A DNA stretch of 64,000 bases from Vitrella brassicaformis CCMP3155 (GCA_001179505.1 CDMY01000479.1:1-64000); one strand, 5' to 3'. Shown: positions 1-64,000, counted from the stretch's first letter. Translations and numbers: made by a program. Notes: a model not told the origin generated them from the letters alone.

Positions 1-336
1 CTTTCAGCAGTTGCAGACTTCCTCCTAGCTGCACACAAGGAGCGGGCTCGCTGGCTTGCACTCAATCCATCTCTCCCACCCAGTCAGTTTGATGGTGAGT
101 ATGACTTCATATATGAGTTGCATGAGATGGAGCAGTGGGTGCTTGACGCTGACTTGTCAGACTAGCACCCACTGCTCCATGGGAAGGGCAGATAGGCCTT
201 GTGCATGCATTCTGCATGTGCCTGTTGCCTGTTTGGTGTGTGCTGTGGACAGAGAAGATGCCTGGTTGCGCCGGAAGGTAGCGCCGGGCTTAGGGACAGG
301 TGTCTCGTCAAACCCTTAACCAACCAACCAACCAGG

Positions 337-1470
337 ATGAGATCTGCATCATCAGGTCGGAGAAGCGTCGCAGCTCCGCTAATAAGATGGTGGACATCAT
401 CGCAGGCAGCCATCATCCAGCAGCCTACCCTCCATCTCGTTGCCAGATCACAGCCTCCATCGACACACCCAGGCCCGTCACATGGCCACACCGAGGCGCC
501 CAGGAGCGGACCTTCCAACGCTCCCATTGCAGCAGCACTCATGGCCGCCGCTGGGTTTGCGTGGTGGAGTGGCGATGAGGGCAGGCGGAGGGGCGCGGCG
601 CAGTGTGCTGCCCGGAGGGGCGAGGAGGATGTTGATATCGGTGCGGACAATGAGTATGAGGATGGGGAGCTCTATGAGGTGAAGGTCAAGAGCGGTGAGT
701 GAGTGAGTGGCTCTACAGTGTGCCTGTGCATCAATCTGACTGACGATGTCTGTGTTGGGTTTGGTGGTGTTGTGCAGACAAGAAGGTGCTGGTGACTCGC
801 ATCAAGGGGCAGCTCTTCGCTGTGGGGGCCTTGTGTTCACACTATAACGCGCCACTCAAGAAAGGCAAGCACCATGGGAGCGAGGGAGGGAGGGAGCGGT
901 TTGCCCTCTTGATGCTCTCCATCTCTCCATCTCTCTGTCTTCTCATGCAGGCGTGCTTGGCGTCGACCACATAACCTGCGCCTGGCACGACGCAGAGTTC
1001 GATCTCAAGACCGGCAAATGCGTCAACGGTCAGTCCGAGAGAGAGGGCCACACGGCAAGGCAACCATGTTCGTCTCATCAGCTGGCCTGACGCACTGATG
1101 GTTTGCAGGTCCTGGTCTTAAGGCCATTCCGACCTACCCCATCCGCGTCAACAGAGGCCGGGTGCTCGTCACCCTCCCCAGCGACATGCAGGTGACTGAC
1201 CACTAAACGACACACACACCCAGCAGCAGACGGTAATGTGTGTGCGTGTGTGGTTTGGTGTGTGGTGTGTTCAGGACCACGTCGAGCCGACCCTTGCCAA
1301 GCGCGACCCCAAGGACAAGCGCGTGTATGCCATTGTGGGTGCGGGGGCGGCCGGGATGGCTGCCGCAGAAACGCTCAGACAGGAGGGCTTCACGGTCAGT
1401 CAGCTCACAGCCATAGAACGAAGAGAAGAATATGCCATCAGTGTGCCTGCAGCCGAAAGTGGATGTGCGT

Positions 1471-1508
<38 letters not shown>

Positions 1509-2213
1509 GGGTCGGATACTGATGTTTGGTCGCGAGGACCACCCGCCGTACGACCGCGCTGTCCTGTCTAAGAACCTCCACGCAGACGTCAAGAAGATCG
1601 TCTTGAGGGACCATGACTTCATGAAGGTCACACAGACGCCACGCCACCCATGTCCCCCACCCCACAGAGAGGGGTGTGTGTGTGTGTGTGTGGGCAGTCG
1701 GCGCACATCGAGTACTTGAACAACTCCATTGTGACCCATGTCGACGCCAAGGCCAAGAGGATACAGCTCGACGACGGCGACACATACAGCTACGACAAGG
1801 TAGCCATGCCACGCGATCAGCCGAGAAGGAGATACACAGAGATACACACACACGTCTTCTGACCTTTGCAGGTGCTGATCGCCACTGGTGCCGAGCCGCG
1901 GAAGCTATTCGTGCCGGGCCACGACTGCCAGAATGTCTTTGGGCTGAGGCGGCCGGAGGACGCCAGGCAGATCGCCAACTTTGCGAAGAGGGGCATGCGA
2001 GTGGTACGAGTATCCCACACACCGGCCAACATCCCACACGCCATCCATCCATCCATCCATCGACTTACAGGTGATCGTGGGCTCCTCCTTTATCGGCATG
2101 GAGATCGCCGCCACGCTGGCGCGCAAGGGGTGCTCCGTGTCTGTCGTTGGCATGGTCAGCGAGAGCCTGTCTGTTCTTGTGCACCCGGCATGGTTGTGAG
2201 TCTTTCTGTGTGT

Positions 2214-2244
<31 letters not shown>

Positions 2245-3487
2245 CAGGAAACGGTGCCGTTTGAGCGTGTTTTGGGTCTGAAGGTTGGCGCGATGTTCAA
2301 GAAGCTGCTGGAGGAGCAGGGCGTGGAGTTCTGGGGCAACGCCATCGTCAAGCGGTTCAGGGGCAGACACAAAGCAGAATGGTCAGACACACACAGCGCC
2401 ACACACACACAGAGAGAGAGAGAGAGATGGTTCATGTGTGTGTGTGTTTGATAGGACGCGTGGCGAGGACATGAAGGGCACACCAGTCGAGGGTGTGGAG
2501 CTCACCAATGGGGAGGTCCTCGCGTGTGACGCCGTGGTCGTCGGGGCGGGCGTCATTCCCAACGCCACACTGGTCCCCCCCCCCCAACCAACCAACACCC
2601 ACCCACACAAGATGGTGTGTGTCTGTGTGTTCTGTCTGTCTGTGTGCAGGTGGAGGGCGTGAGCATGGCCAAGGACGGCTCCATCCTGGTGGACGCCCTC
2701 CTGCAGTCACGGGATGAGCCTTCCCTCTTCGCTGCGGGCGATGTGGCCACCTTCCCCTACTACAAGACCGGCCTTGACACCAGAATAGAGCACTGGGATG
2801 TGGCGCTGCAGCAGGGCAGGACGGCCGCAAAGAACATGATGGACAAGGTGAGAGGGAGAGGGAGGAGAGCGGAGAGGAGGGAGGGGAAAGGTGTGTGTGT
2901 GTCGTGTGCGTGGCAGCATCAGCCCTTCTCGACTGTGCCCTTCTTCTGGACCATGATCTTCGGCAAGTCTATCAGGTGGGTACCACAGTGAGGTGTGAGC
3001 ATATGTGTGTGTGTGTGTGTGTATGTGTGTCCTTCGCACACTCGAGATCCGAACTCTCTCCTCGTTTCTCATTATTTCTCAGGTACGCGGGCCACGTCAA
3101 GGAGTTCGACGAGCTCGTGGTGGAGGGCGACCTCTCCAAGTACCAGTTCGTCGCCTACTACATCAAAGACGACAAGGCAACCACACCAAACCCTACACAC
3201 ACACCACAGGCATCCGTTTCTTGCCTCCTGTGTGTGGCGGGCAGATCGAGGCGGTGGCGACCTGTGGCCGAGACCCCGCAGCTGTGGGGATCGCCGAGGC
3301 CATGCGGCTGAACATCATGCCGACGGGCTCGGAGGTCGCTCTGGGCTTCTGCAATGCCGAGATGATACTTGCCCGACTCAAGGTGAGTAGGCCGCGGACA
3401 GGCGCAGGAAGCTGGTAGAAACGTGTGTGTGTGTGTGTGTGTGTGTAGGAGTACCACAAGAAGCCTGTCAAGACGAGAAAGAGGTGA
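337..3487 (+). CDS. AIF-like (AIFM3-type) Rieske [2Fe-2S] + FAD/NAD(P)H oxidoreductase, multi-exon, probable mitochondrial leader
   Basis: Spliced exons give Rieske ligands CSHY and CAWH (LCSHYNAPLKKG|VLGVDHITCAWHDAEFDLKTG), FAD motif IVGAGAAG, NADH motif IVGSSFIGMEIA, LFAAGDVA, RIEHWDVALQQG and VPFFWT. Arg/Ser-rich N-terminus from ATG 337 is followed by hydrophobic APIAAALMAAAGFAWW. Last exon EYHKKPVKTRKR* ends at 3487. Confidence 0.87.
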
Positions 3488-4150
3488 TCTCCATCAGCAT
3501 GGGAGTCACTGTGTGTGTGTGTGAGTGAGCGGTGCGAGAGATGTGAGTGACTTTTCAAGTGCAAGTGTGTGTGGCAAGGAAGACTAGCGCTATGCGTGTC
3601 AGTCAGTCGATCAGTCAGCAGTATTTGTGTAGGCAGTTCATGTGTGTGGTAGGCCGAACGGTCACAAGTGTGTGTGTGTGTGTGTGTGTCTGGCTGTCGT
3701 CCTTGACGTCTGGGGGCCCATCATGCAGCAGCCGACTGTGTCTTCGCACAGCTGAGTTGGTTTCTCGTGATGGGCTATCTGACGCAAGGGAGATACCGCA
3801 AACACGTGACCTGCACAGACAGAGAGTAACTGGAAAGACACCCAATCGCAGGATGATTCATGGGCAATTCGAACTGTCCTGAAAACATCTGAAGCGTTGA
3901 CAGTCACTCACAAATGTCACTCGTCATTCTCACCGTCCACCAACACGCGCACACACACGCACCCGAAAGAAAATCACAGCACATCACGCTGTCCCATTCA
4001 GAAAGGCTCCACTCACAATCGGGAGAGGCCACCAGTGGGACAAAATCGCATACCACCACGCACCACCTTCTCTGCATCGAGATGCTTCATTCTCCGCAGA
4101 CCACACACACACAACCAAACAAACGGACCACGGCATCAGCCGATCCTCAC

Positions 4151-4729
4151 TCACTCAGCCATAGACGCGAATAGTGGCCTGAGCGTGCCGGCCGACTTCA
4201 TCTCTTCGACGTCAGACGAGCCGCCGATGCACTTGCCGTCAGCAAAGATGCGCGGGACGGTGCGGGCGCCGGTGATCTCCTGCAGATAGTCCTGGATGGT
4301 GTCTGTCGCTGGATCCTCATTGTCAAGGTACACGATCTGCACACACACACACACACCCACACACCCAAGGAGGCTCTTCCTCTACATTGCCCATGTGCAG
4401 TGAGAGCAGCCGACCTTGAAGCTTTTGACCTTTTTGGCCCCGTTCATGGCCATCAGGTTGATGGCGCTCTGGCAGTAGGGGCACTCCGGCTTGGCGAAAA
4501 CCATCACGCGATGCTCAGAGACCAGGCCGTCCACGTAGGCCTTGGCGTCCGCCATCGTCACCGACTGCCGCGCCCTCCTTTGCGTGTGCTTCGCCACGTG
4601 AGAGTGAGATCTCCGCAATGATGCGGAGCCCATGCCATCTGCAGATCTGTTGCCGGACGGGAGGGTGAAGGCCGCGGCGAGGCTCGCGAGGCCGATAAAG
4701 GCTGCAACCAAGGTCAGGAGGCTCCTCAT
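4151..4729 (-). CDS. Class I glutaredoxin (CPYC) with bipartite signal + plastid transit peptide; 2 exons (4729-4415, 4336-4151)
   Basis: VMVFAKPECPYCQSA active site, TVPRIF and CIGGSSD glutathione-binding motifs. N-terminus MRSLLTLVAAFIGLASLAAA|FTLPSG then a Ser/Arg-rich segment before MADAK. GT-AG intron 4337-4414 is phase 0. Confidence 0.92.
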
Positions 4730-4801
4730 TGTGACCAAAACTGCGAACTTCGCCGACTGTGAGCTCAGCTGCGAGCTTTCCGTCCATTTTAGCGAACGGA
4801 A
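4730..4801. promoter_or_regulatory. Very short head-to-head intergenic region (putative bidirectional promoter) between glutaredoxin and twinfilin-like genes
   Basis: ATG at 4729 (-) and ATG at 4802 (+) are separated by 72 bp. Confidence 0.5.
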
Positions 4802-7004
4802 ATGGCGCTGAAACTGAGTGTGTAGGTTGGCGTGATGTATGCGCAGACGTTCGAGTTGAGCGACGCCTTAAAGGCCGCCATCGACCGCTGGAAGGATGCC
4901 AGGTCCGACGCGCACGTGCTCAAAATCGTGTTCAAAGCAGGTGGGCAGCTCCGCACTGAAGAGCAGAGGGCCATAGGCACAGCAGACAGGAAAAACAGCC
5001 CATAAACGACAGACACGCAATGATGTTGTCACATCGAGTGCTGTGTTGGTGTGTTGTATCCTTTCTTCAGAGGTGCTGGTTGAGGCGCCAGCGCCCCAGA
5101 AGGCTGACAGCAGCGTGCCGGCCTCCTCCCTGTCCGGCGTTGAGGCGACCTTCCAGTCCCTCCAGCCGCTAGTGCAGGAGAAGGAGGCCTGCATCCTCCT
5201 GGTCAAACTCGCCACACTCTCTAACACCCCGGAAAGGTCAGACTGACAGCATCAGAGAAGAATGACGGCCACGCGCACGTGGTTTGCAATGTGTGTGTGT
5301 GTGTGTGTGTGTCAGGGTGTTGGTAGCGTGGGTGCCTGAGGGTGTGTCTGCGAAGGAGAAGGTCATGTACGCCACCGGCAGGGCCATTCTCGGCAGGTAC
5401 CTGGGCACAGGCACCGCCACCGGCAAGCAGGCCGTCCTGGAGGAGTTCTTTTGCTCTACCAAGGTGGGTGAGTGACCCTCACCTCTTCCCACACACATAT
5501 GGCACCGACTCGCCATGTGTGTGTTTCTGTCCGTTGGTCTGTCAGTCTGAGTTGTCGTATGAGGGGTACAGGAGTAGCAGAAAGGGCGGCTCGGGCAGGC
5601 CGGCGTCTGCTCAGGAGGCGGCGAGCGCAGATAGCCGTGTTGACAGGAAGGTGCGGCCAGCAAGAAGCGGCGGAGTGTGCTCAGTCGATCCATGCACTTA
5701 TTGGTGTGGTCTGGTTGTGCCCAGGTTGAGAGGAGTGAGGATGCGTCGCGGCCCAAGCACGCGGTGATGCCGTCGATACCCATCACACCGAAGGAGAGCC
5801 TCAAGGTGCTCTTTCTCAGACAGACAGATGGCCCGGGCTGTATCGACACAGGCACAGCTCACTGTGTGTGTCTATCAGGATCACCTGAAGAACTTCAAAA
5901 ACGGTCGCGAGAACTGCCTGCAGATCGTAAGACAGCAGAAACACATACCTAGTGTTGACGGATGGATGGATGGATGGATGTGTGTGGGTGTGCGTGTCTG
6001 CATCAGAGTGTTGACGACAAGTCGTCCACTGTGGACGCCAACCCCTCACCGTACCAAGGAGCAAGTGAGCGTCCCTGCAGGCCTGCACACACACGTGTGA
6101 AGTGTCTGCACACACGTGTGTCTGCCTTCCTCTCCCTGTGTGTGGGTGTCAGGCATCCTGTCGGCCAATCTGGAGTCAAGCAAGGCGCGTTACTATCTGC
6201 TGAGGGGGCGCGATCGAGTCGGTAAGCCGTGCATTCGTTTGCTGCATCCACGTCTGTATGACACCTGGGTGTTCTGTGTGTCCATCAGTGTTGATACTGT
6301 CGTGTCCTGACGGGGCGTCGCCCACACAGAAGCTCTTCTACGCCGCGTGCAAGGCACCCACACACACACGGCGCACTGACAGAGACCGACTCTCGCGTCA
6401 GTGGACTCTCTGTCTTTCCCTTTCTTTCTTTCTTTTTTTCTTCCTTTCTTTCTGTCTTTCTTGTCAGAATCGCATTGTCGACATCGTCCGAGAGGCTGGC
6501 ATACACATTTGGAAATCGGTACGCCTCTCCACGTTATTGGCTTTGCCCGTCTTTCCTGCCATATGTGTGTGTGTGTGTGTGTATCTGCGTGCAGCTTGAC
6601 GTGCGCTCGCCCAACGACCTGAAGGAGGACACTTTGTGGGACGACGGCGGCCCTGCCGCCGGCACCATCGCCGCGGCATCGCTCATCTTCAACAAGCCAT
6701 CGCCACCTGGCACCATCAAATCTGCGGTAAGCAGCTCGCCGCCCTCCCCACCATCACCTTATTGTGCTTTCTTTCCCTTACCCAGGACCCGATGAATCCG
6801 TCCCTGGGCGGGCTGGCAGTGCCATCCAGCGGCGGAGCGGGGGCCGCCAGACACTCGTCACGGATATCGACCATCGCGCAGTCGGGGCTGGGGCGGGCGG
6901 CTGCTGTGTTGGGTGGGCTGGGTGAGGGGGTGCAGTCGACGGCGAAGAGCAAGAAAAATGCGGCTGCCATTGTTGCCGAAGCCAGCGGGGAGATCACATT
7001 CTGA
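4802..7004 (+). CDS. Twinfilin-like actin-binding protein (two ADF-H domains), multi-exon
   Basis: Exons FELSDALKAAIDRWKDARSDAHVLKIVFK, LVAWVPEGVSAKEKVMYATGRAIL (ADF-H 1), ARYYLL..CPDGASPTQKLFYAACK (ADF-H 2) and tail LIFNKPSPPG resembling the twinfilin FxKPxxP tail. Stop at 7004. Confidence 0.68.
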
Positions 7005-8360
7005 CGGAGGGATGGGTGGGTGGGTTGGGTGCGTCGGTGGCTGGGTGGGCTGGCGGGGAGTTGGTTTGTGCATAAGTACGTGTGTGTTGACGATCGTTTC
7101 ATGATGGCCGATGAATGAATGGATGGATGGATGGATGCGTGGTCTAATTCGCTTTGATGGCAGTAAGCCTATCATATTGTCATGTCAGCAGCTAGCCTAG
7201 TTGCGTCATCACACACATGCAAGCACACACCCCGCAGACAGACAGACATATACACACATCGGATTAACATTCACTCGCGCCCTCCGTCACAGAAAGACAG
7301 ACAGACACACGTCGAGTATGTATGTTTGTATGTTGAGAAAGCAATGATCGTCTCACATCTGCTCACTCAGCTCTCAGCATGCGCCGAGGTGTCAATCAAG
7401 TCGTGATCGACACGTCGCTCCAGCACTCAGCATCCACTGGATGGATGGAAGCATGGAATTAAGTCCTAAAGAAAACACTTGCTCGTCTACGTATGTACAC
7501 CCTACTACGTATGGATCGTATGTATGTATGTATGGCTCTCGCCGGTGTATGTCGCCGATTGACGATTGGAAAAACAGCAGAGGAAAACTAGAGCCCGCAC
7601 ACACCCATCCACACACACACGTACGCCACGTACGTAAACGGCCAGACAGACAGGCAGACAGCTGACTGAGGCGAAGGACGATTCAGGCACGCAATTCATT
7701 CATTCATCCACGCAGAGACACGTACACACGGAAAGAAACACTAGAGGCCCTCACCATACCACATCCACAGACACACTCACACGCCGTCCCGTCCAACCAC
7801 ACACCACCACACCTACCGCCGAGTAGGTGCGTGGCGAGGTTAGGTAGTGTAGACAAGAGCAGTGTGTGTGCATTTCGCCCTGGGCCGACCCAAAGGCAAA
7901 CAAAACGCCGACAGAAGGACACTCACCGATGTCACCTCCCCTCCCCCCATGGCTGCCAATGGAACGCACATTCACACACGGACGACATAAAACGGCCAGA
8001 CTGAGGCAAAGCAATGACACGGACAGACAGACAGACAGACAGACGCCCACTCACACGCATACACTTCTTTCTCGCCACTACGACATGAACCCCTCTCCCC
8101 CGCCCTCTCATCAAGACTCCATCCAGCCCTCTATGCCTACTGCCCGCGGCGAAAGAAAGCAACACGATACGTGTGTGGTGTGTACGTGCGGATCAGTCCA
8201 GTGGAGCGATGACGGTGAGGAAAAGACAGCCAGTCAGACGGAGAAAAAAGGGCCTGCACGCACCAGCGACAGAAGCGATTGGCGGCTGGCTGGCTTTCGT
8301 GTCATTGTGGCTGCCTGGGCCTTACCGCAAGGTCGTGTCGTATGTAGAGAGAGGCCGGGC

Positions 8361-9510
8361 CTACTGCCGGACTCTTCGCCTCCTGCCGTCAGGCTTTGCA
8401 GGGGCAGGCTTTGCAGGGGCAGGCTGTGCAGGGGCAGGCTTCACGGGTGCAGGCTTCACGGGTGCAGGCGCCTTAGGTGCAGCCGCAGGACCAGGGGCCA
8501 CTCTGCGTCGTCTATCGTCATCATCATCGTCGTCGTCAGTAGGCGGGCAATCCCCCGAAGAGGGAAGCGAGAGCTTTTGGTCGTCGTAGGTGGTGCAGTC
8601 GCCCTTGAGCTGGTTCTTGCCCTCAACACACCGATCAGCTACGACGTCAGCGAAGCAGAAGTCCTCCGACTCGTACTCGCCTCCATTGCCCATACAGAGC
8701 ACCTGGCCTTTCACGCAGTTGTCCTCTGTCTCGACTTCATCCTCGTTGTTCTCGATCCTAACCCAATTCACGTGGTTGAACCCCCTTCTCCGCCTCGACC
8801 TCGTTGAAGTTTCCCACGAACTCTACGTTGTACACACGTTTCGGAGCTTCTGGGTTGGTAGTACACTCCGCCTTCTCGCCGGTTGGAGTCTTGCAAATGT
8901 CACCAAGGTGGGTGTTGCGTTGCGCGTCGATTTCTTGCTTGTTCTTCTCGACTGTTCAAGACACGCAAGACAAGGGAATGCAGAGGAGAGGTGGATTCTC
9001 TGATGCTCGACTTGCTGACGGTCACTTACATATGGCTACGGGTGAGTCATTGCGCAGCACCGTGATTCTTTCACCGCTGTTGATGCCACCCATTATCTTG
9101 ATGACGCCGTTCTTGTCGTCGCCGCCTAGCGCGCCTAAATCCCCAGGCACACAGTTCTTCGTCAGCTTCAGACCCTTTTCGAAGTCCGTGATGGTCACGC
9201 TTCTTGCGCACACATTGCTGAGGCTAATGTCGGCTTTCCAATTCGTGATTTTAACGTCTCTTCTCACGATTGTTCCCAGAGACCCGTCCTGGTCGATGGG
9301 GAAGGTGCCCCCGTCCAGGATGACATCTTTATCGCAAGGCTCAACAGAATCGCCAGTGGTAGGGTCTTTACAAAGCGCATCAAGAATCGCCTTGGTGCAA
9401 CCGGTGAGCTGACTCGCTTGACAGTCCCCCTGCCCGGCGGCGGGCGCAGCAAAGAGAACGGCGACGCCAACGAAGACAAGAGGGAGGCGGGCGAGGCGGG
9501 ACGAGGCCAT
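8361..9510 (-). CDS. Secreted Cys/Asp-rich protein with Pro-Ala-Lys repeat tail, paralogue A (2 coding exons; apparent +1 frameshift at 8781-8785)
   Basis: Signal peptide MASSRLARLPLVFVGVAVLFAAPAAG. Phase-1 intron 8952-9029. HLGDIC, NWV, NCVKGQVLC and DFC motifs are shared with paralogue B. Tail RRRRVAPGPAAAPKAPAPVKPAPVKPAPAQPAPAKP. Confidence 0.75.
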
Positions 9511-9879
9511 TGCGAAAGCGGCGGCGGCGAGCTAGAGGACAAGAGGGCAATGGAAGGGAAGGCTGACACACACAAGGCAGACTTCTCGAACCAAGGCAGC
9601 CAACCCAACGCGTGTCTGTTTGGCGTTGGAACGGCGCTCAGAATTATAGTCTAAGACGCCGCTTGCAACGCTCGTTAAATCTGACGCGGTGAGGGGTGAG
9701 GTGTGCAGGTGGACAGGATGGTGCGCAATGCTGGCGTGCAGTCGCAGTGCATTTGCGCACGCATCTTTTTTCCAATGCCGCGTCTCACACGATTGACCGA
9801 AAGCGCATTCTATTTGTGTCCTTGGCTGTCTATCCTACTCTCAGCACACACACACCTCCCCGCAGCGGTGACCAAACAA

Positions 9880-10900
9880 AAGAGCTGCTACAACGGTCAG
9901 TCACGGCGACTGACAGAGCCACCGACCATGTCAGTCACACAACACCTACTACGGCTGTATGTCATGTACTTGGCAGCAACAAGGGAGAAGAAATTCGCCT
10001 CTGTCTGCGAATGCGTCGCTTCGGATCAAGCCGGGGTTGTGCATTGCATTGGCTGACCTGTGCTCCTCGCTACTCTTCTTCCCTCTCACACAAAGGCACT
10101 CAATGCTCTCAGGCACATAACATACACGCACACCCCTCTTGTTCGATTGCTCGTAGACAAGTCTCACTGTCTGCCTGCGCCAACAAGAAGGCGTCCGTAG
10201 TCACTCACCAGACAAGAGAGCTCTACGACGGTCAGTCAAGGCGACTGACGAAGCCACCAGCCATCCACATGCCATGCTACACACACACGAAATCTACTAC
10301 GTCTGTGTCTGTATGTTATGTATTCGGCAGCAGGAAGTGAGAGAGACGCTCTCGCCTCTGTGTGTCGTCGATTTGACGACTGGAAAAACTGCCAGGTGCT
10401 TGTTCATAAGGAACACACACACACACACGCAGCGACATGGAGTGAATAAGCGGCAAAGCTACTTTCTTCAAATCAAGCCAGGGATGTATGTACATTCGCT
10501 CATCTTCTCCTCTCTCACACAGGCGCTCAATGCTCTCATCACACACACACGCACACCCCACTCATTCGTCGGCTCGTAGACGAAGTCTCACTGTCTGCCT
10601 GCACAAACAAAAAAAGCGTCTGTAGGCATCATGCAAAGCAGTTGCTACGAAGGTCAGTCACGGCGACTGACAAAGCCAGCAAGCATCCACATGCTACACA
10701 CACACACACACACACACATGAAATCTACTACGTCTGTATGGAATAGGCAGCAGAAAGTGAGAGGCGCTGTCGCCTCTGTGTGTCGTCGATTGACGACTGG
10801 AAAAACTGCCAGACGATGTGGGAAGGCACACACATGAGGACACATGGAATAGGCGGCCAAACTACTTCAAATCAAGCCAGGGATGTGCATAGACTTCTGC
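9880..10900. repeat. Three degenerate tandem units (335 and 422 bp spacing), each containing a perfect 7-bp hairpin GTCAGTC-N5-GACTGAC
   Basis: Hairpins at 9896-9914, 10231-10249 and 10653-10671. Shared blocks (CTACTACGTCTGT, GTCTCACTGTCTGCCTGC, GACGACTGGAAAAACTGCCAG) recur, with a partial related copy at about 7500-7585. Confidence 0.8.
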
Positions 10901-11119
10901 TCTCTCCTGCCTCCCTCCTGCCCTGCCCTCACTGTCGGTGTGTGGTGTGGATCAGTCCAGTGGAGCAATGACGGTGATTGACGAATACACAGTCAGGCAG
11001 ACGGAGAGAAAAGGCCTGCACGCACCAGCAACAGAAGCGAACGGTGGTTTGCTCGCTTTCGTGTCGTTGCGGCTGCCTGAGCCTTACCGCCATGTCGTAT
11101 GTGGTGAGAGAGGGCGGTC

Positions 11120-12132
11120 CTACTCTCTCAGACTGGCCGCGGTGGCGCGGTCCGCAGGCTTTGCAGCGGCAGGCTGTGCAGGGGCAGGCTTCACGGGCGC
11201 AGGCACCTTAGGTGCAGCCCCAGGACCAGGGGCCACTCTGCGTCGAGTATCGTCATCCACAGTGGGGCACTCGCCCTCCTTGGGAGGCGTCAGCTGGGCC
11301 GGCCTTCCCTCCGCATCGACGGTACAGTCACCGATGGCCAGGTTGTCGTCCTCACACTTATCGTCATCGTCGTCTGCGGCGCAGAAGTCGTCCCCGGTCA
11401 CGTAGTTGCCCCCATTGTTTTTACACACCACTTTGCCGAACACGCAATTCTTCTTGGTTTCGATTTCTGCATCATCGCCTTTGTTGTCGCTTATCAAAAC
11501 CCAATTCACAATATTCTCAGTGGCATCCCACTTGCCCTTGTTGTTGGTGTACTCGACGTTGTGCACGCGTTCCACGTCATCGGCATCACAGTCCACCTTC
11601 TCATCATCTTCATCGACGCATATGTCACCGAGGTGGAAGTTTTCCTCCGTCGTTATCTTGGTGTCTTGTTGTCGACTGCCCAGGACACGCAAGAGGAGAC
11701 AACACGTCGAGACGAGTTCTCTCTTTCTTCTTCCAGCTTACAGTAGACCCGGGGCGAGTCGTTGTTGAACAAGTCGAAGTCGCATTTGTTGTTTGTTATC
11801 CCGATAACACCCGTCGATATTCCGTCGCCGTCCACACAGTTCTTCTCAAGCACTATCTTCCCGTCACCAAGACCATCAATGACCACCTTTTGCGCGCAGG
11901 AGTTTTTCAGCGTCAGCCCAATAGTGTTACCGGCCCCTGCGACCACTGTGACGGTTTTTGCTGTCGCTCCCTCGACTGTCCGCCCGTCAGCAGGGATTGT
12001 CTCATCCTTGGCATCTTTGAAGTTGCACTGCAGATCGTCGCACGGCGAGGTCTGTGCGTTGGCGACGGCAGCGAAGAGGAGGGCGAGAGTGAAGCCGAAA
12101 GAGAGGCGGGCGAGGCGGGCTGAAGGGACCAT
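11120..12132 (-). CDS. Secreted Cys/Asp-rich protein with Pro-Ala-Lys repeat tail, paralogue B (2 coding exons; frame needs a shifted acceptor or has a 1-nt deletion)
   Basis: Signal peptide MVPSARLARLSFGFTLALLFAAVANA. Phase-1 donor at 11741, homologous to paralogue A. FHLGDIC, NIVNWV, NCVFGKVVC and DFC motifs; tail RRRVAPGPGAAPKVPAPVKPAPAQPAAAKP. Confidence 0.75.
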
Positions 12133-12422
12133 GATAGCGTCGGCAGCGGCAGCGGCGGAGGGCGAAGAGAGTGCTGCAGGATAGCTGCAGGAAGGGAAGC
12201 GGCAGAGCTATTGCGGCAGAGGCGTTGGGTGCGTTGGAAGAGGAAAATAATGGGACAGGACTTCGGCCTGACACAGGCTAATTGCTGAATACTTCTGTAT
12301 GCTCTTCTTGCTGATTCCTTCTGCACACACAGGCTGCCTCAGAGGCGTACTTGCTGACTCAGAGGCGAGACGCGGCCCGGGGGTGACTGGGGGCCACTGC
12401 GAGCTGGGGCGAACGCTTCGGA

Positions 12423-15110
12423 ATGGATGAAGCTCCAGCGCTGTCCACTGCTGATCTGGAAGCCCTTTGGAGCCACTATGACAAAGACGGTGAGACGGAA
12501 GCATTGAATTTGAATGAACATCTATTGTTCGTTCTGATTTGCTGCTCGTTCTCGTGTGTGGCAGGCTCCGGCGCGCTGGTTGGAGGACGCACGCATTGTC
12601 AAGTGGGGTGCAATGCATTGTGTCTTCTCCTTGTGCTTGACTGTCATTTAGAGTCCAGCAGAGGTGCGAGAGCTCATTGTCAAGATACAGCAGAAGGAGG
12701 GCCTGTCGGGCACACTCAACGACCACTACTTCGCCAAGGTCTTCAAGCTCTTGGATCCCGACGGCAACAACTCAGTCGACAAAAGCGAGTTTTTTGGTCA
12801 GTTCAACAAGTTCTGGAAGCACAGAAGGAGGTACCTCACGGTGAGTAAGGGGAGAGACGGCACCGCTGCGTGTTCTGGAATGATCTGATGGCGATGGTCT
12901 TCATGTCAGGGCGAGGAGGGAGGCACGATGAATCCTGCACCTGCGGCTGGTCCGGCAGAGACTGATGCGCTGACCGAGAGCGATCTGAAGGCGCTTTGGA
13001 ATGCGTATTCGGGCGGCGATGAGAAGATGGTAACACACTGACGCGCCAACCTCCACACGATTGGATATCGATTCCCCTCCTCCACTTCTGTCTGTTGTAT
13101 AGGACCACGGAGAGGTGCGCAAGCTGGTGGATCGCATCAGGGTACATACAAGCTGTTTAAGGCGATGTGCTCCATAGACTCACTTTGTCGAAAAACCGTG
13201 TTCTTGCAGGAGAAGGAGGGCATCCCCGGCACTCTGCAGGATGTGTACTACAAGAAGATATTCAAGATGCTCGACCCCGACAACAGCGGCTTTGTCGACT
13301 GGAGCGAGTTCAAAGCCAACTTCAATCGGTTCTGGAGACACAAGAAGAGATACCTCTCGGTGGGCGGGCGGTGGGTGCAGCACAGCAGGAAGGACAAGGG
13401 ACAAGGGACAAGCAGGCCTGCAATGTGCATTCAGGAGGGCGGTGAGATGGGTGAGCTCCATCTACGTATGGGGGCGGCGCTGCTGTTGACGAGCCGGAAT
13501 TGCGACAGCCAGAGCTGCGGGCGTTGTGGGACCACTACGACAAGGATAAGTCTGGCGCACTGGTGAGCTGGGGCCGGCACCAACCCTTTCAATGGGCCTG
13601 TCCTTCATGTTTTCCGGCGTCCTGCCTTCAGAGCCGCACAGAGCTTCGTGTGCTGTTGGAAAAGATCCGTGTGAGTGATTTCTGTTGTCTCTGTGTGAGG
13701 GTGTCGATGGAATATTCTGCCCTGCCCATCCATTTCTGCAGTATCGCGACGGCGAGCGAGAGGCCTTGTCGGACAGCTTTCTCAATGAGGTGTTCCGCAT
13801 GCTTGATCCGGACAACTCGGGCGAGATCACCTGGGAGGAATTCAGCACACGATTCAACGACTTCTGGACGAGACGAAAAAGACGGGTAGAGCGAAGAAGC
13901 GCACAGATCGATCCACGCGTATTTTGCCACTTCTGTCAGTCGGGTGCTGATGGTGTGAGCGCCGCCACGTCTGCGCCGAAGCTGACGGATGAGGAGCTGC
14001 GTACACTGTGGGACCACTATGATACGGATGGTTCCGGCTACCTGGTGAGACAACAAGGCATGGGATCAATGGGGGATCATCCATGAATGTCAGCCCCTTC
14101 TTGTGGTCAGGATCGTAACGAGATTCGTGTGTTGCTGGAGAAAATACGGGTACAGACATGTCGGTGTCTCGCATTCTTCTGCCTGTCTTTCCTTCTTTCT
14201 TTCTGACAGATCCGTGACGGCGTACCCGACCCATTGCCAGAGCCCTTCGTCCAGATGGTATTTCAGGAGCTCGATCCTGACGGCTCCAATCGCATCGACT
14301 TCGACGAATTTCGAGCCAAGTTCAATGACTTCTGGGTGAGTACAGATACATACATACAAGACGATCCGTCTCTTCTCCCCATACATACTGGACCGATCTT
14401 TTCTTGCTGTAGGTGCGTCGGTCTGGACGATTCATGGCCGCGACTCGTCCGTCGGCGACAGAGCTGAGGGTGAGGCAGGCCCGCATCATGATTGGGGTGC
14501 CGCTCTCGCTTGAGGCTCTGCGGCTCGATGAGAGGGCCGCTGGAGTGCGGCAGAGCCTCGAGAGCTGCCCTGGGCTCTTCTGGGGGCCAAATGCGCCACC
14601 CTGGAAGGGCCCACTGCCGTGGTGATGGCATGGATAGCTGCTGTGTCTGTCGTGTGGTGTGGTGTGGTGTGTGCAGATGATGGGGACGCCTCTCGGCAGG
14701 TGAGCGTCGCCCGCAGGCTGATTGATTTGTGGATGATAGATATGCACTTATGGACGATTCTGCGATTCCACAGAGTGGGCCACCTGAGCGACCCTTTTCG
14801 GTGCCCGCACTGTCAGCTGCCGATCAATGACGACAGACTAGCGGAGTATGTCAGGAGGAAAGAAGGTCAGCGAGCAATGTCTGTGTCTCACCGTAGTAGC
14901 TACGGAGAGATCTTAGTTATTCGCGTGTTTCTTCCAGGATTTCTCCACCGGACGGAGGAGGAGACGACTCTGCGACCCACCGCTCTGCCGCTGTACAGCC
15001 CGACGTTCTACCAAGGAATGTTCAAGACGGGTCGCACTTACGGCCCCGTGCCGCCATCCTTCTTCCGCTCGCCATACGACACGCACACGTGGGCGGTGCC
15101 CAAGACATAG
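12423..15110 (+). CDS. Multi-EF-hand Ca2+-binding protein with four tandem EF-hand-pair modules (3' end uncertain: 14625 or 15110)
   Basis: Loops DKDGSGALSPAE / DPDGNNSVDKSE, (degenerate YSGGDEKMDHGE) / DPDNSGFVDWSE, DKDKSGALSRTE / DPDNSGEITWEE and DTDGSGYLDRNE / DPDGSNRIDFDE. Each module starts L..LW.HYD and ends FN.FW plus basic residues. Confidence 0.82.
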
Positions 15111-15494
15111 ATAGAAGACAGAACATAAGTATGTTGGGTTCGTGGCATTCATTGTGACGTGGAAGGGCATTCATTGTGACGTGGGAGCTTGAAAGAGTGT
15201 ACGACCTAAAGATTGAGAGGGAGACTGACCGAATAGTGGATTGGTCCGTGTGCGTGTATGGGACTTCCTCTGTTTATCAGTAAGTATCATTCAAAAGATG
15301 CGTCTTCCTTGCTGGAAAGTCTGTGTCTCGTTCTGTGTTCGTCATGTACTCGGCATTCTTGTCTCACTCACGCAGCTCACAGTTAGGCGATTGGTAGCAT
15401 TCGAGAATGCATGAGAAACCTGTCTCGTTGCCGCACCCATCCGTGGTAAGAACAGCTATGGGACCATCTCTGCGCATTTGACTTTGTCTGTTTG

Positions 15495-16722
15495 AGCTGG
15501 GTTTGAGTAGATGCATGAAACGGGCGACGAAGTTCGTCTAAGCATCACTTCGTATCAAGCAAATGAAGCGAAACAATACATGCAGAAACAATGGACAGCG
15601 CTCGTTGACTGCGAAAACATGTCGCACACTGCAAACAAGCGCGAGACATGCAACACGACACGCACACTCAGAACCCAGGTCCAGCCAGCCATCTTACAGC
15701 CCCGCAGCTGACGAAGTCCTCCGAAAACGCGCTGGCCCTCCGTGGCCCTCTGGCGGCCGCCGCGCGCTGCGCACGACTCGCCACTTGAAACGCGTTGTGC
15801 TTCATCAACTCGACGGACAGGAGCTGGCTCCAGCGGTTGACGATGCTCTCTCGGAAAGCTGTGTCCTCCTCCATGGGAATGGATGTGGGGCGAGGCTTTC
15901 GTTTGGCGAGCATCTTGAGAAAATCCATGGTCTTGTCTCCCCATCTGCCGAATGTCTCCGCAGCGAGGGGCACGAAGCGGAAGCCGGCCGCTTGGGTGAT
16001 TGGTCCATACTTGTCGATCTTGTCTTTCTCNNNNNNNNNNNNNNNNNNNNNNNNNNNNNNNNNNNNNNNNNNNNNNNNNNNNNNNNNNNNNNNNNNNNNN
16101 NNNNNNNNNNNNNNNNNNNNNNNNNNNNNNNNNNNNNNNNNNNNNNNNNNNNNNNNNNNNNNNNNNNNNNNNNNNNNNNNNNNNNNNNNNNNNNNNNNNN
16201 NNNNNNNNNNNNNNNNNNNNNNNNNNNNNNNNNNNNNNNNNNNNNNNNNNNNNNNNNNNNNNNNNNNNNNNNNNNNNNNNNNNNNNNNNNNNNNNNNNNN
16301 NNNNNNNNNNNNNNNNNNNNNNNNNNNNNNAGCCGCCTTGCCACCTGGGAGCTGTGCACCACGCCGGTTGACTGTTCGGTGGAAGGGGATGGGGGAGTTG
16401 TCAGGGCGGCAGGGGTGGGCGACGGTGACGTCGAGCAGGTAATCACTGCCGTCGATCACACAATAGATGTCCATGCGCTGGTTGTTGGGGTTGTCGGCAG
16501 GCGGGGTGATGCCGAGGCTGTGCAGAGACACCTCCACATTAGAGGGAACATCTGCTTCAGCCAGGATGCGAACAAACAAGTTGCGCATGTTGTTGTGTCT
16601 CGTGACTCGCTCACGGCCCGTGTGACAGACGTAGAAGTGATCGCCAAACTTGTCCACCTCCCCGCCGCAGATGCATCGCTGCGAGACGGTTGCGTGCGGG
16701 AGGGCAATGCCGAGACACCCGG
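15495..16722 (-). mobile_element. 5'-truncated non-LTR retrotransposon, RLE (CRE-like) clade: CCHC zinc knuckle + restriction-like endonuclease
   Basis: ORF gives CICG..DKFGDHFYVC, RHN, RMD, LLDVTVAHP, E.DKIDKY and FVPLAAETFGRWG, the C-terminal motif series of RLE non-LTR elements. No RT domain is present. Flanked by a 13-bp direct repeat CTTTGTCTGTTTG (15482-15494 and 16723-16735). Confidence 0.88.
16031..16330. other. Assembly gap (300 N)
   Basis: Run of N inside the retroelement ORF. Confidence 1.
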
Positions 16723-17193
16723 CTTTGTCTGTTTGTTCTGTTCTGGCCGCATGAGCTATCGAATCGAGCGCCAGTGAGAAACGAGCTGCATCACACACAA
16801 GCACACAAATCTACCACAAAACACGATGAATGGCGCCTTTGTGAGCCGCACTGACCCTGCTGCTTGTCGACGGATATGCATCGGTGGCAATGAAGGAACC
16901 CGCACCTGCAGCCACGGACGAATGAGTGGATGGATATGAGCCACGTCGATCTTCCTTCTTCTGTGCCTTCCGCCATGCGTCAACGCACGCCCTCACCATA
17001 TTTGTCCTCATTCTGGTTGCTGGAGGCCAGCCCGAGGCTGGCGGCGGATCCGAAGCCGCCGTCGACGCTGGGTCAGTGCAGCGAGTCGAGATGGCGAGCG
17101 GCACAAAGGCGCAGCGTGCGCCTCTGGCCCCAAATCTGCGAGCCTTAGCCCCAAATTCAGTCCTCCCTTCTTCCCCCTCCGTTCTTCCCCCCG

Positions 17194-18928
17194 ATGACGA
17201 CAGCGCACGGGAACACCGACAAGGCGGGACCATTCTCCCACCTGTTCAAGCGCCGTTACTCATGTCCGAACATGCTCAATTCACTACCGATGACCAGGTT
17301 CAAGGACCTCGTCGACCAGGCCAAGCCACTTCTATGCGACCCCGATGCCCTCACCTTGGCGCAACTCGGCTCCCTCCTGCCGCTGGATTTGTGGCAACGC
17401 GTCGATATCAGCGACACCAAGGTGGTGCCCACGAGATGCATGTGACGAAGTAACAACACGTCGCATTGCTGCGCTTTGTGCATCCAACGCCAGGTGGGTT
17501 TCAAGAGGCCCGGCATCCACATCGTAACCCCATGGACAGAGACACGAGAAGGCAGGACCCGTTCTGTCTGTTGTGCTGCATTTCTTGGGTCTTTTTCAGT
17601 TGTACCGGTCAGATTGGCACCCCCCAATATGCCACTTCAACCACGGCACGGGTGAGTGGACGGACGAAGAGTGCATCCGCTTTAATCAAGATCTGTGGTA
17701 TGTGCACATCCTGCACCCGGTAAGCAAGGGCGAGGCGGGGCGGGGGATTTCCCAGGGCTATATGTCGGTGTGTGGATGTGTCATTCAGACCGTTGAGTTC
17801 CTCATGTGTAATAAAAGCCACAGCGAATGGGACAATGCGACCTCGCCGCCTCCTTTGCGACACAGTCAGCATCTGGGCAATGGGGACAGCGTCTAATGGA
17901 AAGAACCCACCCGACTTGCGGCTCTTCTGTCTGTCTGTCTGTCTGTCTGTCTGTGTCTTCTCGAATCAGAGTTCAGCTATCACGTCGAGAGAGGGGGGGT
18001 CTATTTGTTGCAAGGAGGAGAGCTGTATGGTCTGAGGTCTGGTGTGGATTATGTCGGTAAGAAGCTGATGAGAGACACACGGTTTTTCATCGAGAATCCA
18101 GCTGTTTGTTCGTCAGACTTGCTGTGTATCCTCGACAGAATGGCGCGGGCCTCAGCAGAGGCCCACGTTCTGTACTTCACCCACTGGACGTCTCCTCATA
18201 TCCACTTCCGAAAGCCCAACAGCCGCTGGACAGAGCCTGCGGGCATCGTGTGCAATGCGTTCTCCGGCCGCGTGTGGCATGCGGCCATGCCATTCTATCA
18301 CGTGAGCTGCACACCTCACAGAGACACCTGCACTCGCCTTTTGGGGGGTCGACGTGGTCTCATCCTGCTCTCACACAGGGGGTCAGCTTCCTCCTGCACG
18401 ACGGCGACGGCTCTTTCTGGGACCGCGCTCCTGGAAGTAAATGGAGAATGATAAACACACACCACAACGCGCAGTGGATATTTTATGGTTGATGGTGGTT
18501 TTTGGTTCCTGTAGATGGCAACTACGTTCTCCGAGACGCCGGCCTGTATCTGCTGGTCGAGGGGCGCATTCTTCGCCCCGAGTGCCTTCGTAGGCGGCAG
18601 AACCTTCTCCGCTTTGTCGTTCCTGGCTTGAAACTCGCACTAGCAGACGCCTCAGGTGCGACACACACGCGACCAATCTTGATCATCTGTGTGTCTCTTT
18701 CTATACGGTCTTTACAGCGGGACCGTTCGCCAAGCCGAGCATGGCGGCTTCTCCGGGCAGCAGCCCCACGTAACCAAACACCGCTGCTGCACATGTGGGG
18801 GGATCGCTTGCCTCATCTGTCTGTCGTTGTGTCTCAGCACCAGGACGACCCAGCCACCCAGCCTCCCGACCAGCTCCCCACCCGGCTCGCCTTCGTACTC
18901 ACCCAGCAGCAGGCCAGCAGAGAGCTGA
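17194..18928 (+). CDS. Protein with two tandem CBM25/26-like starch-binding modules (ends approximate)
   Basis: Module 1: IHILYRSDWHPPICHFNHGTGEWTD..W..TVEFLMCNKSHSEWDN. Module 2: AHVLYFTHWTSPHIHFRKPNSRWTEPAG..GVSFLLHDGDGSFWDR..DGNYVL..GLYLLVEGRI. Both match the recalled Y..W..P.IH.....WT...G / F...G..WDN..NY pattern of CBM25. Ser/Pro-rich tail. Confidence 0.58.
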
Positions 18929-19420
18929 CATTGGAAGCGGCGAGGCGCCTGACTGCCTGTCGGCCGAAGAGTCTCAGCGTTGTTCAGCTGTCTTTCAGCG
19001 GCGAGCAAATGGGGTGGCGGGGGATGGTGATGTTTTGGCCGCGTGCGATGCAATGTGGAGGTCGATAGATGGCGTGTGGGCAGCGAGGCGGAAAGGTGGA
19101 GACCTATGCAGTTTTCTGTGTGTGTGAAGCTCGTGGTGTGCGGTGTGCACGTGGTCATCCCATTTTGAATTCCACAGCTGTACACCAATCACGCACAGCA
19201 CACGGAATGCAGCGAGTCGCATCAAGTGCATTGCAGTGTGAGCCGACGATCGACCCGGGGAGAAATGGATGCACTGAGAAGGCAGAGAGGGAGGAGAGGG
19301 CAGCCCACAGCCAAACTGTCGGCAGAGAGACACCATCCATGCATCCCTTCATCCATGCACACAGATAGACTCTACAAGAGCAACACGTGCGGCCACCCGC
19401 CCCGCCCCCCGCCCACTGAC

Positions 19421-21781
19421 TCATTTGGCGGCTAGTTGCATGTTGAGACGGTACCCTCCCCAATCAGCTTGCTCACATGACCCGCCCGTCATCGTGTAGA
19501 GCGCTTTGCTACGATCGTAGCACTCCCAAGCAAACGAACGGGCGGCCTGGACCCTCGACCCGCCATCCTCCTCATCCAACTCAGCATAAAATGAAGTCCA
19601 CACTCGCTGCGCGAAGTGTCGACACCAACTGCAGGAATGACTGCACACCCTCCTTGCTATGCCACTGATTTATGTCGAGGGCATCGAGAGGGGGAGAAAC
19701 CAGGCGCTCTACACGGGGTGAGCGAAAGCTCCACTCCGCTGGCACGCTGGCTGGCCACTCATAGGACATAGGCTCGGCTATATCGACCTCACTAAGGCGT
19801 GGCACAGAGAGGTATGATAGCAGCTCACAGCCCACAGAGGCGCTAAACAATTCGCGGAAAAAGACTCTCTCGAGCCCCGCCAGCCCCCCGAAAAGACGGC
19901 TGAGCTTAGAAGGTGCAGAGGGCAGGTCAGAGAGGGAGAGAGTGCGAAAACTCACATCTATATGACGGACAGCTGGGAAGGATCGGCTCGCGGCGATGTG
20001 GCCCGCTCCATCCCTCTCAACCAGCCATGTGGGGATGCTCTCCACCACACCTGAGGCACTCGCTTTGATACGGAGCCAGAGGGATGTCGCGTTGCTGAAG
20101 ACGAGCTTGTCACGCCATGATGGGTGGATTGGTGTGCCACCGAGCAGCAGCCAGACCTGACACATACAGCAGACATACGTAGGGAGCCTTGTCTTGTTGA
20201 GATGCTCGACCTTTGCCCTTTTCTTCTACCCTTTTCTCTTACCTCCCCCGCCTCGGCCGCCAGCTGTTTCACTTTCTCTCCGTAGGGACCGTCAGGCGCA
20301 GGATGGGCGGGCCCAGCATCGCTGCTGCAGTCCACCATGAAGCGCGTACGTGTCCCGCCGCTCGAGAGCAGCCACCTCCGTGGCCGCCACTCCAGCTCAC
20401 AGCTCACCTCCGCCGCCCACTTGCCGACGACCTGCAAGTCGGCCGCGCGCTGCGTGCAATCCGCACCGATGTTCGGCTCAGACACAAACTCCAACCTCTT
20501 GGGCACATCTGCACCACACGAGAACGACGAAGACAGTCAGTCATTTGGTCACAAGTGCCCAACCAGCCTGTGTCAAGTCACCTTTCCTCTCTGGTTTGGC
20601 CCAGTGTTGGTCGAGGGCCTGCTTGAGCTGGTTGAGACGGCTGAACTGATTCATCTCGATCTCCAGTCCGGTGATGGTCTTGATATCAGGGCAGCGGCCG
20701 AGGGCAGCGGTGAAGTCGGCCCACTGGGGGTCGTCGAAACGCATCATCTCGGCCTCGAGCCGCTCGACATTGGGCGATTCCTTAATGAGGCGCGTGAGGC
20801 ACCCTGAGGACGTATCATACTGGGAAAGACGGCCGACTTGAAGACTCCTGAGCTGCGGGAGGGCCCAGCGACGAATGCTGCAGATAACCACAGCAACACG
20901 ACGATGTGACAGTTGGGTGCAGAAACCCATCTCCTTCTCCCCTGTTTGCAGACCTGCTGATGTGGCCAAGCCACTTTTCGGGCTGAATGTTCAGTCTTTC
21001 TAGGCTGGGAAATGCGGTGGGATCCCCTGAGGGTCGCGGCTGCGGTGGCTGGTGCGCACCCCATGTGTCGTCGTTGTCTTCATAGGGCTCGTGGCTATCC
21101 GGATACTTGTCCTCTGCAACATGCAGCTCCTTGAGCGTCTCTGCAGACCTCTCCAGCAGCTCGACCACACATTGCACCACACCGGACGCCTCCACATAGG
21201 CCGCCCGGATCTTGCCCTGCACACACACACACACACACCAAGCCAACAAATGTCACGTGCCACAGCTTTGCCAATGACACCACACTCCCATCTCACCAGG
21301 TGCTTCACTTCTCTCAGCTTGCGAATGGCCTGGTATTTGGCCTCCTCATCCTTCGTCATACTGAAGTGCCGAAACACACCAAAGGTCTCGTCGGTGGCCT
21401 TCTGGTGGGTCTCCTTGTTGACGCGCGTCAGGCGAGTTGCCATCATAGTCGTCAGAAACGAGCCCATGTGGCCCATGACGCCCTCGGGCAGTCCAGGCAG
21501 ACACGGCCGGCCGTAATTCTGACACACAGACACAACAGAGAGAGAGGGCATGCATGCGCTGGAGATGGCCTTATCTGTTTGTGTTTCACCTTTGTATTTG
21601 CTCCCCGCTGCTGTGTCGCTGCTGGTGCACCAGATACGCCAATCAAACAACCTGAAGGCGCGATGATAACGATGTTTGCTGCCTTCGGTGGGCCGGTGCT
21701 CATGCGTACCTCCATCACTACTGGCAGCAGCAGCAGCGGCAGCGGCAGGCGAGCTGGTCCCGACTCGTGAGCGCTTCCCAT
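19421..21781 (-). CDS. Lineage-specific F-box-like/LRR-like protein, copy 1 (apparent frameshift near C-terminus at 19588-19591)
   Basis: F-box-like LPGLPEGVMGHMGSFL and repeated L..L.L units (LKELHV, FPSLERLNI, LPQLRSLQV, FPAVRHIDV, LERVFF, LSEVDI). Exon phases are consistent and the inverted paralogue at 63004+ is closely similar. Confidence 0.6.
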
Positions 21782-23465
21782 CACCAACAGACACCTGAAC
21801 AAGTGAGTGAGATGTTTCACTTGCGCATGAATGAAATGTATCTTTGTGTGTGCGCTTTGGTGTACCGCTTTGCTCTGGTGTGCTGCCCTGTCGGTCTCGC
21901 CCGAACTCTCAGACACGCTAGAGCCAACGTCGTTGACATTGTACAGCCACCGAAACGTCTTGCGGTCACCATCCTTGCGCTGACATCCACACAGGGACAG
22001 ACACAAGGGAGCGATTGGTTTGTATGCCTCTCCCTCCCTTCTCACTTCTATCGTTCGCTTCATCCTTACCTTTGTGCTGTGGCGGGCAGTGGGAATCTGT
22101 GCCAGCTCGTCGCTGAGCATCGAGTCGACGTCTGTGAGAGTCTTCAGGACACCCGACAAGCGGCCAGCCAACGATACACAGGCCTTCAGAGTACACAGGA
22201 CTGAGTGTGGGCACATGGATGGCTGCGTGCATGTGTGTGTGTGTGTTTGTGGTGACCTGTGTATTGGAGTCTGCATTTGCTATCTTCACCTTCGCCACCT
22301 CAGTGCTCGCGGCTATGTTAGAGGCAACCTGCACACAGCAGGGCCAGCAACCGCTGCGGCATGCAAAGGGACTCGCTATCCCTCCCCTCTCGTCTTTCTC
22401 TCACCGAGTGTATCTTATCTATAATATTCCGCAAGCTGCCGTTGCCATCCGATCCGTCGCCTTCCTCCCCTGAATGCAGCACACCATCACCACACGTACA
22501 AGGCATGACACTATTGGCGGCTGACGGCCATCAGTCGACGTGTGGTTGCATGTGTGAGTGTGTCATCACCTCGTGAGGGCGCCGGGCCGCCATCGCTACT
22601 GACGTCCACCGTCGGCACAGATCAACCACCTGCACCAACGGAGAGAGGGCGAGGGAGATGAGATCCATCCATTTATCCATCCATCCATCCATCCATCCTT
22701 GTGTGTCTGGGTCACTCCTCAGGTGGTAGCCGGCAGCCTCCACACAGCTGCAAATGACATATCGTCAAGAGAAGAGGCCCGATGTCAGCGCTGCCGTCAG
22801 CCGCCTGTACAGCCTCAGCCTCTCATCAAATCTGACAAGAGTATGACACGCATCCATCCAGGGGGGTGAGCCATCTTCTGTGTGTTTGTCTCTGCTGTAT
22901 TGCCTTCTGGCTGCCTGCCTGTGTGATCTCTGGCTGCCTCGGCGATGCATATGCCACTCAGGTGCTCATGCATTCTTCATTGGGATATCTATCGTGTGGC
23001 CTTACCGATGAGAATGGGATGAAGGCCGGAGGCATCTTCAGCTCACGGCAGCGCCAAATTACAAGCCATTCGTTCTTTTGTCGATGGCTCGAAGTGTCGA
23101 GAATTGGGGACAAACCCCGCTCCAAACCCTACGAGACGCCATTTTTTGAATTTTCTGCATTTGCCCGCTGCTTCCTGTCACCGCTTCCCTTCCCCTGATG
23201 CCGCGTACTGCAGCCGCAGCCCGAGGCCTTCTCTCTGTGTCTGAGAGGGAATGAGGACAATCGTGACAGCAACGGACAACACATTCAGCGGTACGGCAAC
23301 TGCGGGCCCCGGGCTTTCGGCCGCTGCTGGCCATTCATGAAGCCACTTGTTTTTTGAGGGCAGCGGAAGCCGGCCATGATTACTGCAGCCGGCACAGAAG
23401 ACAGGCACAAACGCTACGCTCTGGCTGACAATGATAATGAGAATCCGAAAGATCCGACGTGTCGT
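20830..23465. repeat. Left arm of inverted segmental duplication (pairs with 61375-63970)
   Basis: The reverse complement aligns by eye over coding and non-coding DNA, e.g. CTGCTGGCCATTCATGAAGCCACTTGTTTTTTGAGGGCAGCGG at about 23325 vs about 61490 on the other strand. Confidence 0.9.
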
Positions 23466-25330
23466 ATGCGTTGTCTGTGCGTTTCTCTGACGTCAGCTGG
23501 TAAAAACCCGTCGGAATGCGAGTATGTTGACGTCCACGACCTGTTCGACATGATAAACCTCCTCACAATCTCATCCCGCCACCCCTCCCCTATCTCCCCC
23601 CGATGCGGCCGAGATTCGGAAAGATGTCATCATCGGGATTCGCGGCCTCTACTACTATGCCCTCGCCTATCTTTCGCCGCCACGTCAATGAAGCGCCTAG
23701 GCATCGACAATCTGAATAACGACGTGCTCGTGCGGTGGACTGAGTTGCGGCAGGGCCTTGAAGAGGCGAGCACAACAACGAATGCCACATCATCGCTGCA
23801 GCCCCGTTACCCATCCCGACGCCTCTGCCGCCCATCCTACACTATAAGGGGGCAACTTTTATCGATTGCGGGACCATGCTGCAGGGAGATGCCGAGAGAG
23901 GAGAACAGTTGTGCGGCTGTCACACGACCCCATCGAGCAGATCAGAAGTGGCAAGCTCAGCTGCTTGCGGCCTATGCCTGGGGATGCATCGTCCCTGAAG
24001 TGGCGCTGGTTTCCATTGACGGCCGCATGAGCGACGACTCGGGAGAGACGTTAGAAGAGGATCTTAGTCTGAGCCCCGCCACAACCCCGACAAAGATATA
24101 GGAGATCAAGGAGATATGTGGCCGGCAGGTGGAGAGATTCGCCGAAAGGGGGGTGATAGGAATGGAGGGACCAACGGTTAGGGCGGTGCGACTAGACGAG
24201 GAGCGCAAAGACGTGGGCCATCGAGTCTACACAAATGTGCACACGCACATTCCTGTCTTGCCTCGCAGGATATTATCTCGCTGGCGAGAAGCACGACGGC
24301 ATTTTGTGTCAGTGGCTTGACAGTCCGGCTTCAGCAAAAGGCAGGGCGTGCAAATCGAAGACTTGGACGAGGAATACCTCGAAGATAACAATCGGAACGT
24401 CCCACTAAAGGTATACTTCTCTACCGACACAGAGGTCTAGAACAGCAACACTGTTTCTTCCTCGTGTCTCCAAACAATGCTTTGCGTTTTCTTTTTCTCA
24501 GGCCACCAAAATAATTGAAATCGAAAAAGGACAATCGACTTTCGAAGAGGATTTTTCAACAAAGGCCCTACTCACGTGAGGACAATCACAGACGCGCTCA
24601 CATGCACTCACATATTGTTGTCTGGGCGTTGTCACAGAGCATTCGACACGCCGCGGCACTCACCATACAAAAAGTCTACAAAAAGCTGCTCAAGACCAGG
24701 GAGATTCAAAAAGCCGCCGCAACGATGATACAGGCGGCCCACAGAGGGTCCAAGGGACGCAGACAGGCAGAGCTGATCAAGGAGCAGCGGATTGTTGACG
24801 AGATTAATTCAAGCAGCCTGCCGATCGAAAAGCACGAGCAGGTAAGCTGACGAGTCAACACAAATGTGTGCACGCACATTCCTGTCTTGCCTCGCAGGAT
24901 ATTATCTCGCTGGCGAGGAGCACGAGGGCATTTTGTATTAGTGGGTTAAGTGGCACCGGGAAATCAACACTGGTGTGTGGCCAGCTAGATCTCTTCATCC
25001 ATGTCTCTTGTCGATTGCGAGTTCTTCGATTTGTCAGACCCCCATATTCCTGCTGAAGGATGCGCTAAGGCGAGGCGAATACACACATATACTGATTTCT
25101 CAGCCGCGCCGCATGGCAGCAGAGAAGATTGCCAGGTAATACAAACACATAGACAAGCCAAGCTTGATTTGCATGTCTCCCTCAGGCGACTGGCAGACCT
25201 CTGTGCTACAGAGGGGCTGGACACGCGCACGGGGGACGATAAAGGCAAGGTTGGAGGGACTGTGGTGCCGCATCGCGGGCGCCACCGTCGGGCTCCGCCA
25301 CTTGAGTATCCCCCATGCGCTTGAGCTCAA
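23300..25330 (+). pseudogene. Decayed/mosaic gene with CEY-family 5' remnant, two IQ-like motifs and a Walker-A P-loop exon
   Basis: ECEYVD remnant at about 23515. AAALTIQKVYKK and AAATMIQAAHRGSKGRR (IQ-like, 24650-24770). FCISGLSGTGKSTL (24930-24970). Duplicated acceptor + exon start at 24234-24335 vs 24862-24965. No continuous clean frame. Confidence 0.45.
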
Positions 25331-25457
25331 GGGCGGAGACATCCCGCATCCCCGTGACCACCGCCTCCGCATGTGTGTCCATTGTATGCGAGTGCCCGTC
25401 GATGGGTGCATGCGACTGACTGTCTGCCCGCCCGCCTGCCTGTCTGCATCGATGGAT

Positions 25458-25681
25458 GGAGAGTATCGCTGTCTACATTTTATATTCGTTGATCGTCTGT
25501 CTTCGCTGACTCGGTCGTCCTTGCTTGGCATGCAGTGAGTGCAGGACCTTGAGAGTGTTGAGTTGGCAAACAAACACCTCTCCTGCCTCACAAAGCCGCG
25601 CGAATGAAAAGCATACACAAAGAGGCTGCCTATGCACAGCGAATGTGATGCCGAACCAAGCACGTATCGAAAACCCGACAA
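25458..25681. repeat. About 225-bp element, inverted copy of 58169-58396
   Basis: e.g. GGAGAGTATCGCTGTCTACATTTTATATTCGTTGATCGT and CAGGACCTTGAGAGTGTTGAGTTGGCAAA match the reverse complement of the 58.2-58.4 kb segment. Confidence 0.88.
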
Positions 25682-25797
25682 GAATGGACAAAACGGGGGC
25701 CATACGGGCCCCTTCTTTCTCATACACCCCCCTCTCACTCACATGGACTCCTCTTGACTAACGCCAAACAGCCCGTCGAATCTGTCCATCAGTTTGC

Positions 25798-28700
25798 TCA
25801 GCTCACGGTCTTCCCTCTCCGTCCAGGCGCCATCCCTCTCCACCTCACTCTCGCCCTGATCGCGGGGGCTCACAAGCGCCCTGTCGTTCGTGTCTTCCGC
25901 AATTACGTGATGTGTGGTGCTGTGCCGCTTTAGAATCTTCCTCTTCAGTGCTTCTGGGAGACCGCACTCTGCAGACAGAGAGAGACAGAAGGAGACTGCG
26001 ATGTGTCTCTGTCTGTCTCTGCGGTGTGCGTACGTGCTTTGAACTGCTCGAATTTCTCCATGGCCTGTTTCCTCTTGCTGGGGCTGTTTTGGGGGTTCGT
26101 GGCGCTGAGGTGGAGGGCGACATAGGTGAGGGCGGCCGCGTCGCGGGCCAGGTGGGGCATCACCGGGCGGCGGTCACCCACGTCTGTGAGGGCCTCGCAG
26201 ATGGCCTCGGACAGACTCACCTAACCAGACAGGCAAAGTGAGACACACGCACGCCTTATTCAAACGGTATTTCGGGGCGTGTCTCTGTCTCTGCCGCTCA
26301 CGTTGAGGAATGCCATGGTGTTTCCCAGCTCCTGCTGGAGCTTGCGCATGCCCAGGCAAAGGTCGCCCTCTTCTCTCTCCTCCTCTTTCTGAGCCTCCCT
26401 CTTGGCCCGCTCCCTCCTGGCTTCCTCACCCATGTGGGCGAGGGTCACCTGGGGCGCATGGCCCATCTCCTGGCTCGCCGGGAGCTTCGCCGGCAGCAGA
26501 GAAGGGGACTTCTGGACGTACCTGCACGTGAAGGGTAGTCGATCAGGGGCATGTCCATCGTGCTATGTGTGTGTGCTCGCTGTATGTCGCTGTATGTGAC
26601 CGTGATGGCAGTTGGCAGAATCTCTGCAGGTTGTTGTGTGAGGCGAAGACCCAGTAGTCCTGCCCGTACTGGACGATGTGGTGGCTCGCCAGCGGCTTGA
26701 CCAGCCGGCCGTCGTCCACTAGTGGATCGACACAGACAGAGACAGAGACAGAGACACCAGAGTCTGTGCGAGTGTGTCCGTCTGTCTGTCTGTGCAGGCG
26801 TGCGCACCGCACCGAGTGCGACAGGGTCGTATCCCCTGAGCGCCTTTTCGATGGACATCGACTGGCACTCTGTGAAGGGCAGCACACGCGGGAGGGTCCG
26901 CGGCAGCGGCGTGGACAGGTAGTGGCTCGGGTGAGACAGGAAGGCCTGCATCCACAGTCGTGATCGTGTGTATGTGGCGACGTACACACGGGGAGAGTGG
27001 GGAGAGGGTTGTTGCTGACCTGTTGGCTGTCGTGCGATTGGAGCCAGAATATTCTTCCCTTGAACTCGACGGCGAATGAGAAGTCGCCTGAGGCGTCAAC
27101 CAACTCATCCTACACACACATGCACACACACACACAGACGATCCATAGAACTTTCTGGCTGTGACGTGCATACCTTCACAGTTAGGGCCACAGGGCAGAA
27201 TGTCCTCCAAGGCGACACCTACGCGCAGAGAGACACGTGTGTGTGAAAACGCCCAACACGCAAGCGTACAAAGTACTTTGCTTTGGATGACTCGTGGTGT
27301 CCATCCCAGGCCGCTGCATGGAGCAGCCCGCTTGTTGGCGTGCAGCCGGTGGTACAAATGCCGACGGGCTATCGCTGACTGCACACACACGAAGACAGAC
27401 AGGGATGCGTTCGTCCATTTCTGCTTCTGTGTGGGTGCGGTGCGTTGGAATGTACCTCTGCTTCCTTCATTGCAGCGTCGTAGATGCGCCACAAGGACTG
27501 GTCGCCAGGCAGCAGACTGACAACGAACGAGACGCGCAGACAGAAAGTATCTATGTCTGTCTGTCTGTCTGTGTGTCTCTGTGCCGTGTGTGTGGTTGTG
27601 TGTGGTTGCCCACCTGACGCACGAGTACATTTGGCTGTAGTAGCTCTGCACCTGCGGCGCCCGCACAGTGTAGGCGTTGAGGGCCTCACGCTGGAACAAG
27701 ACGACGCGACGACTGTCCTGCACGTCGCCAACTGCACACACACGCACACACAGGCGAGCACACCCGTTTGTGTGCACATGATGAGTGTGTACTCCCACCG
27801 CACCGGTGTTGTCAGCGATCAGCCTCTGGCACCGCTGGAAGGTCAGTTCCTCCCCCGCCTGGTTGCGTGTGCGCTTAGAATACACACAGGTGACTCTGTT
27901 GTGTCTCTCGGTGTGTCAGACCTGCAAGACGAAGACGTTGTGAGGGATGACTCTGTATCTCGACAGCAGAGTCGCCTGCTTGACGTTCAGCGGCAGACCG
28001 TCGAGGATCCACCCTGAGTCGAGAGAAGAGATGTACACACAGACACATGTACACACACACACACACATACACACATGGTGTCTGGTGTGTGTGGTACCTC
28101 TCTCCAGGCAGTCCTTTTCTGAGAGGCGTCTAACGATGCTGGCCACCATCAGCTCGTCACCCACCACGCCCCCGCTGCACACAAAAGGTCCACACCCAAA
28201 GATGCACACAGACATGACCCCACAAACACACACACACACACATGGGTGCTAGCTACTACCTCTTGAGAGCGTTGTCGACGTGCAGCGCCAGCTGGTTGTC
28301 CATCTTTTGCAGAGCGCCGCTCAGCACCTCTTCGCCAGTGACCACGATGGCGCCCGTCTTCTCTGCCAGCTTGGCTGCCAGGGTGCTCTTGCCGCTCAGG
28401 GGTGGACCTACAGAAGCGCAACACGCACAAAGTGGATGTGCCTTGGCGCACACGAACACAGCCCGTGTGCATGCGCACCCATGACAACGATTGCGGGGTG
28501 TGTCTCGACTGGTGAGGGGTCTGGCGCCTGGAGAAGGTCGACAATCCTGCCCTTACTTGCCTCCCTCTCCTCGAAGGACCCCGCCACGTAGTAGATGCGA
28601 TCGCGATACAACAGGGGAAACTCATACGTGCTGGGGTGGACCTACACACGTCCAGCGTCCACAGATGTGTGTGTGTGTGTGTGTGTGTATGTGTGTGTGG

Positions 28701-31700
28701 CGAAAGGCACACTCTAGTACCAGTCTGTCAACGCCAGTGGGGTTGAATTTTCTGAACCGGGAGAGCCGCGCGTGGCCGTGCCGCTGCAGACGCTCCGCAT
28801 ACAGAGGGTCGATCGACCTGACAAATGGCCGGCCGGACGCATGGATCGATGTGTGTATGCAGGTGTGTGCAGAGAGAGAGAGCCACGGGAGGGAGGTGTA
28901 CCTACCTGCACTGGTGCTTCTCAATGAGGCTGTTCCGGTGCTGCACATAGGGCCTCAGGGCGTGCTCAACCATCTTCATGACGTTCGTGTGCGACCGCTG
29001 CGTCTTGACGGTGAAGATCGGCACACGTGACTCGTCGAGGGATCCACGCATCAGCGCCAGGACGGCCTCCTGCTGTCTCTTGGCAGCCGTGAACTGCTCG
29101 ATCGCCTTCTCCGAGGCCTTGGGCGCACCCTCCTCAGCCTCCTCTTCCTGCGCACACAGGCCCATGGGCGAGGTGGGAGGTGTGTATGTGTTGGGAAGAG
29201 AGCTGCCCACCTCTTGGTCGGCCTCTTCTTCCTCTTCTTCGACTTCCTCGCCCGCAGCAAGACGCTGCTCGCGCTCCCGCAGCTGCAGACAACATGCGTG
29301 TGCACATCAGTATGCCTGCCTGCCTCTCTGTGTGGCTGTGTCTGTGGATTGTGGCTGTGTGTGTGGGTGTCGATCGACACACAAGTGCAGCGTGCAGCCG
29401 AGCCGACCTTTTCAGCCCGAATGGCTTCCTTCTCCTGCCTCTTCCTCTCCTTCTCTCTCTCGGCCTCCAGCTGATGGGCGCAGACAAAGCACACAGAAAC
29501 ACGGCCATTTTGTGGCTATGTCTCTCTCTGTGCATCGCTGTGTGTGTGTGTGCGCACGTCGATTTGCTCGAGGTTGAGGCATCGGTCGATGGCTGTGGCG
29601 TCATCGATCTCCAGGATGACCACACAGTCGGGGAGACGGCCAGCCTGACACACACACACACAGAGAGACAAGGGGGGAGGGGCAAGGAGGCTTTGTGAGT
29701 GCACGCGTCAGCTTACCCGTGCCATGATTGCGGCGACATTGTTATTGGTAACGTTCTCTTCGTCGATCTCCTCGCTCTCAGTGTTGACAAGACCAGCAAA
29801 CACGTTCCCTGGCGTGACACACACATACACCCAGTGGATAGACGCATGTGTGTGTTTACGTGCAGACGCACACTGGGTGGGTTCTATGCATCACCGTCAA
29901 TGATGAGCGCGCCAGTGTGTGCGTGGAGCGTGTTCCGCATGGCAGATCGCTGCAGCGAGTCCACCACCTCGGGATCGAGCTCTGCGTGTCATGGACGCAC
30001 AAAGGGTGTGCGAGAGTGGATGCGTGTGTGCTAAGGTGTACGTCTCTGCCGGACCTGGCTCGCCTTCCTCTTCCCCTTCTCCCTCCGCCTCTCCCTCCTC
30101 GCTGCACACACACACACACACACACACACAGGGATATGACAGGGCGCATGTGTTGTGTGTGTGTGTGTGTGTGTGTGTGTACGCAATGATGAGGTTTCCC
30201 TCTTCGTCGACGATCGGCTCCTGGTTCTTGAGGCGCTCCTTCTCACTCGCCACACCAGCCAAGTGCTCGGCCTCCAGGCGGGCATACTGTCCAGTCAGAA
30301 GCAATGTGTGTGTGGGGCCTGGGGGACAGAGGGGCTGTGGGGGGTACCTCTTGTGTGTATGTCTGTTCGATGCCCATTTGTGGGATCTTCAGCTTGTCTG
30401 CGAGCGACTCCGCCACCGAGGGCAGCATGCAGCCAGAGGGGCCCACAAACATCAGCCTACAGACACAGACACACACGTGTCTCATCTCTCTGTGTGTGTG
30501 GGGTGGGGCATGAAGGCGCCACCTACCTGGGTGGCGGCACGTCAGCGTCCGTGTGGATGTAGGCGGCAGGGTTGAGGGAGAAGGCCTTCATCGCCGGCTC
30601 AGAGAACAGCCGATACTGCTTGTGAGACAACTGCACCTGCACACACCACACCACACCACACCCCACACAGATGGACGTGGATGTGCACACCTCTGTCCAA
30701 ACACAAACACGTCTCTCTCGTGTACTTGAAAGTCGGCCTTGCCCGGCACCAGCCATTTTTCATTTCTCAGTGTCACCGGGCAATAGAGACCTGGCACACG
30801 CGCCCCCACCCTCTCACACACATACGCACACACGCACCCTTTGTTTGCACGCACCTGTCTCGCCCCACGGAACATATAGCGGCAGCTTCGGGGGTTTCTC
30901 GACTGTCTCCCCCTCCTCTCCCTCCTCCTCCTCTGCCTGCTCTTCCTCGGCCTCTTCAGGCTCGGCGTAGGGGTCGATCGGCTCCTCAACGTGGGAAGGG
31001 TCATCTGCACACGCCGGTGTGATGTGTTCGTCTCACCTGTGTGTGTGTGTGTGTGTGTGTACCTGGTTGGATGAAGAAGGGGTCGAACGCCTTGCGGACG
31101 TGGCAGAAGGTGTCGTCGATCGATGGCTCCAGCGGGATGGGAACTGTCCATGTAAACATACACACACACGCATGTGCAGCCATATCACATGTGCTTGCAG
31201 CCGCATCCCATGTGCTTGCAGCTGCGCGTACCCACTCTCTCCCCGAGGGCATCAAGCTGCGCGTCATAGGCCTCAACCGCCGGCTCCAGTAGCATGTGCT
31301 CGTCAGCAGCTCTACATTCATGTTGTTGATGTGTATACGAAGGCGCGTGTGTGTCTCTCTCTGTGTGTGGGAGAATACCGTCTTCTGAGTATGTCTGTCA
31401 TCGAGGGGGCGTCCTCCTCCTCTGACAGCGCCTGTGTGTGAGACACGTGTTTGTTCACACGGAGATGCCTAGGGGCCATCGATCGTACCTTGTAAGCGAG
31501 AATGCGGTGGAACTTGATGTTGAGTCCCTCCAGCGCCACGATCTGCCCACACGCACACACACACACAAAACACAATATGCAGCACACTTGTCCGTCACAC
31601 CCACGCCACGCCACGCACTCAATGTCAGCACCTCTTCCTCCTTCATCGGCGCGCCGCACACCACAAACCCCCGGGATGGCCACTCAAGCGGACCCTCCTG

Positions 31701-32215
31701 TCGTCATGCACACACAAGGTATACCTGTCTATGGCTGTCCGCGCATTCCCCCTCCCTCCGTACCAGCTCGACGATCGGCTCGCCGGTCTCCTCATCGATG
31801 GGGTACTCGGGAGGCTCCGTGCCTTCAGGCTACACACACACATGCAGGGAGACAGCGAGACATGAGAAAGGAAGTGTGGGGTGGGGGAGTGGGGGGGTAC
31901 CGCTTCTTTCGCGGCTTCAATCTCCTTCTTGATCCCCTCGATCTGCTTCTTGCGTGTGTCGACCATCTTCCAGTTGTTGAACAGACCCAACTCACACGCA
32001 ATGCATCGCACTATCGCGTCGCTGCCTACACACACATGCGCACACACCTGTCTGTGTGTGTGTGTGTGTGTGCGTGTGTGTGCGTGCGGATTTGCTGTGC
32101 TTACTGAGTTCTTTGCCGTCTATGACGGCCTCTCGCTCCTTGGGGTAGAACTGAAAGTCGCCCGTGTCCGGTGGGGGCGGCTGGCGGGCGAGGAGAGGAA
32201 AGGCAGGAGTGCATG

Positions 32216-32249
<34 letters not shown>

Positions 32250-35069
32250 TGTACCTCCTCCTCCTCTTCAACAGGTTCTGATGGTGGCGGCTCCACCTCC
32301 TGCTGCTTCTGCGGGTGGGCACACGAACACACACACATGGGTGAGGGATGATGTATGGGTGGGGACTTGTGGTGTGTACCTTGCCCCTCCTCTGCTTTTT
32401 TCTCTCTTTCTCGAGCCTCTCCCTCTCCTCCTCGGCCTTGCGGCGGGCCTCTTCAATCTGCACACACACACACACACACACACGCGCGCGCGCGCACACA
32501 CTCAACCACACACACACATGGATGGAATCGGAGTGCATCTGCTTGTACCGTACCTCCTCTTTGGTTGGCGGCACGTAGTGGTCCCTCCTCTCCAGACCTC
32601 TCTCGATGGCAGACGGCAGATCGACCACTTGGAAGCCATACATGTCCTACAAAGTCACATCACACACGCGCGTCTGTGGATGCGCATAAAAGCTCTGTAT
32701 ACGGCGGAGGGACGGGTCATACGCTGATCATATTGGCTTGGGTCTTCTTGCCACTTCTGGGCGGCCCCAGAATGGCCAGGCCGAGGGTGGGCGGCACCTG
32801 CGGCCACTTGTCGATGTACCTGAACACCTCTCACACACATCCATGTGTGTGTTTTGTGGAATGGAAGGTGCAGAAGTCACTTACTTTCTGGGGTCTCTCT
32901 TGAAGGCTGTCATGGTCTCGGGTGAGGAGAAGAGGAACACGCGGCCGCCATAGTCGACGGCATTCTCCTGACAACCACACACACACACACACACAGGGAG
33001 AGAGAGAGAGAGAGTGGGAAATGAGTACAGCTGTATCTGCGCCTGTGTGTCTCTCTCTATCTGTGACACACCTGAGTGCCTTCTCTGATCTCGCTCTTGT
33101 CCCTCACGGCCACACAGTCGACTGTGCGCCAGGGTGACCATCGTCGAGGAGGGTCCTTCTCGTCGAGATTCAGACGCAGCAGCTCCTACACACACACACA
33201 CACACACAATTAGACGCACACATGACAAATGGCTGGTGGGGCTGGGGCTGGGGTGGTTACCTTCAGTTCTCCGACGTCTGCGCTGCCCTCTATGTCTTTT
33301 GCCACTGGGGGCGGCGCCAGACACCGCTGCATCGCCTTGGTGGGGTGGATGTGGGTCATCAAGGTCGACAACAGCTGCAGAAACAGCCACCAGAGACATA
33401 CACACCCACACACCCACATGTTTGTGTGAATGCGATGGATGGATGGATGGATGGTGACTGATCCACCTCTTCCGGCGCGCGGCCTTCAACAGAGAGAGTG
33501 GTGCACGGCACACCTGCGGCCTTCGAGAGAAACGAAGAGACACACACAGAGAGAGAGAGAGCACAAGCGCACACCAAGCATGTCGACACACCCCACTCCC
33601 CACACGCGCACCTCCACTTTTTGCAGCACTTTCTTGGCCCCCTCGACGTCGGCGTGGCCCGGCGTCCTCTCGGGCAGCAGCAGCTCAGACGACAGGGGCA
33701 TCGGAGGGAGCTGCGCTGCACACATACAAGGTCGCGTGTGTGTATCCCCCGCACACACACAGAAAGGATGCAGGCACGCACCTGCTGACTTCTTGAAGGG
33801 TGGCTGAATATACGGTCGGATCTCCTGCACCCACACCCACATACACAGGCAGCCTTTGCTTGTGTCGATTTCTGCCGATGGGTGTATGTGTGTGTGTGTG
33901 TGTGTGTCTATACGTTGATGAGATCGACCCCTGGGATGTCGAGGTTGCCCTCCTCGTCCATCGGGGGTTCCGGCAGCGCCTCCTCCTCGGGCAACTCCTC
34001 TTCGGGCACCTCCTCACCAGCAGCCTCAAGCGCCTTCACACACACACACAGAGAGACACACAGAGGTGCTGGTGGAGGGCGGGAGGGTGGAAGGGCGGTT
34101 ACGGCTGCTAGTGCATGCACACCTTTCTCGCCGCCTCCTTCTCTTTGTGTCTACTCTCCAGCTGTGTCAGGTCGTCCTTGCCCCACACCTGGCCACTCGG
34201 CTCGTGAACCCTACCAACCCCCCCACACACACATGGGATGGATTTCTTTCTGTGTGTCCATCGAAATGTATGTGCAGCAGAGGAAGAGGCACCTGAGTCC
34301 ACCCGCATAGACACTGAGGTCGCTCTGTGGGTAGTCGAGGTAGACGGCCAGCCGTGGGAAGGCGTCAAGGAGGGGGTTGTCCACCCAGTGCTGGGGAGGG
34401 GGCGGTGGGGGTGGGGGGGCGGGAGGCTGCATGGGGGGTCGGATGCATGTGTGTGTGTGTGTGTGTGTGTAAACACCGCTGGCTGTCTGGCTGCGTGTGG
34501 CTGACCTCTTCTCCCTCTTCAGCTGGCTGTCCTCCCTCCCCCTCCCTCTCCCCCTCTGCAGGCTGCTCCCCTTCTGCGGCTGCTGCTGCTGCTGGGGGTT
34601 TCTCGGTCTCCTCGGGTGCACCCTCTTTCTCACCTGAGCACAGAACAGACACACAGTGGGGTGTGTGCGTGTAGGCGCTTGTGTCTGATGCGCACACACA
34701 CAGATACGCACACCCATACCTGGCGGCTCTGGCTGCTCAGCGGCCTCTGCGGCTGTCTCGTCTCCCTCTCCTACTGCCGCCTTCTCCCCCTCGCCCTCTC
34801 CCTCTCCCTCTAGCTGCTGCTCTCCCTCTCCCTCGACCCCTGCCTCCCCCTCCTCGGGCGCCACAGCGGGCTCCTTCGTCGGCACTGCAGACACCGTTTG
34901 GGTACACGGATGGGTTTGCCTGCCTGCTGGCGGGGTGTCGTGTGCAGTATTGTGTGTGGCTTACACGGGGGAAGCTCGACGTCGTCTTTGGTGAAGCTGA
35001 GCCACTCCAGCCGAGGCTGAAGGAGAGAGACACAGGGCACAGACAGACAGGCGATAGATGGCACCCATC

Positions 35070-35102
<33 letters not shown>

Positions 35103-38100
35103 GTACCTGGATGGAGAGCTGCCTGAGCCTGTTCAGGAAGTCTTCCAGCTCCTGAAAACACAACACACCAGACGCCGCCCGTCGGTGGCCGTGTCTCGCG
35201 GCGGCCGGTCCACTACCTGCTCGCCGCCCTCGTAAGTGGGCAGGTCCACCACATAGCCCGCTGTGCGGCACTTGGGTGAGGCCGCCATGAAGTCAACCAA
35301 CAGACGCAATGTGTCTTCCAGAGACACGGACATGCCTGTGCGCGCGCATGTGTGTAGACACAGAGGTGTGTGTGTGTGTGTGTGTTGGGGGTCAGGGCGA
35401 GGAGCGGACCTCTGTAGAGCTGTTCGTTCAATCGGCTGACGAGGGGGGTCTGCTTGCTCTTGGGCACTTTCAAGGCGATCTGTCCAGACAATGAGAGTGG
35501 CCATACCGATACCGCCTCAAGTATGTGTGTGTGTGTGTGTGTGTGAAGGTGCCTGCATAATCTCTTCTGGGTTGATCCACTCAAGCCCCATTCGCTGCGC
35601 CAACTCGTAACCCACACGCTTCTTGGCTGCACACACACACACACACAGACACAGGAGATGGATGTCTCTGTCCATCACGACAGACTCACACAGGCCTTCG
35701 TGTGTGTGTACCGTCACAGTCGACCCCTAACAGCACAATGCCCATCTGGGGCGTCTTGGCGCAGTCCACCAAGTCACGATCCGTCGCCGGCTGCTCAGGA
35801 CGGTCGGCCAGTGGGGGGAACTCTGACGCATGAGCAGGCTGCAGGGGAGGGGGAGGAGGGGAAGGCTCCGCGGCCACCTGCACACACACACACACATATC
35901 CGCACACAAAGGGTGTGTTTCTGCGACCACACACACGCACAGGGAGACACAGACGATCAGAGAGTGACTGAGTGTGTGCGTACCTCTCCCCCCGCTCGTT
36001 CTTCCTCCTTGCCCTCTTCGTCTTCAGGGATGTTGAGCATCCACTGGGGGTCCAGGTCACCCAGCTCCGAGCGCACCCACTGGGTGCCCGCTGAGGGGGG
36101 CTTCTCCTGCACACACAGGATGTGTATACGTGTTTGTGCGTGCGAAAGGCTGTGTAAGGCAGCATGGTTGTTACGTCTGGGAACCGAATGTCTTCCGGTT
36201 TTTGGATGGCCGTGGCAGCGAGGCCTTTCAGCGGCCCCAATGGACCGATCTCCTCTTCCTCTCTCTGCTCAGCAGCACCCTAATAAGCGTCCTCGGTTGT
36301 GTTTGGATGATGTGGGTGTGTGTAGTGGTGTGTGGCCTTTGTACCTCCTCGGCAGCAGTGGGCTCCTCCTCCCTGTGTGTGGGCATAGGCATGGGCGCTG
36401 GTGATGGAGAGGGGGCCCTCCCATTCTCCCTCTGCTGCTGCTGCTGCTGCTGCTGGGTGAACTCAGTCCACCTTCTCCGAGACTCCCTGTGTGTCCCATT
36501 GGTGTTATTCACTGACGCCTTTGTGTCGTGGGTGGCTCTTTCTGCTTGCACATACGTGTCTTTGAAGGCCTTGCTGGCGGCCACCCCAGCATCGTGTGGC
36601 AGGGCGAGCGAGTCTCGCACAATGTCCAGCTGCACACACATATACACACATAAGGACACCCACGACGCATATTTCAGCGAAGGACCTGGTTGAGAATGGA
36701 GTTCTGGCTTGGTGTGATGACAAAGCGGCTCGCGCGCGGCGCACCTCCAGCAGCAGCAACAGTCCTGCGAGACCTGTTTATGGGCACAAGTGACTTCGCA
36801 TACACTGTCGTGCCATGACTCTCGTGTACCCCATGAGCAGGTCGGCGAAGTCGGCCTTCTTGTCGGTATCCTTGACACGGAAGTCCACATGCACCTCTGC
36901 TGCTGCAGCTGTTGCTGCTCTCGCAGCTGGTTCTCCTTCTTTCGCTGCTGCTGCTTCTGCTCTCTCCGTTTGCTCTTGTTCTCGCTGCAGCTGGGCACGC
37001 TGCTCCAGGCTGACCTCTGTCTTGGACATACGAATGCGCGGCTGCAACACAAAGACGGAGGAGAGGATGGGTGGATGGGAGAGACACGGCACTCTCACCT
37101 CGGGCTTGTGTCCGTCGACGACCATCTCCACCTCACACACCACACTGCCCGAAGATCGCTGCTGCTCAATGCCCTTACTGCACACACCCGCCCCCCAACG
37201 ACATATGAGCAGAGGGGCACCCATGTGTTGCTCACGCTTGCTGCTCCTGCTGCTCCTGCTGCTGCTGCTGGTCCAGCTGCTCCTCATCCGGATGGTCGAG
37301 GTAGGTGTATGTGGTGTATGTCCGTGGCGCCAGGGCACCGCTGACCGTCTGTGACCGCTTCTTTACCTCACTCCCCTCGGCAGCAGGCTGGGTGTAGGCC
37401 ACAGTTCTCCGCGGCACTTGCACCTCACCAGCAGCAGCGACAGCGACAGCGGCAGCGGCAGCCTGACACGTTTACACACAGGAAGTGTGCAGAGTGTGTG
37501 TGTCTGCACCCTGCACACCTGCTCAGCAGCAGCAGCGGCATCAGCGGCACCAACGGCAGCAGCAGGAGCAGCAGCAGGTGGTCTGGGTGAGATCTCCTTG
37601 GATGGCAGCAGCGACGCAGTGCGCATCGACTGAATGCGATCCGACGCCCTCTCGGCAGCCAAGCGGACCAGCTCCTGCGCCTCGGCGTGCAGCTGCGCCT
37701 AAGAAGAGGAGCCGAAGGACCTGCATAGGACGCGTCGGTATGTCTCGTGTGTATGTGTGTGTGTACTTCAGAGCTGGTGCGAGCCCGAACGGCGATAGGA
37801 GGGCCGGCAGGTGCGCTGGCGGGCACTGCTTCCGCCGCTGCTGGCGCTGCTGCAGGTGTCTCGGCTGGCATGCGCTGCTGCGTCCTTTTGTCTGGCGATT
37901 TGTCCTCCTCTGTCTCCTCTTCGAGAGTGGGCAGCTGTGTGGCCGTCTGGGCGGACCGAAACGACTCCAGCAACATCTGCCAACGCGCACCACACAGGCC
38001 ATGTGTGTGTGTGTGTGTGTGTGTATGGGTGTGTGTGTTTGTGTGCGCACCTTGGCTGCGGCGCCGAAAGGCGTGACCTCTTCAGGCTTGGCCCACACGA

Positions 38101-39592
38101 CCTCTACCGCATCCTCCGGATCGATTCCTTCATTGTCGTCGACGCACTCCTCCTCATACTCGAGCACCTCCACGTCCTCGGCAAAACCGGTCGTGCGGTC
38201 CTCTGCACACACACACACACACATGCAGCGGCTCCCATTCAGCGGGGCTGTGACGTTGTTCGCACACCGTCTGGTCCTGCTCCCATCTTTGGGTGCTGCA
38301 GCTGTGTCGTGTCGGTCAGGGCTACGTCGTCATCCCACTGGGCCATCAGCGACACCTGCCGGGCGTCAGTAGCCTCTGTGTGAGCGCACATACACATGTG
38401 TGTCGGGGAGGAAGACACTCACTCATTCTCTGTGGGTGTTGGTGGTGCTTTCTCCGACCTTGTGAGACCTTGAACGATGCCGCGAAGGACTTCTTGCGGC
38501 GAATGGGGGCGGCCGGCCTCTCCTCCGCCTGATACAAGACACCCAACACGCGAGACACGCGCGTGTACGCGATTCACACGTCTGTGTCTTCGTGTGTGTA
38601 CTTTGGGCGGCTCTTCTGCATCGACGGCCATTGAAGCGCCGCGAGTTCGGCGAAAGGTCACCTAGGAAAGAAGAACAGGGTGCGCTTCTTTGTTGTCATG
38701 AATGTCTTCATCTATCCGTCGTTCCCGATCCAGACAAGGAACAACAGTACCATACCACAATCTTGGGGAGTTTCCTGATCGTTTCGCCCGTCGCCTTCTT
38801 GACGCTCCGGACGGTGATGCGCTTGAACAACTTTGTCTGCACACGAAGCAGAATGAGTGTCTTATATATGTGGGCACTGCCTGACGCACCAGGAAGTCTG
38901 AGTATGCCTTGTCGCTGATGACGGGCGTCCAGACGTCGGCCAGCTGGAAGAAGGCCTCGAAGAAACGCGTGAACTCCAGCGCATCAGCACCTGCACCCAC
39001 CATACACACAAATGCGCCTTTCTCGCTCGCGGAAACACTCCTAGGTGCTTCGCCGACCTCTGCTGTCGTGCAGCCAGTCGCTGTCGACCACTTGGAGGGC
39101 CTGCTCGGGCGTGAAGTCAGGCAGCAACACCTTGCAAATCATCATCAACACCTGAGGACCACACACAGACCAGATCCAGGCACACAGGTGTGAACACACA
39201 GACACATACACATCCACGCTCATCTCATTCTCGCCTACCCGAGTGTACTCGTCCCTGGGCACTTTGTCGTCGCCGTTTTTGCGGAACAGCTGCCAGAGGC
39301 CGGCCACCTTCCGCTGCAGCACCGGCGACCACTTGAGCCGCCCACGGGCTGACAGAGCTGAGGGCGTCTCGAAGGCCTGGTCGCCTGCAATACGCAGAGG
39401 CAACAGAGAACCGCCTCCACATCTCTCTCTCTCTGTGTGCGTGTATGTGTTGTAGCTGACCCTGTAGGTAGTAAGGGATGGCATTGTGGACACCGGGCCG
39501 CTCCCACTCAAACAGCAAATCCTCAGACGGCTCCTGAGGAAGACAGGCGCACACAGAGAGCTCATAGTCGATTCATCGCCGCTCACCGTCAT
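25798..39592 (-). CDS. AK9: Adenylate kinase 9-like (multiple AK domains + YHS domains) with long N-terminal extension containing an EF-hand-like domain; very many exons
   Basis: VGPPLSGKSTLAAKLAEKTG, DELMVASIVRRL..DC..RGWILDGLP, YHS motifs AVDYGGRVFLFSSPETMTAFKRDP and YCPVTLRNEKWLVPG..YRLFSEPAMKAFSLNPAAY, and AK9-type C-terminus EALTDVGDRRPVMPHL..AALTYVALHLSATNP. Start MT|EPSEDLLFEW at 39592. Ends approximate. Confidence 0.8.
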
Positions 39593-40113
39593 GACGGCAG
39601 AGGAAACGGCAAAGTGGATGGCCTTGTCTGCTTACAACCCGCCGCTGCGTGAATGTAATGATCCACTGGCAGGAAACGAATAACTTTACCCCTCCAAAAC
39701 TTGAAGGAGCTTCTATCTAGAAGTTCCCCTCAGAGTCTCGTGGTGGGGGCGCAGCTGGGGGCTTCCGTCTGCATGCAGGGGGACTCAGTAGGCTGTTACG
39801 CGGAATTCGTATATATCGCATAGATGAGCATGAGAAAGGGTCTGTGGGCCTCGCATCAGACACAGACGAGGGTTCCGGCCATGATGTGTCTAGCAATCCA
39901 ATCGTATCCAAGATTGTATCAATCAGTCTACCGCCCTATGCACACGAGAGAGAAAAACACCATGCAGCGGACCGAACCAGCCCCCTTCCCCGCCTTTCCT
40001 CCGGACCCCCTCCTCTTTCCGTTCTGCACACACGTTGGCACTGTACATATACACCCGGGTCTGTATCTCTGTCTGTCTGTCTCCCCGTCTCCCCATCTAT
40101 GTGAGACGGCCAA

Positions 40114-43100
40114 TTAGTTGAGTTTGTCCTGTTGCGGGCTGTACTCCTTGACGATATCAACATCGCCCTGCAGTCCACACACACACACACACACACACAC
40201 ACGGCCCCATCGAGACACACACACAACAAAAGAGAGAGTCTGACACTCCTGGCTGTCTTGAAGTATGCCCTCGCAGATATATAGTACTACCTCTTTTGTG
40301 GCGGTGTCTCCTGCTGCTTCCTCATCCCCGCTGTTTTTCTTGATGACGACTGTCCCCTTCTTGGCGGGCTTGGCCACCCTCGATGAGGCCTTGCTGCTCG
40401 CCGTGCTGTCCAGGGCCATCGAGTCGTCGTCGTGGACGTCGTCTTCGTCACTCTGCACGCAATCATGTGGACGGATGAAGGGAGAGAGGGACGGATGAAG
40501 GGATGTGTGTGTGTGTGTGTGTGTGTGTGGACGTGTGTGTTGCGATATTACGTCTGCATCGATGTCGATTTCCTCGGCCCACACCTGGATGTCCTCGGGG
40601 TCTGACGGGCCCTGTGTGGTGTGGGAGAGAGAGCAACACGCGGTTGTCTGTCTGTGTCTGTGTGTAATGCCATGTGTGTGGGCGGCCCACGCCCGGCGCA
40701 CCGTGTCCTTCTCCGCCACATCTGACGGCAGCTCGTGTGAGTAGGCATACCTGAGTGCGGCCACACACACACACACACACACACATGAGTGGAAGGACAT
40801 GAATCGCGCTGTTTGTGTGTGTGGCGTGCCAGCCAGCAATTATTATCAGACTTACTTACCGCTGTGAGTGTCTGTGTGGCGCCCACAGCCACATTATGGC
40901 CACCAAGACAAAGAGAAAGAGCAGGTGGGAGATGCCGTCGGTCAGCAGCCATTGGGACTGCCACCGAGCCGTCACATTCTGCACACACAAGACACCCACC
41001 CCCGCCCGCAGACGGTCACACACCAAGACACACAGAGGTATGTCTGCTGCGTCTTGACGTGAGGACCTGGGAGAGGTATGTGATCTGGTAGATGAGAGCC
41101 GCCGCAGCGATGATGAGCGACATGACTAGCACGTTCCACAGCCGCGTGAACAGCAGCAGCTTCTCTGTCTGCTTGCGGGCGCGCAGCTTCTGTCGCACGC
41201 AATGTAAGAACGAAATGAGCGGAGCGTATGTGTGTGTGTGTGTGTATTGTCTAATTCTGCGTGTGGGCACACACAGATATGTACCATGATGAGGGCGGAG
41301 AGTGATGTAAAGATCCAGTAGAAGAGGATGGCGTTGAGCAGAGAGACGGGGAAGAGACACATCAGCACAAAGGCGAAGTTGAAGGCGTGGGAAGACCCGT
41401 AATTCAGCACCACCAGCCTGTCAGTCGTAGGTATAAGTCCACCAAACAAACCACACATACTCACACACAATCTGTTCGGCACGCGACTGACCTGCAGGTG
41501 TCCAAGATCGTGTAGACGATCGACGTCTGCCGTATTCGCCGCACCACTGACGCCTCCAACGTGGCCCTGACCACACCCCACCCTGCACACACACACGCAG
41601 ATCAGATGGATGTGTGTGTGTGTGTGTGTGTGTGTGGCGGGGGAGGGTACGATACCGAGGCTGGCTACGAGGACGAGCATATAGGAAACGATGCACTTGA
41701 CGACCGACAGGACGATGGCGCAGAAGAAGAGGGCGTGTATGCGGTAGCCGTAGGTGTTCCACCAGTGAAGGTGCACGTGCCACAACACACACTCCAGAAA
41801 CCCCAGAAATATCACGCCTTGCCACAAACAAACAGAGAGATAAGAAGGCATGAGAAGGCGTGCAATGGACGCCTGTGTGGGGGCGGGGGCTGGCCATCGC
41901 ATATATCGTACCCGCGATGCACATTTGTATTTTGATGAGTTCGGTGTTCCAGCGGAGGGAGGCCGCAAACCAGACCACAGACAAGAACATGTAGGCCAGG
42001 GTCAGATACCCTGAAGCATAGATAGTGCACAGACATGACGTCACATGACGTCCACCAATAAAGACGCGTTTGTTTGTTCTGTCAGTGAAGGCACCGTAGA
42101 AAGGCATTCGAGGGTATTCGCTGCCCGGCAGATAGCCGTAGGGATTCTTCACCACCACTTTGCCGCTTATCGTACCCCTGTGACCCACAGGAATACGGAG
42201 GAGGCATACACACCTTCTTGTCTGTGTGTGTGTGTGTGTGCACAAACAAAGCCATACCCTTTCTTGTCCCCACAGTTGGAGAAGGTCAGCACATAGACGC
42301 CCGTCTGGCTCAGCAGCTGCCGGTCTCTGTATGTGTAAGCACACAGCGGCAGTGCACACAAACACACACACACAGAGGAGAGGCAATAATGGATGGATGG
42401 CAGGTCACTCACCTGGCTGGGTGTGGGCCGTATTCGATGCCGTGTCGGTACATTGGCTTCTCCCTCGACCCAATCAGAGTGTCCTTGACCGAACAGAGGC
42501 CCTGTTCAATACGCACACACACAAACACCCCTCATATGGACGGCTGGCTGGATGGATGGATGCGGGCAGTGAATGGCCTTCTCACGACAGCAATGTCATC
42601 TTCGTTGCAGCAGAACTTCTGCGGCGATATAATCGACCAAAAGTCTGAACACACACACACGAACCACACACCACAACAGACAGCAATCAATAAGCCTCCC
42701 CGCTCTCCATCCGGCCCTGCCCACCAGTGAATCGCATCAGCGACAGCTCCACCCCCACATAGTCCCGAAACTTCTGCACGTCCCCTCCGCCCTTCCCGGT
42801 GAATTCCATCCCCTCGAACGTCACCTGCGCCTCCCCACCTCCCCGGCCAGCGGGGCTGTCCTCTTTCCCGTACACAAAGAAGCTGTTGAGCACCTACACA
42901 CACACCCGCCCACGCACACACATACAGGCTCCCATCCATCGCTCTCTCTCTCTCTCTCTCTGTTGCTGACATTGAGCTGTTTGTTGTCGGGGATCGGGGT
43001 GTCACGGAACTCATAAACCTGCGCCAGGGCCATCCTCCATGGGATGAGGAGGGCCGTGAGCAGCAGCTGGCCAGGTTTCGGCCCACGCCATGGACGGATC

Positions 43101-43129
43101 TGCCAAATCTCTCGCGGATCTGTCCCCAT
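40114..43129 (-). CDS. TMEM87/GPR107-family (Lung_7-TM_R) seven-transmembrane protein
   Basis: N-terminal leader, lumenal FCC motif, GKVVVKNPYGYLPGSEYPRMPFYG, YMFLSVVWFAASLRWNTELIKIQMCIA, GVIFLGFLEC, further hydrophobic helices, YAYSHEL and an acidic tail ending QQDKLN* at 40114. Confidence 0.82.
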
Positions 43130-43339
43130 GGCACCCTGTAGTCAAACCTACTGGTGGAAAGGAGAAAAACGATACGCGGGAAACGGCGATCGCGCGCTAA
43201 GCTCGCAGGCAGGGAAGGGAAGGAAAAGATGGCTGTGTTGAGTCATTCTTGACGAGTTCGGCACAGAGATGGCACTCACAGGTGAAAGTTCAAGTTGTTC
43301 GGCCTCTTTTGGTGGCTGATTGATTCACTGAGCTGACCA

Positions 43340-46300
43340 ATGGAGAGCACGGCGGCGTCACCGCCCTGTGTGGGCGAGCAGGAGGCGCAGACAGTGCTGC
43401 AGGAGATCTCTGCCGAGCCATTGATTGTCTGTGGGTCACTCCCGAGCGAACGAGATGCGAATTACCTCGTCCGAAAGAGGTCAGTCGTGATGAGGGCCGC
43501 TGAGCGATTGGCACACTGTCTTTGGCTGCCTGTTGGTGTGTGCAGCTCGGAAGCAGCGCCGTGCTACGTGCTGAAGATCAGCAATGAGAGCGACCAGCCG
43601 TCTTTGATTGACTGCCAGAATGAACTGATGGTACTTACACGCACACACGCACAGCACACGGCTGTCTGTTTCTGGATCATTCATGTGGCTGTGTGTCGTC
43701 GTCAGGCGCACCTCGCCCGCCATGCAGGCCCAGGGCGATTCACCGTGCCCACTCCCCTGCTGCTCAAGAACGGCTCCCACACCATGCGGACAACAGGCGG
43801 CGGCCATCTCTGCCGGCTGCTCACCTACCAGCAGGGCGTCCCTCTGGCGGATTTCTCGCCACACGACGCCACCCTCCTCGGGCGAGTCGGTCGGGTGATT
43901 GGGCATGTGACGAGTGCGCTGTGCTGGTTTGTACATAGCGGGGCGGAGAGGGCGATCGTGTGGTCGATGGAGCGGTGTGGAGAGGTCATTGGGGCGCATC
44001 TGGGGCACATGAGCGGCAGCCAGGAGGGGGACACGGAGGTGATAAAGAGATGGCTGGAGAGGTATACGAACGTCATCGAGCCGAAGATGAGAGACCTGCC
44101 AAGGGTCAGCCTGCACTGCACTAATGCATTTTATCTGCCGCCGCAGCGATTCATCTTTGTTTTGCAGGGTGTGCTTCACGGCGACCTCAACGACCGCAAT
44201 ATCTTGGTCGACTACCGCTGGGAGGGCCGGGCGGGGGAGGGCACACACAGCGTGGCCGTCATCGACTATGGGGACGTCAGCTGCGGGCCCAGGGTGAGTG
44301 ACAGACAGATGCACACAGACGACATGAATGAAAGGACTGTCGTCGTTGTTTGCTTGCAGGTATCTGACCTGGCCATCGCGATGTCCTATGTGATGTACCG
44401 GAAGGAGGAGCCACTCGCGTGTGTCATGCCATTTGTCGCAGGGTGGGTGGGTGAGGGGCCGATCAACACGCATATTGACTTCGGCCATGGAGGGATGGAT
44501 GGATGGATGTGTTTTGTGTGTCAGGTATCACAGCGTGCATCCGCTGACTGAGGGCGAAGTGGACGTCCTCTTCGACCTCTCACTCATGCGGCTCGCAACC
44601 ACAGTCGTTATGGCCGCACACCATGTACGCCAACGAGGATACACACACGCACAGAGAGGGGAGGGTATCCACAATGAGTATGGTCTTTCATGTTGCTGGC
44701 AGCGGTCGATTAGGCCCGAGAATGCTTATCTGTCTGTTTCCGAGAGCGGGGCTCTGCGGCTCCTGCGTCTGCTCGACTCAACTGTCGATGTCAACCACCT
44801 GCTGCCGCGAGCCATCCTCCGACACACGTGCAATATGGTACGCGCCGTATGCGACCACAAACACCACCACACAACGCCCTTCTCGGTCGGCCTTCAGGCG
44901 CCCATCCCCTCTGCGCCGTCCCTGCACTCACTCGCGCCGCCCCACGTTGTGCGGCCCCCTTCATGTCTGGCGGTCGTCGACCTCACCAGCAGCAGCCACC
45001 TGATCGAGTGCGACGCCGAGATGTTCGCTGTGAGGGGCGGCGTCGACTGGGAGAGGCGGCCTACTGACCTCGGGGCCAAGATGGACCAGGAAATGGTAAT
45101 GGGGGGTGGGCGGATGGGATGGGATGAGATGTCCTCAATGTCCGCTGTGTGCATCCGTTGAGTCAGGGCGTGGACCAGTGTGTGGCGATGAGCGGCTACA
45201 TGGACGCCTGGCCCGTTCCTCTGTGCGGCATCAACGGGCCCTCTCCCTCCCCCTCCCCCTCCCCTGGTCACCCCCGCGACCACCTTCTGCGCGACGGCTG
45301 CATCCGCCCCTCTCTCGCCACCACACAAATCGGACGCACCTTCTTCCTTCGCTCGCCGGCAGCCGAGCCAGTGGGGTTCGCTCGGCACCAACGCGGCAAA
45401 GGCGGCCAGTGGGAGGTGTTCTGTCCTCTCGATGGGTGTGAGTTGCTGCACGTGGATGCGGCGAGCAGGAGAGGGACGGGGCTGGTGGTGCTGCTGCAGC
45501 GGGTGTCCTCTCAGGTGCGGGAGGTGTCGAGCGCGTCCACTCTGACGGGCGGGGCCAACAGCAATAGCAGCCCACCGGCTTCAGACTGCGATGAGGACCC
45601 ACCCCACCACCACCAGCAGCAGCAGCAGCAGGCGCCCACAACAGACGTGTATTGGCTCATTGCGGGGCTGCATGGCCCCTCGCTAGACACGAGAAGGCAG
45701 GGCAGGGCTATCAGCAAGGGAGACATTATCGGCCCTGTGGATGTGGGCCAGTGGGGGTGTGCCGGGCTGGAGGGAGTGGCGACACTGCCGCCGAGGGTCC
45801 ACGTGACGGCTGCCTTTGACCTATGGGGCCACGAGGCCGACCCTGCGGCCTTTCCAACTCGCTGCACGCGGAGGCTCAAGGTCAGTACACACACACAAAC
45901 CGCAATTGTGGCCCGAGACACACACCATCTCTCTCTCTGTGTGGTACTGCAGGAGGTGTATGAGTGCTTGTGTCCGGACCCTGCCGTGCTTCTGGGTCTG
46001 CTTCCCTCCGCTGTGGGTGTGGGTGTAGAGGCCAAGATGTCTTTGTGTGACGGCATGGTGCACGTCGGTGCCCCCTCTGTGCTGGCCGGGGGCAAGAGGG
46101 ACCCTGAAGAGCTGAAACGGGTGAAGATCCTCTTGTATGCGGGTGTCTTCACCCAGCGCGTGTGCGCCTGTGTGTGTTGTGCAGATAAGGCGTGACGTTC
46201 TGGGCAGGAATCTGTCGCTCAACTACAAGGCGGACCCTGTCAAGGTCGTCAGGTGAGCCATTCGCCATGGTGCATATGGACGGACGGATGGATGGATGGA

Positions 46301-48690
46301 TTGATGGATGTGTGCAGGGGCAGCGGTCAGTACTTGTACGACGAGACGGGGCGGGCCTACCTTGACTGCGTCAACAACGTCACACACGTGGGACACGGCA
46401 ACCCCATTGTCGTCAGGTACAAGCTTCAGACACACACACACACGCATCAAGCAACGACATTTCCTCAAACATGTGTGTGTGTGTGTGTGTGTGTGCAGGG
46501 CGCTGCAGCAGCAGATGGAGGTGCTCAACACCAACTGCCGCTACCTCCATGACGCACTGGTCGAGTACGCCGCACAGCTCCTGGCCCTATTCCCTGACCC
46601 TCTCAGGTAGACAGACACCCACACGCGCACACAGACAGACAAACGCATGGTATGGATGGAAATCGGTGTCTCTGTGCAATCTATGCGTTCAGAGTGGTGT
46701 ATTTGGTCAACACGGGCACCGAGGCGAACGAGCTGGCCCTGCGGCTGGCACAGACACACACCAAGCGGAGAGACGTTCTCATTGTCGACCACGCATACCA
46801 CGGTAGAACATCCATCCATCCATCCATCTGTGTGTGTGTATATGCCTGTGTCTTGCAGGCAACTCGAGCGGTCTGATCGGCATGTCGCCGTACAAGTGTG
46901 ACGGCAAGGGCGGCAGCGGCGTGCACGACTGGGTCCACAGGGTCCCCATACCCGACAGATACAGAGGACCCGCCACATACGACGACCCACAGGCAACCAC
47001 AACCACACCCACACCCACACAATCCTCTGTCTCTGTGCATCCCTCTCTCTCCCTCTCCCTCCCTCTCCCTGTTTGTGTGTGTGCTGCAGGCCGGTGACTA
47101 TTATGCGTCCCACGTCGAGCGCGTCATCCGCGAGTCCAAACGTCCCATCGCCGCTTTCTTCGCCGAGTCGGTGCTCTCGTGCGGGGGGCAGGTGTTCCAC
47201 CCGCCCGACTACCTCTCGGCCGTATACGCCATTGTGCGTGCGCATGGGGGCGTGTGCGTGGCCGACGAAGTGCAGACGGGCTTTGGGCGGGTTGGGGGGG
47301 ACAAGTGGTACGCATGGATGGATGTGCACACAGAGAGAAAGGACTCATGGATGTGTGTGTGTGTGTGTGCAGGTGGGCGTATGAGTCGAGTGGCGTCATG
47401 CCTGACATAGTGGCGATGGCCAAGCCCATCGGCAATGGACACCCGCTCGCGGCAGTCGTCACAACCACCGAGGTGGGTGGCATGCTCACTCCCTCTCACT
47501 CACTAACAAGCAGCCGCACGCACACCGACGAGCATCACTTGCGTATGTGCACGATCCGTGCAGATCGCTGCGTCGTTTGACAACGGCATGGGCTGGTTCA
47601 ACACGGTACGTGCAGGCACAAATCATACCCGCATTCATTTTCGCCACTCGCGCGTGTGAGTGGATCTGACCGGTGTGATGCTGTGATGCATCCAGTATGG
47701 CGGCAATCCCGTCTCGTGTATCGTCGGCTTGTCCGTGCTCAAGGCCATCAACGAGGTGCGCAAAAGTGCACGAATCCTACATGCACACACACACACACAC
47801 ACACTCGCATCTCTACTTGTGTGTCATCCACACACGCAGCTTGGTCTCCGCGAGAACGCCCACGTGAGCGGCAGGAGCCTGCTCGACGGGCTGAAGACCC
47901 TCATCGAGACGAGCGACTGTGTGGGGGACGTGCGGGTACGCCACTCAGCACTTGACACTGGATGCCATCTGAATGCGTGTGTGCATGCGGCTATAGGGTG
48001 AGGGCCTGATGGCGGGCATCGAGATGGTCGAGTGCAAGCGGACCAAAGCGCCAGCGCCGGCAAAGGTGGGTCCTGATGGATACGGCAGGCAATGTGTCGA
48101 TGTGTGTGTGTGCGTATGGTCCACGCAGGCCAACTACGTCATTAACCGGATGAGGCAGCTGGGCTTTTTGCTCAGCACAGATGGGCCCTTCGACAACGTC
48201 GTCAAAGTCAAGCCGCCCATGCTCTTCTCGGTACACAACTGCAGCCGCACACACACGCATGTGCCATCGCGTCATCGGAAACAGGTTGCCGACGGCCGTG
48301 CCTTGGTGGATGCCCTGAGAGTGGTGCTCAAGGAGACGCCCATGACCGTCAAGACACCAATGCGGCTGCCAATTGTGTCAAGACAAACAGCCAGAGATGC
48401 AGCTGGTCAGCCAGCACAAGCGCACCAATCCCTCCCCACACCCACTGCACTCCTCCACACACCACCTCATCTTATCTTCAGGCCCCCATCGGCAGCTTCC
48501 CTCTTTCTGGGACGATTGCCGCCAGCCCACTCCCCTCCGCACACAGTTCGACCGTCACGAGTTCGACGCCCATGTGCCTGCGAAACGGCCTGGTTACGGC
48601 CACAAGGCCCGGCGGCTGATGGTGGCCCTCAGCACGTGTGGCGCGATGGTGTTGGCTGTGCTGCTCGCATGGGCCAGGCGAGAGGGATGA
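43340..48690 (+). CDS. Tri-domain fusion: hydroxylysine/aminoalcohol kinase-like (APH fold) + degenerate M23-peptidase-like domain + class III PLP aminotransferase/phospho-lyase, with predicted C-terminal tail anchor
   Basis: Kinase: [32 protein letters not shown]. Middle: [24 protein letters not shown]....[16 protein letters not shown] domain: [88 protein letters not shown]. Last exon ends [26 protein letters not shown]. Confidence 0.88.
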
Positions 48691-49206
48691 TGGGGTGGGT
48701 GCGATGGGCACAATGTGTCCGTACCTGCGGGGATGCTGTGTGTGTGCTCAAGGCGCACATGCACGAGGCAGTCAGTGTTGATGCAGACCCGTCCGCAACA
48801 GCGTGGGTGTGGGTAAAAGAGGGAGGGAGGGGTTTTTGCCTGTTTGTTCTTTTTTCTTCTGACGCCAGCCACTTTTTGCTGCCTGGTATTTTGGGTGGGG
48901 CAGTCGGTGTGTCGGTCGGTGATGGTATTTTTCTCCTTTTGTTTGCTCTTCCTGCCTGCCTGGGGAATGGGCGGTGAGTTTCATCCACGTCATGTCAACG
49001 CCCTCGACGCGACTGGACAGTCACAGATCGAAGTCCACCCTGCTGATTGAAGACGGGACACAGTCGATGTCCGATCCATGTGAAATTATCCATCTGTTTG
49101 CTGGGATGCCATCGCGGCTGCATTTCTCATTCGTTCAATCATGGCACCGGCTTAGCTCGCAGATTTCCAAAGAAAACCGCTCGAGGTCTGCAGGGCGTGT
49201 ATCGTT

Positions 49207-51835
49207 ATGCTTCGTGATGACCGTGTGGTGGTGTGGTCGTCGTGGCATGAGTTCAAGGATGTGAGAGATCGCATCTTCTCCGCCAACCTCCACCACAAGA
49301 AAGACGCAACCAACAGGGTGGGTAACAGAGGCGCCAGAAATGAATGACAGGAGGGAGGACAAGGAAGACCGAAGATCTTCACGAATTCGTGCTCCTCTGT
49401 CGGATGTGTGTTTGGTTGATTGTGTCCAGGTTGATCAGTGGCGCAGGCGGGGCAAGGTGCCTGTGGCCGTGGATGCGACGGCCAACCTGCTGTCTGTCAT
49501 GCTCAATGACCCGTGAGAGAACAGACAGCACACAGATTCAGACAACCGCATGCACTGCTCTCACACCTGTATGTGTGTGTGTGTGTGCATTCAGTGACGT
49601 CAATCCGTTCACTGAGGCGCCTCGTGACGACACAGAGCTGCGCCTCCTCTACGCCATGACTATCGTCAGGTGCACCACAGCACACACACTATATAATGGC
49701 ATGGTGTGTGTGTCATGTGTCTGCAGGGTGGTGAATGGCTTTGTTGACCAGGCACAGGAGAAGCAGTTCGCCCGGTCGGTCGCGCTGCTGGCGAGTCAGC
49801 TGGGGCTGCCGCCCTTTCTGGTGGATCTGCGGCACCAGGCCACGCACGCCGAGCTGCCCAACAGGGCCCAACTGAGGTACACGAAGCATGCCGAAGAAGG
49901 GTCCTGGGTTTGATAGTGTGCCAATCGTGTTGTGGGTATTTGCAGGTTTGCCGTGCAGGAGTTGGAGCAGCTGTTGAGGCAGCGATTCTGGTGAGCAAGG
50001 CGATCGCCCTCGTGCACCTGCCCACTCGTGTATCCTCTTTGTCTGTGTGTGCAGGGATCCACAGATGGCCCGTCTTGACGCCTTCTTCTCAGTGGGCAAC
50101 CTGGAAAAGGTCAGCTTACACACACGCACACACCTCTCTCGGGCCATCGTGCGTCCTCCATTCTCCATTTCAGTGTTTTCTGCCCCCTGTGCGTCGCCTC
50201 GTCGCGCTCATTCCATCTGTGAGCCTGCCGGTGCTTGACCATGGCAATGGTGATGCGATCGACATGGATGCCTTGGCAGCTGAGATGCCCCCCGAAGACG
50301 ATCAGCCACAGGTACGCAAGTGCAAGGCCTTCGGTGCACTAAGGCGGGCACCTGAAGTGTGTGTGTGTGTGTGTGTGTGGTGATCAGAGGAAGGGCAAGA
50401 AGCGGCGTCGGGTCGATGCGGAGGAGAGGGTGAAGAGGTCACCACAACAAATCAAAGGCGCCCTCGTGGACAAGGTGCGGGAGACCCACACCCAACTACG
50501 TGTCTTCTCATATCCTATCATATGCTTCTGCCGGATGTCTCCATCAGTCGGTGGCTGCCTTCACGTCGGTGTGGTCCGAGGCCAGATCAGCCGTGTCCAA
50601 TTGCCCTGACGAAGTCCTGCTCCTCTCAATCGTCACGGAGTGCCTGCAGCAGATGCATGACCCGTACCTGCAGCCTCTCTCTCTGATGGCCCTCCACCTC
50701 ATCTGCGGGGCCGCGTCATGCAACCTCGCTGTCAGGTCAGAACACGTGACATCAGCGCACACGGACACACCTGCGCCGTCCATCCCTTCTCTGTCTTGCC
50801 TTTCAGGGTCGTGTCGTCCATCTTCCATGCCCTCCTCTCCCCCTCTCCCTCCCAACCACCTCGCGAGCAGCTGCAGGGCAGCACTGAGGTGCGGTATCAG
50901 TCCGTCCGGGGCCAGCCATATCGTTGGAAGCTGGCGCGGGGCGGCTCTGGTCTGGCTGACCGGCAAGTTGGCGACAGGGGCGATGATGTGAGGAAAGGGT
51001 GGATGGCTGCTCTGGGCGTGGCGCAGGAGGGCATTGATGGCGACACTGCCGACTCTTCTCCTGAAGGTCACACGGGAGTGATGATCCTCTCTCTTTCCCT
51101 TCCCACTGGTGGGTGTTCGATTCCCCTGTGCAGCACCTGAGAGGACCCACCTGCGGTGGCTGAGAGCCGTCCTGAGCCTCCCCCCTTCGCCCACTCAGCC
51201 GGCCACACACGCCGCCCCATCCCCCGCTCTCTCGTCATTCCATTCGCTGGCGTTGGCCGCGCCCCTGGCCCAGCTGTCTAACACCGAGGGCGGCAGTGTC
51301 TACCATCGCGGCATAAGGCGGCTGCACGAGGCGGTCAGGTGTGTCGCGCCACACGCCATCGGCACGGCCGTGGGGCACATAGCGCGTCATGGCGCCAATG
51401 ACAGGGCGGCAGCGGGGCTTCTCGGCGCTTTGGGAGAGGCAGGTATGTGGGCGACATAAATGACAATGAATGGCTTTCCGCCACTTACACACGAGGGGGT
51501 TTGTGGTGTCTTTTAGGCATCCTGACGAGCACGATCGCCACGTTGCTGCAGTGGATGGGTGAGAGGGGCATCACCGACATCATCAGCACACCACCACAAG
51601 ACACTCGTCATGCAGCAGAGAAGGGGGCAACAGCTGATGCACGGCAAAATGGAGGCGACGACTTGCAGGACTGTGTGGCGGATGGCCTCGTGCCTCCCTC
51701 GGTGTCGGCCAGTGGTGTGGCGTCAGAGGTGCTGCCGCTGACGGTCGAGGGCACATGGTGGGACCCCCAGACATGGACCATACACGACGTGAGCGAGCCT
51801 GTCAAACAAGCACTCGTGTGCGGGGGTGTTTGTCA

Positions 51836-51868
<33 letters not shown>

Positions 51869-52177
51869 AGTGTGCAGAGTCTGCCTGTGGAGGGCTTCTT
51901 CCGTCCAGTGTGCCCTGTCGCATCGACCGCACAGCCAGCGACACCACCCAGAAGAACAGCAGCCCCACGTGCACCACGGCCAAGCGACACGGACGAGGTC
52001 TTACCGGTGGACGGTCTCGCTGTCCCGCAGATGCTCTGCGCGCCTTTTGCGCTTGTGCCGGAAGGGCAAAACGGTGCTGCAGCTGCTGTGAATGGTGTAG
52101 TGAGCGAGGGGCACAGTGATGGTGTGGATGGGAGGAGGCTGCAGATAGACTGGTCGAAAGTCGTGCCTCTCCTGTGA
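49207..52177 (+). CDS. LAS1: LAS1-like HEPN endoribonuclease (pre-rRNA ITS2 processing)
   Basis: MLRDDRVVVWSSWHEFKDV..VDQWRRRGKVPVAVDATANL..ELRLLYAMTIVRVVNGFVDQAQ..ARSVALLASQLGLPPFLVDLRHQATHAELP, containing the HEPN RHxxxH motif. C-terminus approximate (IDWSKVVPLL*). Confidence 0.87.
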
Positions 52178-52524
52178 GTGACGGACGAGGAATAGATGTG
52201 TATATGGGGGTCGATCGATCGACGAGCGAAACGTCGTCATTTTATGATCACGCACAGCTGGCCAAAACACATAGGGGAAGGTACACAAACGGCCATAAGC
52301 GAGCCTCCTTATGGGTCGAATCGATGGCACAGATCAATCCGTCCCTATCGAGAACCTCATGCCCTATCAAATCCATGGACAGCCTCCAGAAACACAGGAA
52401 AAAGACACGCGCACCACACAAAAATGCCCGCCTTCGTCTTGTGTGTCTCCCGATGTCAGTCGCCTATACGATGCCTCCCCCACCGCACATGTGCCTGTCT
52501 TGTCGGTCGAGGGTCAGTCGAAGG

Positions 52525-54136
52525 TCAGTTGCCCCTATGGTGTCTCCTCTCCGGCCGCTCTGAAGGACGACAGTGACTCAGCCACGAACGGATCCAAGCA
52601 TCCCGCTCCCGCTTGCTCTCATAATGCTCATCGGCAGCTGACACACAGCACAACACACAGATGGGTAAACAAATCCATCTCACTTCTCCAGGCTGCTCGT
52701 TGCTTACCGGCCATGTCAGCCGTCTTTGCCTCCAGCAGCTGGTATATGTGGCAAAGGAGAGCATCGTCAGCCGCGTGGACGGTGGAGGCCGAGTACATGC
52801 AGCTCTACGATATGATGTAAAGGCCCAGCGAGGGGATCACATAGGCATCCCTGCCATCTGGAGAGGGAGACACGGAGCCAGCAGGTATCAGCAGTTGCGG
52901 CTGTCTTACCCTGCGGGCAATCCCAAGCGGCTCTCGCTCCATTACCATCATTGAACTTCAGGCGCAGGTTCTGACAACACACGACACGATGAGCGACACA
53001 AAGATAGCAGAGTGTGTCCGGCGTCTTCTCACCTCATGCCAGGCCATCGAGACGTGAAAGAGGTCTCCCCCGCCCTCTGGCACCCCCTCACACCTGACAC
53101 CGGGCGAAAGGGTCCACTTCTCCTCCCTCACTCCGCTGCCTGAAATCTCGTCTGCTCGTCGATAGTGGCAGCAGGGGTGTATCCACCCCGTCGTGTACAG
53201 GACGTTTGCCCTGTTTGCTGTTATGGCTTCCTTATCGAGGAGCGACAGAATGTCTGAACGAACAAAACAGGGAAGCCGAATGTATGGTTTTAGGTCGACT
53301 CTCACCGAGACAGGCCGCACGAGCGATGATATCCTCGCACCAGAGTGTGTGTGGACAACGCCTTCATGCAGCAAATAGACCCCCTCTTGCTTGATGAAAT
53401 AGTAAGGCCCTAATGCACCAGTTAACCGAGACTGTTCTCTTCTTTGCTTGATAGCTGTATGAGTGGCGCTGGCCTTACGTTTTCCGTCTGTGTCGACGGG
53501 CGCATCCCACTCTTTCTCCCTGCCGCCCTCGGTGATCCCCATCACGAAGCACATTGACTGAAAGAGAAGGTAGGCAGCCCGACAACAATTCGTGCCCGGC
53601 TGTCGGCCTTGATGTGTCTCGCCTCACCTTCCGCTCAACATGAACATACCACAGCTCATTCGTTAGCTGGAGGCACTCCTTGCTGTTCACACGATACTCC
53701 GACGGATCCTCTGCAAGGCCGACGAAATACTCACACTTCAGTTGTATCTGCTCGCTGCTGCTGCTGCTGCTGTTGCTGCTGTTGCTTGACTTGAGTGTGT
53801 AGTAGAGGTGCAGCCCCGGTCGCTGGAGGTCTCTTGTATCGTCAGCCTGCAACATCAGAAGGCGTACGACAACTGACACAGCGTGTTTTCCTTCGTATTT
53901 TCAACCTGATGCCATCGGGCGGCCGAGTCGAACGTCGCTTGCTGTGCTTCGGCAGTTCTCGCTGCGGTGGGCTGGCCGGGTGAGTTGACCGGCTGGAGGC
54001 GGAATCCGATGAGCTGATGGGGCTTGACCAGGGAACGAATGTGAGCCCATATCTCCTCGCGAGAGATATCGGAAAGCCCCCTTACACCCTTCCGCCGCTC
54101 TCTAATGCGCGCGAGAAGTTCTCCTATCTTCGTCAT
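52525..54136 (-). pseudogene. Uncharacterised multi-exon gene (CEY/LTNELWY family) with one in-frame TAG at 52805-52807
   Basis: Phase-consistent GT-AG splicing from MTKIGELLARIRE through LKCEYFVG..QLTNELWYVHVERK, GREKEWDAP, NLRLKFNDG and LYIIS*SCMYS to WIRSWLSH..RGN* (52525). The frame stays open on both sides of the TAG. Confidence 0.55.
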
Positions 54137-54173
54137 GCGCGGCGGAGGAGAAGGGAGAGAAGGGAGAGGGGGG

Positions 54174-54473
54174 NNNNNNNNNNNNNNNNNNNNNNNNNNN
54201 NNNNNNNNNNNNNNNNNNNNNNNNNNNNNNNNNNNNNNNNNNNNNNNNNNNNNNNNNNNNNNNNNNNNNNNNNNNNNNNNNNNNNNNNNNNNNNNNNNNN
54301 NNNNNNNNNNNNNNNNNNNNNNNNNNNNNNNNNNNNNNNNNNNNNNNNNNNNNNNNNNNNNNNNNNNNNNNNNNNNNNNNNNNNNNNNNNNNNNNNNNNN
54401 NNNNNNNNNNNNNNNNNNNNNNNNNNNNNNNNNNNNNNNNNNNNNNNNNNNNNNNNNNNNNNNNNNNNNNNNN
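54174..54473. other. Assembly gap (300 N) flanked on both sides by G-runs
   Basis: GAGGGGGG before and GGGGGGGGGG after the N run, between two divergent start codons. Confidence 1.
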
Positions 54474-54536
54474 GGGGGGGGGGCGATCGCGGGCTGGGGG
54501 CCCGTCTCAACTCGGAGACACCTGGAGTGGCGGACC

Positions 54537-57002
54537 ATGATGATGTCAAGCGCCCCTGTTTTTCTCCTCGCGGCTGTCTCGGCCTTTCTGGTCTGCCTTT
54601 CGTCCGCCGAAACAATTGAGCACTCCTGCGCCCTGAGGCTCGAAGAGCAGCCGGAGCTGCCCAAACCGCCCAAGGAGGAATGCCCCGAGAACAACAAGCT
54701 TGTCTCATACGAGAAAACCGATGACAAACTCCGAATTTTGCACTGGGTTCGTGTTCACGCTTGGATGCATCACAGCGTGGGTGCGACACTCCTGCTGTGC
54801 ATGCATGTGTTCCCGGCGCAGAATATCATGTGGATGTTCTCGCCCGCGTCCCTTCGCGCCAGCTGGCAGGTTGAGGACGAGCAGCTGAAAAACAAGGTAT
54901 ATCAGTGCCCAGTCTTCTGGCAAAACGTCGCTGACTGCACCGAGAGACCCGAATTCGAGCACCCAGCTAACGGGAAGAGACCGAAGACGAAGCACCAACA
55001 GTCGTGCGGCGGGAAGGCGCCAAAGCCGGACGGGTGGGAGTGGTACGCCTCCCAAGTCCAGAAGGTCGCCAAGGACGTCAGCAAGGGCACATCCAAAAAC
55101 CAGGGCGTGACATGCATCAATCAGGTAAGCATGCATCAATCAGCTGCAAATGCCAAGTACAGTGCTTTGTTGTACTGCGGCAATGACGGTGGAACCGGAT
55201 CAACGACGTGGCGAGATGGCTCAGCTACTTTAACACGAACATCACCAAGGAGCACGGAGACGGTCTGGATGTAATCTCGCTGTCAGAGGTGAGGCCTTGC
55301 GTATGTAATGCGCTTCCCGCGCTGTTTCGTGTGGATGTGTTTGTGCGTATGTCATGCAGATCGACGGCTGCCACGTTTTAAAAGACTTGTTGGATCTGTC
55401 GGGCCTCGATCGCAATGGCTTCGGTATGCAGGTGTATACACAAGGCCGTGTCTCCATATAAACACAACAATCGCTCAAACATGGATACGTATCGCTACCC
55501 ATTGTCTTGGTGCATGACTTTGGGGTAAAGTTCCCTATCACATCACTGGGAACGACTTCCGCAGCTACCAGCAAGTGGGCTTTCTCAGCAGAATCAATCC
55601 AGTCGAACCCATTACAACCACGTACACACATAAGTCACGCATACGCCCATTTGCCATGAGTGTCGCTCCGCTGACCTTTGCTGCAGGCGAAAGAGTATGA
55701 CGGGAAGTGAGTTCCCGGCGACAGTCAACCCCCTGTGCCAAAAGGTGAGGTGGCAGGTGCTTCGTTTGTATCGCCGATGAGTGGATCGATCTGCCAATTG
55801 TCCCTGCCAGTTCAGCGGCGTCGAACGCGGCAGGGAATTCAACTACAAAGAAGAGCGGGAAGGCATCGGACTCAACAAAGTCGCCCGGATGGACGTCAAC
55901 GTCAAGGGCATCCCGATCACCATACTCACCATCCACCTTAAGAGCATCCCCACACGTATGCACACACAGCAGCTGGACTGAAAGGGAAGGCGGACCGACC
56001 TTTGGATATGTGTGTCCAATGTGTGTGTCTGTGTGCCTACGTTTGCAGGCTAGTCCGCGTGTATGTATCGAGAGGTCGAAGCCGTCCTGCTCGATCAGCT
56101 CATCGAGTCAGTGGCACACACAGCTGCAGCAGCACGCAACACCTGTCGACATCGGGATACTTGTGCCTCTGTGTCTGTATGCAGCGACATACCGGGAGAC
56201 CATGAGATCATCATCATGGTACCTCCCTTGCCCACGAAATGGAAGCAGCGCCACCATGCCTTGTCTGCTCTTCAACACATCTGTGTGTCACCCTCTGCAG
56301 GGCGACTTCAATGACTACGACGATCAGCAGCCCTACACGCGTGATGCCCGACACCAGAAGAAAGAAAACGCGACGCACCCATACAAGCTGCCAATGGAAG
56401 GCTTCGATGCATTCTCCGAGGTAAAGAAGCATTCGACCAACACCGAACACTTCTTTGTATGTGACGCTCACCTGTCTGCCTCTCTTGCCGTGTGTGATGC
56501 GTCGCCTCAGGAGTACCTGCCCAAGGTCAAAGAGACCATTGACTACGACAAGTTCGTCGCGGAGATTGAGGCAAAGGAGCAGGCAGACCTAGAGGCAGAG
56601 CTGCAGAAAGAGAAGGAGAAGCAGGAGAAAAGAGCGGCCAAAGCAGCGGCCAAGATAGAGAAGGCAATGGCAAAGAAAGCTGCGAAAAAGGCTGAAGCTG
56701 AGAGGGCTGCCGGAGCGTCACCACTGTCAGTGGACTGACTACGAAGGGAGGCAGCAAGCGAAAGAAAGGAGGACCAGTGTCGTATTCTGCTGTGCTGTGT
56801 TGTGTTGTGTTGTGTTGTATGTCAGAGAGCATGAGAAAGAAGAAGAACCTGAGGAGGAGTTCATGCTACCTGGGCTCTTCGCTGCTGGAAATGAATCATT
56901 CCTCGATCTGGCCACCAGCCTTAGTGACGAGGAGGAATCGGTGAGACATGAAACAAATGTCTCTTATCGCCATTCAACGGATCGCCGCAGCATACCAATG
57001 CA

Positions 57003-57040
<38 letters not shown>

Positions 57041-57759
57041 TGTAAAGCCTTGGGCCACCTCATGGGTGTTTCCCATCATCAAGTACGGCGCCCACAGCCA
57101 GCGCTTAACACCACCCACCAGCTCACCAACGCAATTGGCAAGTTCCCCAAATACGGAGGAGTGCAGACGTGGCGCAAATTTAGGTACGTAATTATTCAAC
57201 CTTCACCGCATCTAAGCCGCAAACACAGCTTGCTGCGGGCAGCGAGCACATGTGCCCCCTTCATTGTCTGGCATCCATCTGCAGCTACACGTGGAGTGGA
57301 GCGCGTTCCCTCCTCGACCACATACTCGTAAGTAAACCACACGGACGGCTGCTTTGATGACTACCTGAAATGTTCGTGTGCGTGCTATTTCAGGTGAGCC
57401 AGAACCTCTGGAAAGCCATTACAAAGGTGCAGCCGCTCAACCACAGAGCGGCCTACAAAGACGTAAAAGCGTCCTACAAAGACGCGCACCTGCCCTTCAT
57501 CAAGCCGCCGCGACGCCGCGATCCCACCAAAAAGGACGAGTGGATCGGGAGGGTGAGTATGCAGCCAACACGTGCTCATTGCAAGCAACGAATTCCTCCC
57601 TCCCTCTTTGTCTTTGTCTCTGTCTCTGTCTCTGTATTTGTGTGTGTGTGTGTGTGTGTGTCGCAGGGTGAGAATCCCTCGGACCACTTCCCCCTCTACA
57701 TCGAGTTCGACCTCACCAAGCTGGCCGAGATTCGAAACAAACAGGCTGGTGCCAAGTGA
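54537..57759 (+). CDS. Secreted endonuclease/exonuclease/phosphatase (EEP) family protein with large charged insertion
   Basis: Signal peptide MMMSSAPVFLLAAVSAFLVCLSSA. EEP motifs in order: LRILHW|NI, DVISLSE, TIHLKS, IIIM|GDFNDYD, YTW..SLLDHILVS and SDHFPLYIEF. Stop at 57759. Confidence 0.85.
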
Positions 57760-58168
57760 CCGATGTTGACTCGAGCGAGATACAGATCCACCTTGGTGAG
57801 AGGTTCAAGGATGGATGACTAAAGGTACTTTTACTTTTGCAAGAGTGACCGACCACCGCAGACGGCCAACCAACCAACAGACAGAAGGGTTGCGATTGTA
57901 GTGGCGGTGTCTGGTGCCTGGTTGGTTTTCTTTTTGTAATGTCTGCCTTGTAAGTGACTGAAATGGTCAGTGGACAGTCGATGACGGGATTTGCAATGGA
58001 AGACCTGGAGAGACACAACGCAGCAAAAGAAGTTGCTCCTTTGCAGTTTCCCCGGCGCCAACGAAGGCGGAGGCAGCGGAAGCTGTGGACTCCAAATAGC
58101 GCAACGGCAGGCACAGACACGTGAGACAGACTGTTTCATGACTTGCACTGGAGTCTGTCGGTCTCTCA

Positions 58169-58396
58169 TTGTCGGCTTTTCGATACATACGTGCTTGGTT
58201 GGACATCACATTGGCTGTGCATAGGCTGCCTCTATGTGTATGCTTTTATTCGCGCGGCTTTGTGAGGCAGGAGAGAAGGATAACTATTTGCCAACTCAAC
58301 ACTCTCAAGGTCCTGCACTGCATGCCAACCAAGAAAGACCGAGTCAGTGAAGGCACACGATCAACGAATATAAAATGTAGACAGCGATACTCTCCC
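58169..58396. repeat. About 225-bp element, inverted copy of 25458-25681
   Basis: Reverse-complement match seen directly. Confidence 0.88.
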
Positions 58397-58499
58397 TTCC
58401 TTCTTTCTGCGGAACCCGACGGTCCCGCCCGCGATGCGGCATCAAACGCTGCTGGAAGCACATCGCTGAGACACAAGGAAAGAGACAACAATGATGGCT

Positions 58500-61400
58500 G
58501 AACCAAAAGAGAACAATGACGGCTTACCTGTGTCGATGGAAGCCGTTTCAGTAACAAGGATCTTAAACAAATGGAGCCAGCCCCCCATCCACCCAAACAA
58601 ATGGACCACCCAAGTGCAGTGCATCGGCTCGCGCCTGTGCTGTGCACGTGGCGTGTCTGTGTGTAGGTGTGTAAGTCTGTGTGTGTACCTTTGGCGTGTC
58701 GCCTGAAAGCGTCACGGATGGTGGAGGAAAAGTCTATCGAGAAGATCGTCGACCTTCGTACGTTGTGCACTGTCTCGTTCGATACAAAACAAACCTGCAG
58801 AAAAGAGAGGGTGTGTCATTTGATAACACAGTGCAGCCGCACACTAGTCTCTGTTCGCGCGGCGCCGACCTGAATCACATATGAAGCGAATGTCTCGTCG
58901 TTTGCAGAAACCCACAGGTGGAGACTGACCAGCTGTTCCCTGTTCTCCCGAGAAGATGTCTGAAGAAAAGCATAGCGGGCATGTGGCTACATCCATAAAA
59001 GACCAGACAGTGAAGCGTGTCTCATGTGAATAGAAAGGACACCTCCGGCAGGGATGATTTTCACACTCTCTTTCGCTTGGTTGCTGAGATCGAGCGGCCT
59101 GTATCGGTTCAATTTCCTCAAAAACCATCCCATGAGTCGACACATTCGTCAACATGGGCCCGTACCATTCATGACTGATAATGAGTTTCATCTTCTCGAT
59201 CCGCCGCATGAAATTGGTATACGTCTGCATGCGCACCCGCATGTGACGTACACGTCTCTGGCAGCTCTCTGCGATCTTACCTTCTCGGCTTGCAGAAGGG
59301 AGACAGTTCTGATGCCGGCTGCTTTGGCTGCGTCTTCGAAGGTCTTTTTTTTCTTCCTGGTCCAGCTGCATGCATTCAATGGGACAGCGTGACGGGGGAA
59401 AAGCTGTCTGTCGCCGACCTTTCCACTGATGTATTTCTCATACAGCCGGTGCTGCATTATGGCAGACCACACGACTGGAGATCAATCATGGTATCGCAGT
59501 CCGTGTTTGCCTGTACAATAACAAGGACGGAGGAAGAAAAGAGCTTTGAGCCTAGTCTGAAGTTATTACGTGGATGATGTGTTTCGATCTGCATCACAGG
59601 TGGACACAGACAAAGGCGGCATGCGCATTGTGGTTGCTGGGGACCTACCTGTTGACCATTACAGTCTGGCTGTCAACATTTAGTACTGCAGCAGCTCTCG
59701 TAGCCTCTCTCAACATGCCCAGGACCACGCCTACACTCAACACAATCCGTGAACTCATGAACTTACGGGATCGCTCTCAAACCGTAAAGGATTATTTTAG
59801 TTTGTTCTATCGAGCACGGCATCTCGCCCGCCCACCTGAAGGCAAGGGGATGACAGTAAAGTAAGCATCCATTTGTCTCCGCCTCTTTAGTTAGGCACCT
59901 TGCCGATGAATGTAAGGCTATGTAAGGCTGCCCGAAGGTGATCCATTGGGTACCGGAGCGGTCAATGCACCTGACCAACATCATGTTTGTGTGAATTGTG
60001 GCATGTTGGAGTCGTGGGAGAGTCAGTAGCTCCAATACTGAACCCACACAGACACACAGAAAGGATGACCGTGAGTGACAGGCAACCAGCCCTTTGTCTC
60101 CACCTATCGTCTTGCTGAAACCCTTTCTCTTGCATGCGATCGTCGTAGCGGCCGGCCTTCTCCTCCTCGGCCTCATCCAAACCAAACCTGAAAACGACAA
60201 CAAGAGTGACTGTGCGCACTGGCGATTCATTCTCCGTACTCGTCTACGTCGTTAGCCATGTGTGCATCGACGCCACCCCCACCACCACCGCTGTCCTCGA
60301 CATGATCCACATGGACACACAACAGTGGACAAGGGCGGAACAGCTATCGGCTCACGACCCCCCATGAGTCATTCCTGCCTCACCATCACTCAGAACATGC
60401 ATCGAAACATACTCTCATGTAAGTGTAATGCACTCATGAACCGCGAGCGTCGATACGGAGGAATGCTCTCTCTCTCTCTCTCTCTCTCTCCATCTGTGTG
60501 TGTGTGTACTGCCAAGATACACAAATCAATGAGGACAAATGGAGCCAGCCCCCATCCACCCAAACAAATGGACCACCCAAGTGCAGTGCATCGGCTCGCG
60601 CCTGTGCTGTGCACGTGGCGTGTCTGTGCGTGTGTGTGCACGTGGGCCGCGACTGCCAATCGGACATCACCTATTGCAAGACACAACAAAGGTCCATTCA
60701 GCAAGAAACACCCTCTCACCTTCTCTGTCGCACGTTCAGCTACATGTAAGTACCTTACTTGTCGTCGCCCTTGCTGACCGCGGCCTTGGGGTGGCTGCTC
60801 AGCAGCTCCTTGATGTGGAACAGGAGCTTGATGACCTTCTTCGCGGCCTCAACGCCCTCCTCCCACGTCATGTGTGCCGCGTGTAGAGCCCACAGCAGCC
60901 GCAACACCCACAGCAGCAGCAGCAGCAGCACGGTCAGCAGCGCCACCACGACGATGGCACCATGCCCGCTCCTCAATGCAGTCCCCGAACAAACGCACGG
61001 AATAGTAGCTTTCCATACTACACAGGCGTGCGAAGGGATGGCGGTCTCGACTGTCTGTGTCGGTCACGGTGTGGAAGGGCGGCGCGTCCCACTCTTTCTC
61101 CCTGCCGTCCCAACATCCGTTCCCTCCCCATCTTCTCTCACCTTCCGGTCGATGTGGATGTACCACAGCTCATTGGTGAGCTGCCCGCACATCTTGCTGT
61201 CCAGACGATGGTACAGCGGCTCCCCTGACTCACTTTCCACGCAGCCCACAACGTACTCGCACTTCGGCATCCTTAGGCTCCGGTTGGCTGCCGCTGCTGC
61301 CGCCGTGGAAGTCGGTGAGCCGCCGCCGTTGCCGAGCAGAGGAACACCGACTGCACACACAGAGATGAAAGTGAATGACACATGCCGGACCTTTCGGATT

Positions 61401-61550
61401 CTCATTACTTGTCAGCCAGAGCGTTAGCCAGGACGTAGCACTCGTGCGTGTGTTCTGTGCCGGCTCCGGTAATCGTGGCCGGCCTCCGCTGCCCTCAAAA
61501 AACAAGTGGCTTCATGAATGGCCAGCAGTCGGCCGAAAGCCCGCATCCGC
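58500..61550 (-). pseudogene. Degenerate/mosaic multi-exon gene; 5' part paralogous to the 52525-54136 gene
   Basis: MPKCEYVVG..SKMCGQLTNELWYIHIDRK and GREKEWDAP at 61050-61270 match the 53.5-53.75 kb exons. Downstream GT-AG-bounded exon-like pieces do not join into one clean frame. Confidence 0.4.
58567..60628. repeat. Near-identical 94-95 bp direct repeat (58567-58661 and 60535-60628)
   Basis: ACAAATGGAGCCAGCCCCC(C)ATCCACCCAAACAAATGGACCACCCAAGTGCAGTGCATCGGCTCGCGCCTGTGCTGTGCACGTGGCGTGTCTGTG; the copies differ only in C-run length. Confidence 0.92.
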
Positions 61551-63970
61551 TGAGCGTCTTGTCGTTGTTGTCACGATTGTCCTCCTTCCCTCTCAGACAC
61601 AGAAAGAAGGCCTCGGGCTGCAGCTGCAGTACGGGGCATCAGTGGAAAGGGAAGCGGTGACAGGAAGCAGCGGTCAAAATGCCAGAAAATTCAAATATGG
61701 CGTCTCGTAGGGTTTGGAGGGCGGGTTTGTCCCCAATTCTCGACGCCTTCGAGCCATCAACAAACAAGAACAAATGGCTTATAATTTGGCACTGCCGTGA
61801 GCTGAAGATGCCTCCAGCCTTCATTCCATTCTCATCGGTAAGGCCACACGATAGATATCCCAATGAATGCATGAGCCAGTGGCATATGCATCGCTGAGAT
61901 AGCCAGAAGGCAATACAGCAACGACAGACGCACATGGCTCACCCCCCTGGATGGATGCGTGTGATACTCTGTCAGATTTGATGAGAGGCTGAGGTTTTAC
62001 AGACGGCTGGCGGCAGCGCTGACGGCATCGGGCCTCTTCTCTTGACGATATGTCATTTGCAGCTGTGTGGAGGCCGCCGGCTACCACCTGAGGAGTGAGC
62101 CAGACACACAAGGATGGATGGATGGATGGATGGATCTCATCTCCCTCGCCCTTCTCCTTTGGTGCAGGTGGTTGATCTGTGCCGACGATGGACGTCAGTA
62201 GCGATGGCGGCCCGGCGCCCTCACGAGGTGATGACACACTCACACATGCAACCACACGTCGACTGATGGCCGTCAGCCGCCAATAGTGTCATGCCTTGTG
62301 CGTGGTGATGGTGTGATGCATTCAGGGGAGGAGGGCGGAGGATCAGGTGGCGATAAGGATAGCTTGCGGGATGTCATAGACAAGATACACTCGGTGAGAG
62401 AAAGATAGAGAGGGGAGGGATGGCAAGCTGCCCCATATACTGCAGCGGTTCGATTGTTGGCTCTGCGGTGCGCAGGTCACCTCACGGATGGCCGAGAGCT
62501 CTCAGGCGGCGAAGGTGAGGATAGCACATGCCGACTCCAATAAACAGGTCAGCACAAACACACACACATACATGCAGCCAGCCATGTGCCCACACTCACT
62601 CATTCCTGTGTACTTTGCAGGGCTGTGCAACGTTGGCTGGCCGTTTGTCTGGTGTCCTGAAGACTCTCACAGACGTCGACTCGATGCTCAGCGACGAGCT
62701 GGCACAGATTCCCAGCGTCGACCACAACACAACAGTAGGATGAAGCGACCAATAGGAGGGCACACACGAGCTGGTCACTGACCTGCATCTGTCTGCGTCT
62801 GCCCATTTCAGCGAAAGGGCGGTGACCGCAAGACGTTTCGGTGGCTGTACAATGTCAGCGACAGTCGGACGGCGGGCGTGTCTGAGAGTTCGGACGAGAC
62901 CGACAGGGCAGCGCAGCACAGCAAGGCGGTATGCACGTGCTCACACAAGGATACGGTGCATCCGCGAAATGGACCATCTCGTGGGATCAGGTGTCTGTTG
63001 GTGATGGGAAGCGCTCACGGGTCGGGACCAGCTCGCCTGCTGCTGCTGGTGCTGCTGCTGCCAGTAGTGATGGAGGTACGCATGAGCACCGGCCCACCAA
63101 AGGCAGCAAACATCGTTATCATCGCGCCTTCAGGTTGTTCGATTGGCGCATCTGATGCAACAGCAGCAGCAGCAGCGAGACTGCGGGGAGCGCAGTCTCG
63201 CCAGCTCACACAGGTGAAACACACATAGATAAGACCATCTCCAGCGCATACATGCCTTCTCCTTCTGTTGTGTGTGTGTGTGTCAGGATTACGGCCGGCC
63301 GTGTCTGCCTGGTCTGCCCGAGGGCGTCATGGGCCACATGGGGTCGTTCATGACGACGAGGACGGCGACAGCTCGCCTGACGCGCGTCAACAAGGAGACC
63401 CGCCAGAAGGCCACCGACGACACCTTCGGCGTATTCCGGCACTTCAGTATGACGAAGGACGAGGAGGCCAAATACCAGGCCATTCGCAAGCTGAAGGACT
63501 TGAAGCACCTGGTGAGATGGGGAGTGGAGTGCGCGACATTTGTTGATTTGATCACCCCTGTCTTTCTGTGTGTGTGCAGGGCAAGATCCGGACAGCACAT
63601 GTGGAGGCGTCCGGTGTGGTGCCGTGTGTGGTCGAGCTGCTCGAGAGGTCCTCAGCGACGCTAAAGGAGCTGTACGTGTCGCCTGACGACAAGGTCCACA
63701 ACGGCGACACATACGTAGATAAAGACGGCACACCCATCCCACCGGCGCGCCCTGCCGGGGTCGCAACACCCTTTCCCAGCCTCACACATATGAACATTCA
63801 GTCCAACGTGTGGCTCGACCACATCAGGTACTGCATCGTATCGACCGACACAGACAAGGGAGAGCAACAATTGTTTACCTGACACATAACATACGTCGTT
63901 GTGCTGATTGCTGGCGTGCAGCGTCCGTCGGTGGGCCCTCCCAGCCCTCACGAGTCTTCGAGTCAGCAAT
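61375..63970. repeat. Right arm of inverted segmental duplication (pairs with 20830-23465), probably continuing past the window end
   Basis: Direct reverse-complement similarity across coding and intergenic DNA. Confidence 0.9.
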
Positions 63971-64000
63971 CCTGCCCAGTGGGATGGGTCAGCTCCCGAG
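63004..64000 (+). CDS. F-box-like/LRR-like protein, copy 2 (partial, runs off window)
   Basis: MSTGPPKAANIVIIAPSG..|DYGRPCLPGLPEGVMGHMGSFM..FGVFRHFSMTKDEEAKYQAIRKL..|GKIRTAHVEASGVV..LKELYV..FPSLTHMNI, with the same intron positions as copy 1. Confidence 0.65.

Follow-up and report, generated by a model that had tools for sequence, protein, structure and literature searches.

The locus at 43340-48690 (plus strand) of the window, i.e. the whole stretch of 64,000 nucleotides of Vitrella brassicaformis CCMP3155 analysed here, raises the question of how a coral-associated, alveolate alga comes to encode, in what looks like one gene, a kinase, an M23-like domain and a class III PLP domain, an arrangement known as a bacterial fusion since 2012. 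Our answer is that the Vitrella gene is a new eukaryotic variant of this known fusion; its integrity, the state of each of its parts, its possible function and its origin are considered in turn below.

Our hand-built model begins at the ATG at 43340, immediately preceded by an in-frame stop, and ends at the TGA at 48688-48690; it has 24 exons and encodes 1227 aa. The public protein P0121 of V. brassicaformis CCMP3155 is identical to it at every letter, and all the protein motifs quoted in the original prediction are found in it. That prediction counted about 20 introns; the model has 23, all spliceosomal, of 54-97 nt, 22 being GT-AG and one GC-AG.

43340-43479, 43546-43630, 43706-44104, 44168-44293, 44360-44442, 44525-44624, plus strand: exons 1-6 (manual model)
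44703-44837, 44898-45095, 45167-45880, 45953-46120, 46185-46252, 46318-46416, plus strand: exons 7-12 (manual model)
46499-46606, 46693-46802, 46859-46992, 47090-47307, 47373-47472, 47564-47605, plus strand: exons 13-18 (manual model)
47696-47755, 47840-47935, 47997-48065, 48129-48230, 48285-48405, 48482-48690, plus strand: exons 19-24 (manual model)
46993-47089, plus strand: intron 15, GC-AG (contig record coordinates)
48406-48481, plus strand: last intron, 76 nt, phase 1, GT-AG (transcript joint 48404 to 48481, which skips 76 with the cut at +1)

Spliced transcript contigs from four runs in three studies agree with this exon model, including by the arithmetic of their record coordinates. The check covered individually 21 of the 23 introns (all except introns 2 and 16): ten by explicit joints, intron 1 by neighbouring pieces of a single contig, and a further ten by contig-length arithmetic. 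For intron 15 the GC donor at 46993 is retained rather than the GT at 47029, because the contig coordinates demand an exon 15 of 134 nt. The last intron had been placed at about 48411-48480, in phase 1 and after an AAG; the phase was right, the real span is 48406-48481 and the intron follows ...GCTG/GT. Its GT..AG joint is present in contigs of runs X1, X7 and X8, from three studies, and its removal brings the tail exon into frame, as the transcript check proposed for this intron and exon was meant to establish. Exon 9 is joined in the contigs to kinase exons on one side and to the PLP and tail exons on the other, which places all four parts (kinase, middle, PLP, tail) in one transcribed nuclear gene and one spliced mRNA, as had been claimed.

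The bacterial look of the protein is all that would favour an artefact, either bacterial DNA contaminating the assembly or two or three adjacent genes merged by mistake. Against it stand the 23 introns, the identical public gene model and the genomic setting, a 68.7-kb Vitrella contig on which ordinary eukaryotic genes (GOST_TM, Las1) lie on both flanks. We regard such an artefact as extremely improbable, and the spliced contigs that span the parts from kinase to tail dispose of it.

The product divides as follows.

43340-44924, plus strand: APH-fold, hydroxylysine-kinase-like kinase domain, residues 1-365, exons 1-8 (Pfam, HMM)
44925-46093, plus strand: degenerate M23/LytM-like middle region, residues 366-707 (collinear alignment, HMM, model)
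45527-45643, plus strand: low-complexity insert within the M23 relic, residues 543-581 (alignment, AF2 model)
46094-48350, plus strand: class III PLP domain of phospho-lyase type, residues 708-1140, exons 10-23 (Pfam, PDB matches)
48351-48687, plus strand: C-terminal extension, residues ~1141-1227, about 87 residues (alignments to bacterial fusions)
48616-48675, plus strand: predicted tail-anchor helix, L1204-A1223 (Kyte-Doolittle)

This order is that of a large family of bacterial fusions, as predicted. The Vitrella protein is collinear over its full length with the 1016-aa WP_160786465.1 of Shinella zoogloeoides, in which Pfam detects APH, Peptidase_M23 and Aminotran_3, and in the MAFFT and HMM alignments residues 1-366 and 580-1137 match the bacterial fusions in the same order. 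Of the NCBIfam models PRK06148 (NF004799) scores best, with 855 bits in two stretches, which does not reach the curated cut-off of 1128 bits. The Vitrella protein thus shares with the PRK06148 fusions the three-part order, the collinearity and the catalytic residues of kinase and PLP domain, and differs from them by its introns, its decayed M23 part, its low-complexity inserts, its C-terminal extension with a helix, and its sub-cut-off score. Along its full length it is 36-38% identical to the listed bacterial fusions, and within the PLP domain 53-59%.

The N-terminal part had been read as an APH-fold kinase, and this reading is supported. Pfam APH matches residues 39-280 with 71 bits (cut-off 23.2), HMMs of the bacterial fusions align to residues 1-366 with 267 bits, and 49 of the 54 columns conserved at 95% or more in these fusions are retained. 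The ATP-binding lysine K57 lies in VLKISN, the catalytic loop HGDLNDRN at 212-219 and the metal-binding IDYGD at 240-244. In the Atlas the domain lies nearest to bacterial clusters named phosphotransferase and “hydroxylysine kinase”, and the PDB search returned no sequence match for this domain among solved structures. With HYKK/AGPHD1 the domain has in common the APH fold with its HxDxxxxN and DxGD motifs, and bacterial as well as chordate “hydroxylysine kinase” clusters are among its language-model neighbours; HYKK, by contrast, stands alone whereas the Vitrella kinase is fused. Bacterial bi- and tri-functional fusions reportedly served to identify HYKK in a 2012 JBC study.

The class III assignment of the C-terminal enzyme is equally borne out: Pfam Aminotran_3 covers residues 734-1131 with 259 bits (cut-off 30.5), and 152 of 168 conserved bacterial columns are kept. 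DEVQTGFGR occupies 948-956, a further motif quoted in the original prediction lies at 977-986, and FNT/YGGNP straddles intron 18; the Schiff-base lysine K979 (AKPIGNG) and the aspartate D948 (DEVQ) align with the matching residues of human ETNPPL. Among solved structures the nearest, aligned end to end, are human ETNPPL (AGXT2L1, 6TOR; 417 bits) and the phospholyase A1RDF1 (5G4I; 295 bits), followed by dialkylglycine decarboxylase (185 bits) and transaminases (170 bits at most). By score, the known phospho-lyases are thus its nearer relatives, ahead of transaminases and decarboxylases. Animal phospho-lyases (ETNPPL, and PHYKPL or AGXT2L2) differ in that each is a separate protein, about 450-500 aa long. 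The Vitrella domain has the bacterial length, and not that of human ETNPPL, at three indel positions (the “KCDGKGGSG” region, “ESSG..VMPD” and “SFD.NGM”).

The middle domain, announced as “M23-like”, deserves this name as a relic only. It aligns collinearly with the M23 domain in the bacterial fusions, its C-terminal half being matched by HMM from residue 580 onward; Pfam Peptidase_M23 (PF01551) gives no match in this region even at E<=1, and the catalytic residues are gone. Five metal or catalytic residues are each at least 95% conserved across 115 bacterial fusions. Four of them are replaced in Vitrella (H476Q, D480T, H589G, H632R): the bacterial HxxxD reads Q476...T480, the histidine of YGH is G589, and HxH has become R632-V-H634, in which H634 is the sole survivor. 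Of the conserved bacterial columns, 22 of 44 are retained. An AF2 model of the region (pLDDT 63) matches LytM 2b13_A in VIA with Z 10.7 and an rmsd of 2.8 Å over 128/131 residues, a match that is not independent since the model input was an alignment of M23-bearing bacterial proteins; the same holds for the 43 best rows in VIA, every one of which is an M23/LytM-fold protein. Foldseek gives weak E-values, none better than 2.8e-3. The insert at residues 543-581 holds a His3-Gln6 run stemming from a CAG repeat, has no equivalent in the aligned bacterial homologues and is modelled at pLDDT <50; 45596-45643 was passed over as repeat in read mapping.

Judged by its residues, the M23 domain is thus a dead relic, and the Vitrella fusion would be bifunctional at most, not trifunctional, because this part lacks the metal and catalytic residues. 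Zinc ligands have also been lost in non-catalytic LytM domains such as those of EnvC, DipM and SpoIIQ, which are among the VIA matches of the model (Z 10.5, 9.6 and 9.5). These are however regulators of cell-wall enzymes in the periplasm or forespore, whereas the Vitrella relic lies inside a putatively cytosolic metabolic enzyme.

In the alignments the bacterial fusions reach only to about residue 1140, and the extension which follows in Vitrella is absent from them. Full-length bacterial fusions among the listed matches have 992-1053 aa, except one of 1083 aa, and three shorter bacterial rows lack the M23 domain. No homologue of the 87-residue extension appears among the listed protein matches or in the metagenome scan. 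The original prediction of a hydrophobic, Arg-flanked helix in the last exon holds in a transcript-supported exon, residues 1202-1227 being in frame with the rest of the gene: the helix is preceded by K-A-R-R and followed by R-R-E-G, which closes the protein, and the Kyte-Doolittle maximum over 19 residues is 2.23 at 1204-1222, no other window of the protein exceeding 1.6. There is neither a signal peptide at the N-terminus, which aligns directly with the bacterial N-termini, nor a second hydrophobic segment, and the helix lies inside the last 30 or so residues, where tail anchors are located. Eukaryotic tail-anchored proteins share this lone helix at the extreme C-terminus, its basic flanks and the lack of a signal peptide, so that the helix, known here from sequence, may be read as a putative tail anchor; the mitochondrial outer or the peroxisomal membrane as its target is a guess.

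This stretch might also be no functional membrane anchor: it could be sequence that was exonised recently and is neutral, a signal for degradation or a helix that binds other proteins, the enzyme being soluble. Without homologues the extension offers no gauge of conservation, and the helix, which includes Ser, Thr, Cys and Gly, is of moderate hydrophobicity (KD 2.2). On the other hand the form with the tail predominates among the spliced transcripts of three runs, the geometry—a helix of ~20 residues, 4 residues from the end, with basic residues on both sides—is the classic one, and neither an N-terminal signal nor another hydrophobic segment competes with it. We thus judge a soluble enzyme unlikely and keep the tail anchor as the preferred reading.

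What might such a protein do? The N-terminal kinase would transfer phosphate from ATP to the hydroxyl group of an amino alcohol, and the C-terminal PLP domain would then remove phosphate, then ammonia, to leave an aldehyde. The preferred candidate substrate is 5-hydroxy-L-lysine, which would yield 2-aminoadipate semialdehyde; ethanolamine, yielding acetaldehyde, would be the second choice. The decayed M23/LytM domain would probably have only a structural role, spacing the two enzymes, and the helix of the extension would keep the whole attached to an organelle membrane, facing the cytosol. In this account the activities, the substrate, the membrane insertion and the organelle are inferred. The neighbourhoods of the bacterial genes are consistent with hydroxylysine or collagen-peptide catabolism: one fusion lies with saccharopine-pathway genes and a DPP-IV peptidase, another in a hydroxyproline-type cluster of glycyl-radical, proline-racemase and OCD genes, and others beside peptidases and peptide or amino-acid transporters.

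As regards the bacterial fusions themselves, the saccharopine and hydroxyproline-type neighbourhoods back the long-standing hypothesis that hydroxylysine is their substrate.

For Vitrella, ethanolamine could nevertheless be the true substrate: a membrane-tethered ethanolamine kinase and phosphoethanolamine phospho-lyase would then drain phosphoethanolamine beside phospholipid synthesis, instead of breaking down hydroxylysine. The best solved relative of the PLP part is indeed the human ethanolamine-phosphate phospho-lyase, its top language-model cluster is ETNPPL, and a membrane anchor would suit an enzyme of lipid head groups. However, the PDB ranking is unable to separate ethanolamine from hydroxylysine specificity, because no PHYKPL structure was among the sequence matches; the kinase is APH- and hydroxylysine-kinase-like, the protein having no Pfam match to the choline/ethanolamine-kinase family; and the bacterial neighbours indicate lysine, hydroxyproline and peptide catabolism. 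We consider ethanolamine rather unlikely as the main substrate, and hydroxylysine remains our preferred candidate.

The origin of the gene is approached through its relatives. In the kinase search of 1.84 billion representatives only the Vitrella protein itself scored below 1e-30; the next match, at 6e-18, is a 1028-aa fusion from a marine metagenome contig, and the named matches listed are from Anaerolineae and Chloroflexota. Among the best 120 matches listed per word search, every one with an organism name is bacterial, the others being unnamed metagenome proteins, and for the whole protein the closest Atlas clusters are 100% bacterial. In the metagenome scan no match came nearer than 49%. 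No close eukaryotic relative appears among the best 120-150 matches listed for each of the three large protein searches or in the metagenome scan; more distant eukaryotic fusions could stand lower than these matches. Similarity scores alone are silent on the direction of descent, because human ETNPPL resembles the bacterial PLP domains (529 bits) almost as closely as Vitrella does. In trees that took in no eukaryotic HYKK, PHYKPL or ETNPPL sequences, the Vitrella branch is very long (2.3 changes per site for the full length) and attached near the midpoint or the base, and in both trees no well-supported bacterial clade holds Vitrella.

On architecture and distribution, horizontal transfer is likely; such transfers into chromerids are not unusual. 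The gene might otherwise descend vertically from an early eukaryote, or by endosymbiosis from an organelle ancestor, with loss or splitting elsewhere instead of a lineage-specific transfer. The deep branching of Vitrella outside any bacterial clade would fit this descent, as would the high conservation of the PLP family between bacteria and animals, the presence of the fusion in Alphaproteobacteria, and an intron density and composition that are fully host-like. It would however require many independent losses; no eukaryotic relative is found among the best matches listed; and the separate animal kinase and phospho-lyase enzymes are not known to have a counterpart of the M23 relic. We find such a descent quite improbable, and favour with moderate confidence an old transfer of a bacterial APH-M23-class III PLP fusion of the PRK06148 type, later eukaryotised into a putative two-step, tail-anchored amino-alcohol enzyme. 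The full scenario is more tentative, possible without being the expected one: the sole eukaryotic copy seen so far among the matches listed, acquired by an old transfer, would have gained its 23 introns, reduced M23 to a spacer and obtained a tail anchor from a new exon, to become a two-step hydroxylysine or ethanolamine enzyme on an organelle surface.

As the fusion was already known in bacteria and transfers into chromerids have precedents, the finding opens no new class of biology. If true, it would nevertheless provide a clean, transcript-supported domestication of a bacterial multi-domain metabolic gene in an alveolate alga, in which intron gain, the decay of one module and the gain of a membrane address can be followed in one gene. 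It would be a compact example of a bacterial metabolic fusion re-addressed within the eukaryotic cell, and would offer a natural kinase-lyase fusion for substrate-channelling tests in amino-alcohol catabolism.

Reading the region 43000–49200, translating its three forward frames and joining the open segments at GT-AG borders, we obtained by hand a gene of 24 exons on the forward strand, from an ATG at 43340—immediately preceded, in the frame translation, by an in-frame stop codon—to a TGA at 48688–48690. In this manual model 23 introns of 54–97 nt each interrupt a CDS of 3684 nt, which encodes a protein of 1227 aa. The gene is located on CDMY01000479.1 (assembly GCA_001179505.1), and its product is identical letter for letter to the public Vitrella protein P0121 (1227 aa), which the kinase piece retrieved from 1.84 billion representative proteins. 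P0121 is labelled "unnamed protein product [Vitrella brassicaformis CCMP3155]" and, in UniRef, "Aminoglycoside phosphotransferase domain-containing protein". One unusual intron and the two neighbouring genes are as follows.

46993–47089, forward strand: intron 15, with a GC donor (CAG/GCAACC) and a frame-keeping canonical GT 36 nt downstream
40114–43033, reverse strand: gene of a GOST_TM seven-transmembrane protein, upstream neighbour, ordinary eukaryotic
49207–52177, forward strand: gene of the Las1 rRNA-processing nuclease, downstream neighbour, ordinary eukaryotic

The stretch is present in eight public runs, and the contigs of four of them were compared with 43300–48800. Intron-skipping contigs were found in all four, which are therefore RNA-derived regardless of the run labels. 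Ten GT..AG joints are explicit (introns 9, 10, 13 and 17–23), and the splice of intron 1 appears as two adjoining pieces of a single contig (run X2, record 7). In run X7, record 14 (1828 nt) extends from about 99 nt 5' of the ATG through exons 1–8 into exon 9, and record 15 (2412 nt) from exon 9 through all the PLP exons and the tail exon to about 430 nt past the stop, in the 3' UTR; the two meet within exon 9, at a CAG repeat skipped by the read comparison. Besides, the arithmetic of record coordinates gives exactly the exon lengths of the model, 642 nt for the sum of exons 4–8 and 519 nt for that of exons 11–15. The latter fit proves the GC donor of intron 15 at 46993 and excludes the GT at 47029, so that the GC was used. 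Spliced contigs connect the exons of the kinase with exon 9, and exon 9 with those of the PLP domain and the tail; the locus is therefore a single gene, whose main mRNA includes the hydrophobic last exon. The observation of a fused, spliced gene is thus confirmed, the original prediction of a single gene with such a last exon being borne out by the two X7 records and the explicit joints; the last intron, for which a check by RNA had been proposed, is spliced from 48404 to 48481 (76 nt skipped) in runs X1, X7 and X8, which belong to three studies.

Repeats of GGATGG, or runs of the type (CA)n...(TG)n, occur in many of the introns (44486–44512, 46271–46316, 46430–46498, 46810–46830 and 47315–47372). 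The bins bearing them show a word depth several-fold higher in the RNA contigs and spurious long-range "joints", e.g. 44508 to 46987, which indicates that such motifs recur throughout the transcriptome.

Gene composition and intron load are host-like throughout, and this bacterial-type gene is embedded in a host context, with GOST_TM and Las1 on either side. Bacterial contamination, or a mis-joining of separate genes, is ruled out by the spliced contigs together with the eukaryotic flanking genes.

In the alignments the bacterial homologues stop near residue 1140; the Vitrella protein has about 87 extra residues, the last 69 of which come from exon 24. Kyte-Doolittle values above 1.6 (19-residue windows) occur only at 1202–1224, with a peak of 2.23 for L1204–W1222; K-A-R-R stands before the helix and R-R-E-G after it, the latter being the very end of the protein. 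The C-terminal hydrophobic helix flanked by Arg, which had been noticed from the sequence, thus stands, on a transcript-supported exon. Were the last intron left unspliced, the frame would continue into about 105 non-hydrophobic residues. Neither an N-terminal extension nor a second hydrophobic segment was found in the 1227-aa protein, whose tail has the textbook geometry of a predicted tail anchor. The moderate hydrophobicity and the basic flanks would fit the targeting originally proposed, to the mitochondrial outer membrane or to the peroxisome; the ER is a further conceivable target of this putative anchor.

On the whole protein, Pfam recognizes APH at 39–280 (71 bits) and Aminotran_3 at 734–1131 (259 bits). 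The kinase retains K57, HGDLNDRN and IDYGD; the PLP domain has both its Schiff-base lysine (K979) and the aspartate of DEVQ (D948). The Vitrella protein shares 49 of the 54 kinase columns conserved at 95% or more in bacteria and 152 of the 168 such columns of the PLP domain, but only 22 of 44 in the middle region (366–707).

For this middle region, Pfam Peptidase_M23 gave no match even at E≤1, with the whole protein or exon by exon, exon 9 gave no tblastn match against plasmids, and a narrow Rhizobiales HMM left it wholly unaligned. Using a profile built on 115 bacterial fusions closer to Vitrella, we could align residues 580–660 to the C-terminal half of the bacterial M23 domain; its N-terminal half could be aligned to Vitrella in MAFFT only. 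Five M23 signature residues are each conserved at 95% or more in the bacterial set, and in Vitrella four are replaced (H by Q476, D by T480, H by G589 and H by R632), H634 being kept. An AlphaFold model of 366–712, built from an alignment with 44 bacterial rows, has a mean pLDDT of 63. The best 50 Foldseek matches listed are nearly all M23/LytM-domain proteins, weak ones (E 2.8e-3 or worse). Re-alignment of the model to LytM gave a Z of 10.7 and an rmsd of 2.8 Å over 128 of 131 residues, and the matches of this re-alignment include the catalytically dead LytM domains of EnvC, DipM and SpoIIQ. As the model alignment came from M23-bearing homologues, the fold is consistent with M23 and is no independent proof of it. 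The M23-like middle domain of the original prediction is thus retained in a reduced form: judging from its residues, the region appears to be the relic of an M23 domain, decayed, non-catalytic and interrupted by low-complexity inserts. One such insert, at 45527–45643 (forward strand), lies within a loop of the relic and combines a stretch rich in Ser and Asn with an acidic patch and a His3-Gln6 run, the latter from a CAG repeat; it is absent from all bacterial homologues compared and of low confidence in the structural model.

Among the matches listed, the relatives of the whole protein that carry an organism name are bacterial. Shinella WP_160786465.1 (1016 aa; Pfam APH, Peptidase_M23 and Aminotran_3) is collinear with the Vitrella protein from the first residues to about 1140, and PRK06148, the NCBIfam model of the bacterial three-domain fusion, is the best model, at 855 bits for a cut-off of 1128. 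Against the 1.84 billion representatives, only P0121 itself matched the kinase piece below 1e-30; the next match (6e-18, 40% identity) is a fusion of 1028 aa, encoded on a marine metagenome contig of 188 kb whose gene order is bacterial. The top kinase matches bearing names are from Anaerolineae and Chloroflexota, and eukaryotic HYKK, sought in the clusters of the 20 top kinase matches, was not found among their entries, all bacterial or metagenomic. By word search, all organism-named proteins among the best 120 matches are bacterial and the rest metagenomic, both for the whole protein (36–38% identity over the full length) and for the PLP domain (53–59%); the same search queried with the Shinella fusion was filled by close Rhizobiales relatives, hence uninformative on eukaryotes. 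Atlas clusters for the whole protein are 100% bacterial, a scan of JGI metagenomes for close relatives found none closer than 49% identity, and the kinase exons, compared with plasmids by tblastn, matched 103 records, one of which holds the Shinella fusion; those listed are mostly rhizobial, and some are annotated as class-III aminotransferase. At three indels distinguishing it from human ETNPPL, the Vitrella PLP domain has the bacterial length. Relatives searches and indels all fit a descent from a bacterial three-domain gene.

Vitrella is unplaced in the full-length tree (72 rows), on a branch of 2.3 changes per site, and again on a long branch in the PLP-domain tree (65 rows, rooted with distant class-III outgroups), so that no donor lineage can be named; no well-supported bacterial clade holds it in either tree, both composed without eukaryotic HYKK, PHYKPL and ETNPPL sequences. 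The similarity triangle between Vitrella, a bacterium and human ETNPPL is uninformative on topology: the bacterial PLP domain is about equally similar to ETNPPL (529 bits) and to Vitrella, and scores are therefore no substitute for a tree. Because the trees fail to place Vitrella and scores cannot replace them, horizontal transfer is something we infer, as the most economical reading; it would probably be old. The original interpretation is thus partly supported: the single gene and its tail by the transcripts and the bacterial-type relatives by the searches, the transfer by neither tree.

In a 2012 JBC paper, these very bacterial bi- and trifunctional proteins reportedly served to identify hydroxylysine kinase as well as both animal ammoniophospholyases. 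Next to the closest kinase relative among the matches (marine metagenome contig L016, 5001–10311), a DPP-IV/S9-type peptidase gene comes before the fusion, and AlaDh_PNT and saccharopine dehydrogenase genes directly after; these neighbours would link the family to lysine/hydroxylysine catabolism via 2-aminoadipate semialdehyde. In Desulfosarcina alkanivorans (L011, 657–10084) the fusion ends a cluster of glycyl-radical enzyme, activase, GntR regulator, OCD/mu-crystallin and proline-racemase-family genes, which looks like a hydroxyproline-type catabolic cluster and suggests a use of collagen-derived amino acids. Other bacterial copies adjoin peptidases and peptide or amino-acid transporters. 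A split form of the family occurs in one bacterium (L015, 5001–8071), where an APH and Peptidase_M23 protein of 615 aa is followed by a separate Aminotran_3 gene, the pair adjoining an Opp-type peptide transporter and an M19 dipeptidase.

The kinase domain had no match among PDB sequences. Of the solved structures, 6TOR, the human ethanolamine-phosphate phospho-lyase (417 bits), matches the PLP domain best, followed by 5G4I, the phospholyase A1RDF1 of bacterial origin (295 bits), and then by the dialkylglycine decarboxylase family (185 bits). Language-model neighbours, taken as leads only, belong to clusters labelled "hydroxylysine kinase" or "ethanolamine-phosphate phospho-lyase". Ethanolamine as the substrate ranks second and seems rather unlikely. 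Since the bacterial neighbourhoods examined fit lysine, hydroxylysine or collagen-peptide catabolism, we lean, with some reserve, towards 5-hydroxylysine as the predicted preferred substrate: it would be phosphorylated to 5-phosphohydroxylysine, then converted to 2-aminoadipate semialdehyde, ammonia and phosphate. We found no literature on the gene, on PRK06148/PRK06149 or on such a transfer to Vitrella, so the gene is apparently undescribed; public yet unnamed, it adds a new eukaryotic variant to a fusion already known from bacteria.
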